This document shows positions 1-64,000 of a DNA stretch of 64,000 bases, one piece after another; the stretch's first letter is position 1, and every line of letters starts with the position of its first letter. The DNA is taken from positions 20,234-84,233 of the forward strand of contig JAHDBM010000002.1 in assembly GCA_020630395.1 (NCBI GenBank). The letters run 5' to 3'. Origin of the DNA: Flavobacteriales bacterium. Lineage in GTDB: Bacteria; Bacteroidota; Bacteroidia; Flavobacteriales_D; CAJJDF01. The translations under genes were made by a program, and so were the position numbers. The notes under the pieces are model-generated. The model was not told the origin of the DNA. It saw nothing but the letters and a program-made list of their open reading frames with translations, and searched no databases.

Positions 1-2334
1 TACTTCTTGGAATGTATTTAACGCCAATTCACTTAAAGTAGAAACTGCTTTAGGGTATCTTAATAGTTTTTTTGGTGTAAAGACAACCAGTGGTTTTCTA
101 AAATGTCTTTTTACTTGTCTTCTTAATAAATGAAAGAAGTTTGCAGGCGTAGTACAGTTTGCAACCTGAATATTATTTTCAGCACACATCATTAAATAAC
201 GCTCCATACGTCCGCTAGAGTGCTCACTTCCCATCCCTTCGTATCCGTGAGGTAGAAGCATAACTAATCCATTCATTACTCCCCATTTTTCTTCTGCGGC
301 AGTAATAAATTGGTCAATCATAATTTGGGCTCCATTATTAAAGTCTCCAAATTGAGCTTCCCAAATTATTAATCCTTGTGGAGTTCCAAATGCATATCCG
401 TAATCAAAACCAAGCACTCCATATTCAGAAAGTAATGAGTTATAAATATGAAATTTAGCTTGATTATCAGAAAGTAAATTTAATGTTGTAACCTCTTCTT
501 CGTCATCTTCTGTTTTAACTACTGCATGTCTATGCGAAAATGTTCCTCTTTCAACATCTTGTCCAGAAACTCTAACAGGATGACCTTCATCTAATAGAGA
601 TGCATAGGCTAACATTTCTGCACTTCCCCAGTCTAAGCGATCTTCCATAATCATGTTATGGCGATCTTTCATGAGTTTCACGATTTTACGGAAATATTTT
701 TTCCCTTCAGGTAATTGAGTGATTTTATTTCCTAATTCTTTTAATTTTTCTGTATTAACCCCTGTCTCGTAAGTCGCAAAAATATCTTCATCTTTAGCAA
801 AAGAATAATCTTGCCAAGTACGATTTAAAAAGTGTTTTACAACCGCTTTTTCAACTTGTTTAGATTTAACAAAATCATCTTCTAAAACCAAATGAAATTT
901 TTCTTTCATTGTTTTAGCTTCATCAGCAGAAACAACACCATTTTTTTCTAGTTGATCTAAATAAATATCTCTTGGGTTTGGGTGTTTAGCTATCGTTTTA
1001 TAAAGCTTTGGTTGTGTAAACTTAGGTTCATCACCTTCATTATGTCCATATTTTCTATAGCAAAGTAAATCGATAAATACATCTCGTTTAAATTCTTGAC
1101 GATATTCTAACGCAATTTCCATTACTTGAACAACAGCTTCAGGATCATCTCCATTTACATGAAAAACAGGAGCTAAAGTAGTCTTAGCAACATCAGTACA
1201 ATATGTACTTGATCTTGCATCTAGATAATTTGTTGTAAATCCAACTTGGTTGTTAATGACAATATGAACCGAACCTCCTGCTCGGTATCCATCTAACTGT
1301 GCCATTTGCACGACTTCATATACCACTCCTTGACCAGCAACAGCAGCATCACCATGTATAATTATAGGGACTATTTTATCTTCAGTTTCTAAGTAATTAT
1401 CGATTTTAGCTCTCGTAAGTCCTTCTACCACTGGTGCAACAGCCTCTAGGTGAGATGGGTTAGGAGCTAATGTCATGTGTACATTATGCCCTTTATCTGT
1501 TTCGATATCACATGACCAACCTAAATGATACTTTACATCACCATCAAAATTTTCATCTTCATAATCTTTACCTTCAAACTCAGTAAAAATTTGCTCGTAA
1601 GGTTTATTAAAAATATTAGCAAGAACATTTAAACGACCTCTGTGAGCCATTCCAAATACAAATTCTTTTACACCTAATTCAGCACCTCTTTCAACTAACT
1701 TGTCTAAAGCAGGGATAAGAGATTCAGCTCCTTCAATTGAGAAACGCTTTTGACCAACATATTTTTTTCCCAAGAAATTTTCAAACTCTACAGTTTGATT
1801 TAATTTATGTAGAATATGCTTTTTTTCTTCTGAAGAATAAGTAGGCCTATTTTTTAATTCAATTTTTTCTTTTAACCAATTTAAACGTTTTGGTATCCGG
1901 ATGTACATATACTCTACACCAATAGATTCGCAATAAGTTGCTCTAAGGTGATCTATTATATGTTGAAGTGTTGTATGACCTAATCCAACTTCTTCACCAG
2001 CTTGGAATGTCTTAGTTAAGTCTTCTTTCGATAGCCCATAATTTTCGATATCTAATTTGGGTTCGTAGTTACGTCTTTCTCTAACTGGATTTGTTTTGGT
2101 AAACAGGTGACCTCTAAATCGATAATCATCAATTAAATTGAGAACTTTAAATTCTTTATGTAAATTTTCAGGTATAGCTCCTGATCCTTCTTCGTAATTA
2201 GATTGTTGAAATTCGAACCCTTTAAAAAAATGTTGCCAGCTTTCGTCAACTAGCTTTGGGTTTTGCTTGTATTGTTGGTAGAGATCTTCAAAAGCATTTA
2301 CATCTCCATTTCCAATGTATGAGAACTTATCCAT
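1..2334 (-). CDS. sucA: 2-oxoglutarate dehydrogenase E1 component, partial (C-terminal end lies beyond the left window edge)
   Basis: Not in the ORF track because the frame runs off the edge. Hand translation of the minus strand from the ATG (complement of 2332-2334) gives MDKFSYIGNGDVNAFEDLYQQYKQNPKLVDESWQHFFKGFEF. Further on come RFSIEGAESLIPALD, GMAHRGRLNVLANI, IIIHGDAAVAGQGVVYE and LLPHGYEGMGSEHSSGRMERYL, typical SucA/ThDP E1 motifs. The frame stays open for exactly 778 codons to position 1. Confidence 0.9.
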   Translation of the reverse strand, partial: MDKFSYIGNGDVNAFEDLYQQYKQNPKLVDESWQHFFKGFEFQQSNYEEGSGAIPENLHKEFKVLNLIDDYRFRGHLFTKTNPVRERRNYEPKLDIENYGLSKEDLTKTFQAGEEVGLGHTTLQHIIDHLRATYCESIGVEYMYIRIPKRLNWLKEKIELKNRPTYSSEEKKHILHKLNQTVEFENFLGKKYVGQKRFSIEGAESLIPALDKLVERGAELGVKEFVFGMAHRGRLNVLANIFNKPYEQIFTEFEGKDYEDENFDGDVKYHLGWSCDIETDKGHNVHMTLAPNPSHLEAVAPVVEGLTRAKIDNYLETEDKIVPIIIHGDAAVAGQGVVYEVVQMAQLDGYRAGGSVHIVINNQVGFTTNYLDARSSTYCTDVAKTTLAPVFHVNGDDPEAVVQVMEIALEYRQEFKRDVFIDLLCYRKYGHNEGDEPKFTQPKLYKTIAKHPNPRDIYLDQLEKNGVVSADEAKTMKEKFHLVLEDDFVKSKQVEKAVVKHFLNRTWQDYSFAKDEDIFATYETGVNTEKLKELGNKITQLPEGKKYFRKIVKLMKDRHNMIMEDRLDWGSAEMLAYASLLDEGHPVRVSGQDVERGTFSHRHAVVKTEDDEEEVTTLNLLSDNQAKFHIYNSLLSEYGVLGFDYGYAFGTPQGLIIWEAQFGDFNNGAQIMIDQFITAAEEKWGVMNGLVMLLPHGYEGMGSEHSSGRMERYLMMCAENNIQVANCTTPANFFHLLRRQVKRHFRKPLVVFTPKKLLRYPKAVSTLSELALNTFQEV

Positions 2335-2444
2335 TTGGAATTTAAGTTTTAGTTGTTTTACCTAATTAGGCATTTATTTAAACGTACAGTAAAGTTATGT
2401 ATTTTATTCCATCAATCCTGATAACGTATGGATTTTTGTGCGAA

Positions 2445-2504
2445 TTGAACAAAAAATTGAACAAAAAATTGAACAAAAAATTGAACAAAAAATTGAACAA
2501 AAAA
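2445..2504. repeat. Perfect 12-bp tandem repeat TTGAACAAAAAA x5 (five phased A6 tracts)
   Basis: Read directly: units at 2445, 2457, 2469, 2481 and 2493 with no mismatch. The last unit runs into the left arm of the adjacent terminator hairpin. It lies about 110-170 bp upstream of the sucA start codon. Confidence 0.95.
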
Positions 2505-2530
2505 AACTCCTTGAAATTTCAAGGAGTTTT
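2503..2530 (-). terminator. Rho-independent terminator downstream of the DUF1573 gene 2549..3052
   Basis: Perfect 28-nt palindrome AAAACTCCTTGAAA/TTTCAAGGAGTTTT. On the minus strand the hairpin is followed by a T8 run. It sits 19 bp after the stop codon at 2549. Confidence 0.85.
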
Positions 2531-2548
2531 AAATTAGTCATTATGATA

Positions 2549-3052
2549 TTAATTTTTCATTAATGGAGCAGTAGTCTCTTTTTTAACTGGAGCACCATCT
2601 TCAGGAGCTGCTTTTAATACTTCACCCGCAATTTTAACAACCTTTACTGGTGCATTTTTTGCATTTGAAGTAATCGTTACAGATTTGTTTATTTTACCAA
2701 CTCTATTAGTTGCATACGTAACTTTCATTGATGCACTTTTACCAGGAGCAATGGCTTCTCTTGGCCAAGTAGGCACAGTACATCCGCAGCTTCCTTTTGC
2801 ATTAGTAATTACTAATGGTTCAGTACCAGTGTTAGTTATGGTAAAGAAACAATCACCATTAGCACCTTTCTGGATTTTACCATAATTGTGAGTTTCTTTA
2901 TCAGTAGAAATAGCAGGACCTGCTGCTGCAGATGCTTCTTTCTTTACTTCAGTAGACTTAGCTTCTTTATTAGTAGCTTTTGCATCTACTTGAGCAGTTG
3001 CTGCTAGACTAAAGCTAGCTACAAGTCCTAATGTTAATAATATCTTTTTCAT
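2549..3052 (-). CDS. DUF1573 domain-containing secreted protein (paralog 1)
   Basis: ORF 2549..3127 trimmed to the internal ATG at 3052, which gives the signal peptide MKKILLTLGLVASFSLAATAQ. It has the DUF1573 core HNYGKIQKG..CFFTITNTGTEPLVITNAKGSCGCTVPTWPREAIAPGKSASMKVTY..GKINKSVTITSNA. Confidence 0.8.
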   Translation of the reverse strand: MKKILLTLGLVASFSLAATAQVDAKATNKEAKSTEVKKEASAAAGPAISTDKETHNYGKIQKGANGDCFFTITNTGTEPLVITNAKGSCGCTVPTWPREAIAPGKSASMKVTYATNRVGKINKSVTITSNAKNAPVKVVKIAGEVLKAAPEDGAPVKKETTAPLMKN

Positions 3053-3083
3053 AATAATATATTTATAATCCTTAATATGGATG

Positions 3084-3512
3084 TTAGTTACCAGGTGTAA
3101 CTGCAGGTGCTGGAGCAGCAACTTCACCTTTAATTCTTACTACTTTAGTAGGTGCATTGGTAGCATTAGATGTAATTGTTACAGATTTATTAATTTTACC
3201 AACTCTTTTTGTGTCATATTTAACACTCATTTTAGCACTTTCTCCTGGAGCAATAGCTTCTTTAGGCCAGTTAGGAACAGTACATCCACAACTTCCTTTA
3301 GCTTTAGTGATAATTAATGGTTCGTTACCACTATTAGTAATAGTGAAAAAACACTCACCATTAGCACTTTTTTCTATTTTACCATAATCATGTACTTCTT
3401 TATCTACAGTGATTTCTGGACCATTCATTTTTACTTCTGCTTGAGCCATTGATACATTTGTAGCTAATAAGGCTACGATAATCATGCTAAATGATAATAC
3501 TAACTTTTTCAT
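3084..3512 (-). CDS. DUF1573 domain-containing secreted protein (paralog 2)
   Basis: Signal peptide MKKLVLSFSMIIVALLATNVSMAQA. The core is nearly the same as the downstream paralog (HDYGKIEKSANGECFFTITNSGNEPLIITKAKGSCGCTVPNWPKEAIAPGESAKMSVKY..GKINKSVTITSNA). Confidence 0.8.
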   Translation of the reverse strand: MKKLVLSFSMIIVALLATNVSMAQAEVKMNGPEITVDKEVHDYGKIEKSANGECFFTITNSGNEPLIITKAKGSCGCTVPNWPKEAIAPGESAKMSVKYDTKRVGKINKSVTITSNATNAPTKVVRIKGEVAAPAPAVTPGN

Positions 3513-3565
3513 AATTGTTTTAGTTTTTATTTGTTTTATAGTTTTGTTTAATTCAATAATTATAC

Positions 3566-3573
3566 CAAAGTTA
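3566..3573 (-). promoter_or_regulatory. Candidate Bacteroidetes -7 promoter box (TAACTTTG on minus strand) for the DUF1573 pair
   Basis: Exact match to the TAnnTTTG consensus, 54 nt upstream of the ATG at 3512, inside a 190-bp AT-rich intergenic region. Confidence 0.45.
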
Positions 3574-3703
3574 AAACCTTTAGTTTAATTGTTATTTGCT
3601 TTAACATCTCGTTAACAAGATAAGCATTTTGTCTTATTTTGTTATGTAATTGTACTCTTTAAAAGATAAAAAAGATGCCTTTTAAGCAAATGTTAACAAT
3701 AGC

Positions 3704-4306
3704 TTAACGTTCTGTGTTCTTCATCTTTTTATAATACGTTATCTCTTTCTTAAATAAATTAGCAAGAGATTTGGCTTCTTTTGCTTCAAGTTGCTTTCCA
3801 AATATTATTTTTTTATTAAGATAATCAAACGAGACAGTTTCATTTCCTAAATCCCAAAATGAACCAGACATAACCCTAGCATAACCATTTTGTTTTTGAG
3901 GAATTAATTCTATATCATCAATATTATGTAATAAATATTCATTTGCTTTACCATATTTACCAAAGGCTTTTTTTATAGTAATTTTATTAGGAGATATTTT
4001 AAAGTATTCCATTCCTTTTTTTCTCCAAAGGTATACTCGTGCTACACGATACTCAAATAACCCCCAAAAAACTAAAAATATAATTAAATATAATTGGAGA
4101 TCTTTTTTAGAAGAATTGACTAGCATAGACTCTGTAAAATTACCTGTTGCAAGAAAATAAAGCATAAAAAGACCAACAAGCGTCCACAAACATAACCAAC
4201 CAAAAATTAAGCTTTCTTTCCATTTATCTACTTTAGTAGAGATAATTAAGGTAGTATATTTGTCTTTATGTCTATGAAACGAAATTCTTGGAGACAACCA
4301 CTTCAT
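3704..4306 (-). CDS. Hypothetical membrane protein (two TM helices plus a C-terminal roughly 100-aa soluble domain, possibly bacterial PH/YdbT-like)
   Basis: 200-aa ORF. Hydrophobic stretches LIFGWLCLWTLVGLFMLYFLA and LQLYLIIFLVFWGLFEY. I recognise no family motif with certainty. Confidence 0.5.
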   Translation of the reverse strand: MKWLSPRISFHRHKDKYTTLIISTKVDKWKESLIFGWLCLWTLVGLFMLYFLATGNFTESMLVNSSKKDLQLYLIIFLVFWGLFEYRVARVYLWRKKGMEYFKISPNKITIKKAFGKYGKANEYLLHNIDDIELIPQKQNGYARVMSGSFWDLGNETVSFDYLNKKIIFGKQLEAKEAKSLANLFKKEITYYKKMKNTER

Positions 4307-4435
4307 ATATTGTTATATAATTGTTATTATTGAAACATAATTCAATACCTCGCGTTATTGGCATTGTATTTGAAGTATATTTATCGTTACGAAGATAGTA
4401 ACAATTGAAAAAAAAAGAATTAAAATAAATACGTT

Positions 4436-5314
4436 ATGAAAAGAATAATACTTGGAATCTCTGCAATGATGATTTTTGGTTCATCTATCTTAGCTCAAAG
4501 CAGTAAAATAGAAGAAGAATTAAGAATATTATATGCTGATGAAGAATATCAAAAATGTGCCCACAAGGCATTAAAATATAGTGAAGGGAAGTCTAAAAAT
4601 GATCCAGTTGTTTATGTATATGCATCTATGGCTTGTTTAAGGATGTCTCAAATACACGATAAAAAAGAGAAGTTTCCAAAGGCGTTTAAAGATGCTTTAT
4701 CTTATGCAGGAAAATACAGAAAAAAGGATAAATCTGGATCTTTGTATAAGAATTACATCAATCACTTTGAGGAAATTAAGAAAATTGTAGCTGAAGAAAT
4801 TGACAACTTTTTATTAGAAGACAGAAAGGAAAAGCAATATAAAGCGGCTAAAAAATCGGTTGGTTTATTGAAGAAAGTAAATACAATTGACCCAGATGAT
4901 AAAGGAGCAATGCTATTAAGAGGTCTTTTAGAGATTTTAGTTCAAAACGCAATGGAGGGTAAAGCAATTGTTAAAACATATTTACCATACATTAAAGAGA
5001 TTAAGGCAACAAGAGCTGAAATGCCTGTTGTAAAAGCAGAGGCAGAAGAAGATGATAAAAAGAAGAAAAAGAAATCTAAAAAGGGCAAAGAGATAAAGCC
5101 TATTAAAGCTTTTGAAGAAATGAGTGAAATGGAGCAAACACATTTAAGAATGGCGTTAATGGGTTATGCAGATTACTTGTACAAAAAGAGTAAAATTGAT
5201 GAAGCGAAAGAGGTAATTGAAATTGGAAAACCATTTTTCTATAAAGAGAATGAGTTATATCAAGCTAAGTACGATACAAAGTATAAAGCAATATATAATA
5301 AGATTAACGGCTAA
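4436..5314 (+). CDS. Hypothetical secreted helical protein with a lysine-rich low-complexity insert
   Basis: 292-aa ORF with signal peptide MKRIILGISAMMIFGSSILAQ and the stretch EEDDKKKKKKSKKGKE. It is followed by a clean terminator. Confidence 0.6.
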   Translation: MKRIILGISAMMIFGSSILAQSSKIEEELRILYADEEYQKCAHKALKYSEGKSKNDPVVYVYASMACLRMSQIHDKKEKFPKAFKDALSYAGKYRKKDKSGSLYKNYINHFEEIKKIVAEEIDNFLLEDRKEKQYKAAKKSVGLLKKVNTIDPDDKGAMLLRGLLEILVQNAMEGKAIVKTYLPYIKEIKATRAEMPVVKAEAEEDDKKKKKKSKKGKEIKPIKAFEEMSEMEQTHLRMALMGYADYLYKKSKIDEAKEVIEIGKPFFYKENELYQAKYDTKYKAIYNKING

Positions 5315-5335
5315 AGCATAGGATTAAAAAAAGTA

Positions 5336-5360
5336 AAGCGATTAGTAACACTAATCGCTT
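5336..5360. terminator. Bidirectional hairpin terminator between convergent genes
   Basis: AAGCGATTAG-TAACA-CTAATCGCTT (10-bp stem, 5-nt loop), flanked by an A-run on the left and a T7 run on the right. It lies between the stop at 5314 (+) and the stop at 5364 (-). Confidence 0.8.
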
Positions 5361-5363
5361 TTT

Positions 5364-6566
5364 TTATTCTTTTATATTACATTCATTATTATCAGAGGGA
5401 GTATTTATGGGGTTTAGTCTAAACATTTTCCCATCTTCAAAACTTGCTTTAAAGTCACTCCAATCATCAGAAGTATTGTGTCGTTCATCAGGCCTATAAT
5501 AATCAGTAGAGATCATTTGTGCTCCACTACTTATACCATTATTTAATCTGGAATAGTCGCCATTTCTAGCTTCATGAGTGCCAACATCTGATCGGGTCCT
5601 AACAAAATAGCCATTTCTTACCAATGCTTGAATAAAACTGTTGTTTGGTGTTGGGTCATCTATCTTAACAAAGGCAGTTTCAGGATCGTCTATTTCTCCA
5701 AAAACAAACATAGCTCTATTTTCTAAAGAAGGATGTCCGGTTAAGTAGTCTCGTTTTTGGTCATTATCAAAAAGAGCAATAAAACAAACTTTCCCCCTAG
5801 CATCTTTTAGCATTGGCCAACCATTGTTTTTAATGGAGGTGTTTACGTTCACAAAATCACCTCTAACAACATCAGGTGTTATAACATTAGATAAGTTATT
5901 GCCAAAGACAGCTTTAATTTCATCATCAATAATATCTAACCCACTTTGACCAAACTTTGTTATTTCAGTAAAGTTTATGGCATTTAAAGGAAAGGGTAAA
6001 TTACCTTCTAATCCATCTTCTTTTGGTTCCATCATGATGTATATAGGAAGGTGATTAGGATGAGCATCAGACCAAGCTTTTATTTCTTGCAAACCACTTT
6101 TTAATGTTAAATTGTTTGTCATGTAGTCTAAATCTGCGAAGTGGAGCATTTTTAATCCTGGATCTAGGAGTTCTGGCTCATTAGAAGTAGTTGATTCAAA
6201 AATTAAAGAATTCCCTTTTCTTTCGTAAAACTTTCCTCCAAGAGGGTCCATATAAAAGTCTAATTCAAACCCTCTAACATTAAAATCTTCAAGTTGAGTT
6301 TGTATAGTTTCATGAGTATAATCCCATTCATCAACTCTATAATTACTAGATAAAAACTGAATTTGCCTTAGTCTATTATACAAAGGAGCATAAGTTTTTA
6401 ATCGGTAACTATTATGGCTAGCAATATGTTGAAATTGGTTGATTCTAAGTGTATCCATTGCTTCAAGACAGGATAAACAGGCTGAATCATCAGCAAAGTC
6501 GATTCGTTTACAGCTTTCAGTAATAAAAAAACAAGCTAAGAAGGGAATTAATAGATAGTATTTCAT
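5364..6566 (-). CDS. Putative Ca-dependent phosphoinositide-specific phospholipase C-like lipoprotein (PI-PLC C1-like family)
   Basis: 400 aa with lipoprotein-type signal MKYYLLIPFLACFFITESC. The motif QHIASHNSYR and the overall size resemble the bacterial PI-PLC-C1-like family. Assigned from memory of the family signature only. Confidence 0.5.
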   Translation of the reverse strand: MKYYLLIPFLACFFITESCKRIDFADDSACLSCLEAMDTLRINQFQHIASHNSYRLKTYAPLYNRLRQIQFLSSNYRVDEWDYTHETIQTQLEDFNVRGFELDFYMDPLGGKFYERKGNSLIFESTTSNEPELLDPGLKMLHFADLDYMTNNLTLKSGLQEIKAWSDAHPNHLPIYIMMEPKEDGLEGNLPFPLNAINFTEITKFGQSGLDIIDDEIKAVFGNNLSNVITPDVVRGDFVNVNTSIKNNGWPMLKDARGKVCFIALFDNDQKRDYLTGHPSLENRAMFVFGEIDDPETAFVKIDDPTPNNSFIQALVRNGYFVRTRSDVGTHEARNGDYSRLNNGISSGAQMISTDYYRPDERHNTSDDWSDFKASFEDGKMFRLNPINTPSDNNECNIKE

Positions 6567-6580
6567 CTTTTAAAGGTAGC

Positions 6581-8146
6581 TTAATTAATAATGATTAATT
6601 GTTTAGTGGTTTTTCTGTTTTGATAATCTTTTACAATAACCATATATTTTCCACTAGCTATATTATTAATATTTAATATATGGTTTTGCTTTATGGTAGA
6701 TATTGATTGAGTTAATATAATTTTTCCTGTTAGGTCAATGATTTCTATTTCTTTAATGATATTATCAGAGATAATTGAAATGTTATCATTAGCAGGGTTT
6801 GGAAATAAAGTAAAGGATAAATTTTTGCTAAATGTTGTTATACTAATAGCGCTAGAATCCAATACGGTTAATATAGAGTCAGCCTTACAGCTATTAGGTA
6901 TTCCCCATCCAAAAAGATTATCAGGTGTTAAGTTTAGGTGGCTACTAGCTTTAACAGCATCCATAATTTCATAATTAGTTCTATTTGGATGAGCTTGTTT
7001 TAAACAAGCAACCATTCCACTAGCCAAAGGACAAGAAAAAGAGGTTCCATTACCATAACGAATAGTGTCAGAGGTGTGAATGTAATAACAGCTGTCTCCA
7101 ACAGTTGTTATATCTGGTTTAATTCTATTGTCGGCAGTAGGACCTTCAGATGAAAAATTTGCTTTAGTACTATCGTAATTAATTGCACCAACACACAAAA
7201 TGCTGTCAGCATCACATGGGGATGATAGTGATCCGGTTCCTTGGCTCCCGCTATTTCCTGCAGAAGTTACTATTATCATGCCTTTTTTTTGAGCAATGGT
7301 GACCCCTTGCGCAACAATAGTAGTGGTTCCATCCATTCCTACATAACCATAGCTTGTCTGTAGCGTGTCGAAATCCCTGTATCCAAGAGATATACTCGCT
7401 ATGTCAGCTCCAATAGAATCTGCTCTTTCTAGTCCTCTAACTAAGTTATATTCTTCTAAGTTAATTTCTACTGATGCCATTTCGGTTATGTATAGAGCAA
7501 AATTAGCTCGCGGGGCACTACCTATAAAGGTGCTGTCTATTTCTCCTGTAATTATGGAGCTTACATAAGTTCCGTGCGGGTGTTTATAATACACGTAAGA
7601 AGTGTCTGATTCAAAATCCCAAGTATCTACTATTCTATTTTGGTTTCTTAAATTTTGAAATCCATTTAAAGAATCAACTTTTGGAAACCCTGCGTCAAGT
7701 ACAGCAATGGTAATACCATTTCCTTTGAAGTTGTTGTCATGCAAACAACTAGCAGTTTTAGTTATTTCTAATTGATTGTATGTAAAGTTGTATAAGTTTG
7801 AGTCAGCAGCTCTATTTGTCGAACCGGATGAAGTTATGCTAAAGCGTTCTTTTTTGGTAAAATTAAGGGGTAAAGCATCTTTTACAAAATTAAAAGATGC
7901 AATTTCTTGCTCAGATAATAATGTGCTGTAATAAACTCCGTTCAACCATTTTGATTGATTATGAATTTTACCTTCATGACGAAGAATATCGATATATTCT
8001 TTTGCTACAGGGACATCATAAAAATCTGCTTGCTTATTTAAGTTTTCAAGGCCACCTTTATCTTTAAAAAAGACTAAGTACTTTGCTTCTTGAGCATAGG
8101 TTATAATAGAAATAACAGATAGTGATAAAGCAAGAAATAATTTCAT
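6581..8146 (-). CDS. S8 family (subtilisin-like) serine peptidase with T9SS type A C-terminal sorting domain
   Basis: Catalytic triad contexts GITIAVLDAGF (Asp), HPHGTYVSS (His) and GNGTSFSCPLASG (Ser), plus SAGNSG. The C-terminus LFPNPANDNISIIS...GKYMVIVKD...KQLIIIN matches the Por secretion tail (TIGR04183-type). Confidence 0.9.
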   Translation of the reverse strand: MKLFLALSLSVISIITYAQEAKYLVFFKDKGGLENLNKQADFYDVPVAKEYIDILRHEGKIHNQSKWLNGVYYSTLLSEQEIASFNFVKDALPLNFTKKERFSITSSGSTNRAADSNLYNFTYNQLEITKTASCLHDNNFKGNGITIAVLDAGFPKVDSLNGFQNLRNQNRIVDTWDFESDTSYVYYKHPHGTYVSSIITGEIDSTFIGSAPRANFALYITEMASVEINLEEYNLVRGLERADSIGADIASISLGYRDFDTLQTSYGYVGMDGTTTIVAQGVTIAQKKGMIIVTSAGNSGSQGTGSLSSPCDADSILCVGAINYDSTKANFSSEGPTADNRIKPDITTVGDSCYYIHTSDTIRYGNGTSFSCPLASGMVACLKQAHPNRTNYEIMDAVKASSHLNLTPDNLFGWGIPNSCKADSILTVLDSSAISITTFSKNLSFTLFPNPANDNISIISDNIIKEIEIIDLTGKIILTQSISTIKQNHILNINNIASGKYMVIVKDYQNRKTTKQLIIIN

Positions 8147-8264
8147 GTAGAGTTAGTTTATGTATAAAAATAGGATTTATATTCTACTAATGCCAATGAT
8201 TATAGATTGTAGAGTTGATTAAAAAATGTATTTTTATTAAAATTTAATTTTTTGATCTTTAATA

Positions 8265-9470
8265 GTGTACACTGTATTTCTCATACCACTGCTTTTAATT
8301 AGTTTTTCACTTAAAACATTTTCTCAATATTATACACCAGCTGCTATAGCTACTATTAATCTTGGAAAGCAAGGCTATGAAGGGGATTTTTATTTAGATA
8401 CGATAAATAAACAGCATTATATTGGTTTAAGTAATGGGGAGTTAGAATTAATTAGTTTAGATTCAGTTGGAATAAGAGGAATTGTAAATGAAGAATTAGA
8501 TTCGGTTCATGGTTCTATTTTTGCAATTTGGGCTGAAGAATCTGGAGGGTTAACGGCTAATGCTTTTGAATGGTCTTATGGTAATGGAGATGAGTCTCAA
8601 GCAGCTTTTGGTGTTGGTGTTCCAGTTAAATGTGAGTTATTTGCAGTGGGAGTAATGTTGTTTAATGGAACAGCAGAAGTAGAAGTTTATAAAAATGGAA
8701 TAGCAACAGGTGCGGTATCGGGAACAGGAGGAGTTGGAACTACTATTGCTACATTAACTACTCCAATAGTATTTAATGCTGGAGATAATGTGAATTTTAG
8801 AACATTAAATACTACAGGATCTACTTCTGGGGGGAAAGCTGTTGCATGGTTTAGGATTAAAGCAAAAATCCCAACTTTTGAGAAGTTTAATGGTACAGGA
8901 GCTCCAAGTGCAACTATAGGAAATGATGGAGACGAATATCTTGATGTAGCTAGTGGAGACTTATATATTAAAGAAAGTGGAGCTTGGGGTACTCCTAAAA
9001 GAAATATAATTGGACCACCAGGAACTGTAACCAATAGGCCGGTTATACAGGTTACCAATACCTTGTCAGGTAATATAAATACTGGGAATGTTCCATTTAC
9101 ATGGGTTAATACAGCAACAGGGACCCATGTTACAAATAATGCAGGATCATTTGTAGTAGCTAATGATGGAGTGACAGTACTTAGTCCTGGTTTGTATAAG
9201 GTTACCGCTTTTCAATATCAAACATCATCAACAAGTTTGAGAAATAATGCAGCTTTACGATTTACTATAAACGGAGCTGTACAAAATGGATTTGGAGCTA
9301 ATGCGTATCAAAGAATAGGTTCAGGCCATGATGAAAGTACTGCAAGTTTTAGTAAATTAATGTTTCTAGGGTCTGGAGACAAAGTAGGAATTAGAAATGA
9401 TCGGTTAGCAGGAACAGGAACAGTAGTATGTCCCGCAGGAACGCTTACCTTCATAATTGAACAATTATAG
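8265..9470 (+). CDS. Hypothetical secreted protein with two jelly-roll-like (C1q/TNF-like) halves joined by a tail-fibre/collagen-like motif
   Basis: GTG start with signal peptide MYTVFLIPLLLISFSLKTFSQ. The central motif is GNDGDEYLDVASGDLYIKESGAWGTPKRNIIGPPGTV. The C-terminal half ends ...FSKLMFLGSGDKVGIRN...GTLTFIIEQL. Confidence 0.55.
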   Translation: MYTVFLIPLLLISFSLKTFSQYYTPAAIATINLGKQGYEGDFYLDTINKQHYIGLSNGELELISLDSVGIRGIVNEELDSVHGSIFAIWAEESGGLTANAFEWSYGNGDESQAAFGVGVPVKCELFAVGVMLFNGTAEVEVYKNGIATGAVSGTGGVGTTIATLTTPIVFNAGDNVNFRTLNTTGSTSGGKAVAWFRIKAKIPTFEKFNGTGAPSATIGNDGDEYLDVASGDLYIKESGAWGTPKRNIIGPPGTVTNRPVIQVTNTLSGNINTGNVPFTWVNTATGTHVTNNAGSFVVANDGVTVLSPGLYKVTAFQYQTSSTSLRNNAALRFTINGAVQNGFGANAYQRIGSGHDESTASFSKLMFLGSGDKVGIRNDRLAGTGTVVCPAGTLTFIIEQL

Positions 9471-9476
9471 AAAAGG

Positions 9477-10022
9477 ATGGAATTTATTAAAACAAAGATA
9501 GAGGGTTTATTTATTATTGAACCAAGGGTTTTTGGAGATGAGAGGGGGTATTTTTATGAATCTTTTCGCCAAGATATATTTAATAGAAAAGTAGGCAGAG
9601 AAGTAATGTTTGTACAGGATAATCAGTCTAAATCGGGTAAAGATATTGTTAGGGGATTACACTTTCAACATACTCCTTTTGCTCAAGGTAAATTAGTAAG
9701 AGTGTTAAGCGGTAGTGTTATTGATGTGGCAGTTGACATAAGAAAAAAATCGCCAACTTATGGAGAACATGTGTCAGTTCAGCTTACAGCCGAAAACAAA
9801 AGGATGTTTTGGATACCAGAGGGTTTTGCTCATGGTTTTTCATCACTAGAAGATGATACCGTATTTGTTTATAAATGTACTAACTATTATAATCAGGAAT
9901 CAGAAGGTTGTTTGTTATGGAATGATAAAGACCTTAATATTGATTGGCAGGTTTCTTCACCAATTATATCCGAAAAAGATAAAAAAGGAACAGAATTTTG
10001 TAATTTTGTGTCTCAATTTTAA
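9477..10022 (+). CDS. rfbC: dTDP-4-dehydrorhamnose 3,5-epimerase
   Basis: 181 aa with EPRVFGDERGYFYESF, RGLHFQ, KLVRVLSGSVIDVAVDIRKKSPTYG and WIPEGFAHGF, the canonical RmlC motifs. Confidence 0.9.
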   Translation: MEFIKTKIEGLFIIEPRVFGDERGYFYESFRQDIFNRKVGREVMFVQDNQSKSGKDIVRGLHFQHTPFAQGKLVRVLSGSVIDVAVDIRKKSPTYGEHVSVQLTAENKRMFWIPEGFAHGFSSLEDDTVFVYKCTNYYNQESEGCLLWNDKDLNIDWQVSSPIISEKDKKGTEFCNFVSQF

Positions 10023-10030
10023 TCAAATCA

Positions 10031-11074
10031 ATGTTAGTTAAAAGGTTACTGTTTATATCCTTAATATTTATTAGCGCTTCTTGTAATAACAAACAAGACG
10101 TTAAAGACGGTTCTCAAAAACCAGAGGTTAAAGATGAAATGGTAGAGCGAATGAAGCAAGGTCAGTTTAAAGATAGTCTTGAGTTATATCAACAATATAT
10201 AACAGATAATTATCAAGTATTTGCTATGCCTTTACCAAAAAATCTTGATTTATGTGGTGATATAGTGCCTTTAGATAAGCTTAATGTAAGGGATCAATTA
10301 GATAGAGAAATTCTAGTAAATACATATTGGCATTCTAACACCTTTTTATATCAAAAAAGAGCGGCAAGGTGGTTTCCAAGAATAGAAGCTATCTTAGCTG
10401 AAAACGGAGTGCCTGATGACATAAAGTACATAGCGTTAATTGAAAGTGGATTAACCAATGTAGTTTCTCCAGCTGGAGCTACTGGTTTTTGGCAATTTAT
10501 GAAAGGAACAGGCGAAGGGTATGGTTTAGAAATTAATAAATATGTTGATGAACGGTATGATTTAGAAAAGTCTACAGTTGCTGCATGTGAGTACATGAAA
10601 AAAGCATATAAAATGTTTGGCAATTGGTCGTTAGCTGCAGCTTCCTATAACATGGGTAAGGGAGGGCTTAAAAATGCATTAGAAAAACAGCAAGTAAATT
10701 CTTATTTCGATCTACATTTAAACAATGAAACATCTCGATATGTTTATCGCATATTAGCAGCAAAACTTATTTTATCAAATTCAGAAAATTTTGGGTTTAA
10801 TTTTAGACCAGAGGAATTGTATGAACCATACAGTACATATACTATTTCTGTTGATACAACAATAACAAATTTGCCTCAGTTTGCTTTAGATCAAGGCGCA
10901 AATTATCAATTATTACGATTACTTAACCCATGGATAAGAAACTATTCTATTCCAAATAAGGAAGGGAAAACATACATCATTAAGCTTCCTAAAGGAGATT
11001 TTAATGATCTTCCAAAAAGTAGTGATACAACTAAACAAATATTAGAAGAAGTTACTGATACTTCAAACGCGTAA
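10031..11074 (+). CDS. Lytic transglycosylase (SLT) domain-containing protein
   Basis: Lipoprotein-like signal (LIFISASC). SLT motifs IALIESGL, SPAGATGFWQFMKGTG and AAASYNMG. Confidence 0.8.
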   Translation: MLVKRLLFISLIFISASCNNKQDVKDGSQKPEVKDEMVERMKQGQFKDSLELYQQYITDNYQVFAMPLPKNLDLCGDIVPLDKLNVRDQLDREILVNTYWHSNTFLYQKRAARWFPRIEAILAENGVPDDIKYIALIESGLTNVVSPAGATGFWQFMKGTGEGYGLEINKYVDERYDLEKSTVAACEYMKKAYKMFGNWSLAAASYNMGKGGLKNALEKQQVNSYFDLHLNNETSRYVYRILAAKLILSNSENFGFNFRPEELYEPYSTYTISVDTTITNLPQFALDQGANYQLLRLLNPWIRNYSIPNKEGKTYIIKLPKGDFNDLPKSSDTTKQILEEVTDTSNA

Positions 11075-11076
11075 TT

Positions 11077-13890
11077 ATGGAAAATCAAACGGAGTTGTTA
11101 GAGGTATATGGAGCACGCGTTCACAACCTAAAAAATATTGATGTAAAAATACCAAGAGACCAGCTGGTTGTTATTACAGGTTTAAGTGGATCGGGTAAAT
11201 CATCTTTAGCTTTCGAAACTATTTATGCCGAAGGTCAAAGAAGATATATTGAAACGTTTTCATCTTATGCTCGACAGTTTTTAGGAAATCTAGAAAGACC
11301 AGATGTTGATAAGATAACTGGATTAAGTCCAGTAATTTCTATAGAACAAAAAACAGTAAGTAAAAACCCAAGGTCAACTGTAGGAACCATTACCGAGATT
11401 TATGATTTCTTAAGGCTGTTTTATGCTAGAGTAGCTGATGCGTATTCATATAATACGAACGAAAAAATGGTGAAGTATTCTACTTCACAAATCATTAAGT
11501 TAATTACTGAAAAATACCAAGGTAAAAAGGTGTTCTTTATGTCCCCCCTTGTAAAAGGAAGAAAAGGACATTATAAAGAACTTTTTCAAAAAATTAAAAG
11601 ACAAGGATTTATAAGAGCAAAAGTAGATGGAGAAGTAATAGAATTAATTAAAGAAATACGATTAGATCGATATAAAATACATGATATTGATATAGTTGTA
11701 GATCGCCTAGAGATTAATGCTGATAATGAAAACCGCATAAAACAATCACTAGAAGTAGCCTTTAAACATGGAAAAGGAACTATGATTGTTCAAGATCATG
11801 AAACGGGAGAGGTACAGTATTTTAGTAAGTTTTTAATGTGCCCAACAACAGGAATAGCGTACGAAGAACCAGAACCAAACCTATTTTCTTTTAATTCACC
11901 TTATGGAGCTTGTAAAAAATGTAGAGGTTTAGGTACAGTGTTAGAGATTGATATAAAAAAGATTATTCCAGACGATAAGTTATCCCTAAAAAAAGGAGCC
12001 TTGGCACCACTTGGAAAATATAAAGGGTCTTGGATATTTAGGCAAATTGAAGCTTTGTTAGAAGCGAGTGGTTATAACATTAACACTACATTTAAAGAAA
12101 TTTCAGAAGATACCGTTTCTACTATTTTATATGGTACTGATGAACAGTTTCAAATAAAAAACAATACAGGTGTAATTGAAACTTCTAATGGGTTTGAAGG
12201 AATAGCTAATTTTATTGCTAGATATAAAGATGATGCATCAGGGTCTATGCAAAGTTGGTCTAAATCATTTATGAACAGATCAGCATGTCCATCATGTGAA
12301 GGAGCCAGACTTAAAAAAGAGGCACTTTATTTTAAGCTTGATGAAAAGAATATTTATCAGTTAGCTTCAATGGACATTAAAGATCTAGCGATTTGGTTCG
12401 AAACAATAGAAACCAAATTATCATCAGATCAAAAGAAAATAGGAAAAGAAATCATTAAAGAAATTCGAGATCGAATTAGTTTTTTATTAGAGGTTGGACT
12501 TGGATATTTAACTGTAAATAGAAGTGCAGGTTCTTTATCGGGAGGAGAGGCACAAAGAATTCGTTTGGCAACTCAAATTGGGGCAGAACTAACAGGAGTC
12601 CTTTATATATTGGATGAGCCAAGTATTGGGCTTCATCAAAGAGATAACGACAGATTAATAGGATCATTAAAAAAGTTAAGAGATATAGGAAACTCTATTA
12701 TTGTAGTTGAGCATGATAAAGACATTATGTTGGAGAGCGACTATGTAATTGATATTGGTCCTGGAGCTGGAGTTAATGGAGGTGAAATATTGGTGGCAGA
12801 AAAACCAGAAGATCTTAAAAAAGTAGAATCTAATACTATTGATTACTTACTAGATCGAAAAACAATTGAAATACCTGCTTCAAGAAGAAAGGGAAATGGT
12901 GATTTTTTGACCTTAAAAGGAGCAACAGGAAATAATTTAAAAAATGTTACGCTTAAATTACCACTAGGTAATATGATATGTGTTACGGGTGTATCAGGAA
13001 GTGGAAAATCAAGTCTCATTACACAAACATTATATCCTATATTAAATGCCCATATATATAATGGAGTAAAAAAGCCATTACCTTACAAGAAGATTGAAGG
13101 ATTAGATAATATAGACAAGGTAATTGAAATCGATCAATCTCCTATTGGTAGAACACCAAGATCAAACCCTGCAACATACACCAATGTGTTTAATGATATT
13201 AGGCTGTTGTTTTCTGAGATGCCAGAAGCTAAAATAAGAGGTTATAAGCCAGGTAGGTTTTCGTTTAATGTAAAAGGAGGAAGATGTGAAGAATGTAGAG
13301 GGGCAGGTTTAAAAACAATTGAAATGAATTTTCTGCCAGATGTTCATGTAGATTGTGATGTGTGTAATACAAAACGATATAATAGGGAAACACTTGAGAT
13401 AAAATATAGAGGAAAATCTATAAATGATGTATTGTCAATGCCAATTGATGAAGCCGCTAAGTTTTTTGAAAATATCCCGAAAATTAAAAATAAGTTAGAA
13501 ACACTTTGCTCAGTAGGACTTGGTTATTTAACATTAGGACAACCATCAACAACATTATCTGGAGGAGAAGCCCAAAGAGTAAAATTATCTACAGAATTAT
13601 CTAAAAAAGATACTGGAAATACATTTTATATTTTAGATGAGCCAACAACTGGTTTGCATTTTGATGATATTAAGCAACTATTAGGAGTGTTAAATTCTCT
13701 AGTTGATAAAGGAAATTCGGTTTTGATAATTGAGCATAATATGGACGTGATTAAATCGTGCGATTACATCATTGATGTTGGTCCCGAAGGTGGAAATGCA
13801 GGAGGGGAGATACTGTTCGAAGGAACTCCAGAAAAATTGGTTGGCTGTAAAGAGAGTTTTACTGCTAAATATTTGGCAAAAGAGTTATGA
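11077..13890 (+). CDS. uvrA: Excinuclease ABC subunit A
   Basis: 937 aa with Walker [13 protein letters not shown] and [10 protein letters not shown], two LSGGEAQR signature motifs and the zinc modules CPSCEGARL and CEECRGAG. Confidence 0.95.
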
Positions 13891-15956
13891 GATTAATATC
13901 CATAATGCTATTTGTGCTTCTATCTTCTGCATTAAAAGCTCAAGTTAGTGTTACATTTGATAAGTCTTTTGAAAGTGAACATTCTTCACTAGAAATTACA
14001 CTTAAAGATGTTGAGGTTTTAATTGAAAAAGCAACAACACAATTAACAGATTCAATACGTCTTAACATCCATTTTGATAGAATATTAGAATCGGAGACTA
14101 TTCGTACTCCAATAAACTATGAAGAACATAAATATATTTTAGATTATTCATTTAACACACTAACGAACTCAGCTGAATTACATGTCGAAAGTCGATCTAT
14201 TCAAGGTCTTGTGTTTGGTATATATGGATTTTTACAAGATTATTTAGGAATAAAATTTTACCATCCAAAAGAAACTCAATTCCCAATAAATAAAAAATGG
14301 GAATTGAAAAAGAGCTTTACAACTCATGCTAAACCAAAATTTCAATTAAAAGGATTTCACTTACATACTCAACACCCAATTGAACTAACGGAGTATTTGC
14401 TAGATGAAACTTGGGGTGAAAAAGGAATTTTAGAGGTTAAACATTATATTGATTGGCTAGTAAGAAATAGACAAAACTATTTTCAGTTTGTATTATTAGA
14501 AAGCGTAAAGGTTAAAAAGTGGTCGCCTTATTTTAAGCAAATTGAAGAATATGCCCATAAAAGAGGAGTTATGGTTGGTTTAGCATTATCGCTTCACTCT
14601 ATACAACAAAAAGCATATATGTTATATAATAACTGGCCAAAATCATGGTTGGGTAGGAAAAAACAAATAAGTAATAGGATAGAAAGGTTAAACAAAGAGA
14701 TTAAATGGGATTATTGGAGTGTAGATTTTAAAAAGCATGAATTTACTGAAGACAAATCACTTAAAATAGATAAATATAAAAGTCATGTGTTTAATGAGCT
14801 TCAACAATACAATGTTAGATTGGCAGAACATTATCATATCGTAGATCAGCCAGATCATTTATCTTATGCTATAGATTCATCTTATCAAAAGTTTCTTAAT
14901 GAGACAGCAGGTTTAATCCATACCGTTATGTTTTATTCTTTAACTGATGAAAAAGCACCTGTTTATGAGAATGAAAATTTTCATCACATGCTAGAAAAAT
15001 TAGAAAATTCAGTTAAAGAAAGAGAAACATGGTATTTCCCAGAAAGCGCATATTGGGTTACGTTTGATAATAGCATACCAATGACACTAACGCCATATTT
15101 ACAAGCTCGACTAGACGATATCAATACAACATCATCATTAAGAACAGATGGTCATGTAACATTTAGTTCAGGTTGGGAATGGGGATATTGGTTATTTGAT
15201 TGGAGTATAGCGAGGTGGAGTTGGGACAATCAAAAAGAACATGAATCAACCGAATACTTAAAAGAATTAGTTCCAAATAAAAATAATATTGAAATTTTTG
15301 AAGAATTAACTCAGCTACAACAAGAATATATTAAGGACAGTAACTTAATTGCTTATTTAACAGCTCAAGCCCCAACAGATGAATTGCCGAAATGGATGTT
15401 TAATAAAGAATTTCATCCAAGACCAAATATTTCATATAAAAGAATAAGAAATAGAGCGAATAAAAATGAATTACAAGAGGTAAATAGAAAGGTTCTTTTA
15501 TTAGAGAAATTTCATAGAGAAGCTATTGCGCTTACTAATAATATAACTTATAATATTGAAGATGTTGTCACATCAGAATTTACAATGGGTTTTGAAATGA
15601 CGGCATGGAGAGCAAAACATAAATCACTTATTCTTCAATACTTAGTAGAAAAGCGAACGTTATATTTTGACAGGAAGAGAAGTGACTACAGGCTAGATTC
15701 ATTGATGAGAGAAGCGATTAGTGTAAGAGAACATGCGCAACAATTAGTAAATTATCAGCAAACAAGCTATCGTTATCCAAGTATGTTAGTTGGAAGTAAA
15801 TATAAAGGTAAAACCGCATATCCTTTTGGCTATTTATATACGGTAGCCAATTTACATTTTTGGGAAAGAGAAGAAAAACAAGCAAAAAAGAATAAATACA
15901 AAGCAAAGTTCATGAATGTGTATCCCTTACTTAGGATAGCAGGGTTTATTGATTAA
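13887..15956 (+). CDS. Hypothetical secreted protein, possibly DUF4838/glycoside-hydrolase-like
   Basis: 689 aa. Its ATG overlaps the uvrA TGA (ATGA). Signal peptide [19 protein letters not shown]. The N-terminal segment GLVFGIYGFLQDYLGIKFYHP and KGFHLHTQHP resemble the GH20-N-like plus TIM-barrel layout of DUF4838 proteins. Weak call. Confidence 0.4.
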   Translation: MRLISIMLFVLLSSALKAQVSVTFDKSFESEHSSLEITLKDVEVLIEKATTQLTDSIRLNIHFDRILESETIRTPINYEEHKYILDYSFNTLTNSAELHVESRSIQGLVFGIYGFLQDYLGIKFYHPKETQFPINKKWELKKSFTTHAKPKFQLKGFHLHTQHPIELTEYLLDETWGEKGILEVKHYIDWLVRNRQNYFQFVLLESVKVKKWSPYFKQIEEYAHKRGVMVGLALSLHSIQQKAYMLYNNWPKSWLGRKKQISNRIERLNKEIKWDYWSVDFKKHEFTEDKSLKIDKYKSHVFNELQQYNVRLAEHYHIVDQPDHLSYAIDSSYQKFLNETAGLIHTVMFYSLTDEKAPVYENENFHHMLEKLENSVKERETWYFPESAYWVTFDNSIPMTLTPYLQARLDDINTTSSLRTDGHVTFSSGWEWGYWLFDWSIARWSWDNQKEHESTEYLKELVPNKNNIEIFEELTQLQQEYIKDSNLIAYLTAQAPTDELPKWMFNKEFHPRPNISYKRIRNRANKNELQEVNRKVLLLEKFHREAIALTNNITYNIEDVVTSEFTMGFEMTAWRAKHKSLILQYLVEKRTLYFDRKRSDYRLDSLMREAISVREHAQQLVNYQQTSYRYPSMLVGSKYKGKTAYPFGYLYTVANLHFWEREEKQAKKNKYKAKFMNVYPLLRIAGFID

Positions 15957-16049
15957 ACATTTCAACACTAAAATGTTACATGTTAATAAAAAATTGATAC
16001 ACACTAGCCATATTTATGCAATACATTTTTGAGATTTAAATATTGATTG

Positions 16050-16057
16050 TACTTTCG
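16050..16057 (+). promoter_or_regulatory. Candidate -7 box (TACTTTCG, one mismatch to TAnnTTTG)
   Basis: 32 nt upstream of the ATG at 16089. A TTG at 16029-16031 gives plausible -33 spacing. Confidence 0.3.
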
Positions 16058-16088
16058 TGTCAGTTATTAATCACATAAAAAAAATAAA

Positions 16089-16448
16089 ATGTCAGAAACA
16101 TTAGATCAAAACACATCAAACCAAAGTAATGGTTTAGCAACAGGAGGACTAGTTGTAGGAATTGTCTCAATAGTAGCAGGATTCTTTAGCTGGCCTGGAA
16201 TCCTAGTAGGATTAGTAGGTTTAGTATTATCTATTTTAGGTAAAAAGAAAGCAACTGAATTAAATGGTGTTGGTAAAGGTGCCGCTCAAGGTGGTTTAAT
16301 TACTAGCATTATTGGTATGGCTATTGGTCTTATTATCTTAATTTTAGCTATTATGGCAGCAGCTGCATTAGTTAATGGTATGGAGAATGGAATGAATGAT
16401 GCATTTAATGATGCAATGAGAGAGGCTATGGAAAATGCAGGTAACTAA
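16089..16448 (+). CDS. Small glycine-rich membrane protein (DUF4190-like)
   Basis: 119 aa with two long Gly/Ile/Leu-rich hydrophobic segments (GGLVVGIVSIVAGFFSWPGILVGLVGLVLSILG and GGLITSIIGMAIGLIILILAIMAAAAL). It has its own promoter-like box and terminator. Confidence 0.6.
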   Translation: MSETLDQNTSNQSNGLATGGLVVGIVSIVAGFFSWPGILVGLVGLVLSILGKKKATELNGVGKGAAQGGLITSIIGMAIGLIILILAIMAAAALVNGMENGMNDAFNDAMREAMENAGN

Positions 16449-16490
16449 TAAGTCCTGTCTATAGCTATGTAATATTTTACATAACAATAA

Positions 16491-16526
16491 AAAGCCCGTA
16501 AATTTTAAAATTTATGGGCTTTTTTA
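16491..16526 (+). terminator. Rho-independent terminator
   Basis: AAAGCCCGTAAATTTT/AAAATTTATGGGCTTT hairpin (one G-U pair) followed by a T-run. Confidence 0.8.
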
Positions 16527-16556
16527 TTTTAAATCATTTTTTTAAATAAAATGTGT

Positions 16557-16564
16557 TAACTTTG
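16557..16564 (+). promoter_or_regulatory. Candidate -7 promoter box TAACTTTG for the 1697-aa T9SS cargo gene
   Basis: Exact TAnnTTTG match, 25 nt upstream of the ATG at 16590 and directly after the preceding terminator. Confidence 0.5.
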
Positions 16565-16589
16565 CAAGAATATGCAATTTTAAAATGTT

Positions 16590-19500
16590 ATGAAGAAATT
16601 ATTATTTATTATTTTCCCTGTGCTTTTTGCAGTTTCGCATCTAAAAGCTCAGTATTTTGTTGAAGATTTTGAAAATGGGGGTGCTTTTCCTTCAGGTTGG
16701 ACGTTAACAAATGCTCCTGATGATTGGTTAATAGGAGATGGTACTAATGATGGGCCTGGAACTGTTCAGTCTGGTTCGTATTGTGCATATTTTGATGATT
16801 ACAATTATTTAGCTGGTACAACTGCTGATATGATAACACCTAGAATTGATTTAACGTTAGGTGCTAATACTGAATTAAGATTTTGGTATCATGATGGAGA
16901 TGGAACAGATAATGTTGAAGTTTTAGTTTCTACTGATAGTGTTTCATGGTCTTCTGTTTTAATAACAGCAGGAACAGTAGATCCGTGGACAGAGCAAGTA
17001 GTAGATATTTCTTCTCTTGATGGGGAAGATTCTGTTTGGATAGCATTTAGAGGAGTTAGTGTTTATGGATTTTCTAATCCTCATGTAGATAATATAACTG
17101 TTTTAGATGGACCAACATGTCCTGATGTTACATCATTATCTTCATTCTTAAACGGAACAGATTCAGCTAATTTGACTTGGTTAGCTGGTGGTGCTGATAC
17201 TGCTTGGATTGTTGAATACGATACAGCTGGATTTGCACCAGGTACAGGAATTACACTCCAAGTATCTGATGACACTACAACTTTATATGGATTAATTCAG
17301 AATACGAATTACGATTTTTATGTTAGAGGGATTTGTGGATTAGGAGATACTAGCATCTGGTCAGGGCCTTTAACTTTTTCAACTCAGGCAACATGTCCAG
17401 TTTTAACTATTCCTTATGTCTACAATGTAGGTTCCGATTCAACAGATTTAACATGGACAGCTGGTTCAAATGACACAGCCTGGATTGTTGAATATGGATT
17501 ATCAGGTTTTGCTCTAGGTACAGGTACATCTATGCAAATAGGTAATGATACGACAACTCTATTAGGCTTAACACAAGCTACAGGATATGATATATATGTG
17601 AGAGGTATTTGCGGAGCAGGAGATACATCCGTTTGGGTAGGTCCAGTTCCATTCACATCAAGATGCGCGTTTGAAGTAGCACCTTGGACAGAAACTTTTG
17701 CTATTGAAGCAGCTACGTGTTTTACAGAAACAGGATCTGAGCCTTTTGACTATGGAAGTAATGTTTCTACACCAGCTGGTTTTGCTGATTATGGAGCTGA
17801 TTTTGCTCCAGATTACACTACTGGAGGAGGAGGTACTTTTATTGGTATTGATGGTTCTGGTAATAATGATGGGGACTCAAGTGTATTAACTACTCCTTTT
17901 GTTGATATATCAGCATTGACAGTTCCAGCTTTTTCATTTGCATATTTTAGTAACAATGTAGATGATGCTGCTTTAAATAAAACCTATGTTGAATTTTATG
18001 ATGGAACTTCATGGATTCCTTTAGATACGATTCAAGCTAATCTTGGATCATCATGGGTTGTTCAAGAATATGATTTATCTGCTTACACGATTACTGGCAA
18101 TGTTCAAGCAAGAGTAGCCGTAGTTAGTGTTTCTAATGGAGGTAATATTTTTAATCATGATATTTTATTTGATGATATTTCATTCAATGAGTTAAGATCA
18201 TGTGTTGGTCCAATTGCATCAACTTCTAATGGAGTTACTGAAGATTCAGTTTATTTTGCTTGGACTGGAGATGCTACTGATAGTGCATGGGTTGTTCAGT
18301 ATGGTCAATCAGGATTTGCAATAGGAACTGGTACAACAGTTTCAGTTGGAGTAGATTCATTAAACATTGGAGGATTAGCACCAGCAACATCATATGATAT
18401 TTATGTAAGAGGGGTTTGTTCTGCAGGAGATTCAAGTGCTTGGTTTGGTCCATTAACAGTTATGACGAATTGCCCTACAGCATTTACACCTTCATATTTA
18501 CAAGATTTTGCAGTTTATGATCCGTTATGTTGGTATGAAGCTGATGCTCCAATTGCCGCATCTAATACATTAACACCTGGAACTAATGGCTGGGATGGTG
18601 TTAATTTTGGTAACGCAGGAACAAATCAATCAGCATATATTAATCTATATGATATAGTAACAGATTGGTTAGTTTCTCCTGTAATTGATTTGGGTAGTGG
18701 AACGACTAATTACCAGTTATCATTTGATGTAGCAGCAACTGCATGGAACTCAACAGTATCAGCAACCTTTGATGCAGATGATTCAGTTAGTTTAATTATT
18801 TCATTAGATAGTGGTGCTACTTTTGTCGATACAAATATTATTCATACTTGGAAAGCTGGAAATGAACCTTCTAATACTGGTGATGCTGAATTATTTAATT
18901 TGGCAGGATATACAGGTAAAGTTGCATTTGCATTCTACGCAGCATCTTCAACATTTACAACAGATTCTGATTTCTTTATAGATAATTTTTTAGTGGATAC
19001 TGCACCAGCTTGTCCAGATCCATCTTCTATTAGTTTAATTAGTACGACTCAAGATTCAGCTATTCTAACATGGGTACAGGGTTGGAGTGATAGTGCATGG
19101 ATTTTAGAATATGATACAACAGGATTTACACCAGGAACAGGAACTGTAGTAAACGCAGCAAATGATACTGCTTCAATAAATGGTTTAATATTTAGTACTA
19201 CTTATGATGTTTATCTAAGATCTATTTGTTCATCAACAGATACTTCAAACATGATAGGACCACTTACATTTACAACTAAAGATAAGTGTCCAGATCCATC
19301 TGCTATTACTGATTTATTGATAGATAGAGACTCTGCTATAATAACTTGGACTCCAGGAATATCAGATAGTATATGGTTTGTTGAATATGATACAACAGGA
19401 TTTACACCAGGAACTGGAAATGATTCTACATTAGTTAATGACACTATTACATTGTTAAACTTGTCTTTTAACACAACTTATGACTTTTATTTAAGAAGTT

Positions 19501-21683
19501 TATGTAAAAGTCAAGATTCTAGTACGTTAATAGGGCCTTTTACATTTACAACATTACCATCATGCCCAGGTGTTGATTCAATATCAGCCTTTGGTACTTT
19601 AGACGATACTACATCAATAGCTATTGTTGCAGGAACTTATGATAGTGTATGGCAAATTCAATATGGTTCAGTAGGATTTCCTATTGGAACAGGAACAATA
19701 GTAAATACAAATACTGATACTGTAGGAATAGGAGGTTTATCAGCTAACTCTTCTTACCATGTATATGTTAGAAGTATATGTACTGTTGGAGATACTAGTG
19801 CTTGGTATGGTCCAATTACAGTAAATACGTTATGTATTATTCATACTGCACCACATTTAGAGATGTTTAACGTAAATACTTTACCATTTTGTTGGGCAGA
19901 GAATGGAGATAATTCATGGGAATATGGTAGTTCTGCAACAACACCAACTGGATTTGCTGCATATGGAGCTGCAAATGTCCCAGATTACTCTTCACCAGCA
20001 ACAGGAACCTTTATTGGTATGGATGGATCAGATAATAGCAATGGAGATATTAGTAATTTGATAACTCCTTTTATAGATATTTCATCATTAACAAATCCAG
20101 GATTAATGTTTTCTGTATTTAGTAATAACATTGATGATGCAGCTCAAAACAAATTGCTTGTAGAAGTTTATGATGGAACATCATGGGTTCAAGTTGATTC
20201 TATTCAAGCAAATTTAGGTGTAAACTGGGAAAGAAGATATATAGACTTAAGTGCTTTTGGTTCGTTAGTTCAGGCTAGATTTAGTGTTGAAGGTGTTTCT
20301 AATGGAGGATCTACCTTTTATAATGATATATTGTTAGATGATATAGAATTTGATAATATACCATCATGTCTTCCATTATCAGGTGTTTCAGTTTATTCAA
20401 TAGGCATTGATTCAGCTAATATTACTTGGACTCCAGGACCTAATGATAGTGCATGGATTATAGAATATGGTCCTGCTGGATTTACACCAGGAACAGGAAC
20501 AATATTAGGGTCAAGTAATGATAGTGCTACTGTAAGTGGTCTATTATCTGATACTCCGTATGATTTTTACGTAAGAGGAGTTTGTACTGGTAATGATACA
20601 AGTACCATACTTGTTGGTCCAGCAACTGATACTACATTACCTAAATGTTTAAGAGCTCAATCTGTAACTATTTTAAATAGTGATAGTGTGTCGATTAATA
20701 TAGGATGGAATACTGATCCAACTCAAGCTTCTTATATTGTAGAATATGGTCCGGCTGGATTTACACCAGGAACGGGAACTACTGCTACAGTAATATATCC
20801 TAATAATTTCTACCAAGCGACTGGACTTAATCCTTCATCATCTTATGATTTTTACATTCAAACTGTTTGTAATTCTGGGGATAGTAGTGTGTTAGATGGC
20901 CCTTATACAGGTTACACAGAATGCTCTGTTCTTTCATTTAATCTTTCTGAAGGGTTTGAAAGCATTCCTGCTATAGGAGCAAACTTAATGCCTCAATGTT
21001 GGTTATCTGATGGAGATTGGGAAAGTGCTATAGGTGTTGCATCTAACAATAGAGGACCAAGAACCGACTCTACATATATTTTTGTTGAGTGGTCTGCTGA
21101 TGACTGGGTTTTTGCTCCATTTTATAACTTAACAGCAGGTAGTGTCTATGAATTCTCATTTTGGTATAATACAGATGGTAATTCTGGATGGGACTCTGTT
21201 AGAGTTGGTGTTGGTAATGATCAATCAAGTGCTGCTATGACAGAGATTTTATATGTGGAAAATGATCCGTTACACACTACTTACAAAGAAGTTAAAACAT
21301 ACTACACACCAACAGTTTCTGGAGTGTATACCTTTGGAGTGCATGTTTCAGCTAATTTTTCTCCATGGTACCTTTCTTTTGATGATTTTGGTTTAAGAGA
21401 TACAACTAATCCAATTGGAATTGATGAATTAACGTTAACTAATAAATTTATCGTTTATCCTAATCCAAATGAAGGAGAGTTTACGTTATTAAACCAAGGA
21501 GAGAACTATAATGCTCAAATGACATTACATGATTTACAAGGAAGAGTAGTGTATCAATCGACTAATAATTTCTCAAAAGGAGAAAGAAAACAAATTAGTA
21601 TCAGAAACGCTAATGCTGGAGTTTATATATTATCTATTTCTGATGGTGTAAAAACTGAGCAACATAGAATTGTTATAGAGTAG
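16590..21683 (+). CDS. Giant multi-module T9SS cargo protein (MAM/choice-of-anchor-J-like beta-sandwich domains alternating with about 8 Fn3-like modules, type A CTD)
   Basis: 1697 aa with signal peptide MKKLLFIIFPVLFAVSHLKAQ. A recurring roughly 90-aa module reads C(P)..S....G.DSA.LTW..G..D.AWIVEYG..GF..GTGT....D...L.GL...T.YDFYVR..C..GD.S...GP..F.T. There are four larger domains that begin with FE.GF-like motifs. The C-terminus is VYPNPNEGEFTLL...GVYILSISDG...IVIE (TIGR04183-type). Confidence 0.85.
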   Translation: MKKLLFIIFPVLFAVSHLKAQYFVEDFENGGAFPSGWTLTNAPDDWLIGDGTNDGPGTVQSGSYCAYFDDYNYLAGTTADMITPRIDLTLGANTELRFWYHDGDGTDNVEVLVSTDSVSWSSVLITAGTVDPWTEQVVDISSLDGEDSVWIAFRGVSVYGFSNPHVDNITVLDGPTCPDVTSLSSFLNGTDSANLTWLAGGADTAWIVEYDTAGFAPGTGITLQVSDDTTTLYGLIQNTNYDFYVRGICGLGDTSIWSGPLTFSTQATCPVLTIPYVYNVGSDSTDLTWTAGSNDTAWIVEYGLSGFALGTGTSMQIGNDTTTLLGLTQATGYDIYVRGICGAGDTSVWVGPVPFTSRCAFEVAPWTETFAIEAATCFTETGSEPFDYGSNVSTPAGFADYGADFAPDYTTGGGGTFIGIDGSGNNDGDSSVLTTPFVDISALTVPAFSFAYFSNNVDDAALNKTYVEFYDGTSWIPLDTIQANLGSSWVVQEYDLSAYTITGNVQARVAVVSVSNGGNIFNHDILFDDISFNELRSCVGPIASTSNGVTEDSVYFAWTGDATDSAWVVQYGQSGFAIGTGTTVSVGVDSLNIGGLAPATSYDIYVRGVCSAGDSSAWFGPLTVMTNCPTAFTPSYLQDFAVYDPLCWYEADAPIAASNTLTPGTNGWDGVNFGNAGTNQSAYINLYDIVTDWLVSPVIDLGSGTTNYQLSFDVAATAWNSTVSATFDADDSVSLIISLDSGATFVDTNIIHTWKAGNEPSNTGDAELFNLAGYTGKVAFAFYAASSTFTTDSDFFIDNFLVDTAPACPDPSSISLISTTQDSAILTWVQGWSDSAWILEYDTTGFTPGTGTVVNAANDTASINGLIFSTTYDVYLRSICSSTDTSNMIGPLTFTTKDKCPDPSAITDLLIDRDSAIITWTPGISDSIWFVEYDTTGFTPGTGNDSTLVNDTITLLNLSFNTTYDFYLRSLCKSQDSSTLIGPFTFTTLPSCPGVDSISAFGTLDDTTSIAIVAGTYDSVWQIQYGSVGFPIGTGTIVNTNTDTVGIGGLSANSSYHVYVRSICTVGDTSAWYGPITVNTLCIIHTAPHLEMFNVNTLPFCWAENGDNSWEYGSSATTPTGFAAYGAANVPDYSSPATGTFIGMDGSDNSNGDISNLITPFIDISSLTNPGLMFSVFSNNIDDAAQNKLLVEVYDGTSWVQVDSIQANLGVNWERRYIDLSAFGSLVQARFSVEGVSNGGSTFYNDILLDDIEFDNIPSCLPLSGVSVYSIGIDSANITWTPGPNDSAWIIEYGPAGFTPGTGTILGSSNDSATVSGLLSDTPYDFYVRGVCTGNDTSTILVGPATDTTLPKCLRAQSVTILNSDSVSINIGWNTDPTQASYIVEYGPAGFTPGTGTTATVIYPNNFYQATGLNPSSSYDFYIQTVCNSGDSSVLDGPYTGYTECSVLSFNLSEGFESIPAIGANLMPQCWLSDGDWESAIGVASNNRGPRTDSTYIFVEWSADDWVFAPFYNLTAGSVYEFSFWYNTDGNSGWDSVRVGVGNDQSSAAMTEILYVENDPLHTTYKEVKTYYTPTVSGVYTFGVHVSANFSPWYLSFDDFGLRDTTNPIGIDELTLTNKFIVYPNPNEGEFTLLNQGENYNAQMTLHDLQGRVVYQSTNNFSKGERKQISIRNANAGVYILSISDGVKTEQHRIVIE

Positions 21684-21707
21684 TTTAAAATAATTAATCT
21701 AAAGACA

Positions 21708-21738
21708 AATGGAGGTGTATATTACACCTCCATTTTTT
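21708..21738 (+). terminator. Rho-independent terminator
   Basis: AATGGAGGTGTA-TAT-TACACCTCCATT (12-bp stem) followed by T6. Confidence 0.85.
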
Positions 21739-21773
21739 GTATATTTACTTTTCAACAATTCTTGTAAATAGCA

Positions 21774-23324
21774 TTGAAGTATATTCTTTTCATATTATTA
21801 ATGATATTCATAAAGCCCTTTTTCGGTCAAATGATTGAGAACTTTGATTCTGGAACATTTCCACCAATAGGTTGGCAAGAATATCATAGTGGTGTTGATG
21901 CGTTAACAGATTCTAATATTAGAGCATATTCAGTTCCAAATAGTTCAGTTTTTGATGATGCATTTGGAGTGGATACAAGTTGGTTAGTTACTTCAGTTGT
22001 TAATATTCCTTCAAATGGAGAACTAACTTTTTGGCAAAACCAAAATTATGATTCATATTATATATATCATGGAATATGGATTTCATTAGTTGGAGGAAAC
22101 CCTTCTAATGGTTCATATATTGAGCTTGATAGTCTAGGAGCTGGAACAGAGGACACGTGGGAAAAAATCACTTTGGATTTAAGTGCATATACTGGACAAA
22201 ATGTTTACATAGCATTTAAGTATATTGGTGATTTTGCTGATGAATGGCATGTCGATAATGTGATGATTGATTCTGCTGGAGCTCTAGGTTGTACAAGTCC
22301 GCTAAATATTACTGATAGCACAACCGGATCAGACTCTGCAATACTAAAATGGACACCATTAGGAGGTGAATTATATTGGAAAATTGAATACGGATTAACA
22401 GGTTTTACTTTAGGAACAGGTTCGTTTGTTTATGCAAATGTGCCTTATAAAGACATGCAAAACTTACAGCCAAACACTACTTACGATTTTTATATACAAG
22501 CTTTTTGCTCATCAACAGATTCTAGTGCATTTAGTCCAGTATTTTCGTTAACTACTGAGTGTAGTTCAAATGGAAATATGGTGTTACCTTTTCAAGAAGG
22601 TTTTGAAAATAGTAGTATACCATCAATTCCTTGTGGATGGTATAGGTTAGATGTTAACTCAGACACTAATTTTTGGATAACAGATACAACTAACCCTAAC
22701 ACGGGTAATCAATCAGCTTTTATAAGTTATTCAGCCCCAGGTATTAATCAAAATGATTGGTTATATACGCCAGCTTATAATGTGTTAGATACAACTAAAC
22801 TTTATGTTTTTGGTTTTTCCTATGCTTCTAGATCTGGCTCAGCTTTTCCAGAAAAATTAGCTGTACACTCAACAAAAATTAAAGATGGTACATCTATACA
22901 GCATACTTTTTTTGAGGATACCGCTATTTTAACCAATAACATATATAAGGACACAAGTTTTACATTTAAATTTAATGATACTGGAAAACACTATTTTGGA
23001 TTCCATTTATTTAGTAATCCAGATCAATGGAATTTTATGTTAGATGATGTGTTTTTTAGAGAAAAAGGATCAATAGGGATAAAAGAAATTGATATTGATA
23101 ATATTATTATTTATCCTAACCCAACAAAAAGCCAACTTCATTTTAGGAATAATACAAAAATAATTAATTACAGTATTTATGATGTGTCGGGAAAAAAATT
23201 AGAACACGTTATATTAAATAGCAAAAAAGGAGAATTATCGTTAGAGACATATAAAAAAGGTATATATTTTATAGTATTTATGATAAACTCTCAATCAATT
23301 ACGAAACAAATAATAAAGCATTAA
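21774..23324 (+). CDS. T9SS cargo protein (two choice-of-anchor-J/MAM-like domains plus one Fn3-like module, type A CTD)
   Basis: 516 aa with a TTG start that gives the signal peptide MKYILFILLMIFIKPFFGQ. The same Fn3-like module occurs (DSAILKWTP..ELYWKIEYGLTGFTLGTGS...TTYDFYIQAFC). CTD IIYPNPTKSQLHF...GIYFIVFM. Confidence 0.8.
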   Translation: MKYILFILLMIFIKPFFGQMIENFDSGTFPPIGWQEYHSGVDALTDSNIRAYSVPNSSVFDDAFGVDTSWLVTSVVNIPSNGELTFWQNQNYDSYYIYHGIWISLVGGNPSNGSYIELDSLGAGTEDTWEKITLDLSAYTGQNVYIAFKYIGDFADEWHVDNVMIDSAGALGCTSPLNITDSTTGSDSAILKWTPLGGELYWKIEYGLTGFTLGTGSFVYANVPYKDMQNLQPNTTYDFYIQAFCSSTDSSAFSPVFSLTTECSSNGNMVLPFQEGFENSSIPSIPCGWYRLDVNSDTNFWITDTTNPNTGNQSAFISYSAPGINQNDWLYTPAYNVLDTTKLYVFGFSYASRSGSAFPEKLAVHSTKIKDGTSIQHTFFEDTAILTNNIYKDTSFTFKFNDTGKHYFGFHLFSNPDQWNFMLDDVFFREKGSIGIKEIDIDNIIIYPNPTKSQLHFRNNTKIINYSIYDVSGKKLEHVILNSKKGELSLETYKKGIYFIVFMINSQSITKQIIKH

Positions 23325-24838
23325 TGAAAACACTTTTACTTATTACATGTTGTCTTTCTAGTATAAACATCATGTTGTCTCAAAATTTAATAGAAGGCTT
23401 TGAAGACTCAACTGCTCCTGCTACAAGATGGACAATGCAATATGCTAATTTAAGTTATCCTTCAGGAAATGAAATGATTCATTCTACTGATGATGCATAT
23501 CAAGGTAGTCAGTCTTTTAGATTTAGCTCTTATAGCTTAGGGGCACCTTATGATCAATATTTAATAACACCATTGTTAGATGTTACAGCAAATGATAGTA
23601 TAGTTTTTTGGTATAGAAAAGATGTTCAAGGAACAGAGACATTTAGAATAGGGTATTCTTTAGCTGGTAAGAATCCACTTACTGATTTTAGTTATGGTCC
23701 AGATATAACAAATGCTGATAGTGTTTGGCAAAGATTAGTGTACCATGTTCCCCCTGGCACAAATTATATTAATATACATTATAAGAGTACCTACTCTTTT
23801 TATTTATATGTTGATTCTGTAGTTGGTCCTCCAGTAAAAGCATGTACTACTGCTGTTGGTGTTGATACGTTATATTATTGTGCCGGAGATAGTGTTAATG
23901 TATTAGGTAATTGGTATACAAGCGATACAGTAATTAATGATACAATACCTTATGGTTCATCTGTTTTATGTGATACCGTCACTCAGCATGTCGTTCAATT
24001 AGCTCCTAATAATTTTGGATTAGATACCATTTATTATTGTGTCGGAGATAGTGTATTATATAATGGAAATTGGTATAATTCTTCCCAGCAATTTTTTGAT
24101 ACATTGCTAATAAATAATAGTTATGGTTGTGACAGTTTAATTCAAGTTCACGTTATAAAAAATACTATGCCAATAGGCTTGCAAGATTTGGAGCTTTGTG
24201 AAGGGGATAGCGTTCAAATAGGAGTTAATTGGTATTATAGTTCTCAAACAGTTTATGATACAATTCTTGGAGCTGCTAGTAACGGATGTGATTCAATTAC
24301 TATACATTATATAAGATTAAAAACCGTTACACCTAGATTAAATATAGGTCAAGATATTACAGTATGCCAAGGTAGTGCCTTATCGATTTTTGCGAACTCT
24401 GGTTACGATTCATATTTATGGAGTAATGGGCAAAATACAAATGTGTTATCAATAAATGGAACTCAAACAGGATTAGGAAGCTTCGATTATATTCTTACTG
24501 TTAATCAGGCATCAACAGGATGTAGTGCCTCTGATACTGTGAATGTGCAATTTAATAGTTGTGCAGGAATTAGCAGTTTAAACGACTTGAATTATGGATT
24601 AGTAGTGTATCCAAATCCATCAAGAGGAGAAGTTACCATAAATACTAAAGTGTCTAATACTCAAAATAGTTACTATACTATTGTTGATGCAATAGGTCAT
24701 GAGATAGAAAGATTTAATATTAACAACCTTACAACAAGTAGTCATTACACATTGAACCAAATGTATAGTAAAGGTGTATACTTTGTTAGTTTATATACGA
24801 ATAACAAAAAGATTACTCAAAAGTTAATTGTGTTTTAG
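23324..24838 (+). CDS. T9SS cargo protein (N-terminal choice-of-anchor-J-like domain, three Cys-bracketed repeats, Ig-like module, type A CTD)
   Basis: 504 aa. Its ATG overlaps the upstream TAA (TAATG). The repeats read YYC.GDSV...GNWY.S......T......CDS......V. CTD VVYPNPSRGEVTI...GVYFVSLY...KLIVF. Confidence 0.8.
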   Translation: MKTLLLITCCLSSINIMLSQNLIEGFEDSTAPATRWTMQYANLSYPSGNEMIHSTDDAYQGSQSFRFSSYSLGAPYDQYLITPLLDVTANDSIVFWYRKDVQGTETFRIGYSLAGKNPLTDFSYGPDITNADSVWQRLVYHVPPGTNYINIHYKSTYSFYLYVDSVVGPPVKACTTAVGVDTLYYCAGDSVNVLGNWYTSDTVINDTIPYGSSVLCDTVTQHVVQLAPNNFGLDTIYYCVGDSVLYNGNWYNSSQQFFDTLLINNSYGCDSLIQVHVIKNTMPIGLQDLELCEGDSVQIGVNWYYSSQTVYDTILGAASNGCDSITIHYIRLKTVTPRLNIGQDITVCQGSALSIFANSGYDSYLWSNGQNTNVLSINGTQTGLGSFDYILTVNQASTGCSASDTVNVQFNSCAGISSLNDLNYGLVVYPNPSRGEVTINTKVSNTQNSYYTIVDAIGHEIERFNINNLTTSSHYTLNQMYSKGVYFVSLYTNNKKITQKLIVF

Positions 24839-24871
24839 ACATAGTAAAGCATAAAATGCTGTTTTATATAG

Positions 24872-24879
24872 TATTTTTG
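24872..24879 (+). promoter_or_regulatory. Candidate -7 promoter box TATTTTTG
   Basis: Exact TAnnTTTG match, 58 nt upstream of the ATG at 24937. Confidence 0.35.
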
Positions 24880-24936
24880 TAATTTGTAAGGTATTTACTG
24901 TAACAAAACCCTTTTTTTTGAGTTATACATATTGGA

Positions 24937-27900
24937 ATGATTACTACAATTAATTGTAAAAAAGTATTTATTAACGTGTCATTAATGCTATTAGTGATGT
25001 GTTTTTATGCGCTTTCTTTTTCGCAAGATCCAATAATGGTTTTTGAAGGAAAAATTACAGATGCATCTGGGAAAAAACTATCTGGAGCAACCGTTAAGAT
25101 ATATAGAAACGGTCAAGAAGTAAGCTCTTCTGTAACAGGATCTAATGGACGTTACGAAAATTATGAGGCTTATTATGGTTATGTGTACAAAGTTGTTGTA
25201 ACAAAGGATGGATTAGTTCAAAAATCAGTTGAAATTGATGCTAAAGAAAATTTCTTTGAAGAAGACGTAGAAGAAGAAATTCGAGTTCCTATTGATGTTA
25301 GTATGGTTAAAAAGGAAGCTGGGATTGATTATAGTCCAATAGAAAATCAGCCTGTAGCGAAATTTCATATTGATAAAAACACAGGACTACTAGATATTGA
25401 TTATCCATTTGTAAATGGAAGAAAAAAGGAAATAGAAGACTTTTTTAAGCGAATAGCTGCAGAAGCCAAAAATAAGGACAAACGATTTAATGAATTAGTT
25501 AAAGCAGGTGATAAAGCATTAAAAAAGAAAGATTACGAGAGTGCGATTAAAAATTGGAAATCAGCTATAGAAATAAAAGAAGATGATGAGCTTCTAGTAA
25601 AAATAACAGATACTGAAATGTTATTAGATGAAGTTCAAGGTGAGCGAAAAATACAAGCAAAATTTGATGGCCTAATAAAGGAAGGAGATGATTTATTAGC
25701 CGGAAATAAATTTGATGAAGCAATTGCCAAATATCAAGAAGCGCAAACAGTACTCCCAAAAGATAAATTACCGAAACAAAAAATACAAGCTGTTAACGAT
25801 AAGCGTGATAACCTTGAAAAAGATAAAATAGATAAAGAGTATAATGATTTAATGGCTCAAGCAGAGACAGAAATCAAGGCAAAAGAATATACTAAAGCTA
25901 TAGAAACATTAACCAAAGCCAAAGGAGTTAAACCCAAAGAAAGAACACCAGATAGTAAAATAAAACAGATTAATGAGATCATAGCTAAAGAAGCAAAAAA
26001 CAAAGCTCAATATGATAATTTAATAACTACAGCTGATGGTTTATTTGATGCTAAAGATTATAAAAAAGCGAAAGAAAACTACGAAGATGCGCTTGCACTT
26101 ATATCTGGAGAAGAACATCCAACTAATAGAATAGCAGAAATTAAGACACTTTTAGCCGATCAAGAAAAAGCGGATCAAGAGCTAAAAGAAAAAAGAGATC
26201 AATACGAAACACTTATTAAACAAGCAGATAAAGAACTTAAATCTAAAGACTATACTTCGGCTAAGGATAGTTATACAAAAGCGGCTGAATTATTTCCAGA
26301 TGAATCATACCCAAAAGGGAAATTAACAGAGATTGAAAATCTAATTGCTCAAAGTGAAGCCGAATATCAACAATTAATTAAAGATGCTGATAAGCTAGTT
26401 GCTGATAAATCTTACGAAGATGCAATTGCCAAGTATGAGTCTGCGTTAAATCTAAAAAAACAAGAAGCATACCCTAAACAGCAAATAGAGAAAACCAAAG
26501 CGTTATTAGTAGAACAAAAGAAAAATGCGCTTGATGCGGAAAAAACTAAACAAGAGTATGATCGATTAATAGATGATGCCAACAAGCATTTTACAGCTAA
26601 AAACTATAACAAAGCAAAAGAAACATATAAGCAAGCGTCTCAATTATTACCAGACGAACAATACCCTAAAGATCAATTATCTGCTATTGAAAATGCACTT
26701 AAAGAGTTAGAAGATCAATATAAAAAGGTTATTGTTACAGCTGATGCTCAAATGGAATCAGGTAAGTTTAAGGATGCTATAACAAGTTATGAGTCTGCAT
26801 TAAAAATGAAAGACGATCAATATCCAAAAGATCAAATTGAAAAAGCAAAAGGATTAATTGCTGATAAAGAAAAAGAAGCATTAAATGCTCAAGAGCTAGA
26901 AAAAAAATATGCAGATTTAAAAGCACAAGGAGATAAAGAGCTGAGTAATCAAAACTACAATTTAGCGAAAGAAAAATATGAAGAAGCCCTTCGTATAAAA
27001 CCAGATGCTAAAGAACCAAAAAAACAAATTGCTTTTATTGATGAAATGAATCGTAAAAGAAAAGAACGATTTGATAAATATATTGCTCAAGCTGATGAAT
27101 TATTTGATGGAGAAAAATTTGAAGTTTCAATAGAAAAATATGAAGAAGCTTTATGGATTTTGCCCGTAGAACAATACCCAAAAGATCAAATTGAAAAAGC
27201 GAGAAAAAAATTAGAAGAAGCAAAAAATTCTGAATTAGCTGAAAAAGAAAAAGAAGAAAAATATAAACAGTTAATTAACAAAGCCAATGCAAGCTTTAAT
27301 CTAGAAAAATACAGAGAAGCTAAATCTCCTTACACTGAAGCATTAACGTTAAAGCCTGCAGAACAATATCCAAAAGATCAATTGGCAATTATAGAGGCAA
27401 AGCTTAAAGAATTAGAAGAGAAAAATGCTGCTGCTAAAAAAGAGGCAGATAAAGAAAGAAAGTATAATCAATTGATTGCACAAGCTGATAAAGAATATGC
27501 TAATGATAAATTTGAAATAGCAAAAGAATCATACAAAAAGGCATTGGAGATTAAAACAGATAAGTATCCTGAAAATCAGATTGAAAAAATAAATAAAAAG
27601 CTAGCACAGTTAACGCAAGATAGAGAATTAAAAAAGCAATATGATAAAATCATTGCGGTTGCTGATAAGAACTTTACATCTAATGAATTTACGGATGCTA
27701 AAGAATTATATAATAGGGCATATAAATTATATCCTTATGATGAGTATCCTAAAAGAAAGATTTTAGAAATAGAAAAATTAGAAGCAGATATTGCTTTAAG
27801 AAAAAAACAAAAAGCTGAAGAAGAGGCAAGAAATAACATTAAGTATCAAAAACTTATCGTGCTTGGAGATGATAATTTTGGAGCAAAAAAGTGGGAGCTA

Positions 27901-29661
27901 TCTAAGCAAAATTTTGAAGAAGCATTAACAATAAAACCAACCGAACAATATCCCAAAGATCAATTAGCTAAAATACAAGCCGAACTAGATGCCATTGCAG
28001 CAGAAAGAGCGAAGTATAAAAAAATGAGTGATGATTACTTCAAAACTGAAGCCGAAATATATGGTACTGAAGTTGATATGAATGAAGGGGATGCTATTGT
28101 GTTAATGAAAAACACCAAAGACAACAGAGAATATAGAAATTACTTAAAAGTAAGAAACTATGTAGACTCCATGAGAACTGTTGGCAAAAAAGAAAGAAAT
28201 TATAATACCAATACGACTTATTTATCTTTTAAAGATTATGAAAAGGTAAAGGAGTTAATCATGAAGGAACAAGGTGATAACGATATGTCTCGTGAAGCAG
28301 CTATAACTTCTTATGAACTGTTTAATAACTATTACGTTAGGGAAAAGCAAAAATTGGTAGAGACTGGTCTTTCTAAAAATTCCGAAATATCAAACGAATT
28401 AGATGTATTAAAAGAATCCTTAGGAGAAGATCACAAAGATGGTCAAGCATCAATAGAGCAAAATGCAAAACAATATGAGCGTTTAAACGACAGGTATTAT
28501 GATGAGAACAAAGAGGCTCAACTTGCTATGATCGATAAAAGCAGTGAGATCTATGACCAAACAACTCAATTAAAAGAATCTTTAGGAGAACAACATTTAG
28601 AAGGTCAGGCAGCAATAGAAGAAAATGCAGATAACTATGAAGCATTAAACAATCGTTTTGCTGACGAAAAGAATGACAAAAATCTTGAAATGATCGAGTT
28701 TCAAGGTGAAATAGCATTACAAATTGATGATCTAAAAGAAAAACTGATAACAGAATATGCAGATGGTCAATTTAGCATTGAACAAAATGCAAAAGAATAT
28801 GAAGCGTTAAATGATCGATTATTAGAACAGAAAAGCGAAGATCAATTAGCAATGATTGATAAAAACAGTGAAATATATGATCAAACTACTAGGCTAAAAG
28901 AAGAGATAGGTAAAAACCAATTAGAAGGACAAGCAGCAATAGAAGAAAATGCAGATAATTATGAGCGTTTAAATAATAGATTTGCTGATGAAAAACAAGA
29001 TCAACAAAACCAAAACATAGATAAAACAAGCGAGATATACGATCAAACTACAAACCTAAAAGATCAACTTCAAAAAAATCAAAATGATGGTCAAGAGAAG
29101 ATTGAAAAAAATGCCGAGGGTTATGAAAAGTATAACGATCAATTAACGAAGCTTCAGCAAAATCAAGTAGAGAGTCAAACTAGAGCCGGACAAGAGGTTG
29201 CGGCCGACATGGAAAGAGTTAAAGAAAAGGCTAGCAATATTCATAATGATGGAAATTTGGATATTGAAAAAAATGCTATTAAATATGAAAGCTTATCTGA
29301 TCGTTTAGCAAATGAAGATAAATTGAAAAAAGAGGAAAATACAGATAACTCTTACCGTAATGCTCAAGATTACGAATACAAAAAAGATAATTTAGATAAA
29401 CAACAATCGGATAATACAGTAAATGAGTTAGCATTAATGTTTCCTCAAGGCGTTACACAAAAAACATATCAAAGAAAGAACACTTACGGAGACGTCATTG
29501 AAGTAACCGTTAGACGAATAGTAGTAGATGGAAATAAAGGAGGAGATTATCGAAAAACGACTAACCGTAGTGGGACTTATTACTTTAAAAATGGACAACC
29601 CATTACCAGTTCTACTTGGGATATCGAAACATCAGGGAAAATTGTAAATAATGAAAAGTAG
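24937..29661 (+). CDS. Giant repeat protein: N-terminal carboxypeptidase-regulatory-like domain, about 14 TPR-like helical repeats, about 7 C-terminal coiled-coil-like repeats
   Basis: 1574 aa with a hydrophobic N-terminus VSLMLLVMCFYALSFSQ. FEGKITDASGKKLSGATVKIYRNGQEV..TGSNGRY is typical of CarboxypepD_reg-like folds. The rest is extremely Lys/Glu-rich and built of two repeat families (see repeat features). Confidence 0.8.
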   Translation: MITTINCKKVFINVSLMLLVMCFYALSFSQDPIMVFEGKITDASGKKLSGATVKIYRNGQEVSSSVTGSNGRYENYEAYYGYVYKVVVTKDGLVQKSVEIDAKENFFEEDVEEEIRVPIDVSMVKKEAGIDYSPIENQPVAKFHIDKNTGLLDIDYPFVNGRKKEIEDFFKRIAAEAKNKDKRFNELVKAGDKALKKKDYESAIKNWKSAIEIKEDDELLVKITDTEMLLDEVQGERKIQAKFDGLIKEGDDLLAGNKFDEAIAKYQEAQTVLPKDKLPKQKIQAVNDKRDNLEKDKIDKEYNDLMAQAETEIKAKEYTKAIETLTKAKGVKPKERTPDSKIKQINEIIAKEAKNKAQYDNLITTADGLFDAKDYKKAKENYEDALALISGEEHPTNRIAEIKTLLADQEKADQELKEKRDQYETLIKQADKELKSKDYTSAKDSYTKAAELFPDESYPKGKLTEIENLIAQSEAEYQQLIKDADKLVADKSYEDAIAKYESALNLKKQEAYPKQQIEKTKALLVEQKKNALDAEKTKQEYDRLIDDANKHFTAKNYNKAKETYKQASQLLPDEQYPKDQLSAIENALKELEDQYKKVIVTADAQMESGKFKDAITSYESALKMKDDQYPKDQIEKAKGLIADKEKEALNAQELEKKYADLKAQGDKELSNQNYNLAKEKYEEALRIKPDAKEPKKQIAFIDEMNRKRKERFDKYIAQADELFDGEKFEVSIEKYEEALWILPVEQYPKDQIEKARKKLEEAKNSELAEKEKEEKYKQLINKANASFNLEKYREAKSPYTEALTLKPAEQYPKDQLAIIEAKLKELEEKNAAAKKEADKERKYNQLIAQADKEYANDKFEIAKESYKKALEIKTDKYPENQIEKINKKLAQLTQDRELKKQYDKIIAVADKNFTSNEFTDAKELYNRAYKLYPYDEYPKRKILEIEKLEADIALRKKQKAEEEARNNIKYQKLIVLGDDNFGAKKWELSKQNFEEALTIKPTEQYPKDQLAKIQAELDAIAAERAKYKKMSDDYFKTEAEIYGTEVDMNEGDAIVLMKNTKDNREYRNYLKVRNYVDSMRTVGKKERNYNTNTTYLSFKDYEKVKELIMKEQGDNDMSREAAITSYELFNNYYVREKQKLVETGLSKNSEISNELDVLKESLGEDHKDGQASIEQNAKQYERLNDRYYDENKEAQLAMIDKSSEIYDQTTQLKESLGEQHLEGQAAIEENADNYEALNNRFADEKNDKNLEMIEFQGEIALQIDDLKEKLITEYADGQFSIEQNAKEYEALNDRLLEQKSEDQLAMIDKNSEIYDQTTRLKEEIGKNQLEGQAAIEENADNYERLNNRFADEKQDQQNQNIDKTSEIYDQTTNLKDQLQKNQNDGQEKIEKNAEGYEKYNDQLTKLQQNQVESQTRAGQEVAADMERVKEKASNIHNDGNLDIEKNAIKYESLSDRLANEDKLKKEENTDNSYRNAQDYEYKKDNLDKQQSDNTVNELALMFPQGVTQKTYQRKNTYGDVIEVTVRRIVVDGNKGGDYRKTTNRSGTYYFKNGQPITSSTWDIETSGKIVNNEK
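25480..28023 (+). repeat. About 14 tandem copies of a 55-68-aa helical (TPR-like) unit, consensus (K/Q)Y..LI..AD..F..K.Y..AKE.Y..AL.LKP.EQYPKDQI..I...L
   Basis: Parsed by eye from the translation. The YPKDQ(I/L) motif or close variants recur at regular spacing. Boundaries are approximate. Confidence 0.75.
28387..29322 (+). repeat. About 7 tandem copies of a roughly 48-aa unit, consensus IDK.SEIYDQTT.LKE.LG...LEGQAAIEENADNYE.LNNRFADEK
   Basis: Parsed by eye. The best-conserved copies are about 28518-28670 and about 28845-28996. Boundaries are approximate. Confidence 0.75.
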
Positions 29662-29709
29662 TTGTTGTTTATGGCGTAATTTTTGATGTTAAAATCAGAA
29701 ACATTTGTA

Positions 29710-30180
29710 ATGAAAACAATACTATTTACCCTACTAGCTTTACTATCATTTGGGCTTTCTTCTCAAACTTTTTCTTTATCTGATTCAACTTTAAAAAAAG
29801 GAGATGTATTAATTCTAGATGAATTACCCTTCGATTTTAATAAAGATAAAATCATAAAAAAAGCACAGCCTTTTTTAGATTCTTTAGTAGATTTCTTGGT
29901 GAAGCATGATAGTGTCAATATAGAAATAGGAAGACATTCAGATACTAGAGGAAACTATCAATATTATTCAAGATGCTTAAGTTGTAATAGAGCTAGTAAT
30001 ATAGCCAGGTACTTGATGTCAAAAGGGATAGCTAAATCTAGGTTAACCCATAAAGGATACAATGGGGATAGACCTTTAATATCGAATAAAGAGATAAAAG
30101 CATTAAAAACCGAAGAAGAAAAGGAAAAAGCACACCAAGTAAACAGAAGAACAGAGTTTAGAATTACTTCCGTTAAATAG
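29710..30180 (+). CDS. OmpA family (peptidoglycan-binding OmpA_C-like) protein
   Basis: ORF 29683..30180 trimmed to the ATG at 29710, giving the signal peptide MKTILFTLLALLSFGLSSQ. OmpA_C-like core FLDSLVDFLVKHDSVNIEIGRHSDTRGN...NRASNIARYLMSKGIAKSRL..KGYNGDRPL...NRRTEFRI. Confidence 0.75.
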   Translation: MKTILFTLLALLSFGLSSQTFSLSDSTLKKGDVLILDELPFDFNKDKIIKKAQPFLDSLVDFLVKHDSVNIEIGRHSDTRGNYQYYSRCLSCNRASNIARYLMSKGIAKSRLTHKGYNGDRPLISNKEIKALKTEEEKEKAHQVNRRTEFRITSVK

Positions 30181-30273
30181 TTGACTTTAGATTACGTAGT
30201 GCATTTGTTATAAATAATTGCCTTTTTTTTATTTAAAAACCTATTTTTACTTATCACTAATTCCCATTAAGCA

Positions 30274-32748
30274 ATGAAACATATTTTATTTGCCTTATCA
30301 GTATTGTTTTGTACTATTATTAACGCTCAAATTGAAGATCCCGTTTCATGGAGTTTTTCAGTAGAACAAAATGGAGAAGAAGCAACATTAATATCTACAG
30401 CTACTATTGAAGAAGGATGGCATGTGTATGCTCAAGTATTAGAAAGCGATCAAGGTCCGGTTGCTACTGAGTTTACGTTTAAACCTAATGTGGGATATGC
30501 TTTAAATGGCAAAAACGAAGAATCAGAAACACATCAAGAATACGATAAAAATTTCGAAATGAACTTATCCTTTTTTGAGGATAAAGCTGTGTTCAAACAA
30601 AAAATTAATGTAACATCTGCAACAGATTTTAAGATAGATGGTAACGTTTATTTTATGGTGTGTAATGATGAAAAATGTTTACCACCAACTGAAGAAGAGT
30701 TTTCATTTGATATAAAAGGAGTTTCGGGTGAATCTACAGAGTCGGTTCTTCAAGAAGGTTTACCTGCAGAAGAAATGTTGGAAGGAAATGTAGGTGACCA
30801 AGATAGCGAGTCTACTGGTATTTTTGATCCGGTAAAATGGACTTTTACGACTAATAAAATATCTGATACTGAATATGATGTAGTTGCAACAGCCGCCATA
30901 GAAGAACACTGGCATGTATATGCAACAAAATTAGAGAGTGATGATGGACCAAACAAAACGGAGTTTATTGTAAATGAAAATGAAGCATTCGAGTTAGTTG
31001 GCGAACTAAAAGAAGAGGGAAGTATAATTAGCAAATACGATAAAGGGTTCGATATGGAAACCCAGTATTATGCTAACTCCATGATCGTTAAACAAAGAAT
31101 TAAACTTAAAGACCCAAGTAGTAATCCTATTGCAATAGGAGAAGTATATTTTCAAACATGTGATGAAGAAAAATGTTTACCTCCTACAGCTATTCCTTAC
31201 AAGATAAATGTTAAAACGGGAGGAACAGTTGAAGATGAAATTGAAAACTCATCTAGTAATTCTTCAGAAGAATGTGAGCCAAAAAAATTTGAGGGTAATG
31301 AATCTACTCAAGAAAAAGAAGGTTTGGGAGGAATGTTTATTTTAGCCTTTTTGTTTGGGTTAACTACTTTGTTAACTCCTTGTGTTTTCCCAATGATTCC
31401 AATGACGGTATCTTTTTTTATTAAAGATAAAGGTAAGGGTATTCGAAATGCCTTAATTTATGGTTTATCAATCATTCTTATTTATACTTTGATAGGGACA
31501 TTGGTATCAGTGTTTTTTGGAGCCTCATTTTCTAATTGGTTAGCTACACATTGGTTTCCAAATACATTGTTTTTTGTTGTTTTTGTTGTTTTTGCAGCTT
31601 CCTTTTTTGGAATGTTTGAAATTACAATGCCTTCATGGATTGTAAGCAAAGCTGATAAGGGAGCAGATAGAGGAGGACTTATAGGTGTGTTTTTTATGGC
31701 ATTAACTTTAGTAGTTGTTTCTTTTTCATGTACTGGGCCAATAGTAGGAATTATATTAATTGATGCATCACAAGGTGCCGTATTAGAACCAATGATTGGA
31801 ATGTTAGGCTTTTCTTTAGCTTTTGCTCTCCCGTTTACTTTGTTTGCTGTATTCCCATCATTGTTAAATAAGTTGCCTCAGTCAGGAGGATGGTTGAATT
31901 CAGTTAAAGTGGTTTTAGGATTTTTGGAATTAGCATTAGCTTTAAAGTTTTTAAGTATAGCTGACTTAACGTATCACTGGGGTCTATTAGATAGACATAT
32001 ATTTATTGCACTATGGATAGTTATTTTTGGGTTGTTAGGGGTTTATTTATTAGGTAAAATTAAATTTTCGCATGATAGCGACTTACCATTTTTAAAAGTG
32101 CCTAGATTGCTTTTTGCAATTTTGGTGTTTTCTTTTACGATTTATTTGATTCCTGGTTTATTTGGCTCGCCATTAAAACTTCTAGCAGGATATCTGCCCC
32201 CTATGTCAACTCATGAGTTTAATTTAATTGGAGCAATTGAGGAAGAAGAAGGTTTAGCTTGTGAAACAAATACTTTGTATTCTGATTTTTTACATCTTCC
32301 ACACAAGATAAAAGGTTATTATACATATGAAGAAGCAATAGCATGTGCTAAATCACAAGAAAAACCATTGTTTATAGATTTTACTGGTCATGGGTGCCCA
32401 AATTGCAGAAAAATGGAAGCTTCTGTTTGGACTGATTCTAGAGTGATGAGATTGCTTAAAGAAGAGTTTGTAGTTGTTGCATTGTATTGTGATGATAAAA
32501 CTGAACTGCCTGAAGATGAATGGTACGAATCAAAATTTGATGGGAGATTAAAAAAGACAATTGGAGATAAAAATTTAGATTTTCAAATATGTGCCTTTAA
32601 TAATAATGCACAGCCTCTTTATGTGCTGTTAGATAATAATGAAGAGCTATGTGCTCCTACTATTGGAGCTGAATGGGACGCAAATGTTTTTTATGAGCAT
32701 TTGAAAAAAGGGTTAGATGTATTTAATGCTAGAAAACTAAAAGAATAA
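30274..32748 (+). CDS. dsbD: Protein-disulfide reductase DsbD family protein with duplicated N-terminal domain and C-terminal thioredoxin domain
   Basis: 824 aa. Two N-terminal copies of ...DPV.W.F......E......A.IEE.WHVYA..LESD.GP..TEF... each end in C(N/D)(D/E)EKCLPP. The membrane core has LTPCVFPMIPMTVSFF. The C-terminal thioredoxin motif is GHGCPNCRKME. Confidence 0.85.
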   Translation: MKHILFALSVLFCTIINAQIEDPVSWSFSVEQNGEEATLISTATIEEGWHVYAQVLESDQGPVATEFTFKPNVGYALNGKNEESETHQEYDKNFEMNLSFFEDKAVFKQKINVTSATDFKIDGNVYFMVCNDEKCLPPTEEEFSFDIKGVSGESTESVLQEGLPAEEMLEGNVGDQDSESTGIFDPVKWTFTTNKISDTEYDVVATAAIEEHWHVYATKLESDDGPNKTEFIVNENEAFELVGELKEEGSIISKYDKGFDMETQYYANSMIVKQRIKLKDPSSNPIAIGEVYFQTCDEEKCLPPTAIPYKINVKTGGTVEDEIENSSSNSSEECEPKKFEGNESTQEKEGLGGMFILAFLFGLTTLLTPCVFPMIPMTVSFFIKDKGKGIRNALIYGLSIILIYTLIGTLVSVFFGASFSNWLATHWFPNTLFFVVFVVFAASFFGMFEITMPSWIVSKADKGADRGGLIGVFFMALTLVVVSFSCTGPIVGIILIDASQGAVLEPMIGMLGFSLAFALPFTLFAVFPSLLNKLPQSGGWLNSVKVVLGFLELALALKFLSIADLTYHWGLLDRHIFIALWIVIFGLLGVYLLGKIKFSHDSDLPFLKVPRLLFAILVFSFTIYLIPGLFGSPLKLLAGYLPPMSTHEFNLIGAIEEEEGLACETNTLYSDFLHLPHKIKGYYTYEEAIACAKSQEKPLFIDFTGHGCPNCRKMEASVWTDSRVMRLLKEEFVVVALYCDDKTELPEDEWYESKFDGRLKKTIGDKNLDFQICAFNNNAQPLYVLLDNNEELCAPTIGAEWDANVFYEHLKKGLDVFNARKLKE

Positions 32749-32760
32749 CGAGACAATTCA

Positions 32761-34083
32761 ATGATCAATAAAACATTTTTATTATGTGCAGTTGCATGTG
32801 CATCTTTCCTGTTATTACAAGTTAATACAGGATGTGGAGCAAAGGAAGAGGAAGAAGTAGTGGAACAAAAGGATACCCTAGTGCCTAATATGGCTTATGG
32901 GTTCGATTTAAACAACTATGAAGTGTATTATGATACAGTTCAGCCCAATTGGACTTTAAGTCATTTATTTATGGCTTACAATGTTTCTCAAGCTCAAATT
33001 AACGAAGCTTATGAGTTGTCTCGAGATAGTGCGAAACTAAATTACATAGATAAAGATAAGGTGTGCATAATGTTATGTCGTAAAGACAGTGATACACTAA
33101 AAGATGTGGAGCACGCCATTTATGTAAAAAACCTAGTAGATTATTATGTATTTAGTTTTAGCGATACCGTAATTGAAGTTGCACATAGAGAAAAGAAAAT
33201 AGATACCACCATTAAGCAAATAGGGGCTAAAATAAAACAAGGAGGTAATTTATCGTTTGCCATAAGTCGAGAAGTTGAAGATAACAATATCAGCTATCCA
33301 TTAGTTGATGAAATTGCTGGAGTATATTCCTGGTCAATAGATTTCTTCCACCTTCAACCAAATGATAAATTAAAAATTATATACGAAGAACGTAGCGTAG
33401 AAGGACAAAAAATAGGAATAGGTAAAATAAGATCTATTTTGTTTAATCATAACGATCATGATTTTTATGCATTTCGATATCAAGTAGATTCTGCTGAGGC
33501 ATATTATAATGAACAAGGTAAAGGAATGAAATCTATGTTCCTTTCTGCACCATTAAAGTATACACGAATAAGTTCAGGCTATAATTTAAGAAGATATATT
33601 AAACTATATGGTAGAATTAAACCTCATTTAGGAACAGATTATGCGGCACCAAGAGGAACTCCAATTTGGACTACTGCTAATGGAGTTGTATCAAGAAAAG
33701 GGTATAACAGAGGGAATGGAAATTTTATTAAAGTAAAGCATAACGAACAGTATTCAACCCAATACTTACACATGTCTAAATTTGCCGAAGGCATTAAAGT
33801 AGGGCAATATGTAGAACAAGGAGAAGTTATTGGTTATGTAGGAAGTACAGGAGCATCTACAGGTCCGCATGTATGTTATCGTTTTTGGAAAGATGGTAAA
33901 CAAGTAGACTCTCGAAAGCAAAAATTCGAAAATGCGCAACCAATGGACTCCACTCATTTACCAGCTTATATGGAATTTATGGATTCAGTAAAACTAGATT
34001 TAGATAAAATAGAATACCCAGTTTTTATTATCGACTCAACAGAAGGTGTTGATACATTAATGCTGGATTCTCTTATGGATTAA
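32761..34083 (+). CDS. M23 family metallopeptidase
   Basis: HLGTDYAAPRGTPIWTTANGVV (HxxxD), QYLHMSKF and GYVGSTGASTGPHVCYRF. Confidence 0.85.
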   Translation: MINKTFLLCAVACASFLLLQVNTGCGAKEEEEVVEQKDTLVPNMAYGFDLNNYEVYYDTVQPNWTLSHLFMAYNVSQAQINEAYELSRDSAKLNYIDKDKVCIMLCRKDSDTLKDVEHAIYVKNLVDYYVFSFSDTVIEVAHREKKIDTTIKQIGAKIKQGGNLSFAISREVEDNNISYPLVDEIAGVYSWSIDFFHLQPNDKLKIIYEERSVEGQKIGIGKIRSILFNHNDHDFYAFRYQVDSAEAYYNEQGKGMKSMFLSAPLKYTRISSGYNLRRYIKLYGRIKPHLGTDYAAPRGTPIWTTANGVVSRKGYNRGNGNFIKVKHNEQYSTQYLHMSKFAEGIKVGQYVEQGEVIGYVGSTGASTGPHVCYRFWKDGKQVDSRKQKFENAQPMDSTHLPAYMEFMDSVKLDLDKIEYPVFIIDSTEGVDTLMLDSLMD

Positions 34084-34961
34084 TGATGATTAAATGGGTT
34101 AACATAAGTGTTTTCTTTGTTTTGCTTTCTCTGTGTACCATAACAAGCAAAGCACAAACCACTTGTGATACCTTAACCTATGCATTTTTTGGACATACTT
34201 ATGATTGGCGTGCTTCTGGAGGAAAAGTAGATGCAAGAATCGCATCAATAGACATGAGCCAATTTGATGGGATATGGCTTGGAGGAGATGTATGCTCAGA
34301 GTCAACTTTAAAATATTCTACACTACAGCATATTGATAGCATTTTTGATTTAGGAAGTGATCATACTCACTGGGCATTAGGAAATCATGATACGCGAAAT
34401 ACAAATCTGGAATGGATTGAGGAATTTACCAACAAACCAAGATATTATGCCACTAGCAAAAATGGATTAACCATTATGGTAATGGATGGAAATATATCAC
34501 CACTAGATTGTGAAAACCTCAATAAACAATATGAAATCATTAAACAGGTGTGTGATACCATTCAAACTGGAACGTTAATTTTTTTAGCACACCATGGAGT
34601 GTATGAAAATGTACCAGGAGTAGCTAACCCAGATACTTATGGACATTCAAGATTAAGAAAATGGAACCCTAATTGTTATCATGATTCTACTACATATTTA
34701 AATACGATTTATCCTATGTTAGTGGATGTTGAGGCTAAAGGAGTTGATGTGGTTCATATTATGGGAGATGTAGGAGCTGGGCCTAAATCTTTTATTGGAA
34801 TATCTAATGATAGTATTCAATATTTTGGCTCGGGAGTTAACAATACTAAAAATTTAAGTTTAGGGCAGCCCATTACTAACCCCGACTTAGCTTTAATATT
34901 AAAGTATTGTCCAACAACTCATTCGTTAAATTGGATTTTTAGAAAAATTACGGATTTATAA
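34083..34961 (+). CDS. Putative metallophosphoesterase, secreted
   Basis: The ATG overlaps the upstream TAA by 1 nt. It has a signal peptide and the motifs WLGGDV, WALGNHDTRN, LAHHG and HIMGDVG, which resemble calcineurin-like phosphoesterase blocks. Confidence 0.5.
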   Translation: MMIKWVNISVFFVLLSLCTITSKAQTTCDTLTYAFFGHTYDWRASGGKVDARIASIDMSQFDGIWLGGDVCSESTLKYSTLQHIDSIFDLGSDHTHWALGNHDTRNTNLEWIEEFTNKPRYYATSKNGLTIMVMDGNISPLDCENLNKQYEIIKQVCDTIQTGTLIFLAHHGVYENVPGVANPDTYGHSRLRKWNPNCYHDSTTYLNTIYPMLVDVEAKGVDVVHIMGDVGAGPKSFIGISNDSIQYFGSGVNNTKNLSLGQPITNPDLALILKYCPTTHSLNWIFRKITDL

Positions 34962-36513
34962 TAAGTTTACCAGTAACTATTTTCTCTTCCCACTGAATTT
35001 TATAGAGATATATTCCAGCAGGATAATTTACATTGATTGTGTTATTTCCTATACTACTTAAGAAAGTGTTAGTATATATAATTTTCCCGTTTATATCTAA
35101 AATTGATACAGTGGTTTCTTTACCAGTTTCAGCATCAGGAAATCGTAAATGAAAAGTATTAGAAGCTGGATTAGGATAAACAAGTAATTCATTAAACAAA
35201 GGCTTAAAATTTGGCGTTTCATCTAGTATCTTAATTACATTCCCATCATTATCCGATTTAATAAATAAAATTTGTTTCTTTTTATTAGCTGATGATAAAG
35301 TTCCAATAATGACAATCTCATTATTAGCCGTAAATTTACCTATCAAACCTTCTTGCGAATCTTCAATTCCATACGTTTTTTCCCAAAGTATATTTCCAGC
35401 CGAATCAAGTTTAGTGTAGTACACTTGAGAAGAGCTATCACTTGAAAAACTATTAGATGCTCCTGTTATAAGTAAGTCATAATCATCATTAACTGCCAAA
35501 GAATTACCGTATTCATAGCCTAGACCTCCGTACTGTTTTTTCCATATTAGTACACCAGCAGTATCTAATTTTCTTAAGGTAATATCAAAACTATTTGTAC
35601 TGGAATCCATAGAAGAACCAACTATATAAATTGATTCATCAATATATTGTAATGCAGATGCAAAGTCATATCCGTTAAGCCCATATATTTTTCTCCAAAC
35701 TTCATTACCGTTTTTATCAGTTTTAATTAACACAACATCCGATTTAGAATTGGTAATATATTCTGATGAGTTTGATGTTTTAGAGAAAAAAGAATTCGTT
35801 TCTGCTAACACCATAAAAGAAGAATCGGGGAGTTGAATAATATCTTTACCCAAATCTTTAGCGGCTATATCATAAAATTTTTCCCAAACCAAAACGCCAT
35901 TTTCATTTAGTTTTCTAAGAAAAACAGAACCTAAATTTCCTTCATCTCTATTAAGGCCTGTTATAATAATTCCGTTATCATTGGTTTCTTTAATGCTATA
36001 GGCATGGTCATTATGCGCACCACCAAAAAAAGATAACCACATTTTATTGTGGTTTTGATCATATTTTACAACCCCTATATCGGTTCTTCCTGATGGTTTT
36101 ACATCCCATGAGTTAATTAGTGTAACATATCCGCCATCATTGGTTTTAGCAATACCAGCTCCAAAATCTTGATGAGGATATCCAACATAATGTGATTCAG
36201 TAGTATTAAAATCCTCATCTATTTCAGAAATAATAGCATCTGAGCTTCCTTCACCAAAACTTCTAGTATTTCCAATTAAAACAAACTTATTGTTATGTTC
36301 AAGAAAAGAAACCCCTTCATCATTTTCATTTCCACCAAAATATTGAGAAGTTAATGGAGAATAAAAAAAACAAAATAAAAATAGTATAGCAGCAGTTTTT
36401 ATAACATAAATGCTTGAAAATAAATTATAGCGGGTTAAAGAAATGAAATTAAAAATGGTTTTGCTAGTTTTGTTTGTTACTATTGACACATGATTAGATA
36501 TAAAAATAAGCAA
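34948..36513 (-). CDS. T9SS cargo protein with about 7 beta-propeller-like repeats and type A CTD (start codon uncertain)
   Basis: Repeating roughly 55-aa unit G...D.G.SI..T.DGG.I..G.T.S......D...+K.D..GN..W.K.YG. CTD LLVYPNPASNTFHL...GIYLYKIQ...KLIINP. The signal-peptide-like stretch (AAILFLFCFFYSPLTSQ) starts only about 40 codons after the TTG at 36513. An in-frame GTG lies at 36489 and there is no in-frame ATG nearby. Confidence 0.7.
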   Translation of the reverse strand: MLIFISNHVSIVTNKTSKTIFNFISLTRYNLFSSIYVIKTAAILFLFCFFYSPLTSQYFGGNENDEGVSFLEHNNKFVLIGNTRSFGEGSSDAIISEIDEDFNTTESHYVGYPHQDFGAGIAKTNDGGYVTLINSWDVKPSGRTDIGVVKYDQNHNKMWLSFFGGAHNDHAYSIKETNDNGIIITGLNRDEGNLGSVFLRKLNENGVLVWEKFYDIAAKDLGKDIIQLPDSSFMVLAETNSFFSKTSNSSEYITNSKSDVVLIKTDKNGNEVWRKIYGLNGYDFASALQYIDESIYIVGSSMDSSTNSFDITLRKLDTAGVLIWKKQYGGLGYEYGNSLAVNDDYDLLITGASNSFSSDSSSQVYYTKLDSAGNILWEKTYGIEDSQEGLIGKFTANNEIVIIGTLSSANKKKQILFIKSDNDGNVIKILDETPNFKPLFNELLVYPNPASNTFHLRFPDAETGKETTVSILDINGKIIYTNTFLSSIGNNTINVNYPAGIYLYKIQWEEKIVTGKLIINP

Positions 36514-36515
36514 AA

Positions 36516-39425
36516 TTGAAGACTACATTATTTTTTAGTTTGTTATTCATCTTATTTTCTTGTGCTAACCCAAAATATGATGGAATATTTTGTGGAGCCG
36601 AAGAAACCATAGAAAAAGATGGGTTAACTTTTTTTTCTAATGAAAATAACCTCTTCGAAGCAGGAAGATTACAATCTAGTGAAGAAGCTTTTGAAGGGAA
36701 ATATGCTATAAAAGTAGATAGTGCTTTTCCTTATGCTTTTACATATTCATTTAAAGACTCAAAACCAGGAGATGCATATTTAGTTACGATATGGAAAAAA
36801 GGTAAGGGTGGTGTAATTATTGCCAGTTCTAATGAAGGGTTTTATAAAGTTGGATCCAAATTAGTTGAGAAAAAAGACGGTTGGGAAAAAATAGAACTTC
36901 AATTTGTGTTACCACCAAATTATAACTCAAAAGAGCTTAAAATATATGGTTTTAGTAACCAGAAAAAAGTAGTTTATTTCGATAATTTTTTAATTAAAAC
37001 ACTTGAAAAAAATCAGCTAGAATACCCAATTATTGGAAACAGCCTTAATATTCTCATAGATACAAATCAATTCAATACCATTAAACGATTAAGAGCAGAA
37101 GCTTTTGATAAAAATATCTTGCAATCCTCAGATGATTCGTGGGTTAAAGCAAAAGTGTTGTATCATGGAGACACCAATAAAGTTAAAATAAGATTAAAGG
37201 GAGATTGGTTGGATCACCTACAAGATGATAAATGGTCGTTTAGGATAAAAATGAAAGAAGGAAATATCATGAATATGAAAGAATTTTCTATTCAGCATCC
37301 TAAAACAAGAAAGTATATGAGCGAATGGTTACTTCATGATGTACTAATGAAAGAAGATGTATTAACCACTAAATACGATTTTATCCCAGTACAAATAAAT
37401 GGCAGAAGTCTTGGTGTATATGCGGTTGAAGAACATTTTAAAAATCATTTATTAGAAAATAAAACACGAAGAGAAGGACCAATGCTAAAATTAGCTGAAG
37501 ATGCTTTTTGGGATTATCAATTAGCAGCCAGAGAGAAAAAAGCAACTACTTCATTTCATTACCCGATATTCAAGTCAGCTATTGTAAAGCCATTCTCTAA
37601 AAAGAAAACATTTAAAGATTCTTTACAAAAAGCATATTTCTATAAAGCGCAAGACATACTTCACTCCTATAAAGAGTTTGATATAAAATTCTCGAAACAT
37701 TTTGATGTTGAAAAATATGCAAAGTTTTATGCCTTAGTTGATATATTTCAAAGTTATCATGGATTAATATGGCATAATCAAAGATTTTATTTTAATCCAC
37801 TTACCGAGAAAATAGAGCCCATAGTGTATGATGCAAATATCGAAGGAGATAATCATTTTACAAATCCAAATAGGTTTATACTTGCGGATAATACAGGAGA
37901 GTTTAAACAAGTTAAAAAAGATGAACATTACATGTCTTTTCAAGCATTTAATGATCCTGTTTTTAGAAAAACGTACTTTGAAGAATTAAACTATTATATA
38001 AATGAATTTAATTGGGAGGGCTATTTTAAAGAACGAAAAGAAGCACTAACTGCTAAGAATGAATTATTAAAAAATGAATTTCCATATTATACGTTTTCAA
38101 CAGAGTATATAAACAATAGAATTGCAATTATTAAACAACAATTTGCTCAATATGAGAACAAAGAAACTGATGGAGAATGGTTCAACTTTAACTATAAAGC
38201 AAAAGAATCAATAAATGTTCCTACATTATCTGAAGGACCTATAAATAACCTTTCGTTAGTAATACATAAAGAGAAAAAGAAGGGAGACAAAAGACAATAC
38301 TCGTTAAAAAATTATTTTCATTATCCAATAACAATCATAGCAGCTGGTAAAAAGAAGGATAGCTTAATCAATGTTCCCGAATTAGTTTTACCTGCATTTT
38401 ATGAAGGTGATAACATAACATCAAAAATGTTAATCACTGATAAAAAGATTAAGTATGTGAAATTTAAAGTAAACGGAACTGATAATACAAAAACAATTAA
38501 AGTACTAAAGTGGAGGTCGCCATCAATAATCCCCAAAAAAGAAGAAGATTATAACCTTGGTATATTTAAGAACACAAACAAAGACACATTAACATTAGCT
38601 AAAGGAAATTATACCCTATCTAAATCGGTTATAATTCCAAAAGGTAAGTATGTAAAGTTTAATGGAGCTAATATAACATTAACCAATAAAGCTTCTATTA
38701 TTTCATATTCGCCTATAGTTATGGATGGTTGCATTATTATAGCAAAAGGAGGAGAAGGTTTTTCATTAATAGAACCAACAGGTAATTCGGTTATATCGAA
38801 TACTAAATTTGTTAATCTTACACCTAATACTCAATTACAAACGTGTACAGGGGGAGTATCTATTTATAACACTACCATAAAAATAGAGGGTTGTGAGTTT
38901 AACAATATTAAAAGTGAAGATGGATTAAACTTAGTGAATTGCAATTATGATATTTCAAACACGACTTTTACAGGGTGTATGTCTGATGGATTTGATATTG
39001 ATTATGGTAGTGGTGTATTATCTAATATTACGATAAATAACTCTGGAAATGATGGCTTAGATGTCTCTTACACTAATATAACGGTCAATAATTTAAAGGT
39101 TAATAAACCTGGTGACAAGGCTGTAAGTGTTGGAGAGAGATCTACTTTTAAAGGGAATTCATTCGATATTAAAGGGGCAAAAATAGGAATTGCTGTTAAA
39201 GATGAATCTAATGCCACAATAGATAATATAAGCTTAAATACTTGTGACATAGGAGTTGTTATGTTAATAAAAAAGCAATTTTTTAACGCTCCAAAACTTA
39301 AGTTAACCAATTTTAAACAAGAAGCTGTTACTAGTAAAGAAATCATTGATGTTCGAGCTGTTTATCATAAAAATGGAACGGCAGTAAAAGGAAAAGAAAT
39401 AATAGACACAGAGTTGTTCTATTAA
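36516..39425 (+). CDS. CotH kinase family-like lipoprotein with C-terminal right-handed parallel beta-helix repeats
   Basis: A TTG start gives MKTTLFFSLLFILFSC (lipobox). The CotH-like blocks are KWSFRIKMKEG...FSIQHPKTRKYMSEWLLHDVLMKEDVLTTKYDFIPVQINGRSLGVYAVEEHF and WHNQRFYFNPLTEKIEPIVYDAN. The C-terminal roughly 250 aa show beta-helix rungs (N.TFTGC.SDGFDIDYG, ITINNSGNDGLDVSY, ...). Confidence 0.6.
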   Translation: MKTTLFFSLLFILFSCANPKYDGIFCGAEETIEKDGLTFFSNENNLFEAGRLQSSEEAFEGKYAIKVDSAFPYAFTYSFKDSKPGDAYLVTIWKKGKGGVIIASSNEGFYKVGSKLVEKKDGWEKIELQFVLPPNYNSKELKIYGFSNQKKVVYFDNFLIKTLEKNQLEYPIIGNSLNILIDTNQFNTIKRLRAEAFDKNILQSSDDSWVKAKVLYHGDTNKVKIRLKGDWLDHLQDDKWSFRIKMKEGNIMNMKEFSIQHPKTRKYMSEWLLHDVLMKEDVLTTKYDFIPVQINGRSLGVYAVEEHFKNHLLENKTRREGPMLKLAEDAFWDYQLAAREKKATTSFHYPIFKSAIVKPFSKKKTFKDSLQKAYFYKAQDILHSYKEFDIKFSKHFDVEKYAKFYALVDIFQSYHGLIWHNQRFYFNPLTEKIEPIVYDANIEGDNHFTNPNRFILADNTGEFKQVKKDEHYMSFQAFNDPVFRKTYFEELNYYINEFNWEGYFKERKEALTAKNELLKNEFPYYTFSTEYINNRIAIIKQQFAQYENKETDGEWFNFNYKAKESINVPTLSEGPINNLSLVIHKEKKKGDKRQYSLKNYFHYPITIIAAGKKKDSLINVPELVLPAFYEGDNITSKMLITDKKIKYVKFKVNGTDNTKTIKVLKWRSPSIIPKKEEDYNLGIFKNTNKDTLTLAKGNYTLSKSVIIPKGKYVKFNGANITLTNKASIISYSPIVMDGCIIIAKGGEGFSLIEPTGNSVISNTKFVNLTPNTQLQTCTGGVSIYNTTIKIEGCEFNNIKSEDGLNLVNCNYDISNTTFTGCMSDGFDIDYGSGVLSNITINNSGNDGLDVSYTNITVNNLKVNKPGDKAVSVGERSTFKGNSFDIKGAKIGIAVKDESNATIDNISLNTCDIGVVMLIKKQFFNAPKLKLTNFKQEAVTSKEIIDVRAVYHKNGTAVKGKEIIDTELFY

Positions 39426-39427
39426 AA

Positions 39428-39446
39428 ATAGCTAATCTTTAGCTAT
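39428..39446. terminator. Weak AT-rich hairpin between convergent genes
   Basis: ATAGCTAA-TCT-TTAGCTAT (8-bp stem) between the stop at 39425 (+) and the stop at 39462 (-). There is no strong T-run. Confidence 0.35.
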
Positions 39447-39461
39447 ATTATAAATTTGATT

Positions 39462-39923
39462 TTACTCCAATTGCTTAAATACATCTTTAAAATCTCCCCA
39501 AAATTCATGAATACTTAGCATATTTTTTTCCATAAACATAAAGGCTTCTTGCCAAGTGTTTTTATCGAAGATGTTTACTCCGCCATACTCAATTTTTATG
39601 CTTGAAATAGGGATGTTAAAATCATTTAGGTCATTTTTTTCCCATGTTAGAGGGTAGTTAAAATTATCCTCTAATACTGTTTTTAACTCTAAAAATTGAT
39701 CAAAAAACAACTCTCTAATTCCTTCGTCTTTATGTTGAAGTTCAATAGCAAAACTCACCTTTTTATTGGTTGCATTTAGTCTAAAGTACAAGTCTTTGAT
39801 TTTCGTTTTATAGTTTACCCAATTAATTTTGTCCTCACCTCTTTTTTGATGCTTTTTCATGTATAAGCCAAAACTTGTCCAAAAGGAAACTTTAAATTCT
39901 TTTACCTGTTCTTTGCTATACAT
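39462..39923 (-). CDS. DUF4268 domain-containing protein
   Basis: 153 aa. The N-terminus MYSKEQVKEFKVSFWTSFGLYMKKH matches my recollection of the conserved DUF4268 start (MYS.E....K..FWT.FG.YM). Confidence 0.55.
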   Translation of the reverse strand: MYSKEQVKEFKVSFWTSFGLYMKKHQKRGEDKINWVNYKTKIKDLYFRLNATNKKVSFAIELQHKDEGIRELFFDQFLELKTVLEDNFNYPLTWEKNDLNDFNIPISSIKIEYGGVNIFDKNTWQEAFMFMEKNMLSIHEFWGDFKDVFKQLE

Positions 39924-41490
39924 GTTGTTTTAATTTTAGCATTTCTTTTGGTAATTGAAACAAGAAAAGACTATTAAAAAAAGCAAATAGGAATACTCCG
40001 TCTTGTGTTTCTAGAGTGTCTTCTGATAGAAAAGAGAGTAAAGCAATACAAGAGAAAATTACATAATAGTAATTACGTCTTTTAATAGCGTATTGTAAGG
40101 GTAAAATAAGGGTAAGTACAAATATTAATACCCCAATAAAACCAAGTGCTATAAACGTAGATAGGTATTGGTTATGTGATCGTAATTGAAACTGCTCAGT
40201 TAAAGATGAATTAGCAGCATATTTTTGTTTAAACGCATTGGGGACATCACCAGTTCCTTGACCAAACAGAAAGTTTTCTTTGACAATTTCCTTGCTTGTT
40301 TTCCAATATTCTATTCTTTGAGCAAGAGAATTACCATTTGAACTTGCTCCATTAAAATAACCATCAATCTCGAACATCAGTAAGTATAATCTGCTCATTA
40401 AGTCATGAGAGCTATAAAGATAATTTGCGGTTCCATTTTCAATATTTTTGATATCTTGTTCAGATAGAGATTCCACGCCTTCACGATCTTTCCTTAATCC
40501 TTTAGAAGTCATGTATCGAATTAAAATAAATTTGTAAGCATTTCCATTTTGATCTAATTCATATAAGTTTTTATTGCTTCTTATGTTCCAAGTATCCTCT
40601 AGTTCTTTCATGCAGAGGTAGTCATTACTAAAATTACCATTATCAAACATAATAAAATCTGTTTCTCCATAAGGTTGCCCATATTTAGTAACCTTATCCA
40701 TAGGAGAACTCGCATCTATTTTAACACTATTATAAACTGTAGCCATTTTATAGGTTAAGTACGACCCTCCAATAATCATAATGGCAGCAGGGAGAATAGC
40801 TAAAATATTTTTATTAGTAAATGATAAGTATATAGAGACAAAAAAGAGGGTAAAGCATCCTATAATAAAACCAGTTGCAGATTCTATAAAGGATAAAAAG
40901 TAAGCAAACCATATAAACACAGCAATACCAATTAGTTTAAAAAACCATTTTTCTTTTGATAAAATAGGTAGCATAAACATAGATAACACTACCATTAGCG
41001 ATAATCTAATATGCGATATAAATTGGGAAGCGTCTCTTATTTCAGTAATAGGCTTTTTAGCAGGTAGTATTTCATGGTAAGCTAAGTAACCATAAACTGT
41101 ACTTATAAGTGTTGAGAAAATAAAGAGGAGTAGTATAAACTTTAGATGAACAGCTTTAAGTTTATGATGAGTGCAAAAAATTACAGGGAAAGCTAATAGC
41201 GGCACTTTAATTCTTATGTCTTTAAAGCCATATTCAAAATCTGAAGTATGGATAAGACCAAGCAAAAAAATGATAAAGGTAATACTGCAAATTACTGCAA
41301 TTTTATTTTTAAAAAACTGGTTAAATTTATACATAATGTTCCCAGCCAAAAACCATTGTCCAACTAAGCATAGAGTGCCTACACTCATTAAAAATTTAGA
41401 TAATGGCATACCCACAACAATTGCCATGAGCACCAATATGTAAGCATGGTATCCTGTTAAAAAAGCATATATTTGCTTTAATGTTTTCAA
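39916..41490 (-). CDS. O-antigen ligase/polymerase (Wzy_C) family membrane protein
   Basis: 524 aa and polytopic. A large loop is followed by SHNQYLSTFIALGFIGVLIF, typical of the O-antigen ligase family. Confidence 0.65.
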   Translation of the reverse strand: MKTLKQIYAFLTGYHAYILVLMAIVVGMPLSKFLMSVGTLCLVGQWFLAGNIMYKFNQFFKNKIAVICSITFIIFLLGLIHTSDFEYGFKDIRIKVPLLAFPVIFCTHHKLKAVHLKFILLLFIFSTLISTVYGYLAYHEILPAKKPITEIRDASQFISHIRLSLMVVLSMFMLPILSKEKWFFKLIGIAVFIWFAYFLSFIESATGFIIGCFTLFFVSIYLSFTNKNILAILPAAIMIIGGSYLTYKMATVYNSVKIDASSPMDKVTKYGQPYGETDFIMFDNGNFSNDYLCMKELEDTWNIRSNKNLYELDQNGNAYKFILIRYMTSKGLRKDREGVESLSEQDIKNIENGTANYLYSSHDLMSRLYLLMFEIDGYFNGASSNGNSLAQRIEYWKTSKEIVKENFLFGQGTGDVPNAFKQKYAANSSLTEQFQLRSHNQYLSTFIALGFIGVLIFVLTLILPLQYAIKRRNYYYVIFSCIALLSFLSEDTLETQDGVFLFAFFNSLFLFQLPKEMLKLKQHV

Positions 41491-41516
41491 TTTAAGACCT
41501 ATCCTTTAAAAGGAAG

Positions 41517-43187
41517 TTATGGTTTAAGGATTTTAGCGTATTGTTCTTTATCATTAAGCGTTTCAATAGCTTTAATAATAAACTCATCATGACTTAAAGA
41601 TGCTTTTGTTCTTCCCTTCTGGAGGTAATAACGAGATACTATCTCATTAATGAGTAGTAATTGAATTTCGTCTTTAAATTTCTCTAAATCCCTGTCTTTG
41701 TTTGGAGCTAGTTTTTTTAATAAAGCATCTAATTCTTCTGATGTATTTTCATCAAAACCTTCCTTTTCAGTTGTTTCTTTTAATCGTTCGGCAGCTTTGT
41801 AAGAATATGTGTCATATTCAAAATCAAATGATTTGGCATACGTTTTAAATGCATCATACTCGGAAGTAGTTAAAGAAAAATCTTGTGGAGGAGCAATGTT
41901 ATCATGACTATAATAATAATCGGTAGCATAATTAAAAATAACGTCTTTTATTACTAGTTTTTGTGTAAGTGTACTGAAGGTTTCTTCAGGAATTTCAATA
42001 TCGGGATCAATACCTCTACCATCTCTCACTTTTCGGCCATTTTTAGTTTTAAAATAAGAGATTAACGAATCAGAAATACTGGTTCCTTTACCTGTTTTTT
42101 TTCTGTCAGAGTAATCTAATCTTTGGATACATCTTCCACTAGAAGTGTAATACTTAGCAATAGTAACTTTAAGTTTTGTGTTATAATCAAGGTCTTTAAC
42201 TTGTTGCACGAGTCCTTTCCCAAAAGATTGTTGACCAACAATAATGGCACGATCTAAATCTTGTAAAGATCCTGATACAATTTCTGATGCTGAAGCAGAG
42301 TTTCCATCAATAAGAACAATTAATGGAATTTCGGTATCCATAGGTTTAGCAGTTGTTTTATAGACATAATTATTTTCTTTAAACCTTCCTTTTGTTTCCA
42401 CTACTTTAACTCCTCTTTTAACAAAGAAATTTACGATTTTAACGGCCTCATTAAGTAGTCCTCCACCATTACCTCTCAAGTCTAAAATTAATTGAGACAA
42501 TGTATTACTGTCTCGAAGTGTTTTAAAAGCGTCTCCAACTTCCTTACTTGCAGTTTGAGTAAAGGAAGTTAACTTAATGTATCCTGTTTTATCATCAAGC
42601 ATTTGATAATGCGGAACACTAGGTATTTTTACGACTTCTCTCTCAATGGTTTTTTCAATTGGAGTAGTTGTTTTTGGTCTTTCGATTTTAAGCTTTAATT
42701 CAGTTCCTGCTGTACCTTTTAATAGTTCACTAACTTCACTTGATGATTTCCCTTTAATGGATTTTCCGTCAATTTCTAGAATTTTGTCTCCGGCTTTAAT
42801 ATCAGCTTTTGCAGCAGGAAAATTATCATAAGGCTCGGAAATTACAATATAATCTCCTTGTTGTTTTATTAAGGCACCAATTCCTCCATATTGCCCAGTT
42901 TGCATCATTCTATAATCTTCAATATTAGATTCTGGAATATAGTTGGTGTAGGGGTCTAATGATCTAAGCATAGCGTCTATACCTGTTTTCATTAGTTGTC
43001 CGGGTTGAGTTTCGTCTACAAAATAGGTGTTAATGTTTTTGTATACATCATTAAATATTGAGATGTTTTTAGCAATCTCAAAATATTCTTCTTGTCCTTG
43101 ATTTTGTCCAAACATTAAACCTTGTGAGCAGGTAATGGTTAAGGCAAGAATAAAATGGTTTATTTTTTTTGAATATATTTTTTGCAT
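41517..43187 (-). CDS. S41 family C-terminal processing peptidase with PDZ domain
   Basis: PDZ segment GGIGALIKQQGDYIVISEPYDNFPAAKADIKAGDKILEIDGKS. S41 blocks LILDLRGNGGGLLNEAV and NSASASEIVSGSLQDLDRAIIVGQQSFGKGLVQ. Confidence 0.9.
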   Translation of the reverse strand: MQKIYSKKINHFILALTITCSQGLMFGQNQGQEEYFEIAKNISIFNDVYKNINTYFVDETQPGQLMKTGIDAMLRSLDPYTNYIPESNIEDYRMMQTGQYGGIGALIKQQGDYIVISEPYDNFPAAKADIKAGDKILEIDGKSIKGKSSSEVSELLKGTAGTELKLKIERPKTTTPIEKTIEREVVKIPSVPHYQMLDDKTGYIKLTSFTQTASKEVGDAFKTLRDSNTLSQLILDLRGNGGGLLNEAVKIVNFFVKRGVKVVETKGRFKENNYVYKTTAKPMDTEIPLIVLIDGNSASASEIVSGSLQDLDRAIIVGQQSFGKGLVQQVKDLDYNTKLKVTIAKYYTSSGRCIQRLDYSDRKKTGKGTSISDSLISYFKTKNGRKVRDGRGIDPDIEIPEETFSTLTQKLVIKDVIFNYATDYYYSHDNIAPPQDFSLTTSEYDAFKTYAKSFDFEYDTYSYKAAERLKETTEKEGFDENTSEELDALLKKLAPNKDRDLEKFKDEIQLLLINEIVSRYYLQKGRTKASLSHDEFIIKAIETLNDKEQYAKILKP

Positions 43188-43205
43188 GCGAATTATATTT
43201 ATAGT

Positions 43206-43427
43206 TTAAGGAACAGGGTCATGACCAGTTCCACCCCATGGATTACAAGATGATATTCTTTTAATGCCAAGCCATGTACCTTTTATTGTGCCATGTTTTT
43301 TTATTGCCTCAATACTATATTGTGAGCAAGTAGGTGTATACCTACAGCTATTGGGAAGTATAGGCGATATAACTAACTGGTAGGCTTTAATCAATAAAAT
43401 GAATATATAGCTAAAAGGGTTAATCAA
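43206..43427 (-). CDS. yidD: Membrane protein insertion efficiency factor YidD
   Basis: 73 aa with [20 protein letters not shown]. It overlaps rnpA by 8 nt in the usual rnpA-yidD order. Confidence 0.9.
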
Positions 43428-43815
43428 TTTTACTCTTTAAACGATTTAAAAGTACTATTATTTTTTCTTCTAATTGAGAATATGGAAGAGGTTTGTTTGC
43501 TAGGTAAATAAAGCAAAGGATAAGTTTTTCATTCTTATCTCCGAGATCATGGTAAAGATCATGCTTATTAAGCCGATAAATTTCTTTAAGTCGTCTTTTT
43601 ATTTTATTTCTATTAACAGCTAAACGCACTCTTTTTTTACTAACAGTAAAGAGCACTTGAGCACGTTTTTCAATTGTATGTTCAGGCACTTTTTTAGTTA
43701 ACAGGATTAAAGGATAAGCTTTTAATTTAATTTGATTTTCATCAGAAACAAAAAGTTCTTCTATTAAAACTTTGCTACAAAGACGTTCGTCTTTTTTAAA
43801 GGTATATTTTTGCAC
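43420..43815 (-). CDS. rnpA: Ribonuclease P protein component
   Basis: 131 aa, basic. [17 protein letters not shown] and [24 protein letters not shown] resemble the RNR motif region. It lies directly upstream of yidD. Confidence 0.85.
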
Positions 43816-43838
43816 TAAGGTTTTAAAGTAAGCAATGT

Positions 43839-44576
43839 TTATGCTTCATCAATATATTTTTCAATAGCCATTTTCATAGATGGATATTTAGGCAGAGGTG
43901 CTTGTACATCTATTCTAAGTCCTGCTTTTTCTACACGTGTTGCAGTGCTCGATCCCCAAACAGCAATTTTAGTGTTATTTTGTTTAAAATCAGGGAAGTT
44001 TTCGAGCAAAGAATCTATTCCTGATGGACTAAAGAACACCAGCATATCGTAATTAACATCTGCTAAATCAGATAAATCACTTACTACTGTTTTAAATAAC
44101 TTAGCAACATTAAAATTAATATTGTTTTCAGTTAAAATAGCTGAATAAATATCTTTACTTGTTGCTGATAATGGAAGTAAAAACTTTTCGGTTTTATTTT
44201 TTATAATAGAAGGCATTAAATCTTGAATAGTTTTTACACCAAAAAAGATTTTTCTTTTTCTATATACAATATATTTTTGAAGGTATTTAGCGACAGATTC
44301 ATTTAAACAAAAATACTTCATGGTATCCGGCACATCAAAACGCATTTCTTTCGCCATTCTAAAATAATGATCAATAGCACTTTTGCTAGATAATATTATT
44401 CCTGTGTGTTCACTTATTTCGATTCTATCTTGACGAAATTCTTGAGCATCTATGCCTTCAACATGAATAAAATGTCTAAAATCTACGGTTATATTTTGTT
44501 CTTCTGCAAGATCGTAATACGGAGATTTCCCATTTTCTGGCTTGGGTTGTGAAATTAGTATACTTTTAATTTTCAT
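43839..44576 (-). CDS. hemD: Uroporphyrinogen-III synthase family protein
   Basis: 245 aa with the Bacteroidetes-type HemD pattern MKIKSILISQPKPENGKSPYYDLAEEQNITVDFRHFIHVEG...LVFFSPSGIDSL. It lies downstream of a DUF4271 gene, a pairing I recall as common in Bacteroidetes. Confidence 0.75.
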   Translation of the reverse strand: MKIKSILISQPKPENGKSPYYDLAEEQNITVDFRHFIHVEGIDAQEFRQDRIEISEHTGIILSSKSAIDHYFRMAKEMRFDVPDTMKYFCLNESVAKYLQKYIVYRKRKIFFGVKTIQDLMPSIIKNKTEKFLLPLSATSKDIYSAILTENNINFNVAKLFKTVVSDLSDLADVNYDMLVFFSPSGIDSLLENFPDFKQNNTKIAVWGSSTATRVEKAGLRIDVQAPLPKYPSMKMAIEKYIDEA

Positions 44577-44582
44577 CTCTCG

Positions 44583-45197
44583 TTAGTGTTTAATTATGAA
44601 CTTTACCAAAATTAATGCCGGTAAAATTTCGAGTGTGCAAAGGTACAAAATAATATGAAAAACAGAAAGCTGATTGGATAAAAACAAGCTGACACGGCTC
44701 CACAATATACTAATAGCCAATAAAAAGAATCCAATTAATACCATAATAGGTTGATCTAAGTAATGAAACAAAACCAAAAATATAAACGTAATTATGCACA
44801 GTGTTTCATTTAGCACAAGTCTCTTTTTTGTAAAACTCATGCTGTCAGTTTTATTCAAAAATATATATTGAAAAAGAGACCACATTAATAGTTGAGAAAT
44901 ACAAAACACAGTCATTAAAATAAGTGCCTTTAAAGTAGAGATTAAAAAAACTTTTTTAATAATGATAGCGATCAAAAGAGCAAAACAAACGTTTAAAAAA
45001 ATGGAGCTTTTGCTATCGTTTTTTATAAAAACAGTTTCGTTTTCTTTAGCTCTGTTAATTAACGTGCCATTACCCAGCAGGTAGGGGATGTAAGATGTGT
45101 TGTTATATCTAATTACTGCAAGACCAGTAAAGACTATTAAAAAAACGATTAGTTCGAACCAATCAGTTGGTTGTTTTGTAATAAACTCATTAACCAT
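44583..45197 (-). CDS. DUF4271 domain-containing membrane protein
   Basis: 204 aa with 5-6 hydrophobic helices. The position immediately upstream of the HemD-like gene fits the usual DUF4271 context. Confidence 0.55.
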   Translation of the reverse strand: MVNEFITKQPTDWFELIVFLIVFTGLAVIRYNNTSYIPYLLGNGTLINRAKENETVFIKNDSKSSIFLNVCFALLIAIIIKKVFLISTLKALILMTVFCISQLLMWSLFQYIFLNKTDSMSFTKKRLVLNETLCIITFIFLVLFHYLDQPIMVLIGFFLLAISILWSRVSLFLSNQLSVFHIILYLCTLEILPALILVKFIIKH

Positions 45198-45221
45198 TGA
45201 ACAAATATAGTATTAATGCTA

Positions 45222-45692
45222 TTAGGATTTGGTTCTAAGTTTATCCATTGTAGTGTTAGCTTGAGCTGCATTTTTTTCAGAAATATGTTTAAATAGATCA
45301 TGCTCAGCAGTTTTAATTTCAGGAGCAATTATTTCAAGTAGTTGTTTACCTTTTTTAGATATTAGGATATCCATTTTTCGTCTATTGTTTTCACATAATT
45401 TTCGCTCAACAAACTCTTTATCGACTAAACGATCAATCATGCGGGTAATATCAGTTTGTTTAAATAGAATTCTGTCTTTTATTTCACCTACAGATAATGG
45501 AGAAGGATAACTGCCGTTTAGTATTCTAAGGATATTATATTGAGGATTAGTTATACCGTTCGATTTAAAAATAGGTGTATATATTTGATCTAGCCATCCT
45601 GCAGTGTACATGATATTTAGGACAAATAGTTTTTTTTCGTCAGTAAGTTTTGTTTTGATGGTATCTTTAAAGCTGGTCATCATTTTAAACAT
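45222..45692 (-). CDS. MarR family transcriptional regulator
   Basis: 156 aa with the winged-helix region ITNPQYNILRILNGSYPSPLSVGEIKDRILFKQTDITRMIDRLVDKEFVERK..ENNRRKMDILISKKG. Confidence 0.85.
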   Translation of the reverse strand: MFKMMTSFKDTIKTKLTDEKKLFVLNIMYTAGWLDQIYTPIFKSNGITNPQYNILRILNGSYPSPLSVGEIKDRILFKQTDITRMIDRLVDKEFVERKLCENNRRKMDILISKKGKQLLEIIAPEIKTAEHDLFKHISEKNAAQANTTMDKLRTKS

Positions 45693-45710
45693 TATTTGTT
45701 TACAACAAAT

Positions 45711-47084
45711 TTAATATTTTCTTCTTAATGACTGTACTTTTAATTCATCTATTAATATTTTTTTAGATGTGGCATAATTATCAATAAATAAATAATGACC
45801 TTTTCCTAGTTCAGCAATTTCTTGCATATCAGTTGCATGCATAGCCTTATTTTTAATGCCGAGCACACTTATTTTAATATCTTTCTTTATATATTTTTTA
45901 ACTAGCTTATCTACGCTTGTATTCCCGCGATTAAAATCACCATCAGTTGCCATTATAACTTGATTATTAGCATTTGGAATAAAGTTTTTATACGCTTGTT
46001 TATACGCTAGTTTCATACCTTCTCCTCCTGCAGTCATTCCTTGAGCTTTAATAGATTGAATTTTCTCAATAATTTCTTTTTTAGCATTTCCTGTGGTTGT
46101 TTCCATTAATATTTTAGAAAAAGTAGAATAAGCCACTATGGTAATTTTATCTACACTTCTAAGTGTATGAGTCATTTCTATCATGGAGTTTTTTAGTAAA
46201 TCCAGTTTGCCATTATGATTCATAGATGAAGATACATCAAGTAAAAAAACAATATTATTTGGAGCTTGATAATATTCAACAAGAGTGTCTTCTGTTACAG
46301 CTGTGTCTTTTGTTTCGGTTGGAGTATTAATTGTATCGGGAGGAATGGATACTATAATAGAGGAATCGGTTTTAATTTCAATTATTTCATCAGGCTTCTC
46401 AGTAACTATAATAGACTCATCTTTATTTAAATATATAATAACCGAGTCATTACGTTTATTTAAATATTTAGCTCTTTCGTTAGGATAATAGTCTTTAGCA
46501 TTTGTAACTAAATAATAAAGCCCTAATGGTATTTTGGCAGTGGCTTTTCCTTTATTGTTAGTCATTAATGTAGTTAAAAGCATGCCATTAATAATTAATT
46601 TAATTTCAGCTTTTTTAATGGGTTCATTAGTTTTAGCGTCCAATACAAGAGCTTTAAACTTAAACTCTTGCTCTATAGTAATATCTTTTTGTCTAAAGCT
46701 AGGGCAATCCATCCCCATTGAGTTATCTATTTCCTTAATATTGCCCTTCATTGTAAACTCAAAAGGAGTCATAGCATGACTAAAATAAATAGGAGTTTTA
46801 ATAGTGAATTTCCCTTTTTTAATAGGGTTGTATTTAAATCGAAGAATAATTGAACTATCTGGCATTATAGCTTTTCCAGATGTTAGTACTCTAACTGTTC
46901 TCTCATTTTTTATGGTGAGTAAGAATGTTTTTTTACCTGTATTGTTAGTATAAATAACATCAACAAAGCGTTCATTTCCTTTATAGACTTCTCCAAAATC
47001 ATGAGATGTTTTACTAAATCCATTTTGCGAAAAGCTAGGAGATAAAAACGATATAATTAATAGTAATAATATAAACTTGCTCAT
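45711..47084 (-). CDS. Secreted von Willebrand factor type A (VWA) domain protein with N-terminal Ig-like (DUF1573-like) and carboxypeptidase-regulatory-like domains
   Basis: ORF 45711..47129 trimmed to the ATG at 47084, giving the signal peptide MSKFILLLLIISFLSPSFSQ. The MIDAS motif is in VFLLDVSSSMNHNGKLDLLK. Also VIMATDGDFNRG. Confidence 0.8.
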   Translation of the reverse strand: MSKFILLLLIISFLSPSFSQNGFSKTSHDFGEVYKGNERFVDVIYTNNTGKKTFLLTIKNERTVRVLTSGKAIMPDSSIILRFKYNPIKKGKFTIKTPIYFSHAMTPFEFTMKGNIKEIDNSMGMDCPSFRQKDITIEQEFKFKALVLDAKTNEPIKKAEIKLIINGMLLTTLMTNNKGKATAKIPLGLYYLVTNAKDYYPNERAKYLNKRNDSVIIYLNKDESIIVTEKPDEIIEIKTDSSIIVSIPPDTINTPTETKDTAVTEDTLVEYYQAPNNIVFLLDVSSSMNHNGKLDLLKNSMIEMTHTLRSVDKITIVAYSTFSKILMETTTGNAKKEIIEKIQSIKAQGMTAGGEGMKLAYKQAYKNFIPNANNQVIMATDGDFNRGNTSVDKLVKKYIKKDIKISVLGIKNKAMHATDMQEIAELGKGHYLFIDNYATSKKILIDELKVQSLRRKY

Positions 47085-47121
47085 ACGCTTTAGTAATGTT
47101 GTACTACGTATAGAACAAATA

Positions 47122-47820
47122 TTATGCAATTTTGTTTTTGACTTCTGATTTTAGACGATTTAAATCTGTAATAATAATCTTTTTCCCATCAATATTAATG
47201 ATGTTTTCTTTATTGAAATCAGAAATAGTTCGGATAGTAGATTCGGTTGTTACACCAGCTATATCACCAATTTCTTTTCTGGTAAGTTTAGATTTTATGG
47301 CAAAATTATTTTCGTCAATTCCGAAGGTGTCATTTAACAATAATAAAGCTTCAGCAATTTTTTCTCGAACAGATTTTTGGGCCATGTATATCACTTTTCT
47401 TTCAGCATTTTTTAAATCATCTGATAAGAGTTTCATTAGCTTTAATGAAAAGTCTGTATTTTGCTTAATAAGATTAAAAAAAGTGTCTTTAGGTATTTTA
47501 AATAGACGAGTTTCTTCAGTTGCAGATGCAGTAGCTCTGTAGGGGTCATTACTTATTAGTGAACGATATCCAAGTAAATCTCCAGGTTGTGCTAGTCTAA
47601 TAATCTGTTCTTTACCACTATCACCATACATGTGAACTTTAACAACACCTTTATACACAACATATAGCGCATTAGGGTATGCTCCTTCATTAAAGATTAC
47701 TTCACCTTTTTTAAAGGTTTTATTAATTTCTTCAAGGTTTAGTTGAGCAATTTGCTCTCTAGTAAGACTACTAAAGAAACAAAAGTGGGTGTTCTTATTT
47801 TCGGTTTTAAAAAACTGCAT
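47122..47820 (-). CDS. Crp/Fnr family transcriptional regulator
   Basis: 232 aa with a cNMP-binding-like barrel (KGEVIFNEGAYPNALYVVYKGVVKV...IIRLAQPGDLLGYRSL) and a C-terminal HTH (LTRKEIGDIAGVTTESTIRTISDF). Confidence 0.85.
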   Translation of the reverse strand: MQFFKTENKNTHFCFFSSLTREQIAQLNLEEINKTFKKGEVIFNEGAYPNALYVVYKGVVKVHMYGDSGKEQIIRLAQPGDLLGYRSLISNDPYRATASATEETRLFKIPKDTFFNLIKQNTDFSLKLMKLLSDDLKNAERKVIYMAQKSVREKIAEALLLLNDTFGIDENNFAIKSKLTRKEIGDIAGVTTESTIRTISDFNKENIINIDGKKIIITDLNRLKSEVKNKIA

Positions 47821-47852
47821 ACATATAAAAATACAGTTAAAGATAAAAAAAA

Positions 47853-47869
47853 GGAGCGTAACACGCTCC
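47853..47869 (-). terminator. Hairpin terminator after the giant adhesin gene (bidirectional architecture)
   Basis: GGAGCG-TAACA-CGCTCC flanked by A8 on the left and T6 on the right. It starts 7 bp beyond the stop at 47876. Confidence 0.75.
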
Positions 47870-47875
47870 GCTTTT

Positions 47876-50800
47876 TTATTTTATTAACGTCACATGTCCT
47901 TTAAATTGTTTGTCAATATAATTGTTAAGCTTGTCAGTTAATACGACCTTCCAAACATAAACATCTGATTTACACATAACTCTTCTGCCTCCTTTTTTAT
48001 GCTTACCATCCCAAGCCCCATCAAAACTTGTCGTTTGGTAAATTAATTCTCCCCATCTATCATAAACTGTAAATTCATATTTATCAGGATTTACTCCACT
48101 TAGTACTGGTTTAAACACATCATTTATACCATCAGCAGATGGGCTAAATGCACTTGGTACATAAATAATAAATTCATCTTCTACGGCTATTAGTTTGCAA
48201 ATTGAATCAACACATCCAAAAGATGTGGTTGCCTCTAGACACACTAAATGAGAACCAATAAAAGGTGGTATTGGATGAATTGGATCAGATAAAGTAGAGG
48301 AATCTCCATCTGGGAAATACCATTTGTAATCTGTAGCTCCAAATGTAAGGTTTGTGAACGTAATGTTATTATTTAAAATAGTTGCTGGATTAGGATTTGC
48401 ATCAAAATCTGGCAAAGGCAATGGGTGTATACAAACCGAAGAATTGTAAGTTGTATCAACATCACAACCTTGTGTTGTTTTAATACTAAGCACAATGTCA
48501 TAACAGCCCTCTGTTGTATAAGTATGAGATGGTGAACAGTTGTTGGAGGCAGTATTTCCATCTCCAAAATCCCATGAGCAAGAAGAAACAAGCGCAGGAT
48601 TGGTGGTGTTATTAAAATTAACAGTTAATGAAGGCATACAGCCAAATAAAGTATCAATATCAAATGTAGGTTGAACAGTGTTATTAATAACTTCTATTTG
48701 TATTTGTGCAGATGATTTACAGCCAAAACCATTATCCTCAGTCCATTCTAATACATATAAGCCAGGGGTGCTAAAGGTAACAACAGCATTTGGATCATTT
48801 ACGTTTGGCGTAAATGTGGCGGTACCGGGTCCTGAAACAAAACTCCATGTTCCAATACCAACACTAGGAATTGCTCCAAGTTGCATAACTAATGCACATG
48901 AAGTGTCTTTGCTTCCGCCAGGATTAGCAACAGGATCTTCTACAAATAAAATAGAAACTGTATCTCTATCAAAGCATCCTAATCCATCAGTTTCAGCCCA
49001 AATAAATTCATGAACACCATATTGTGTAACAGTAACTCCAGCATTTGCTAAGGTGTTATTTGGAGCGAAACTAGCTATGCCTGGTCCTGAGTATAATGAC
49101 CAACTACCAGGAGGAAGTGTAATGCTTGGTGTTGCATTTAACACATAAGTATCTCCACAAATAGTATCATCTAATCCGGCATAAGCATCTAAATTCCCAG
49201 GGCCATCTAGCGTAATAGTAATGGAGTCAACACACCCTTTAAGATCGGTTACGATAACCTTATATGTGCCTGGATTAAGGCCGGTAGCTCTAGCTGTAGT
49301 TTGTGCAGCAGGATCATCCCATAAATAATTGAAAAAACCATTTCCTCCATCAGCTTTAACTTCAAGTTCTCCATCAAGAGTACTGTAGCAAGTTGGCATT
49401 ATGGTGTCTACAGGTTCAATAAAAACAACTGTATCAGGCTCATCAATTGCAAAGTCCATATAGTCAGTACATCCGTTAATATCGGTAACAAAAACTCTAT
49501 AATTTCCTGCAGGAACCGCATTTATACTATTTGCTCCAACACCAGAATTAATCACTGCTGAGGTAGTTAGGTTTGTCCAAGTATAATTAAATGCGGGAGT
49601 TCCCATATTGACACCAGCAGTGGCATCACCATCAAAACCACCATAACATGAAACATCAGTTGTGTTACTAATATATACAATTGGTGTTCCACCATTAGGA
49701 ATTGTAACATAAGTACTGTCGATACATCCACTAACATTATCGGTAACAATAACTTTATAGTTGCCTACAAATAAATTACTTGCAGTTTGAGTGGTTTGGG
49801 TATTTAAATCATCCCACAAGTATGAGAAATTTCCAGAACCACCCGTAGGGTTTATAGTTGCACTACCATTGTTGCCGCATGTAGCTCCATTAATTACTAC
49901 ATTGGTTAGATCTGGCAGTTCGTATACAGTAACTGTAATAGAGTCAACTGCATAGCAGTTACCATTGTAAGCAGTTATATAATAGGTTGTTGTAGTAGAA
50001 GGATTGGCAATGATATTTTTACCAGTATCTACATTAAGTCCAGTAAATGGTGTCCACACTATAGAATCGGCAGTAGTAGTTGCTGTTAATGCTGTATTTT
50101 CCCCTTTACAAATATTAGTGTTTCCTGCAATTGATATTGTTGGAATCGGTTGAACTATAACTGTTATAGTGTCTCTATTCGTCCATCCACAACAATCTGT
50201 ATTTACTCGAAGAGTAACGGTAAATGTGCCAGGAGTATTGAATTGCGTGTTTGTGATAGCTCTAGTAGTTGGATTGTTAGGTGTAATTCCTCCTCCAAAA
50301 TCCCAATCGAACTGAGTAGCAGTTATAGAAGAGTTAAAAGAAACAAATTCTCCAACACAAATTTGATAAACATCTGGTGCAATTGAATCTGCAGTTGTTT
50401 CTATTTCAGGGACTATAGTTGAGTTAAAAGAAATATTTACAAATCCTGTGTAAATATTAGGTCCGTAACCAATATTTTTTCTGCTCATAGTAGTATACTG
50501 ACTAGTAACAGGAGAACCATTAGGAGCAGGATTAGTAGCCCCAGTACCAAGTGACCATTGTGCAGGTGAACCCGCAGAGAAATCTACATTTGTATATGTA
50601 CAAGAAATGTTTTCAGCAAAGATAGTTGGTTGCCCAGTAAGATTAAAGTTACTAATTGAGGTAGAAAGTGCTGTTCCAGTTATATAAAGGTCTTGAGTAA
50701 TGCCCATAGCGCCATCTCCACCATCACCACCATCACCACCATCTCCACCATCTCCACCATCTCCACCACAGCCAACTTCATTACTGTCTTGGTTTCCTCC

Positions 50801-53734
50801 GTTTCCACCATTCCCCCCATTTCCTCCATTTCCTCCAAACCCTTTGTTTCCGCCTAATCCAGCATTTCCAGAAGACACATTACAATCTACAAAATTACCA
50901 TTAGTTTGGTTATTAACTATATAAACACCAAAAGATGCTCCTCCAGAATATCCGCCAGTTCCAGCTTCTCCGCCTTGTCCGCCAGCACCTCCACCGCCAC
51001 CACCAGCACCAGCACCATTAGAACAAAAAGTTCCGCCTTCACCAGCACCACCTCCGCCACCAGCACCACCAGATCCACCTTGTCCATGAATACCATCTGT
51101 GCCTTTAGAGGTTGGTTGCCATAAACCAGAAATTGGGTTGTGTGCTCCCGCAGGGGCATTTGTTCCGTTACATCCATTACTTCCGTTAGCACCATCTTGA
51201 CCTTGCTTTCCAGATTCAGTTGAGGTTACACAATAAACATTACTATTACACCCAGTCTCATTTCCTCTTATTCCGCCAGTAGCATTACCTAAAGTGGTAA
51301 GAATGCATGTAGTATTAGCAGGAACCGATCCACCAACTCCTCCAGTACCTCCATCTCTATCTTCTTCACCACCAGAAGCGCCACCACCACCAGCACCACC
51401 ATCTCGATATGTAGCGGCATTGTTTCCTGCTCCTCCATTTACACCTGTATTACAACAACCAGGAGAAGAAGAACCATTTCCTCCGATACTTCCTCCCACA
51501 GTTCCTCCGTTACCTCCACTACCTTCATCATCTTGGTCATCATCATTGCCGTCTTCACCATTTAATCCATTTCCTCCATTTAACCCAGTAATACCATTTG
51601 TGCCATCTAGTCCATCAGATGCATTTCCAGTAGAAATATAACATCTAACCACATCATAATTAGAACAGTTATTAAGGTATAATCCATAGGTTGATATTCC
51701 AATACTATCTGCAGTAGGAGCGTTAACTACTTCTATAGTTAAATCTTGTAACCTTAAAAAACTTGCATTAGCTATTTCAATAGCCATTAATCTTGGCACA
51801 CCATAAGTTGTATCAACATTTAGATCAGATCTTCTTATGGTAGTAGCTCCTTTCTGGCTAGTTTTTCTCCAATTATTTGCAGGATCAAATCCACCTTCAA
51901 TAGTTAAAGCACCTATTATTTCAGATATTGAAGAATCAATATCATAAGTGCCAATAGCCATTTTAATAGTAGCATTACTACATTGAGACATTAATAAAGC
52001 ATCCCAAATATTGGTAGGGTCAACAGTAGATAATCCACTTCCAGATCCACTAGGTGTAACATATATGTTGTTACATATTGCTGGAGGAGGAGGAGGGCTA
52101 ACTGTTATAAGAACACTGTCGGTTGTTGAACATCCATTAGAAGAGGTAGCTGTACATTTATAATATTGGGTGGTTGTTGGTGATGCAGATTCAACCGGAC
52201 CAACTGTTCCGCTAGGAGACCAAACAAAAGTGGCAGTAGGATCGGTAGAGAATGCAGTTAATGGAATGTTACTTCCTGCACAAATTGTTCCTCCATTAGG
52301 TGTTATGGAAATATCAGGAGAAGGAGTGATATTTAAGGTAACATTGTCCATTCTCGTACACCCACTAGGGTATGAGGCTGATACTGTATACACGACACCA
52401 CTATTAACTGTAGCAATTGGATTGGGGCAGTTTGTACAACTTAAACCTGCTGATGGAGTCCATGTAAATGTAGCTCCAGGTCCGGCATTAGCATATAACT
52501 GTAAAGGAGTTCCGCCACATACAGATGTGTCTGGTCCTGCAACTACTGGAGGGTCATTGCCTGGTATAACATTTATTTGATATACATATGTGTTTTTACC
52601 TGGAATTGGACAGGCATCATCTTCTACTGTAACAGAAAAATAATGTGTTCCAGTATCCGACTGACTTGGAGTCCAACAAAAACGTCCAGTTGGAGGTGTT
52701 CCTGATGTAGTAAAAGTACCAGAAGGAATTCCATTATTCCATGTCATAGTTACATTATCAGTATCTAAGTCAGAAGAATTAATATCAAAGCAAAAAGAAC
52801 TACCCCAACATATATCATAATCAAACTTTATTGGACTACCATTCACTCCGGTAGCTGTAGGTGGGTTATTGTTACAATTGATAACAATTATTTGCATATC
52901 TCTGGTTACTGATCCAACTATTACCCCAAGAGAATTACGCTCTACTATCTGAACAGTTACAACACCTTGTTGGATTCCATTAGGAGTAAAAGACATTTGC
53001 CCATTACTTGTGTTAAAATTAAAACCACCAGATGTTGTTATAGGATTTGTCACAGTATTACCAGCTGTAAATGGAATATTAGTACTAGCTGCACTTCTAG
53101 GATTTATAAGAGAATATGTCCAGGTATCTCCATCAACATTAATAGCTCCATGGTTGTATGAAGTGGGATTTCCACTACATACGTATGGAGCTGGTAAACT
53201 TGAAAATCTTGGAGAATTATTACATATTCCATTGGTATTATTTATAAGCGCTTCAACATAAATATTAGCCCCGCCTGGGTTCTGAAGATTTGTGATTGCT
53301 GCATTTCTACAGCATAATCCATAACTAATAGTCCAATCTGCACAATTAGCAGGTAAAGTAGCCACACCTGTGTATATATATCGTTCTACTCCGGGCAAAT
53401 TTCCACCATTACATGAAGTTAAATTTATTTGAGGGTTACATATTTGAGAAACTTCTACAGGGCCGGTTCTATTTCCTAATGGAATATTAAAGTTGTTTCC
53501 ACAAGATGCAGAACTAGCTCTAAGGGTAACATTAGCAGGAGCACCCATGCCATTACAATCTCTATAAAACATTAATCTAAAACGATATTGATTACCACCT
53601 AAACAGTCATATTCTAAATCTACAGCAACTCCATGAGAAGCTTGAATGTTTTGTGAAGTGAGAGAAAAAAGAAAAAAAAGTAATAGAAAAGGAATGGAAA
53701 TTTGTCTTACAATACTAAAGAATAGTGTTTTCAT
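47876..53734 (-). CDS. Giant cell-surface adhesin-like protein with T9SS type B sorting domain (gliding motility-associated C-terminal domain)
   Basis: 1952 aa with signal peptide ...IPFLLLFFLFSLTSQNIQA. The Cys-rich N-terminal domain reads VDLEYDCLGGNQYRFRLMFYRDCNG. It has many Ig/PKD-like modules, a beta-helix-like segment and a Gly-rich core. The C-terminus VPSAFSPSADGINDVFKPV...FTVYDRWGELIY....WDGK......DVYVWKV......GHVTLIK matches TIGR04131-type CTDs. Confidence 0.9.
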   Translation of the reverse strand: MKTLFFSIVRQISIPFLLLFFLFSLTSQNIQASHGVAVDLEYDCLGGNQYRFRLMFYRDCNGMGAPANVTLRASSASCGNNFNIPLGNRTGPVEVSQICNPQINLTSCNGGNLPGVERYIYTGVATLPANCADWTISYGLCCRNAAITNLQNPGGANIYVEALINNTNGICNNSPRFSSLPAPYVCSGNPTSYNHGAINVDGDTWTYSLINPRSAASTNIPFTAGNTVTNPITTSGGFNFNTSNGQMSFTPNGIQQGVVTVQIVERNSLGVIVGSVTRDMQIIVINCNNNPPTATGVNGSPIKFDYDICWGSSFCFDINSSDLDTDNVTMTWNNGIPSGTFTTSGTPPTGRFCWTPSQSDTGTHYFSVTVEDDACPIPGKNTYVYQINVIPGNDPPVVAGPDTSVCGGTPLQLYANAGPGATFTWTPSAGLSCTNCPNPIATVNSGVVYTVSASYPSGCTRMDNVTLNITPSPDISITPNGGTICAGSNIPLTAFSTDPTATFVWSPSGTVGPVESASPTTTQYYKCTATSSNGCSTTDSVLITVSPPPPPAICNNIYVTPSGSGSGLSTVDPTNIWDALLMSQCSNATIKMAIGTYDIDSSISEIIGALTIEGGFDPANNWRKTSQKGATTIRRSDLNVDTTYGVPRLMAIEIANASFLRLQDLTIEVVNAPTADSIGISTYGLYLNNCSNYDVVRCYISTGNASDGLDGTNGITGLNGGNGLNGEDGNDDDQDDEGSGGNGGTVGGSIGGNGSSSPGCCNTGVNGGAGNNAATYRDGGAGGGGASGGEEDRDGGTGGVGGSVPANTTCILTTLGNATGGIRGNETGCNSNVYCVTSTESGKQGQDGANGSNGCNGTNAPAGAHNPISGLWQPTSKGTDGIHGQGGSGGAGGGGGAGEGGTFCSNGAGAGGGGGGAGGQGGEAGTGGYSGGASFGVYIVNNQTNGNFVDCNVSSGNAGLGGNKGFGGNGGNGGNGGNGGNQDSNEVGCGGDGGDGGDGGDGGDGGDGAMGITQDLYITGTALSTSISNFNLTGQPTIFAENISCTYTNVDFSAGSPAQWSLGTGATNPAPNGSPVTSQYTTMSRKNIGYGPNIYTGFVNISFNSTIVPEIETTADSIAPDVYQICVGEFVSFNSSITATQFDWDFGGGITPNNPTTRAITNTQFNTPGTFTVTLRVNTDCCGWTNRDTITVIVQPIPTISIAGNTNICKGENTALTATTTADSIVWTPFTGLNVDTGKNIIANPSTTTTYYITAYNGNCYAVDSITVTVYELPDLTNVVINGATCGNNGSATINPTGGSGNFSYLWDDLNTQTTQTASNLFVGNYKVIVTDNVSGCIDSTYVTIPNGGTPIVYISNTTDVSCYGGFDGDATAGVNMGTPAFNYTWTNLTTSAVINSGVGANSINAVPAGNYRVFVTDINGCTDYMDFAIDEPDTVVFIEPVDTIMPTCYSTLDGELEVKADGGNGFFNYLWDDPAAQTTARATGLNPGTYKVIVTDLKGCVDSITITLDGPGNLDAYAGLDDTICGDTYVLNATPSITLPPGSWSLYSGPGIASFAPNNTLANAGVTVTQYGVHEFIWAETDGLGCFDRDTVSILFVEDPVANPGGSKDTSCALVMQLGAIPSVGIGTWSFVSGPGTATFTPNVNDPNAVVTFSTPGLYVLEWTEDNGFGCKSSAQIQIEVINNTVQPTFDIDTLFGCMPSLTVNFNNTTNPALVSSCSWDFGDGNTASNNCSPSHTYTTEGCYDIVLSIKTTQGCDVDTTYNSSVCIHPLPLPDFDANPNPATILNNNITFTNLTFGATDYKWYFPDGDSSTLSDPIHPIPPFIGSHLVCLEATTSFGCVDSICKLIAVEDEFIIYVPSAFSPSADGINDVFKPVLSGVNPDKYEFTVYDRWGELIYQTTSFDGAWDGKHKKGGRRVMCKSDVYVWKVVLTDKLNNYIDKQFKGHVTLIK
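50702..51625 (-). repeat. Glycine-rich low-complexity core (about 300 codons) with runs of Gly-X-Y triplets inside the adhesin
   Basis: The translation contains GLDGTNGITGLNGGNGLNGEDGND, GKQGQDGANGSNGCNGTNAPAG, GTDGIHGQGGSGGAGGGGGAGEGG, GNAGLGGNKGFGGNGGNGGNGGNGGN and GGDGGDGGDGGDGGDG. The region is locally G+C-richer than its flanks. The mirror-image Pro-rich ORFs on the + strand are artefacts of this. Confidence 0.9.
50712..50765 (-). repeat. 9-bp tandem repeat x6 (CCATCNCCA on + strand, encoding GGD x6)
   Basis: Units at 50712, 50721, 50730, 50739, 50748 and 50757 differ only at the T/A wobble position. A degenerate 9-bp series encoding GGN follows at about 50792-50836. Confidence 0.9.
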
Positions 53735-53869
53735 ATTACTAGTTTATACTATGTTATTTATCGATCAATGAACGAAAAAAGTACTAAATGGTTGCCTTTA
53801 TTAATATCCAATATGAACCACTTAATAATTTGTTAATATTAATTGTTGACATTAAGGATTAAAATGTAA

Positions 53870-53877
53870 TACTTTTG
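53870..53877 (+). promoter_or_regulatory. Candidate -7 promoter box TACTTTTG for the LTD/TBDR/nuclease gene run
   Basis: Exact TAnnTTTG match, 31 nt upstream of the ATG at 53908. TTG triplets at 53843-53848 give plausible -33 spacing. Confidence 0.5.
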
Positions 53878-53907
53878 CAGCAACTTAAATTTAATGAATT
53901 AAATAAT

Positions 53908-54825
53908 ATGAAAACAATTTTACTTACTGTTTTTTCTTTAGCAGTTTCTTTAGCATCATTCTCTCAGTGTAATGATATCTTTATGTCAGAATACGTTCAT
54001 GGATGGTCAGCAAATAGAGCTATCGAAATATACAATCCAACATCAAACTCAGTTGATTTATCAGCTTATCAATTAAAAAGATATTCTAATGGTAGTACAT
54101 CAGCTTCATCTTTATACACGATTCAATTGTCGGGTGTGGTTCCTGCTAAAGGAACTTTTGTTATAGTTTCAGATACCGCTCAAGGAACAGTTTGGGATTC
54201 ACTTTATGCTAAGGCAGATACTTTTGTGTGTCCTGATTATAATGCAAATAGAACTTTTTTCTTTAATGGTAATGATGCTATGGTTCTATTTAAAGGATCA
54301 AGTGTTGTTGATGTTATTGGTAAAGTTGGTGAAGATCCAGGAACAGTAAATGGAGCAAATAATGGAGACCCTGATTATGGTTGGCCTACTGGAGTTCCAG
54401 TTGCATGGACAATTGATCATACATTAATTAGAAAGTCAACTATATTAACCGGTAATACAGTTGTGCAACCAGTATCTTATGTTCCTGCGACAGAATGGGA
54501 TTCACTACCAATTCATTCATTTGATGATTTAGGAAGTCATACTTGTGATTGTAATAGTATTGGAGTAGAAGAAAACAGTTTAGATTTAAACTTTGTGGTT
54601 TACCCTAACCCAAGTACAACTGGTTCAATCACAATTTTAGCTGCTGAAAGCGCAGAAAAAGTGGTTGTTTATAGTGTTTTAGGTAAAACAATTATAGAAA
54701 AACAATTAGCCAAAGGAACTACTCTTAATAAATTATCTACTAACGGTTGGGATAAAGGTGTTTATTTTGTGTCGTTAAATTTTGGGAAAGGAAAAATTAG
54801 TACAAAAAAGGTTACAATTAACTAG
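53908..54825 (+). CDS. Lamin tail domain (LTD)-containing secreted protein with T9SS type A CTD
   Basis: ORF 53875..54825 (TTG) trimmed to the ATG at 53908, giving the signal peptide MKTILLTVFSLAVSLASFSQ. The LTD pattern is FMSEYVHGWSANRAIEIYNPTSNSVDLSAYQLKRYSNG...GTFVIV...NGNDAMVLFKGSSVVDVIGKVGEDPG. CTD VVYPNPSTTGSITI...GVYFVSLN. Confidence 0.75.
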   Translation: MKTILLTVFSLAVSLASFSQCNDIFMSEYVHGWSANRAIEIYNPTSNSVDLSAYQLKRYSNGSTSASSLYTIQLSGVVPAKGTFVIVSDTAQGTVWDSLYAKADTFVCPDYNANRTFFFNGNDAMVLFKGSSVVDVIGKVGEDPGTVNGANNGDPDYGWPTGVPVAWTIDHTLIRKSTILTGNTVVQPVSYVPATEWDSLPIHSFDDLGSHTCDCNSIGVEENSLDLNFVVYPNPSTTGSITILAAESAEKVVVYSVLGKTIIEKQLAKGTTLNKLSTNGWDKGVYFVSLNFGKGKISTKKVTIN

Positions 54826-54836
54826 AAATAAGCAGT

Positions 54837-57578
54837 ATGCTAAAAAGAAGTTTATTCTTAATCCTATCTCTTTTAACAGGGATAGGATTTTTTGCTCAAA
54901 CAGGAGTTGTCAAGGGAACAATTAGTGATGAAGTTACTGGAGAATTACTCTTTGGAGCTAGTGTAGTTTATGAAGAAGGAAAAGGAGTAACGTCTGATTT
55001 TGACGGGAAGTATGAATTAACATTACCTTACGGAGAATATACGATTACGTATTCTTTTGTGGGTTTAAAGCCTATCCAAAGGAAAGTAACAGTATCAGGA
55101 AAGTCAGTTGTTTTAGATGTTAAAATGAAATCTAAAGTGATGAAAGAGGTTGAGATTGTTGCTGATATTGCAAAAGAGAGAGAAACTCCAGTTGCATTTA
55201 CAAACGTTTCTGCTGCAAAATTAGAGGAAGAATTAGCTTCTCAAGACCTGCCAATGGTATTAAACAGCACCCCTTCAGTTTATGCTACTCAACAAGGAGG
55301 TGGAGATGGTGATGCAAGGATTACAATTAGAGGTTTTAGTCAAAGAAATCTTGCGGTAATGATTGATGGTGTTCCAGTTAATGATATGGAAAATGGCTGG
55401 GTGTATTGGTCTAATTGGTTCGGTTTAGATATGGTAACGAGTACAATTCAAGTTCAAAGAGGATTAGGAATATCAAAACTTGCAGTTCCATCAGTTGGAG
55501 GTACAATGAATATTTTTACCAAAGGGATAGATGCTAAACCAGAAACAAAATTAAAGCTTGAATTTGGTAATAATGCATTCATGAGACAATCAGTAAGTGT
55601 TAACTCTGGAAGATTGAAAGGAGACTGGGGTTTTACCGGAGCTTTTTCAAGAAAGACAGGAAACGGTTGGGTAGATCAAAACTATACTGATGGTTATTTT
55701 TACTATGGAAAGATCGATAAGAAAATAAAAAATCACTTATTAAGTTTCTCCGTATTTGGTGCGCCACAAAGACATGGTCAAAGATCATTTAAAAGGCCAA
55801 TTTCATTTTACGACACAACAATTGCTCAAAACCTAGGAGTATCTAAAGAAGCTATTGACGCTTATGACCAATCACTAGGTTCTCAATATGGTTTTCAGCA
55901 TAATGAGTTTTATGGAAGGTATACCACAACAGATGGTAGAAGTGTTTTATTAAGAGAAAGAGAAAACTATTATCATAAGCCACAAATAACACTTAAAGAT
56001 TTTTGGCAAGTCAATGATCGTTTTTACATATCTAATATAGCTTATTTGTCAATAGGAAATGGAGGAGGAACTGGAATAACAGGAAGACCGGGAAATGATT
56101 CAACAGGTAGGTTAGACGCTCAATATATGTATGATAATAACTTAGCAGGAGATTTTGGTCCAAACATAGATCCTGCATACCACCCTACAGATTTAAAGGC
56201 TAATTCTTATAAGCGTTCAAGTATTAATAATCATTTTTGGTATGGACTACTTTCAACTGGAACTTTTGTTAAAGATGAAAACTTAACATTATCTGGTGGG
56301 ATTGATTTAAGAAGTTACAAAGGTGTTCATTATCGTGAAGTATATGATTTAGTTGGAGCTGATTATATTGTTAATGGAGACAATGTTAATGATCCAAATC
56401 TAGTTAAAAGAGTAGGTGATAAAATATTGTACCATGACGAAGGATTAGTTAGATGGGGAGGTTTATTTGCTCAAGGTGAATATAAAAAAGATAATTGGTC
56501 GGCATTTGTAAGTATATCTGGATCTGCTTCGGCATATAAAGCAGTAGATTACTTTAGAAAGAAAACATTACAAGTTGGAGATACTACTTTAGAAATAGGT
56601 AGGGATGATACAATTGTATATCAAGGTAATGAATATAATGCAAGCTCTGAAGGACTAGAAACGTACAATACAGGATGGAAAACATTACCGGGTTATACAA
56701 TTAAAACGGGAGCAAATTATATTTTAGATGAATTTTCAAATGTATTTGTAAACTTAGGGTACTTAAATAATGCACCTAAATTTGCGAATGTAATTGATCA
56801 ACAAAATAATTTTGTAGAAAATTCTGTTGGCGAAAAAGTTAGAGCTTTTGAATTAGGTTATGCCTATAAAAAGAAAAAGCTGGCTATTAACGTTAATGGA
56901 TATTACACAAGTTGGTTAGATAGACCATACTCTATAAGTCGACAAAATGAAGATAATGAAAACTTTACCGCAAATATTACCATGGATGCTTTACACATGG
57001 GAGCAGAGTTTGAAATAGCCTACAATTTATTAAGTAACCTTACTTTAGAAGGTGTTATAGCATTAGGAGATTGGACATGGCAATCAGCAAAAGATAGCAT
57101 TGTGTTTTTAGATAATGCGGGTAATACAATTCGAGATGGTTTTGGAAATGTACAAACAGCTTCCTTTGATGCGAAAGGAGTTCATGTTGGAGATGCTGCA
57201 CAAACTCAGTTAGGGGCTAAAATTAGATGGAATTTCACTAGAAGGTCATATATTAAAGCACAATACACTTGGTTTGATAGGTATTTTGCTGATTTTGAAC
57301 CTGGGAACCTAAATGGTGTAAACGCAAGGAGAGAATCATGGCAAATACCAGCTTATGGTTTAATGGATATCCATGCAGGAACAAGCTTTATGTTTAGTGG
57401 AGCTCCTATAAGTATAAGAATGAGTATTTTAAATGCATTAGATGCAGTGTATATAACAGATGCACAAAATAACGATCAATTTTCTGGACAACCATATAAT
57501 AATTTTGACGCTCAATCTGCTACAGTGTTTTTTGGTCAAGGAAGAAGATATAATTTCTCAGTTCAAGTTAAATTTTAA
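54837..57578 (+). CDS. TonB-dependent receptor with N-terminal carboxypeptidase-regulatory-like domain
   Basis: 913 aa. GVVKGTISDEVTGELLFGASVV is CarboxypepD_reg-like. The plug region is PVAFTNVSAAKLEE...ARITIRGFSQRNLAVMIDGVPVND. The terminal beta-strand is GRRYNFSVQVKF. Confidence 0.9.
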   Translation: MLKRSLFLILSLLTGIGFFAQTGVVKGTISDEVTGELLFGASVVYEEGKGVTSDFDGKYELTLPYGEYTITYSFVGLKPIQRKVTVSGKSVVLDVKMKSKVMKEVEIVADIAKERETPVAFTNVSAAKLEEELASQDLPMVLNSTPSVYATQQGGGDGDARITIRGFSQRNLAVMIDGVPVNDMENGWVYWSNWFGLDMVTSTIQVQRGLGISKLAVPSVGGTMNIFTKGIDAKPETKLKLEFGNNAFMRQSVSVNSGRLKGDWGFTGAFSRKTGNGWVDQNYTDGYFYYGKIDKKIKNHLLSFSVFGAPQRHGQRSFKRPISFYDTTIAQNLGVSKEAIDAYDQSLGSQYGFQHNEFYGRYTTTDGRSVLLRERENYYHKPQITLKDFWQVNDRFYISNIAYLSIGNGGGTGITGRPGNDSTGRLDAQYMYDNNLAGDFGPNIDPAYHPTDLKANSYKRSSINNHFWYGLLSTGTFVKDENLTLSGGIDLRSYKGVHYREVYDLVGADYIVNGDNVNDPNLVKRVGDKILYHDEGLVRWGGLFAQGEYKKDNWSAFVSISGSASAYKAVDYFRKKTLQVGDTTLEIGRDDTIVYQGNEYNASSEGLETYNTGWKTLPGYTIKTGANYILDEFSNVFVNLGYLNNAPKFANVIDQQNNFVENSVGEKVRAFELGYAYKKKKLAINVNGYYTSWLDRPYSISRQNEDNENFTANITMDALHMGAEFEIAYNLLSNLTLEGVIALGDWTWQSAKDSIVFLDNAGNTIRDGFGNVQTASFDAKGVHVGDAAQTQLGAKIRWNFTRRSYIKAQYTWFDRYFADFEPGNLNGVNARRESWQIPAYGLMDIHAGTSFMFSGAPISIRMSILNALDAVYITDAQNNDQFSGQPYNNFDAQSATVFFGQGRRYNFSVQVKF

Positions 57579-57597
57579 TAAAATAAACAATAATAAA

Positions 57598-59829
57598 ATG
57601 AAAAATTTTTTAGTAGTATTTGCATTATTTGGAATGGCTTTTCAAGCTATTTCTCAAGCTCCAGTTCCTAATACATGGGATTGTACAAGTGTGTCTAGTT
57701 TACCAGTAGGTTATTCTATAGGCCCATCATCATACCCACCTTCTAATTATTCTGCTTTGGGTGTTGGTGGTACTCCTTCTGTTAAAATGAATGGAGATGA
57801 CCAATTCTTACAAATTCATTTAGCAGGAGAAGCAGGAGTTTTTAGTTACTGGATAAAAGGGACAAACCCTCCTAGTTCAGGTGCTCCATTTGATGGTCAA
57901 TTCGATATTGAATTATCTGATAATGGAACTACATGGACCAATAAAAGGTCTTTAATTAACAATGCGGTTAATGTTAATACAATAACTCAATATACTGATA
58001 CGGTTTTACCTACTACACGTTACATTCGCTTTTATTTTACTAGAAAAGAATCTGGGTTTAATATTTCTTTGGATGATATCAATGTTGGAGTTCCATTGGC
58101 TAAGCCAGAAGCTGAGATAAATGCTGTTATAGATGGTGACACTGTTTTTAGTGGAGGTAATTATTATACTGCTGAGAATTTAGCAGCAACCAAAAGAATT
58201 AATGTTATTATTGAAAATCAAGGCACAGATTCTACATTAACGATTTCATCAGTTACTAGTTCTAATACTCCTGAGTTTACAGTAGTATCCTTTGCTACAG
58301 CAATTGACTCTTTATCTAGTGATACACTTAAAATAGATTTTACACCATCAGCTCTTGGAACAAGATCTACGGTTATTACAATTAATAATAATGATGGGAA
58401 TGAAAACCCATATCTAATTAACATGATTGGATACGGAGGTGGATTAGCTACTGAACCAAATGCACCAAGTTCAGCAGCTACAAGTGACGTTACAACTTAT
58501 AAGTATAATGTAGCTTACGATCCTAATAGCCCAGCTAGTGACGAAGGTTATCTAGTGTTATTTCAAAAGTCAGTTGCTCCTGTTGTAAGTCCAACAGATG
58601 GTGTTACATATAAACAAGGTGACATGATTGGAGGAGCAAAAGTAGCTTATGTAGGTTCAGATACTACTTATAGATCTAAAGAAACTTGGGCTAGTTCAAC
58701 ATACCACATGGCGGTATATTCGTTTAGTGGAGCTGGTCAATATACAAACTATTCTACTTTAGCTGCAACAACTAGTGTTACAACACCAGCAACAATGCAG
58801 TCACCAACTCATTATAATACAATATCTACAAGCGCAACTACTTTTATAACCGATTTACATGCGTTAACGAACCCACATACGCTTCGTTTTTATAGTGATT
58901 TTGATGACACTTACATAAAAGAATTTGGATCAAGAGATACAACAAACGGACAACTAGTTGTAACCTGTAGATACTCATCAGATGAATATATATACAGCCC
59001 ACCATTTTCATTCTCATATATTAGTAGAGAACATAGCTTTCCTCAAAGTTGGATGCCAACATTTGGGGTAACTGCATTACCAGAATATAATGATTACCAT
59101 AATCTTTTTCCTGTAAATCAAAATGATGCAAACGCAGTAAGAAGTAATAATCCTATGGGAGATGTAGTAAATGTTACTAGCACATTTATGGATGCTACTT
59201 ATGGGAAAGATACAGCAGGAAATAATGTATATGAGCCAAGAGATAGTCAAAAAGGAGATGCTGCTAGAGCAATTTTTTATATGTGTATAGCATACCATTC
59301 AGTTAGTGGTAATAATTGGGAATTACCTAATCCTATAGATGCATTGTTTGTTAATTATGCACAAAATCAAGATGTATTAAAAAAATGGCATTGGCAAGAT
59401 CCTGTTGATGAATGGGAAATGGCAAGAAATGATTATATCGAATCTTTACAAGGAAATAGAAATCCATTCATTGATAGTATGCAATATGTGTGTTATATAG
59501 ATTTTATGACCATGACTAAAGTTACCTCTGCTGCTCCTTGTATTACTACTCCAGTTGGTTTAGAAGATTTTAGTTCATTAAAGAATGTTAGTATTTACCC
59601 TAATCCAGCAAATAATATACTAAACGTAAATATTGAATTACATAATAAGGAGAATTTAAGTTTATCGATTGTTGATCAATTGGGTAGAAGCATTGTTGTA
59701 AATAATCAATTAATTACTACTTTGAAAAGCAATAATTCGGTTGATTTAACAAATATTCCTTCCGGTATGTACCATGTGAAAATTAAAGGAGAAACGTTTA
59801 CAAAACTTATCAAGTTTGTAAAAAATTAA
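57598..59829 (+). CDS. Multi-domain extracellular endonuclease I family nuclease with T9SS type A CTD
   Basis: ORF 57460..59829 trimmed to the ATG at 57598, giving the signal peptide MKNFLVVFALFGMAFQAISQA. The longer form would overlap the TBDR end. Endonuclease_1 blocks are REHSFPQSW, DYHNLFPVNQNDANAVRSNNPMG, KGDAARAIFYM and GNRNPFID. CTD SIYPNPANNILNV...GMYHVKIKG. Confidence 0.85.
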   Translation: MKNFLVVFALFGMAFQAISQAPVPNTWDCTSVSSLPVGYSIGPSSYPPSNYSALGVGGTPSVKMNGDDQFLQIHLAGEAGVFSYWIKGTNPPSSGAPFDGQFDIELSDNGTTWTNKRSLINNAVNVNTITQYTDTVLPTTRYIRFYFTRKESGFNISLDDINVGVPLAKPEAEINAVIDGDTVFSGGNYYTAENLAATKRINVIIENQGTDSTLTISSVTSSNTPEFTVVSFATAIDSLSSDTLKIDFTPSALGTRSTVITINNNDGNENPYLINMIGYGGGLATEPNAPSSAATSDVTTYKYNVAYDPNSPASDEGYLVLFQKSVAPVVSPTDGVTYKQGDMIGGAKVAYVGSDTTYRSKETWASSTYHMAVYSFSGAGQYTNYSTLAATTSVTTPATMQSPTHYNTISTSATTFITDLHALTNPHTLRFYSDFDDTYIKEFGSRDTTNGQLVVTCRYSSDEYIYSPPFSFSYISREHSFPQSWMPTFGVTALPEYNDYHNLFPVNQNDANAVRSNNPMGDVVNVTSTFMDATYGKDTAGNNVYEPRDSQKGDAARAIFYMCIAYHSVSGNNWELPNPIDALFVNYAQNQDVLKKWHWQDPVDEWEMARNDYIESLQGNRNPFIDSMQYVCYIDFMTMTKVTSAAPCITTPVGLEDFSSLKNVSIYPNPANNILNVNIELHNKENLSLSIVDQLGRSIVVNNQLITTLKSNNSVDLTNIPSGMYHVKIKGETFTKLIKFVKN

Positions 59830-59881
59830 ACATCTTAAGTTAATTTTTAGTATTATTGCTAGATAGATAAAAAATTAAATT

Positions 59882-60535
59882 ATGAAGTACTTTGGCATTT
59901 TGGCATTGTCATTAACATTAATGGCATCAACAAGTTGTAAGAAAAAAAATAAAAATGATGACCCTACAACACCACCAACCATAACGTTAAATGGTTCTAA
60001 CCCTATGCAAGTAGGTGTGGGAGATACTTATAATGATCCTGGCGCAACAGCAAAAGATGCATTAGGTGCAACCGTATCAGTTAAGACTGATGAAAGTAAT
60101 GTTAATACATCTCAAGCTGGTTCTTACCAAGTAGTATATACTGCCGAAGATTGTTATAGTAATACAGCTCAAAAATCAAGAACAGTTAATGTTGTTGTTA
60201 CTGCAGCAAATTGGGCTGGAAATTGGAACGTAAGTCATGATGTTAAAACATCATTAGGTCAAAATTTAATAAAAAACACATGTGCTATTTCAGAAGCATT
60301 TGGTATTGTTACATTAGACCATGATGGACAAGTAGTAAATGGAAGTATTAGTGGACAAAACATTACAATTAATACAAGTAGAGTTACTATTAATGCTGGT
60401 TTAGGTAAATATGATTTATCAGGAACAGGTACAATTAATGATGCTGGAGATGAAATTGTAATAAATTATAATTGGGATGGGGTATGTGGCACATGTCTAG
60501 ATGGAAGCGGCACTGCTACTTATACCAAGCAATAG
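59882..60535 (+). CDS. Lipoprotein, DUF5011/Ig-like N-domain plus unknown C-domain (paralog 1 of 3)
   Basis: Lipobox LMASTSC. ITLNGSNPMQVGVGDTYNDPGATAKDALG...YQVVYTAEDCYSN is a DUF5011-type Ig-like motif (Y.DPG.TA.D..G). It ends in the conserved ...GSGTATYTKQ. Confidence 0.7.
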   Translation: MKYFGILALSLTLMASTSCKKKNKNDDPTTPPTITLNGSNPMQVGVGDTYNDPGATAKDALGATVSVKTDESNVNTSQAGSYQVVYTAEDCYSNTAQKSRTVNVVVTAANWAGNWNVSHDVKTSLGQNLIKNTCAISEAFGIVTLDHDGQVVNGSISGQNITINTSRVTINAGLGKYDLSGTGTINDAGDEIVINYNWDGVCGTCLDGSGTATYTKQ

Positions 60536-60555
60536 AAAAGTAATTTTTCACTTTA

Positions 60556-61221
60556 GTGAATAAAAGATTTAGTATATCACTTATTTTAATCCTGTCCTTT
60601 ACATTAAGTTGTAAGCGACAGGATTTTTATCAATCTCCAAAAGATGGTAGTATTGGAAGAGATAATCCAACCATATCATTAAACGGCAGTAATTTAATTA
60701 CAATTCCTTTGTGGGATACATTAATTGATCCAGGTGCTACAGCCTTTGATATGGATGGGAACCCATTAACAGTTTATACTCAAACCAATATTAATTACAA
60801 TTTTGCAGGGAACTATACTATAACATATATTGCAACCGATCAATATGGAAAACAATCGTCAGTTGTTCGAAATGTAGAAGTAGTTATTGAACAACAACAT
60901 TATTTAGGAGATTGGGAAGTAGATCATAATTGTAGAACTAATACCTTAATAAGTTTGTTGCATGATGAAGCAAGTATAATAGGAGCATTTAATATTCTTA
61001 CTTTAGATCATAACGGAAAAACAACATCAGCTACTATTAATGGTAGAAACATAACGGTAGACCCTTCTTTTATAACAATTTTTGTTACCAATGGATATCT
61101 TTTTACTGGAGCTGGTCAAATGTCGACAGACGGAAATAGTTTCGAAATTTTATATAATTATCAAGGCATAAGTGGTTTAGCAAGAGACGGATCATGTACT
61201 GCTGTATATACAAGAAAATAA
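60556..61221 (+). CDS. Lipoprotein, DUF5011/Ig-like N-domain plus unknown C-domain (paralog 2 of 3)
   Basis: GTG start, lipobox FTLSC. ISLNGSNLITIPLWDTLIDPGATAFDMDGNPL...YTITYIATDQYG. Ends ...GSCTAVYTRK. Confidence 0.7.
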   Translation: MNKRFSISLILILSFTLSCKRQDFYQSPKDGSIGRDNPTISLNGSNLITIPLWDTLIDPGATAFDMDGNPLTVYTQTNINYNFAGNYTITYIATDQYGKQSSVVRNVEVVIEQQHYLGDWEVDHNCRTNTLISLLHDEASIIGAFNILTLDHNGKTTSATINGRNITVDPSFITIFVTNGYLFTGAGQMSTDGNSFEILYNYQGISGLARDGSCTAVYTRK

Positions 61222-61222
61222 C

Positions 61223-61927
61223 ATGAAATATTTAGTATCGATTTTATCATTGATTATTGTTTTGCAAAGTTGCAAAAGGAAAGATTTTTTTCAAGATGAA
61301 CAAGGAACAGGAGAAACTAACATACAGTTAGTTGGAGCTGATAATATGATTGTTGATTTTGGAAGTGTTTTTAATGATCCTGGAGCAGTTGCTATGAATG
61401 CCAAAGGAAACCCTTTAGTGGTAGTTGTAAACAATAATGGCTTTTCAACTAATAAGTTAAATAGCTTTGTTATTGATTATAGTGCAACAGATGAAAACGG
61501 ACAAACAGTAACAGTTTCTCGTACAATAAGTGTTAAAGTAAATAACACAGATTTAGTAGGAACGTATTCTGTTCAATCAGATTGCAAATATAATATACCT
61601 TCAGTTCCATTACCCGTTAACTTTTTTAAAAACACAGCTGATATAGTTGCAGGCTCAGGAACAAATAAATTAGAATTTACCAATATTGACTTTGCTAGTG
61701 GGAATGATATTTTTTATGGAACTATAAATGATAATAATATAGACTTAACGGGTTCATTAACGATTAGTCCAGTAGGTATACCAACTCCATTCACATACCA
61801 ATTTACAGGAACGGGAACAATTAGTGAAAATGCTAGAGTAATAACTGTAAGTTATATTTGGGAAAATATAACACCTATTGTAGGAGGTGGAATTGGTTCT
61901 TGTGTAGCAATTTATACTAAAAATTAA
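61223..61927 (+). CDS. Lipoprotein, DUF5011/Ig-like N-domain plus unknown C-domain (paralog 3 of 3)
   Basis: Lipobox VLQSC. IQLVGADNMIVDFGSVFNDPGAVAMNAKGNPL...FVIDYSATDENG. Ends ...GSCVAIYTKN. It starts 1 bp after the previous stop. Confidence 0.7.
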   Translation: MKYLVSILSLIIVLQSCKRKDFFQDEQGTGETNIQLVGADNMIVDFGSVFNDPGAVAMNAKGNPLVVVVNNNGFSTNKLNSFVIDYSATDENGQTVTVSRTISVKVNNTDLVGTYSVQSDCKYNIPSVPLPVNFFKNTADIVAGSGTNKLEFTNIDFASGNDIFYGTINDNNIDLTGSLTISPVGIPTPFTYQFTGTGTISENARVITVSYIWENITPIVGGGIGSCVAIYTKN

Positions 61928-63606
61928 AATATTGAAATATACCCGAAATGAATTTTTCCGTTTCGTATTAGTATAGGATTGTTTTGTTGAGAACCAAGAG
62001 CATAGCTCAAAGTAAAGAATCCTGATTTTGTTCCTAAATTAACTCCTGCCCCAAACCCATAAGGATTGTTAGAAGTATAATTGCTGGTGTTGCTTTCCAA
62101 GTAACCAACATCACCAAAAATAAAAAGAGCTGATGATTTGTCAAATAAAAATCGATATTCTAGTGTGCCAATCGAGAACGAAGAAGCATTTAAGGCTTGT
62201 TCGTTAAACCCTCTTATTGTTTTTAATCCTCCTAGTTGATACAATTCATTTTCAAAAATTACAGGACTTATTAAATGCTTTGATATTGCTTTTATTAAAA
62301 TAGTTGACCGATTAAATACCGGTATATAATATGACGCATTAATATTAAGTTGGTATTGATTGTTTTGTTCTTCTATTTGTTGGTATTCAGAAGACATAAT
62401 ATCACTATTTTTTGTTATTCTTTTTGAGCCTATTTCACTAGCAAATAGAACGGAATATCCATGCCTAGGATTTCGAATATCATCTAATTTATGTGTAGTA
62501 TATGAAAGTCCTACATAGCGTGTTTTAGTAGAGTTTTGAAAAGGTAATGTGGTCGTACTTGTTGGTGCGAGTAAATTAGTTTCATTTTGATTTAATACAT
62601 ATACACTAAAGCTTTGATTAAAAGATGGGGTGTAGCTAATCCCTGCTTTACTAGACAGTTTACTAAAGCTAGTATCTTGCCTAAAGCTAGATAAATACCC
62701 AGTTAAACCAAAAGGAGATTTAAATAAAAAAGGAGTATTAATATCAATTAAAAAATTTTGTGTTTGAACCTGTGTTTTACTCCAAGTTAATTTAATTTTT
62801 TCGGCTTGATGTAACGCATTATTTAGCTCAATGTTTATTGATCCAGTTATGGTTATATTTCCATTAGATTCATCAGGGTTTATGCCTACAATACCGTCAA
62901 ACTGATTTGAGTTTTTATCATTTAAATATAAAACAAGCATTGCTTTTCCACCATTAGAAAAAATAACTTCAGAAGATCGTATTTGAGATAATATAGGTGA
63001 TTGATTAATATTTTTAGTAATGTTTTTTAGTTTTTGTTCATTGTACAATGAGCCCGGAAGTATATTTATTAACCTATATATAATGTGTTTGTTGGTTTTG
63101 GTTTTGCCTTTAATAACAATAGAGTCTATAAAGAATAGGTCGTTTTTCTCAATGTGTATCTTAGCATTAATATAATCGTTAGTTAACTCAATATTTTTTA
63201 ATTTGATAGATGCAAATGGGTAACCTTTATTTTCCAGTTCTCTAAGTATAGCATTAAAAGAGTTATTAATAGAAGTATTAAAATCAATTTTATTAATAGA
63301 TAAGGCTGTTAAAATTTTTATAGAAGCTGAGTCTGGTGTGAGTTCATTAAAACGATAACGTTTATTTTTTTTTACAGTAACAAAAAGTGAGTCGTTTTTC
63401 CAGTATCGATTCATTTCCTTAAGCTCTAAAAAACCATAAGAAACTATATTGCTTATGCGTTTATTTAAGTCTGTTAATAGTGTTGTGGAGTCTTTATATG
63501 ATCTTGAGTGAATTAAGTTTGAACTATCATCCGAAAGAACCAATAATAACTCTTGACTTTTCAAACAAAGAGGTGTAAATAATATAAAGAGTAAAATAGA
63601 TTTCAT
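61924..63606 (-). CDS. Omp85/BamA-family outer membrane protein (POTRA-like N-terminus plus surface-antigen beta-barrel)
   Basis: 560 aa with a signal peptide. The alternating beta-strand pattern runs through the C-terminal two thirds (GIVGINPD..., GLKTIRGF, YGFGAGVNLGTKSGFFTLSYALG). The terminal aromatic signature is HFGYISIF. Confidence 0.7.
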   Translation of the reverse strand: MKSILLFILFTPLCLKSQELLLVLSDDSSNLIHSRSYKDSTTLLTDLNKRISNIVSYGFLELKEMNRYWKNDSLFVTVKKNKRYRFNELTPDSASIKILTALSINKIDFNTSINNSFNAILRELENKGYPFASIKLKNIELTNDYINAKIHIEKNDLFFIDSIVIKGKTKTNKHIIYRLINILPGSLYNEQKLKNITKNINQSPILSQIRSSEVIFSNGGKAMLVLYLNDKNSNQFDGIVGINPDESNGNITITGSINIELNNALHQAEKIKLTWSKTQVQTQNFLIDINTPFLFKSPFGLTGYLSSFRQDTSFSKLSSKAGISYTPSFNQSFSVYVLNQNETNLLAPTSTTTLPFQNSTKTRYVGLSYTTHKLDDIRNPRHGYSVLFASEIGSKRITKNSDIMSSEYQQIEEQNNQYQLNINASYYIPVFNRSTILIKAISKHLISPVIFENELYQLGGLKTIRGFNEQALNASSFSIGTLEYRFLFDKSSALFIFGDVGYLESNTSNYTSNNPYGFGAGVNLGTKSGFFTLSYALGSQQNNPILIRNGKIHFGYISIF

Positions 63607-63613
63607 CTTATAG

Positions 63614-64000
63614 TTACCAACTAATAATAGTTGAGTTTTGTTGTTTTAAAAAGGCATTAGTTTTAGAAAAATGCTTACAACCAAAAAAACCATTATGAGC
63701 TGAAAAAGGAGAAGGATGAGCTGCTTCTAAAATAAAATGCTTTTTAGTATCTATAATTTCTTTCTTTTTTTTAGCATAGTTTCCCCATAATATAAAAATT
63801 AGTCCGTTTTTTTTAGCTGATAACTCTTTTATGCAATAATCAGTAAAAATTTCCCACCCTTTCTTTTTATGAGATCCAGGTTTTGACTGTTCTACAGTTA
63901 AGATCGTATTGAGCAACAAAACCCCTTGTTTTGCCCAATGTTCTAAATTGCCATTTTGATACACTTTGCCTAAGTCATTTTTTATTTCCTTAAATATATT
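63614..64000 (-). CDS. ung: Uracil-DNA glycosylase, partial (N-terminal end beyond the right window edge)
   Basis: The frame stays open to position 64000 (NIFKEIKNDLGKVYQNGNLEHWAKQGVLLLNTILTV...). The track start at 63964 is an internal GTG. Motifs WAKQGVLLLN, LWGNYA and AHPSPFSAHNGFFGCKHFSK. Confidence 0.9.
   Translation of the reverse strand, partial: NIFKEIKNDLGKVYQNGNLEHWAKQGVLLLNTILTVEQSKPGSHKKKGWEIFTDYCIKELSAKKNGLIFILWGNYAKKKKEIIDTKKHFILEAAHPSPFSAHNGFFGCKHFSKTNAFLKQQNSTIISW

Follow-up and report, generated by a model that had tools for sequence, protein, structure and literature searches.

A conserved beta-helix module with a predicted polyglycine-II-type lattice in a T9SS type B surface protein of a Flavobacteriales bacterium

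The window, a stretch of 64,000 nucleotides from a Flavobacteriales bacterium (contig JAHDBM010000002.1), contains a gene for a 1952-aa protein with a long glycine-rich centre, which raises the question of whether this region is a folded scaffold, and of what kind, or a low-complexity filler. To our knowledge, few protein architectures are as rare as the folded glycine-only polyglycine-II (PGII) lattice, and structures have been solved for only a handful of mutually unrelated families: the snow-flea antifreeze proteins, Obg, acetophenone carboxylase, the gp38-type phage adhesins and ALK/LTK. The preliminary description of this locus had read the region (50702-51625, residues 704-1011) as a non-collagen glycine scaffold, of PGII type or otherwise, within a beta-helix-like surface protein, and our analysis supports that reading. 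The protein itself is a T9SS type B cargo, since both models of its C-terminal sorting domain score above their curated cut-offs (PF13585 CHU_C, residues 1859-1935, 43.4 bits with a cut-off of 27; TIGR04131, 41.2 bits with a cut-off of 35). Its first 549 residues matched 45 sequences in blastp against representatives, mostly near full length; this head region sits ahead of the module in many giant homologs, and its matches to Big_9 and tandem-95 are weak only. The features of the gene are as follows.

47876..53734, minus strand: gene for the large (1952-aa) cell-surface protein, a T9SS type B cargo (ORF listing; two Pfam PKD domains and CHU_C; NCBIfam TIGR04131)
52088..53734, minus strand: residues 1-549, signal peptide and conserved N-terminal "head" region (blastp against representatives)
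50645..52087, minus strand: residues 550-1030, the entire conserved module, predicted beta-helix plus putative glycine lattice (homolog searches, alignment A1, AF2)
51629..52078, minus strand: residues 553-702, predicted right-handed parallel beta-helix with its N-terminal cap and initial rungs, the final rung of this segment being STYGLYLNNCSNYDVVRCYIST (AF2 strands, Foldseek)
50936..51628, minus strand: residues 703-933, Gly-rich excursion 1 with conserved Gly runs R1-R7 (conserved-Gly map, length table, pLDDT/DSSP)
51212..51328, minus strand: residues 803-841, lineage-specific, Cys-containing variable loop within excursion 1 (low alignment occupancy, pLDDT)
50870..50935, minus strand: residues 934-955, predicted second beta-helix rung SFGVYIVNNQTNGNFVDCNVSS between the two Gly excursions (AF2 strands, homolog lengths)
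50702..50869, minus strand: residues 956-1011, the second Gly-rich segment (excursion 2), whose (GGx)n runs, R8 and R9, include GGNx5 and GGDx6 (homolog lengths, Gly columns conserved at 90% or more, pLDDT)
50712..50768, minus strand: 9-bp DNA tandem repeat of 6.3 copies with 95% matches, coding for the GGD run (Tandem Repeats Finder and sequence)
50645..50701, minus strand: residues 1012-1030, predicted closing beta-helix strand or strands following excursion 2, ITQDLYITGTALSTS... (AF2 strand)
47882..48160, minus strand: residues 1859-1951, T9SS type B C-terminal sorting domain, CHU_C / TIGR04131 (Pfam, NCBIfam)

Glycine accounts for 115 of the 308 residues at positions 704-1011 (37%) and recurs with a period of three. 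Using 5000 composition-preserving shuffles as the null, we counted 76 Gly-Gly pairs at a lag of 3 against 42.3 +/- 4.1 in the shuffled sequences (z = 8.2), with further excesses at lags 6 (z = 5.4) and 9 (z = 3.1), while lags 1, 2, 4, 5, 7 and 8 were at expectation. Gly-X-Y runs of at least four triplets are likewise in excess (eight observed vs 3.3 expected). The five runs of six to nine triplets noted previously are present at residues 708-731, 842-859, 878-898, 956-982 and 988-1008, and every string then quoted as an example was found, the GGD run comprising six units. Two details of that account need correction. Proline is indeed missing from every run of at least four triplets, but the region has five prolines (758, 805, 861, 867 and 874) rather than three; and the two lead-in motifs, once called near-identical, are identical at 12 of 27 positions (44%) and hence only similar, although they are predicted to form equivalent three-strand beta-helix rungs.

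As judged by sequence comparison, the Gly-rich stretch is half of a conserved domain of ~480 residues (~553-1030) that is unannotated and widespread, and it is not a strain-specific expansion: the syntenic ortholog retains the segment, and the module was matched in 774, 406 and 162 representative clusters at E <= 1e-3, 1e-10 and 1e-30, respectively. A word-indexed search returned 171 matches, and a scan with the single protein matched 13 Bacteroidota MAG loci. The module sought in other Bacteroidota was found in hundreds of clusters, and beyond that phylum too. Its carriers are mostly Bacteroidota T9SS cargo proteins, with some Bradymonadales/Myxococcota proteins. The module does occur in type B cargo, as had been stated, but is not specific to it, the majority being type A cargo and some of the Bradymonadales proteins being non-T9SS. 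In the window protein and 10 homologs, no Pfam or NCBIfam family spans the module, and no description of it was found in the literature on T9SS or Bacteroidota with polyglycine or PPII. PDB sequence searches with the family profile and with a GGx-rich 143-aa segment gave low-complexity noise and T9SS-tail matches only. One standalone homolog has housekeeping-gene neighbours and no conserved partner. The ortholog locus is syntenic, and uninformative on function.

Across the family it is the glycines that are held in place. Alignment A1 (67 sequences) has 9 invariant Gly columns, and 59 with a Gly conservation of 90% or higher; these columns recur with period 3, in register across phyla, and the columns between them have high entropy. 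They define nine conserved Gly runs, ~176 residues in total, in which Gxx, GGx or GGG motifs extend over 6 or more residues and keep their register, and the two all-Gly runs (892-897 and 911-919, the latter GGGGGGGGG) are fully conserved. Conserved non-Gly anchors (EDRDGG, FCxxG, SFGxY and EVGxGG) are interspersed in the module. Tract lengths, whose comparison had been proposed, are constant in one excursion and variable in the other: residues 956-1008 of excursion 2 correspond to 53 aa in most of 66 homologs, including those of Bradymonas, Persicimonas and Myxococcota, and the second rung is 22 aa in almost all homologs, while excursion 1 is 231 aa here and 123-238 aa in homologs. Where homologs have proline in runs 708-731 and 839-865, it is almost only the residue before a conserved Gly, a placement compatible with a PPII-like backbone.

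Using alignment A1, we predicted the structure of the whole module with AF2 (mean pLDDT 88.3, pTM 0.82) and of a construct covering residues 700-1015 (pLDDT 88.5, pTM 0.82), for which DSSP assigned neither helix nor strand. In the Gly blocks, pLDDT is mostly 90-98 (94-98 in excursion 2), again with neither helix nor strand, and it falls to 48-55 in the variable loop (803-841), parts of which are missing from the 73%-identical ortholog or have other sequence there; this confidence holds over two constructs and five models, on a type of Gly-rich repeat for which the score has little experimental calibration. The Gly region is therefore predicted to be ordered (pLDDT mostly >90, pTM 0.82), not disordered. 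Three-strand rungs are predicted at residues 648-702 and 934-954, with an additional strand at 1013-1020; in the numbering of the model, these are the repeated rungs at 99-153, the second rung at 385-393, 397-400 and 403-405, and the closing strand at 464-471. The chain thus runs from rung B (681-702) through excursion 1 to rung C (934-954), and through excursion 2 to strand 1013-1020. Foldseek with the whole model returned Pel9A (1ru4) as the best match (E = 8e-4, probability 1.0, with low coverage at TM ~0.2 over ~197 columns), followed by pectin methylesterase, rhamnogalacturonan lyase, many beta-helix enzymes and tailspikes, in agreement with the strand order and with the beta-helix context suggested earlier. 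The module is accordingly predicted to contain a short, pectate-lyase-like right-handed beta-helix, even though Pfam and NCBIfam gave no Beta_helix or Pectate_lyase match in the window protein and 10 homologs. It shares with Pel9A-type beta-helices the N-terminal pattern …YV…G…GT…P…A…A..GD.I…GTY… and the predicted three-strand rungs, but differs in having only ~4-5 rungs, more than half of the domain being Gly excursions.

For the model of the Gly region alone, Foldseek against the PDB gave two non-significant matches (9d93_Qa, E = 1.1; 7ypx_A, E = 6.9; both with probability 0.01), so that no fold can be assigned by similarity. None of the classic PGII structures (3BOG, 7JJV, 6F45, 1LNZ, 5L9W and 7N00) was among the matches. 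Against BFVD nothing was significant, and the near-hits were all PE-PGRS, glycine-rich or collagen-like. Both PDB entries have been reported to contain a Gly-rich lattice domain resembling that of S16 gp38: 9d93 is the Bxb1 tail tip (PMC13243192), and 7ypx is the Pam3 fibre (PMC9608196).

Given that genuine beta-helix rungs are predicted to flank the Gly runs, the runs might themselves be extra rungs, forming a glycine-rich beta-solenoid or a Ca2+-binding beta-roll in which ladders of Asp and Asn bind calcium. R8 and R9 (~24-26 residues each) are near the 22-aa rung length, the GGD and GGN arrays would give regular carboxylate and amide ladders, and PE_PGRS repeats were reportedly read in this way at one time (PMC5054227). 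However, the Gly blocks have no DSSP strands despite their high confidence, and Foldseek aligns only ~180-200 columns with beta-helix enzymes at TM ~0.2. The period is 3 and not 9, the RTX nonapeptide GGxGxDxUx has 0 matches in the whole protein, and there is no HemolysinCabind Pfam match. Nor is Asp or Asn conserved at the x position, where homologs show N, D, K, A, V, I, S and H. We therefore regard a beta-solenoid or beta-roll as unlikely.

A disordered glycine linker, a flexible spacer generated by replication slippage and having no defined structure, would account for the glycine content and low sequence complexity, for the 95% identity of the 9-bp repeat beneath the GGD run and the 83% repeat at the DNA level beneath the GGN run, and for the pLDDT of ~50 in the internal loop (~809-839). 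It would also account for the non-Gly positions, which evolve fast as far as the ortholog alignment reveals: at residues 704-1011, the syntenic ortholog (73% identity overall) keeps 82% of the Gly and 32% of the non-Gly residues, and dN is 0.67 at non-Gly positions vs 0.10-0.17 in the flanks. The corresponding contrast in dN/dS, which never exceeds 1 between the orthologs, is only qualitative because dS is saturated (1.1-1.8) and the low-complexity alignment is uncertain. Against such a linker, the glycines stay in register across phyla, conserved non-Gly anchors punctuate them, most homologs have 53 aa in excursion 2, a constancy that slippage-prone linkers lack, and pLDDT is 90-98 over most of the Gly blocks with a pTM of 0.82 across both constructs and all five models. 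A disordered spacer is thus very unlikely, and none of the findings that the preliminary description had listed as refuting its reading, such as disorder with no conserved periodicity or loss of the segment in orthologs, was obtained.

Instead, the Gly-rich region is probably part of a folded domain, a beta-helix joined to a PGII lattice, that offers a display or binding surface. PGII geometry of the backbone is suggested by the confident prediction of neither helix nor strand, the conservation of Gxx, GGx and GGG motifs, the placement of proline and the parallel with gp38. As a plausible architecture, the platform would be a short right-handed parallel beta-helix with a pectate-lyase-like cap and ~4-5 rungs, from which the chain would exit at the third-strand ends of two consecutive rungs to form excursions of ~231 and ~56 residues. 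The two exit points would share one corner on adjacent rungs, so that the excursions would lie side by side, where they may pack as one compact multilayer lattice of polyglycine-II helices (left-handed, three residues per turn). Glycine would occupy every position that faces a neighbouring helix: one residue of each triplet at the edge (Gxx), two of each triplet further in (GGx) and the whole triplet at the buried core (GGGGGG, GGGGGGGGG), and the conserved all-Gly runs would imply at least three layers. The residues pointing outward (here mostly Asn, Asp, Ser, Ala and Thr) and a few loops would be free to vary. Such a lattice might serve as a rigid, densely hydrogen-bonded surface for display or binding, membrane-distal on a T9SS-anchored protein and possibly adhesive or ligand-binding.

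The same PGII lattice could alternatively do another job, binding ice or minerals like the flat face of snow-flea antifreeze rather than acting as an adhesin. Bacteroidota export beta-helical ice-binding proteins, and regularly placed small or polar residues would project from a flat Gly scaffold here as well. Snow-flea antifreeze proteins are PGII bundles (bioRxiv 10.1101/2023.11.25.568672), and those of known structure (3BOG, 7JJV) resemble the module in their Gly tripeptide periodicity, which is continuous through helices and turns, in their low proline content and in their small or polar outward residues. They are standalone two-layer bundles of ~80 aa, whereas the module would have at least three layers. 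Against ice binding, the outward residues of the module are not conserved: they vary highly among homologs, even between orthologs, where a surface that matches ice would be expected to be regular. Family members also come from marine Bradymonadales and from metagenomes of very diverse kinds. We give ice or mineral binding little chance. A collagen-like triple helix, in which the chain would join two others through its Gly-X-Y runs to form a stalk, is scarcely credible: every third residue is Gly in runs of up to 9 triplets, some homologs have G-A-P-G-A-P with Pro tolerated at Y, and the family profile matches collagen chains weakly (E = 0.1-1), but Pfam Collagen (PF01391) has no match at E <= 0.1, the runs do not exceed 9 triplets, change phase and are broken by conserved non-collagen sequence and beta-helix rungs, GGx and all-Gly motifs dominate over Gly-X-Y and proline makes up 5 of the 308 residues, the predicted monomer is compact and of high confidence (pTM 0.82), and no trimerisation domain was found. 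With the RTX reading failing too, the original view of a non-collagen scaffold is upheld; Scl-type collagen-like proteins and RTX beta-rolls share with the module the presence of Gly-rich repeats in secreted bacterial proteins.

For a beta-helix carrying a PGII lattice, the closest architectural parallel is gp38 of the S16/T2 type (PDB 6F45). The beta-helix of S16 gp38 has five rings, two of its turns are prolonged into a three-layer PGII sandwich with 10 Gly-rich motifs, and hypervariable segments between these motifs set the host range (PMC6851490). The module would likewise extend two turns of a ~five-rung beta-helix as Gly excursions, an architectural resemblance only; both proteins have conserved Gly-rich motifs with variable segments between them and a long central all-Gly motif (GGGGGGGG in gp38, GGGGGGGGG at 911-919 here), and both are extracellular and distal on a fibre-like protein. 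They differ in that gp38 has 73 residues in 10 motifs, compared with ~176 residues in the conserved Gly runs here, that the beta-helix of the module is predicted to be of the right-handed pectate-lyase type with an N-terminal cap, and that one is a phage tip and the other a bacterial T9SS cargo. Common descent is unsupported because hhalign of alignment A1 against S16 gp38 gave a probability of 0.2% and tblastn against 50,697 phage genomes gave no match. The module might be a bacterial analogue of the beta-helix and PGII-sandwich receptor-binding tip of S16 gp38. Multilayer Gly lattices with a buried all-Gly helix on a beta-rich scaffold are also seen in the PXL/GRM lattices of ALK/LTK (7N00, 7LIR) and in Pam3 gp24 (7YPX), which has a GGGGxGG motif, and such lattices serve ligand or receptor recognition (PMC9608196). 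There, however, the scaffold is a TNF-like beta-sandwich and not a beta-helix, PDB searches found no sequence similarity to either lattice, and the match of 7YPX to the Gly-only model is the non-significant one noted above (TM 0.10).

More tentatively, and at somewhat less than even odds in our estimation, this protein could be the founding example of a large unannotated bacterial family (several hundred 50%-identity clusters) in which a pectate-lyase-like beta-helix bears one of the largest natural PGII lattices, with ~170 residues, an estimated 15-19 helices and at least three layers, arisen independently of phage gp38 and metazoan ALK. Such a rigid scaffold, bonded entirely through its backbone, would present fast-evolving side chains and loops. 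On T9SS-anchored surface fibrils of Bacteroidota, and on the secreted Cys-rich proteins of the predatory Bradymonadales, it would be the head that recognises ligands. If so, a widespread cellular family with a conserved Gly lattice of fixed length on a beta-helix would enlarge the PGII class, offering a robust bacterial system in which to study PGII folding and design, and phages and bacteria would have converged on the same recognition device of a beta-helix with a Gly lattice. Many giant T9SS surface proteins of Bacteroidota from the environment share this conserved but unannotated part, on which there would then be a structural and functional handle, and annotators would be warned not to mask such regions as disordered or of low complexity.

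Another bacterial comparison is with the PE_PGRS proteins, whose PGRS "sails" are a PGII sandwich known from AlphaFold prediction alone (PMC10216338). Like the module, they have GGx-dominated repeats in a surface-exposed bacterial protein, and the Gly-only model has as its best BFVD near-hit a protein annotated as PE-PGRS. However, the number of PGRS helices is variable and large indels are tolerated, whereas length is fixed here in excursion 2; the module protein has no PE domain or GRPLI motif, and the two belong to different phyla and secretion systems (ESX-5 vs T9SS). A Flavobacterium "antifreeze-like" glycine-rich beta-helix protein described in a 2026 paper was also considered, and is an ordinary beta-sheet-rich protein unrelated to the module.

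The Gly-rich region belongs to a protein whose domains, two PKD and a C-terminal CHU_C/TIGR04131 domain, bear out its initial labelling as T9SS type B cargo.

47876..53734, minus strand: T9SS type B cargo gene, one long ORF of 1952 aa
50702-51625, minus strand: Gly-rich region, residues 704-1011 (by coordinate conversion)

Every string quoted in the preliminary description is present in this protein. Gly accounts for 115 (37%) of residues 704-1011 and Pro for five, rather than the three first counted; of eight Gly-X-Y runs with at least four triplets, five extend over 6-9 triplets. The two lead-in motifs, described as near-identical, have 44% identity. The period-3 order of Gly greatly exceeds the expectation from composition, with 76 Gly-Gly pairs at lag 3 compared with 42.3 +/- 4.1 in 5000 shuffles (z = 8.2), a weaker signal at lags 6 and 9, and none at the remaining lags.

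Using residues 550-1063 as the query, we retrieved 171 proteins carrying the module, i.e., the beta-helix and Gly-rich region at about residues 553-1030. Exhaustive phmmer searching of 1.84 billion cluster representatives yielded 774 matches at E <= 1e-3, 406 at <= 1e-10, and 162 at <= 1e-30, and matches in genome contigs came exclusively from Bacteroidota MAGs. Neither Pfam nor NCBIfam has a model that spans the module, as judged from the window protein and ten homologs. Two architectures recur: the module either comes straight after the signal peptide, in proteins about 650-1300 aa long and mostly with a type A T9SS C-terminus (PF18962), or begins at about residue 540-575 of giant proteins (1300-5400 aa) whose N-terminal ~550 residues are common with the window protein. 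Aligning 67 sequences reveals 9 columns in which Gly never varies and 59 with Gly conservation of 90% or more; the Gly columns run in register at period 3, with high-entropy columns between them. Among homologs, the second rung spans 22 residues and the Gly segment following it 53 residues in most sequences, from Bacteroidota to Bradymonadales; length varies only in excursion 1, the Gly-rich stretch after the first of two successive rungs (123-238 aa, chiefly in one loop). In-register Gly and a fixed segment length are unlike slippage-prone low-complexity tracts, despite a 9-bp repeat in the DNA. A strain-specific expansion, raised in the preliminary description among the outcomes that would undo its proposal, does not agree with a module found in 774 representatives with its Gly register kept, and on this family-wide comparison the Gly-rich region belongs to a conserved domain rather than having arisen by local expansion.

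In the short homologs P0005, P0006, P0024, and P0038, the module begins with Gln-Cys right after the hydrophobic signal sequence (…FSQCDVLYV, …FGQCDIVYV, …IAQCIIRYV); this Cys corresponds to C554 of the window protein and is at least 90% conserved. A Gln exposed at the N-terminus by signal cleavage would be reminiscent of the pyroglutamate formed in secreted Bacteroidota proteins. The carriers outside Bacteroidota are Bradymonas sediminis, Persicimonas caeni, and one Myxococcota MAG, where the module is preceded by Cys-rich repeats and no T9SS domain is present. Their group's homologs P0065, P0079, and P0111 (Bradymonadales/Myxococcota) have the module at the C-terminal end, and their N-terminal parts combine repeated C-x-DCDG-x-NGCE-type Cys-rich motifs with a lipoprotein-like signal; since these proteins lack a T9SS domain, the module is independent of T9SS.

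AlphaFold2, supplied with residues 550-1045 and the 67-sequence family alignment, returned a mean pLDDT of 88.3 and a pTM of 0.82 (five models, 85.8-88.3), values that on Gly-rich repeats express a confidence with little experimental backing. Residues ~700-1010, for which disorder had been the open alternative, are predicted with high confidence (pLDDT mostly 90-98). DSSP assigns the following elements in the model:

Residues 648-669: beta-helix rung of three strands
Residues 681-702: beta-helix rung STYGLYLNNCSNYDVVRCYIST
Residues 934-954: beta-helix rung SFGVYIVNNQTNGNFVDCNVS
Residues 1013-1020: additional strand

Behind the third strand of each of two successive rungs, the chain runs into a Gly-rich stretch (703-933 and 955-1012), both with pLDDT mostly 90-98 and without DSSP helix or strand; a loop at about 809-839 is of low confidence and lineage-specific. 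With the whole model, the best Foldseek match is Pel9A (1ru4; E = 8e-4, probability 1.0), among right-handed parallel beta-helices that further include pectin methylesterases, rhamnogalacturonan lyases, and phage tailspikes. These alignments cover about 180-200 columns at a TM of about 0.2, so the beta-helix accounts for just a portion of the domain. When residues 700-1015 are predicted by themselves (pLDDT 88.5, pTM 0.82), the model again lacks regular DSSP structure and matches nothing significantly in PDB or BFVD. Its two sole PDB matches, both non-significant, are the Bxb1 tail tip 9d93 (E = 1.1) and the Pam3 tail fibre 7ypx (E = 6.9), each reported to contain a Gly-rich lattice domain similar to that of S16 gp38, the adhesin tip of the phage S16 long tail fibre (PMC13243192 and PMC9608196, respectively). 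Near-matches in BFVD, all of them to PE-PGRS, glycine-rich, or collagen-like proteins, superpose poorly at the global level. We read this pattern as a likeness of local conformation with no known global fold matched, not as proof. The evidence shows a Gly-rich fold, conserved and predicted with confidence to be neither alpha nor beta, that interrupts the short right-handed beta-helix of a secreted, surface-anchored protein at two places.

A polyglycine-II (PGII) lattice is the best reading of this predicted fold, for which we infer the geometry, helix count, and packing indirectly. A PGII helix has three residues per turn, and any face contacting a neighbour must be Gly, so that edge helices follow Gxx, intermediate helices GGx, and fully surrounded helices are all-Gly (10.1101/2023.11.25.568672; PMC10216338). 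The family conservation map contains precisely these classes:

Residues 708-729 and 839-863: Gxx runs
Residues 740-747, 779-789, 886-891, 956-979, and 988-1008: GGx runs
Residues 892-897 and 911-919: conserved all-Gly runs

Overall, conserved Gly runs span 708-731, 740-747, 779-802, 839-863, 881-897, 907-932, 956-979, and 988-1011. The all-Gly helices would imply at least three layers, as in gp38, Pam3 gp24, and ALK, unlike the two-layer snow-flea proteins. Pro in homologs falls almost only one residue before a conserved Gly, in seven successive triplets of 708-731 and along 839-865, a placement that fits a polyproline-II (PPII)-like backbone throughout both runs. At outward positions, where A, N, S, T, D, and G predominate, residues vary strongly, which disfavours an antifreeze-type function. 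A collagen triple helix agrees poorly with the near absence of Pro, the GGx and GGG content, runs of at most nine triplets interrupted by phase shifts, the missing Pfam Collagen match, and the compact monomer model. Against RTX repeats, or Gly runs continuing the beta-solenoid, stand the period of 3 instead of 9, the absent nonapeptide motif, unconserved D/N, and Gly blocks devoid of DSSP strands. A disordered Gly linker is contradicted by Gly conserved in register, fixed segment length, and high pLDDT.

The closest architectural precedent for the proposed PGII lattice is S16 gp38, a five-ringed beta-helix in which two turns, of 18 and 77 residues, are extended into a "polyglycine sandwich" with three layers and ten Gly-rich motifs, host range being set by the hypervariable segments between those motifs (PMC6851490). 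The module follows a like principle on a larger scale, its two excursions, roughly 231 and 56 residues long, leaving the same corner of successive rungs. No homology to gp38 is detectable: hhalign of the family gave a probability of 0.2%, tblastn in phage genomes zero matches to the module, and PDB sequence searches no match. Full-text searches turned up no paper that connects PGII/PPII lattices with proteins of the T9SS or of Bacteroidota; as a beta-helix-borne PGII lattice, a structural kind already known, the module would stand in a biological setting that is new for it.

The syntenic ortholog P0121 (contig locus L015), which has upstream LTD/Por_Secre_tail and TonB-dependent receptor genes in common with the window, is 73% identical to the window protein overall and about 80% over the first 717 residues. 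Within 704-1011, 82% of Gly and 32% of non-Gly residues are conserved. The accompanying Nei-Gojobori contrast is qualitative only, because dS is saturated and the alignment of 704-1011 uncertain:

Non-Gly positions of 704-1011: dN 0.67, dN/dS about 0.58
Flanking regions: dN 0.10-0.17, dN/dS 0.06-0.10

The comparison points to an immutable Gly skeleton, a fast-changing surface, and a loop of variable length; such a pattern would be expected of a display or recognition scaffold and is not a demonstration of positive selection. Two runs are tandem repeats at the DNA level, which suggests recent homogenisation:

50712-50768, minus strand: GGD x6 run, 9-bp tandem repeat, 95% matches
50793-50837, minus strand: GGN x5 run, 9-bp tandem repeat, 83% matches

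Despite these repeats, the segment stays at 53 aa, the length fixed across the family, and P0121 has a mixture of GGS/GGN/GGD at the corresponding positions.

As a plausible mechanism, both excursions would join in one multilayer PGII lattice forming a rigid platform, from which outward side chains and loops could bind a ligand or surface. Being N-terminal in short homologs, the module would form a cell-distal head over an Ig-like/PKD stalk and C-terminal T9SS anchor, a position that suits a putative function as an adhesin tip. Gene context, at the ortholog locus and around one standalone homolog, pointed to no ligand.

The adhesin gene and its neighbours are arranged as follows:

45711-47820, minus strand: Crp/Fnr-type regulator (cNMP_binding + HTH_Crp_2) and DUF1573 + VWA protein, directly downstream
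52088-53734, minus strand: N-terminal conserved unit, residues 1-549, starting SHGVAVDLEYDCLGGNQYRF..., Cys-rich
53875-54825, plus strand: Lamin-tail-domain protein, 316 aa, type A T9SS tail, divergent, upstream of the adhesin gene
54837-57578, plus strand: TonB-dependent-receptor-like protein, 913 aa, CarboxypepD_reg + Plug, divergent, upstream

Synteny of the two divergent genes with the adhesin gene extends to the ortholog contig (L015, 2141-5819). Downstream, the arrangement may not be conserved, because the ortholog has a 172-aa ORF without a Pfam match there, shortly before the contig ends; in the window, the DUF1573 + VWA and regulator ORFs overlap by 8 bases. The N-terminal ~550-residue unit has weak Big_9 and tandem-95 matches only and lies ahead of the module in giant proteins (1300-5400 aa), numbering about 40 or more.
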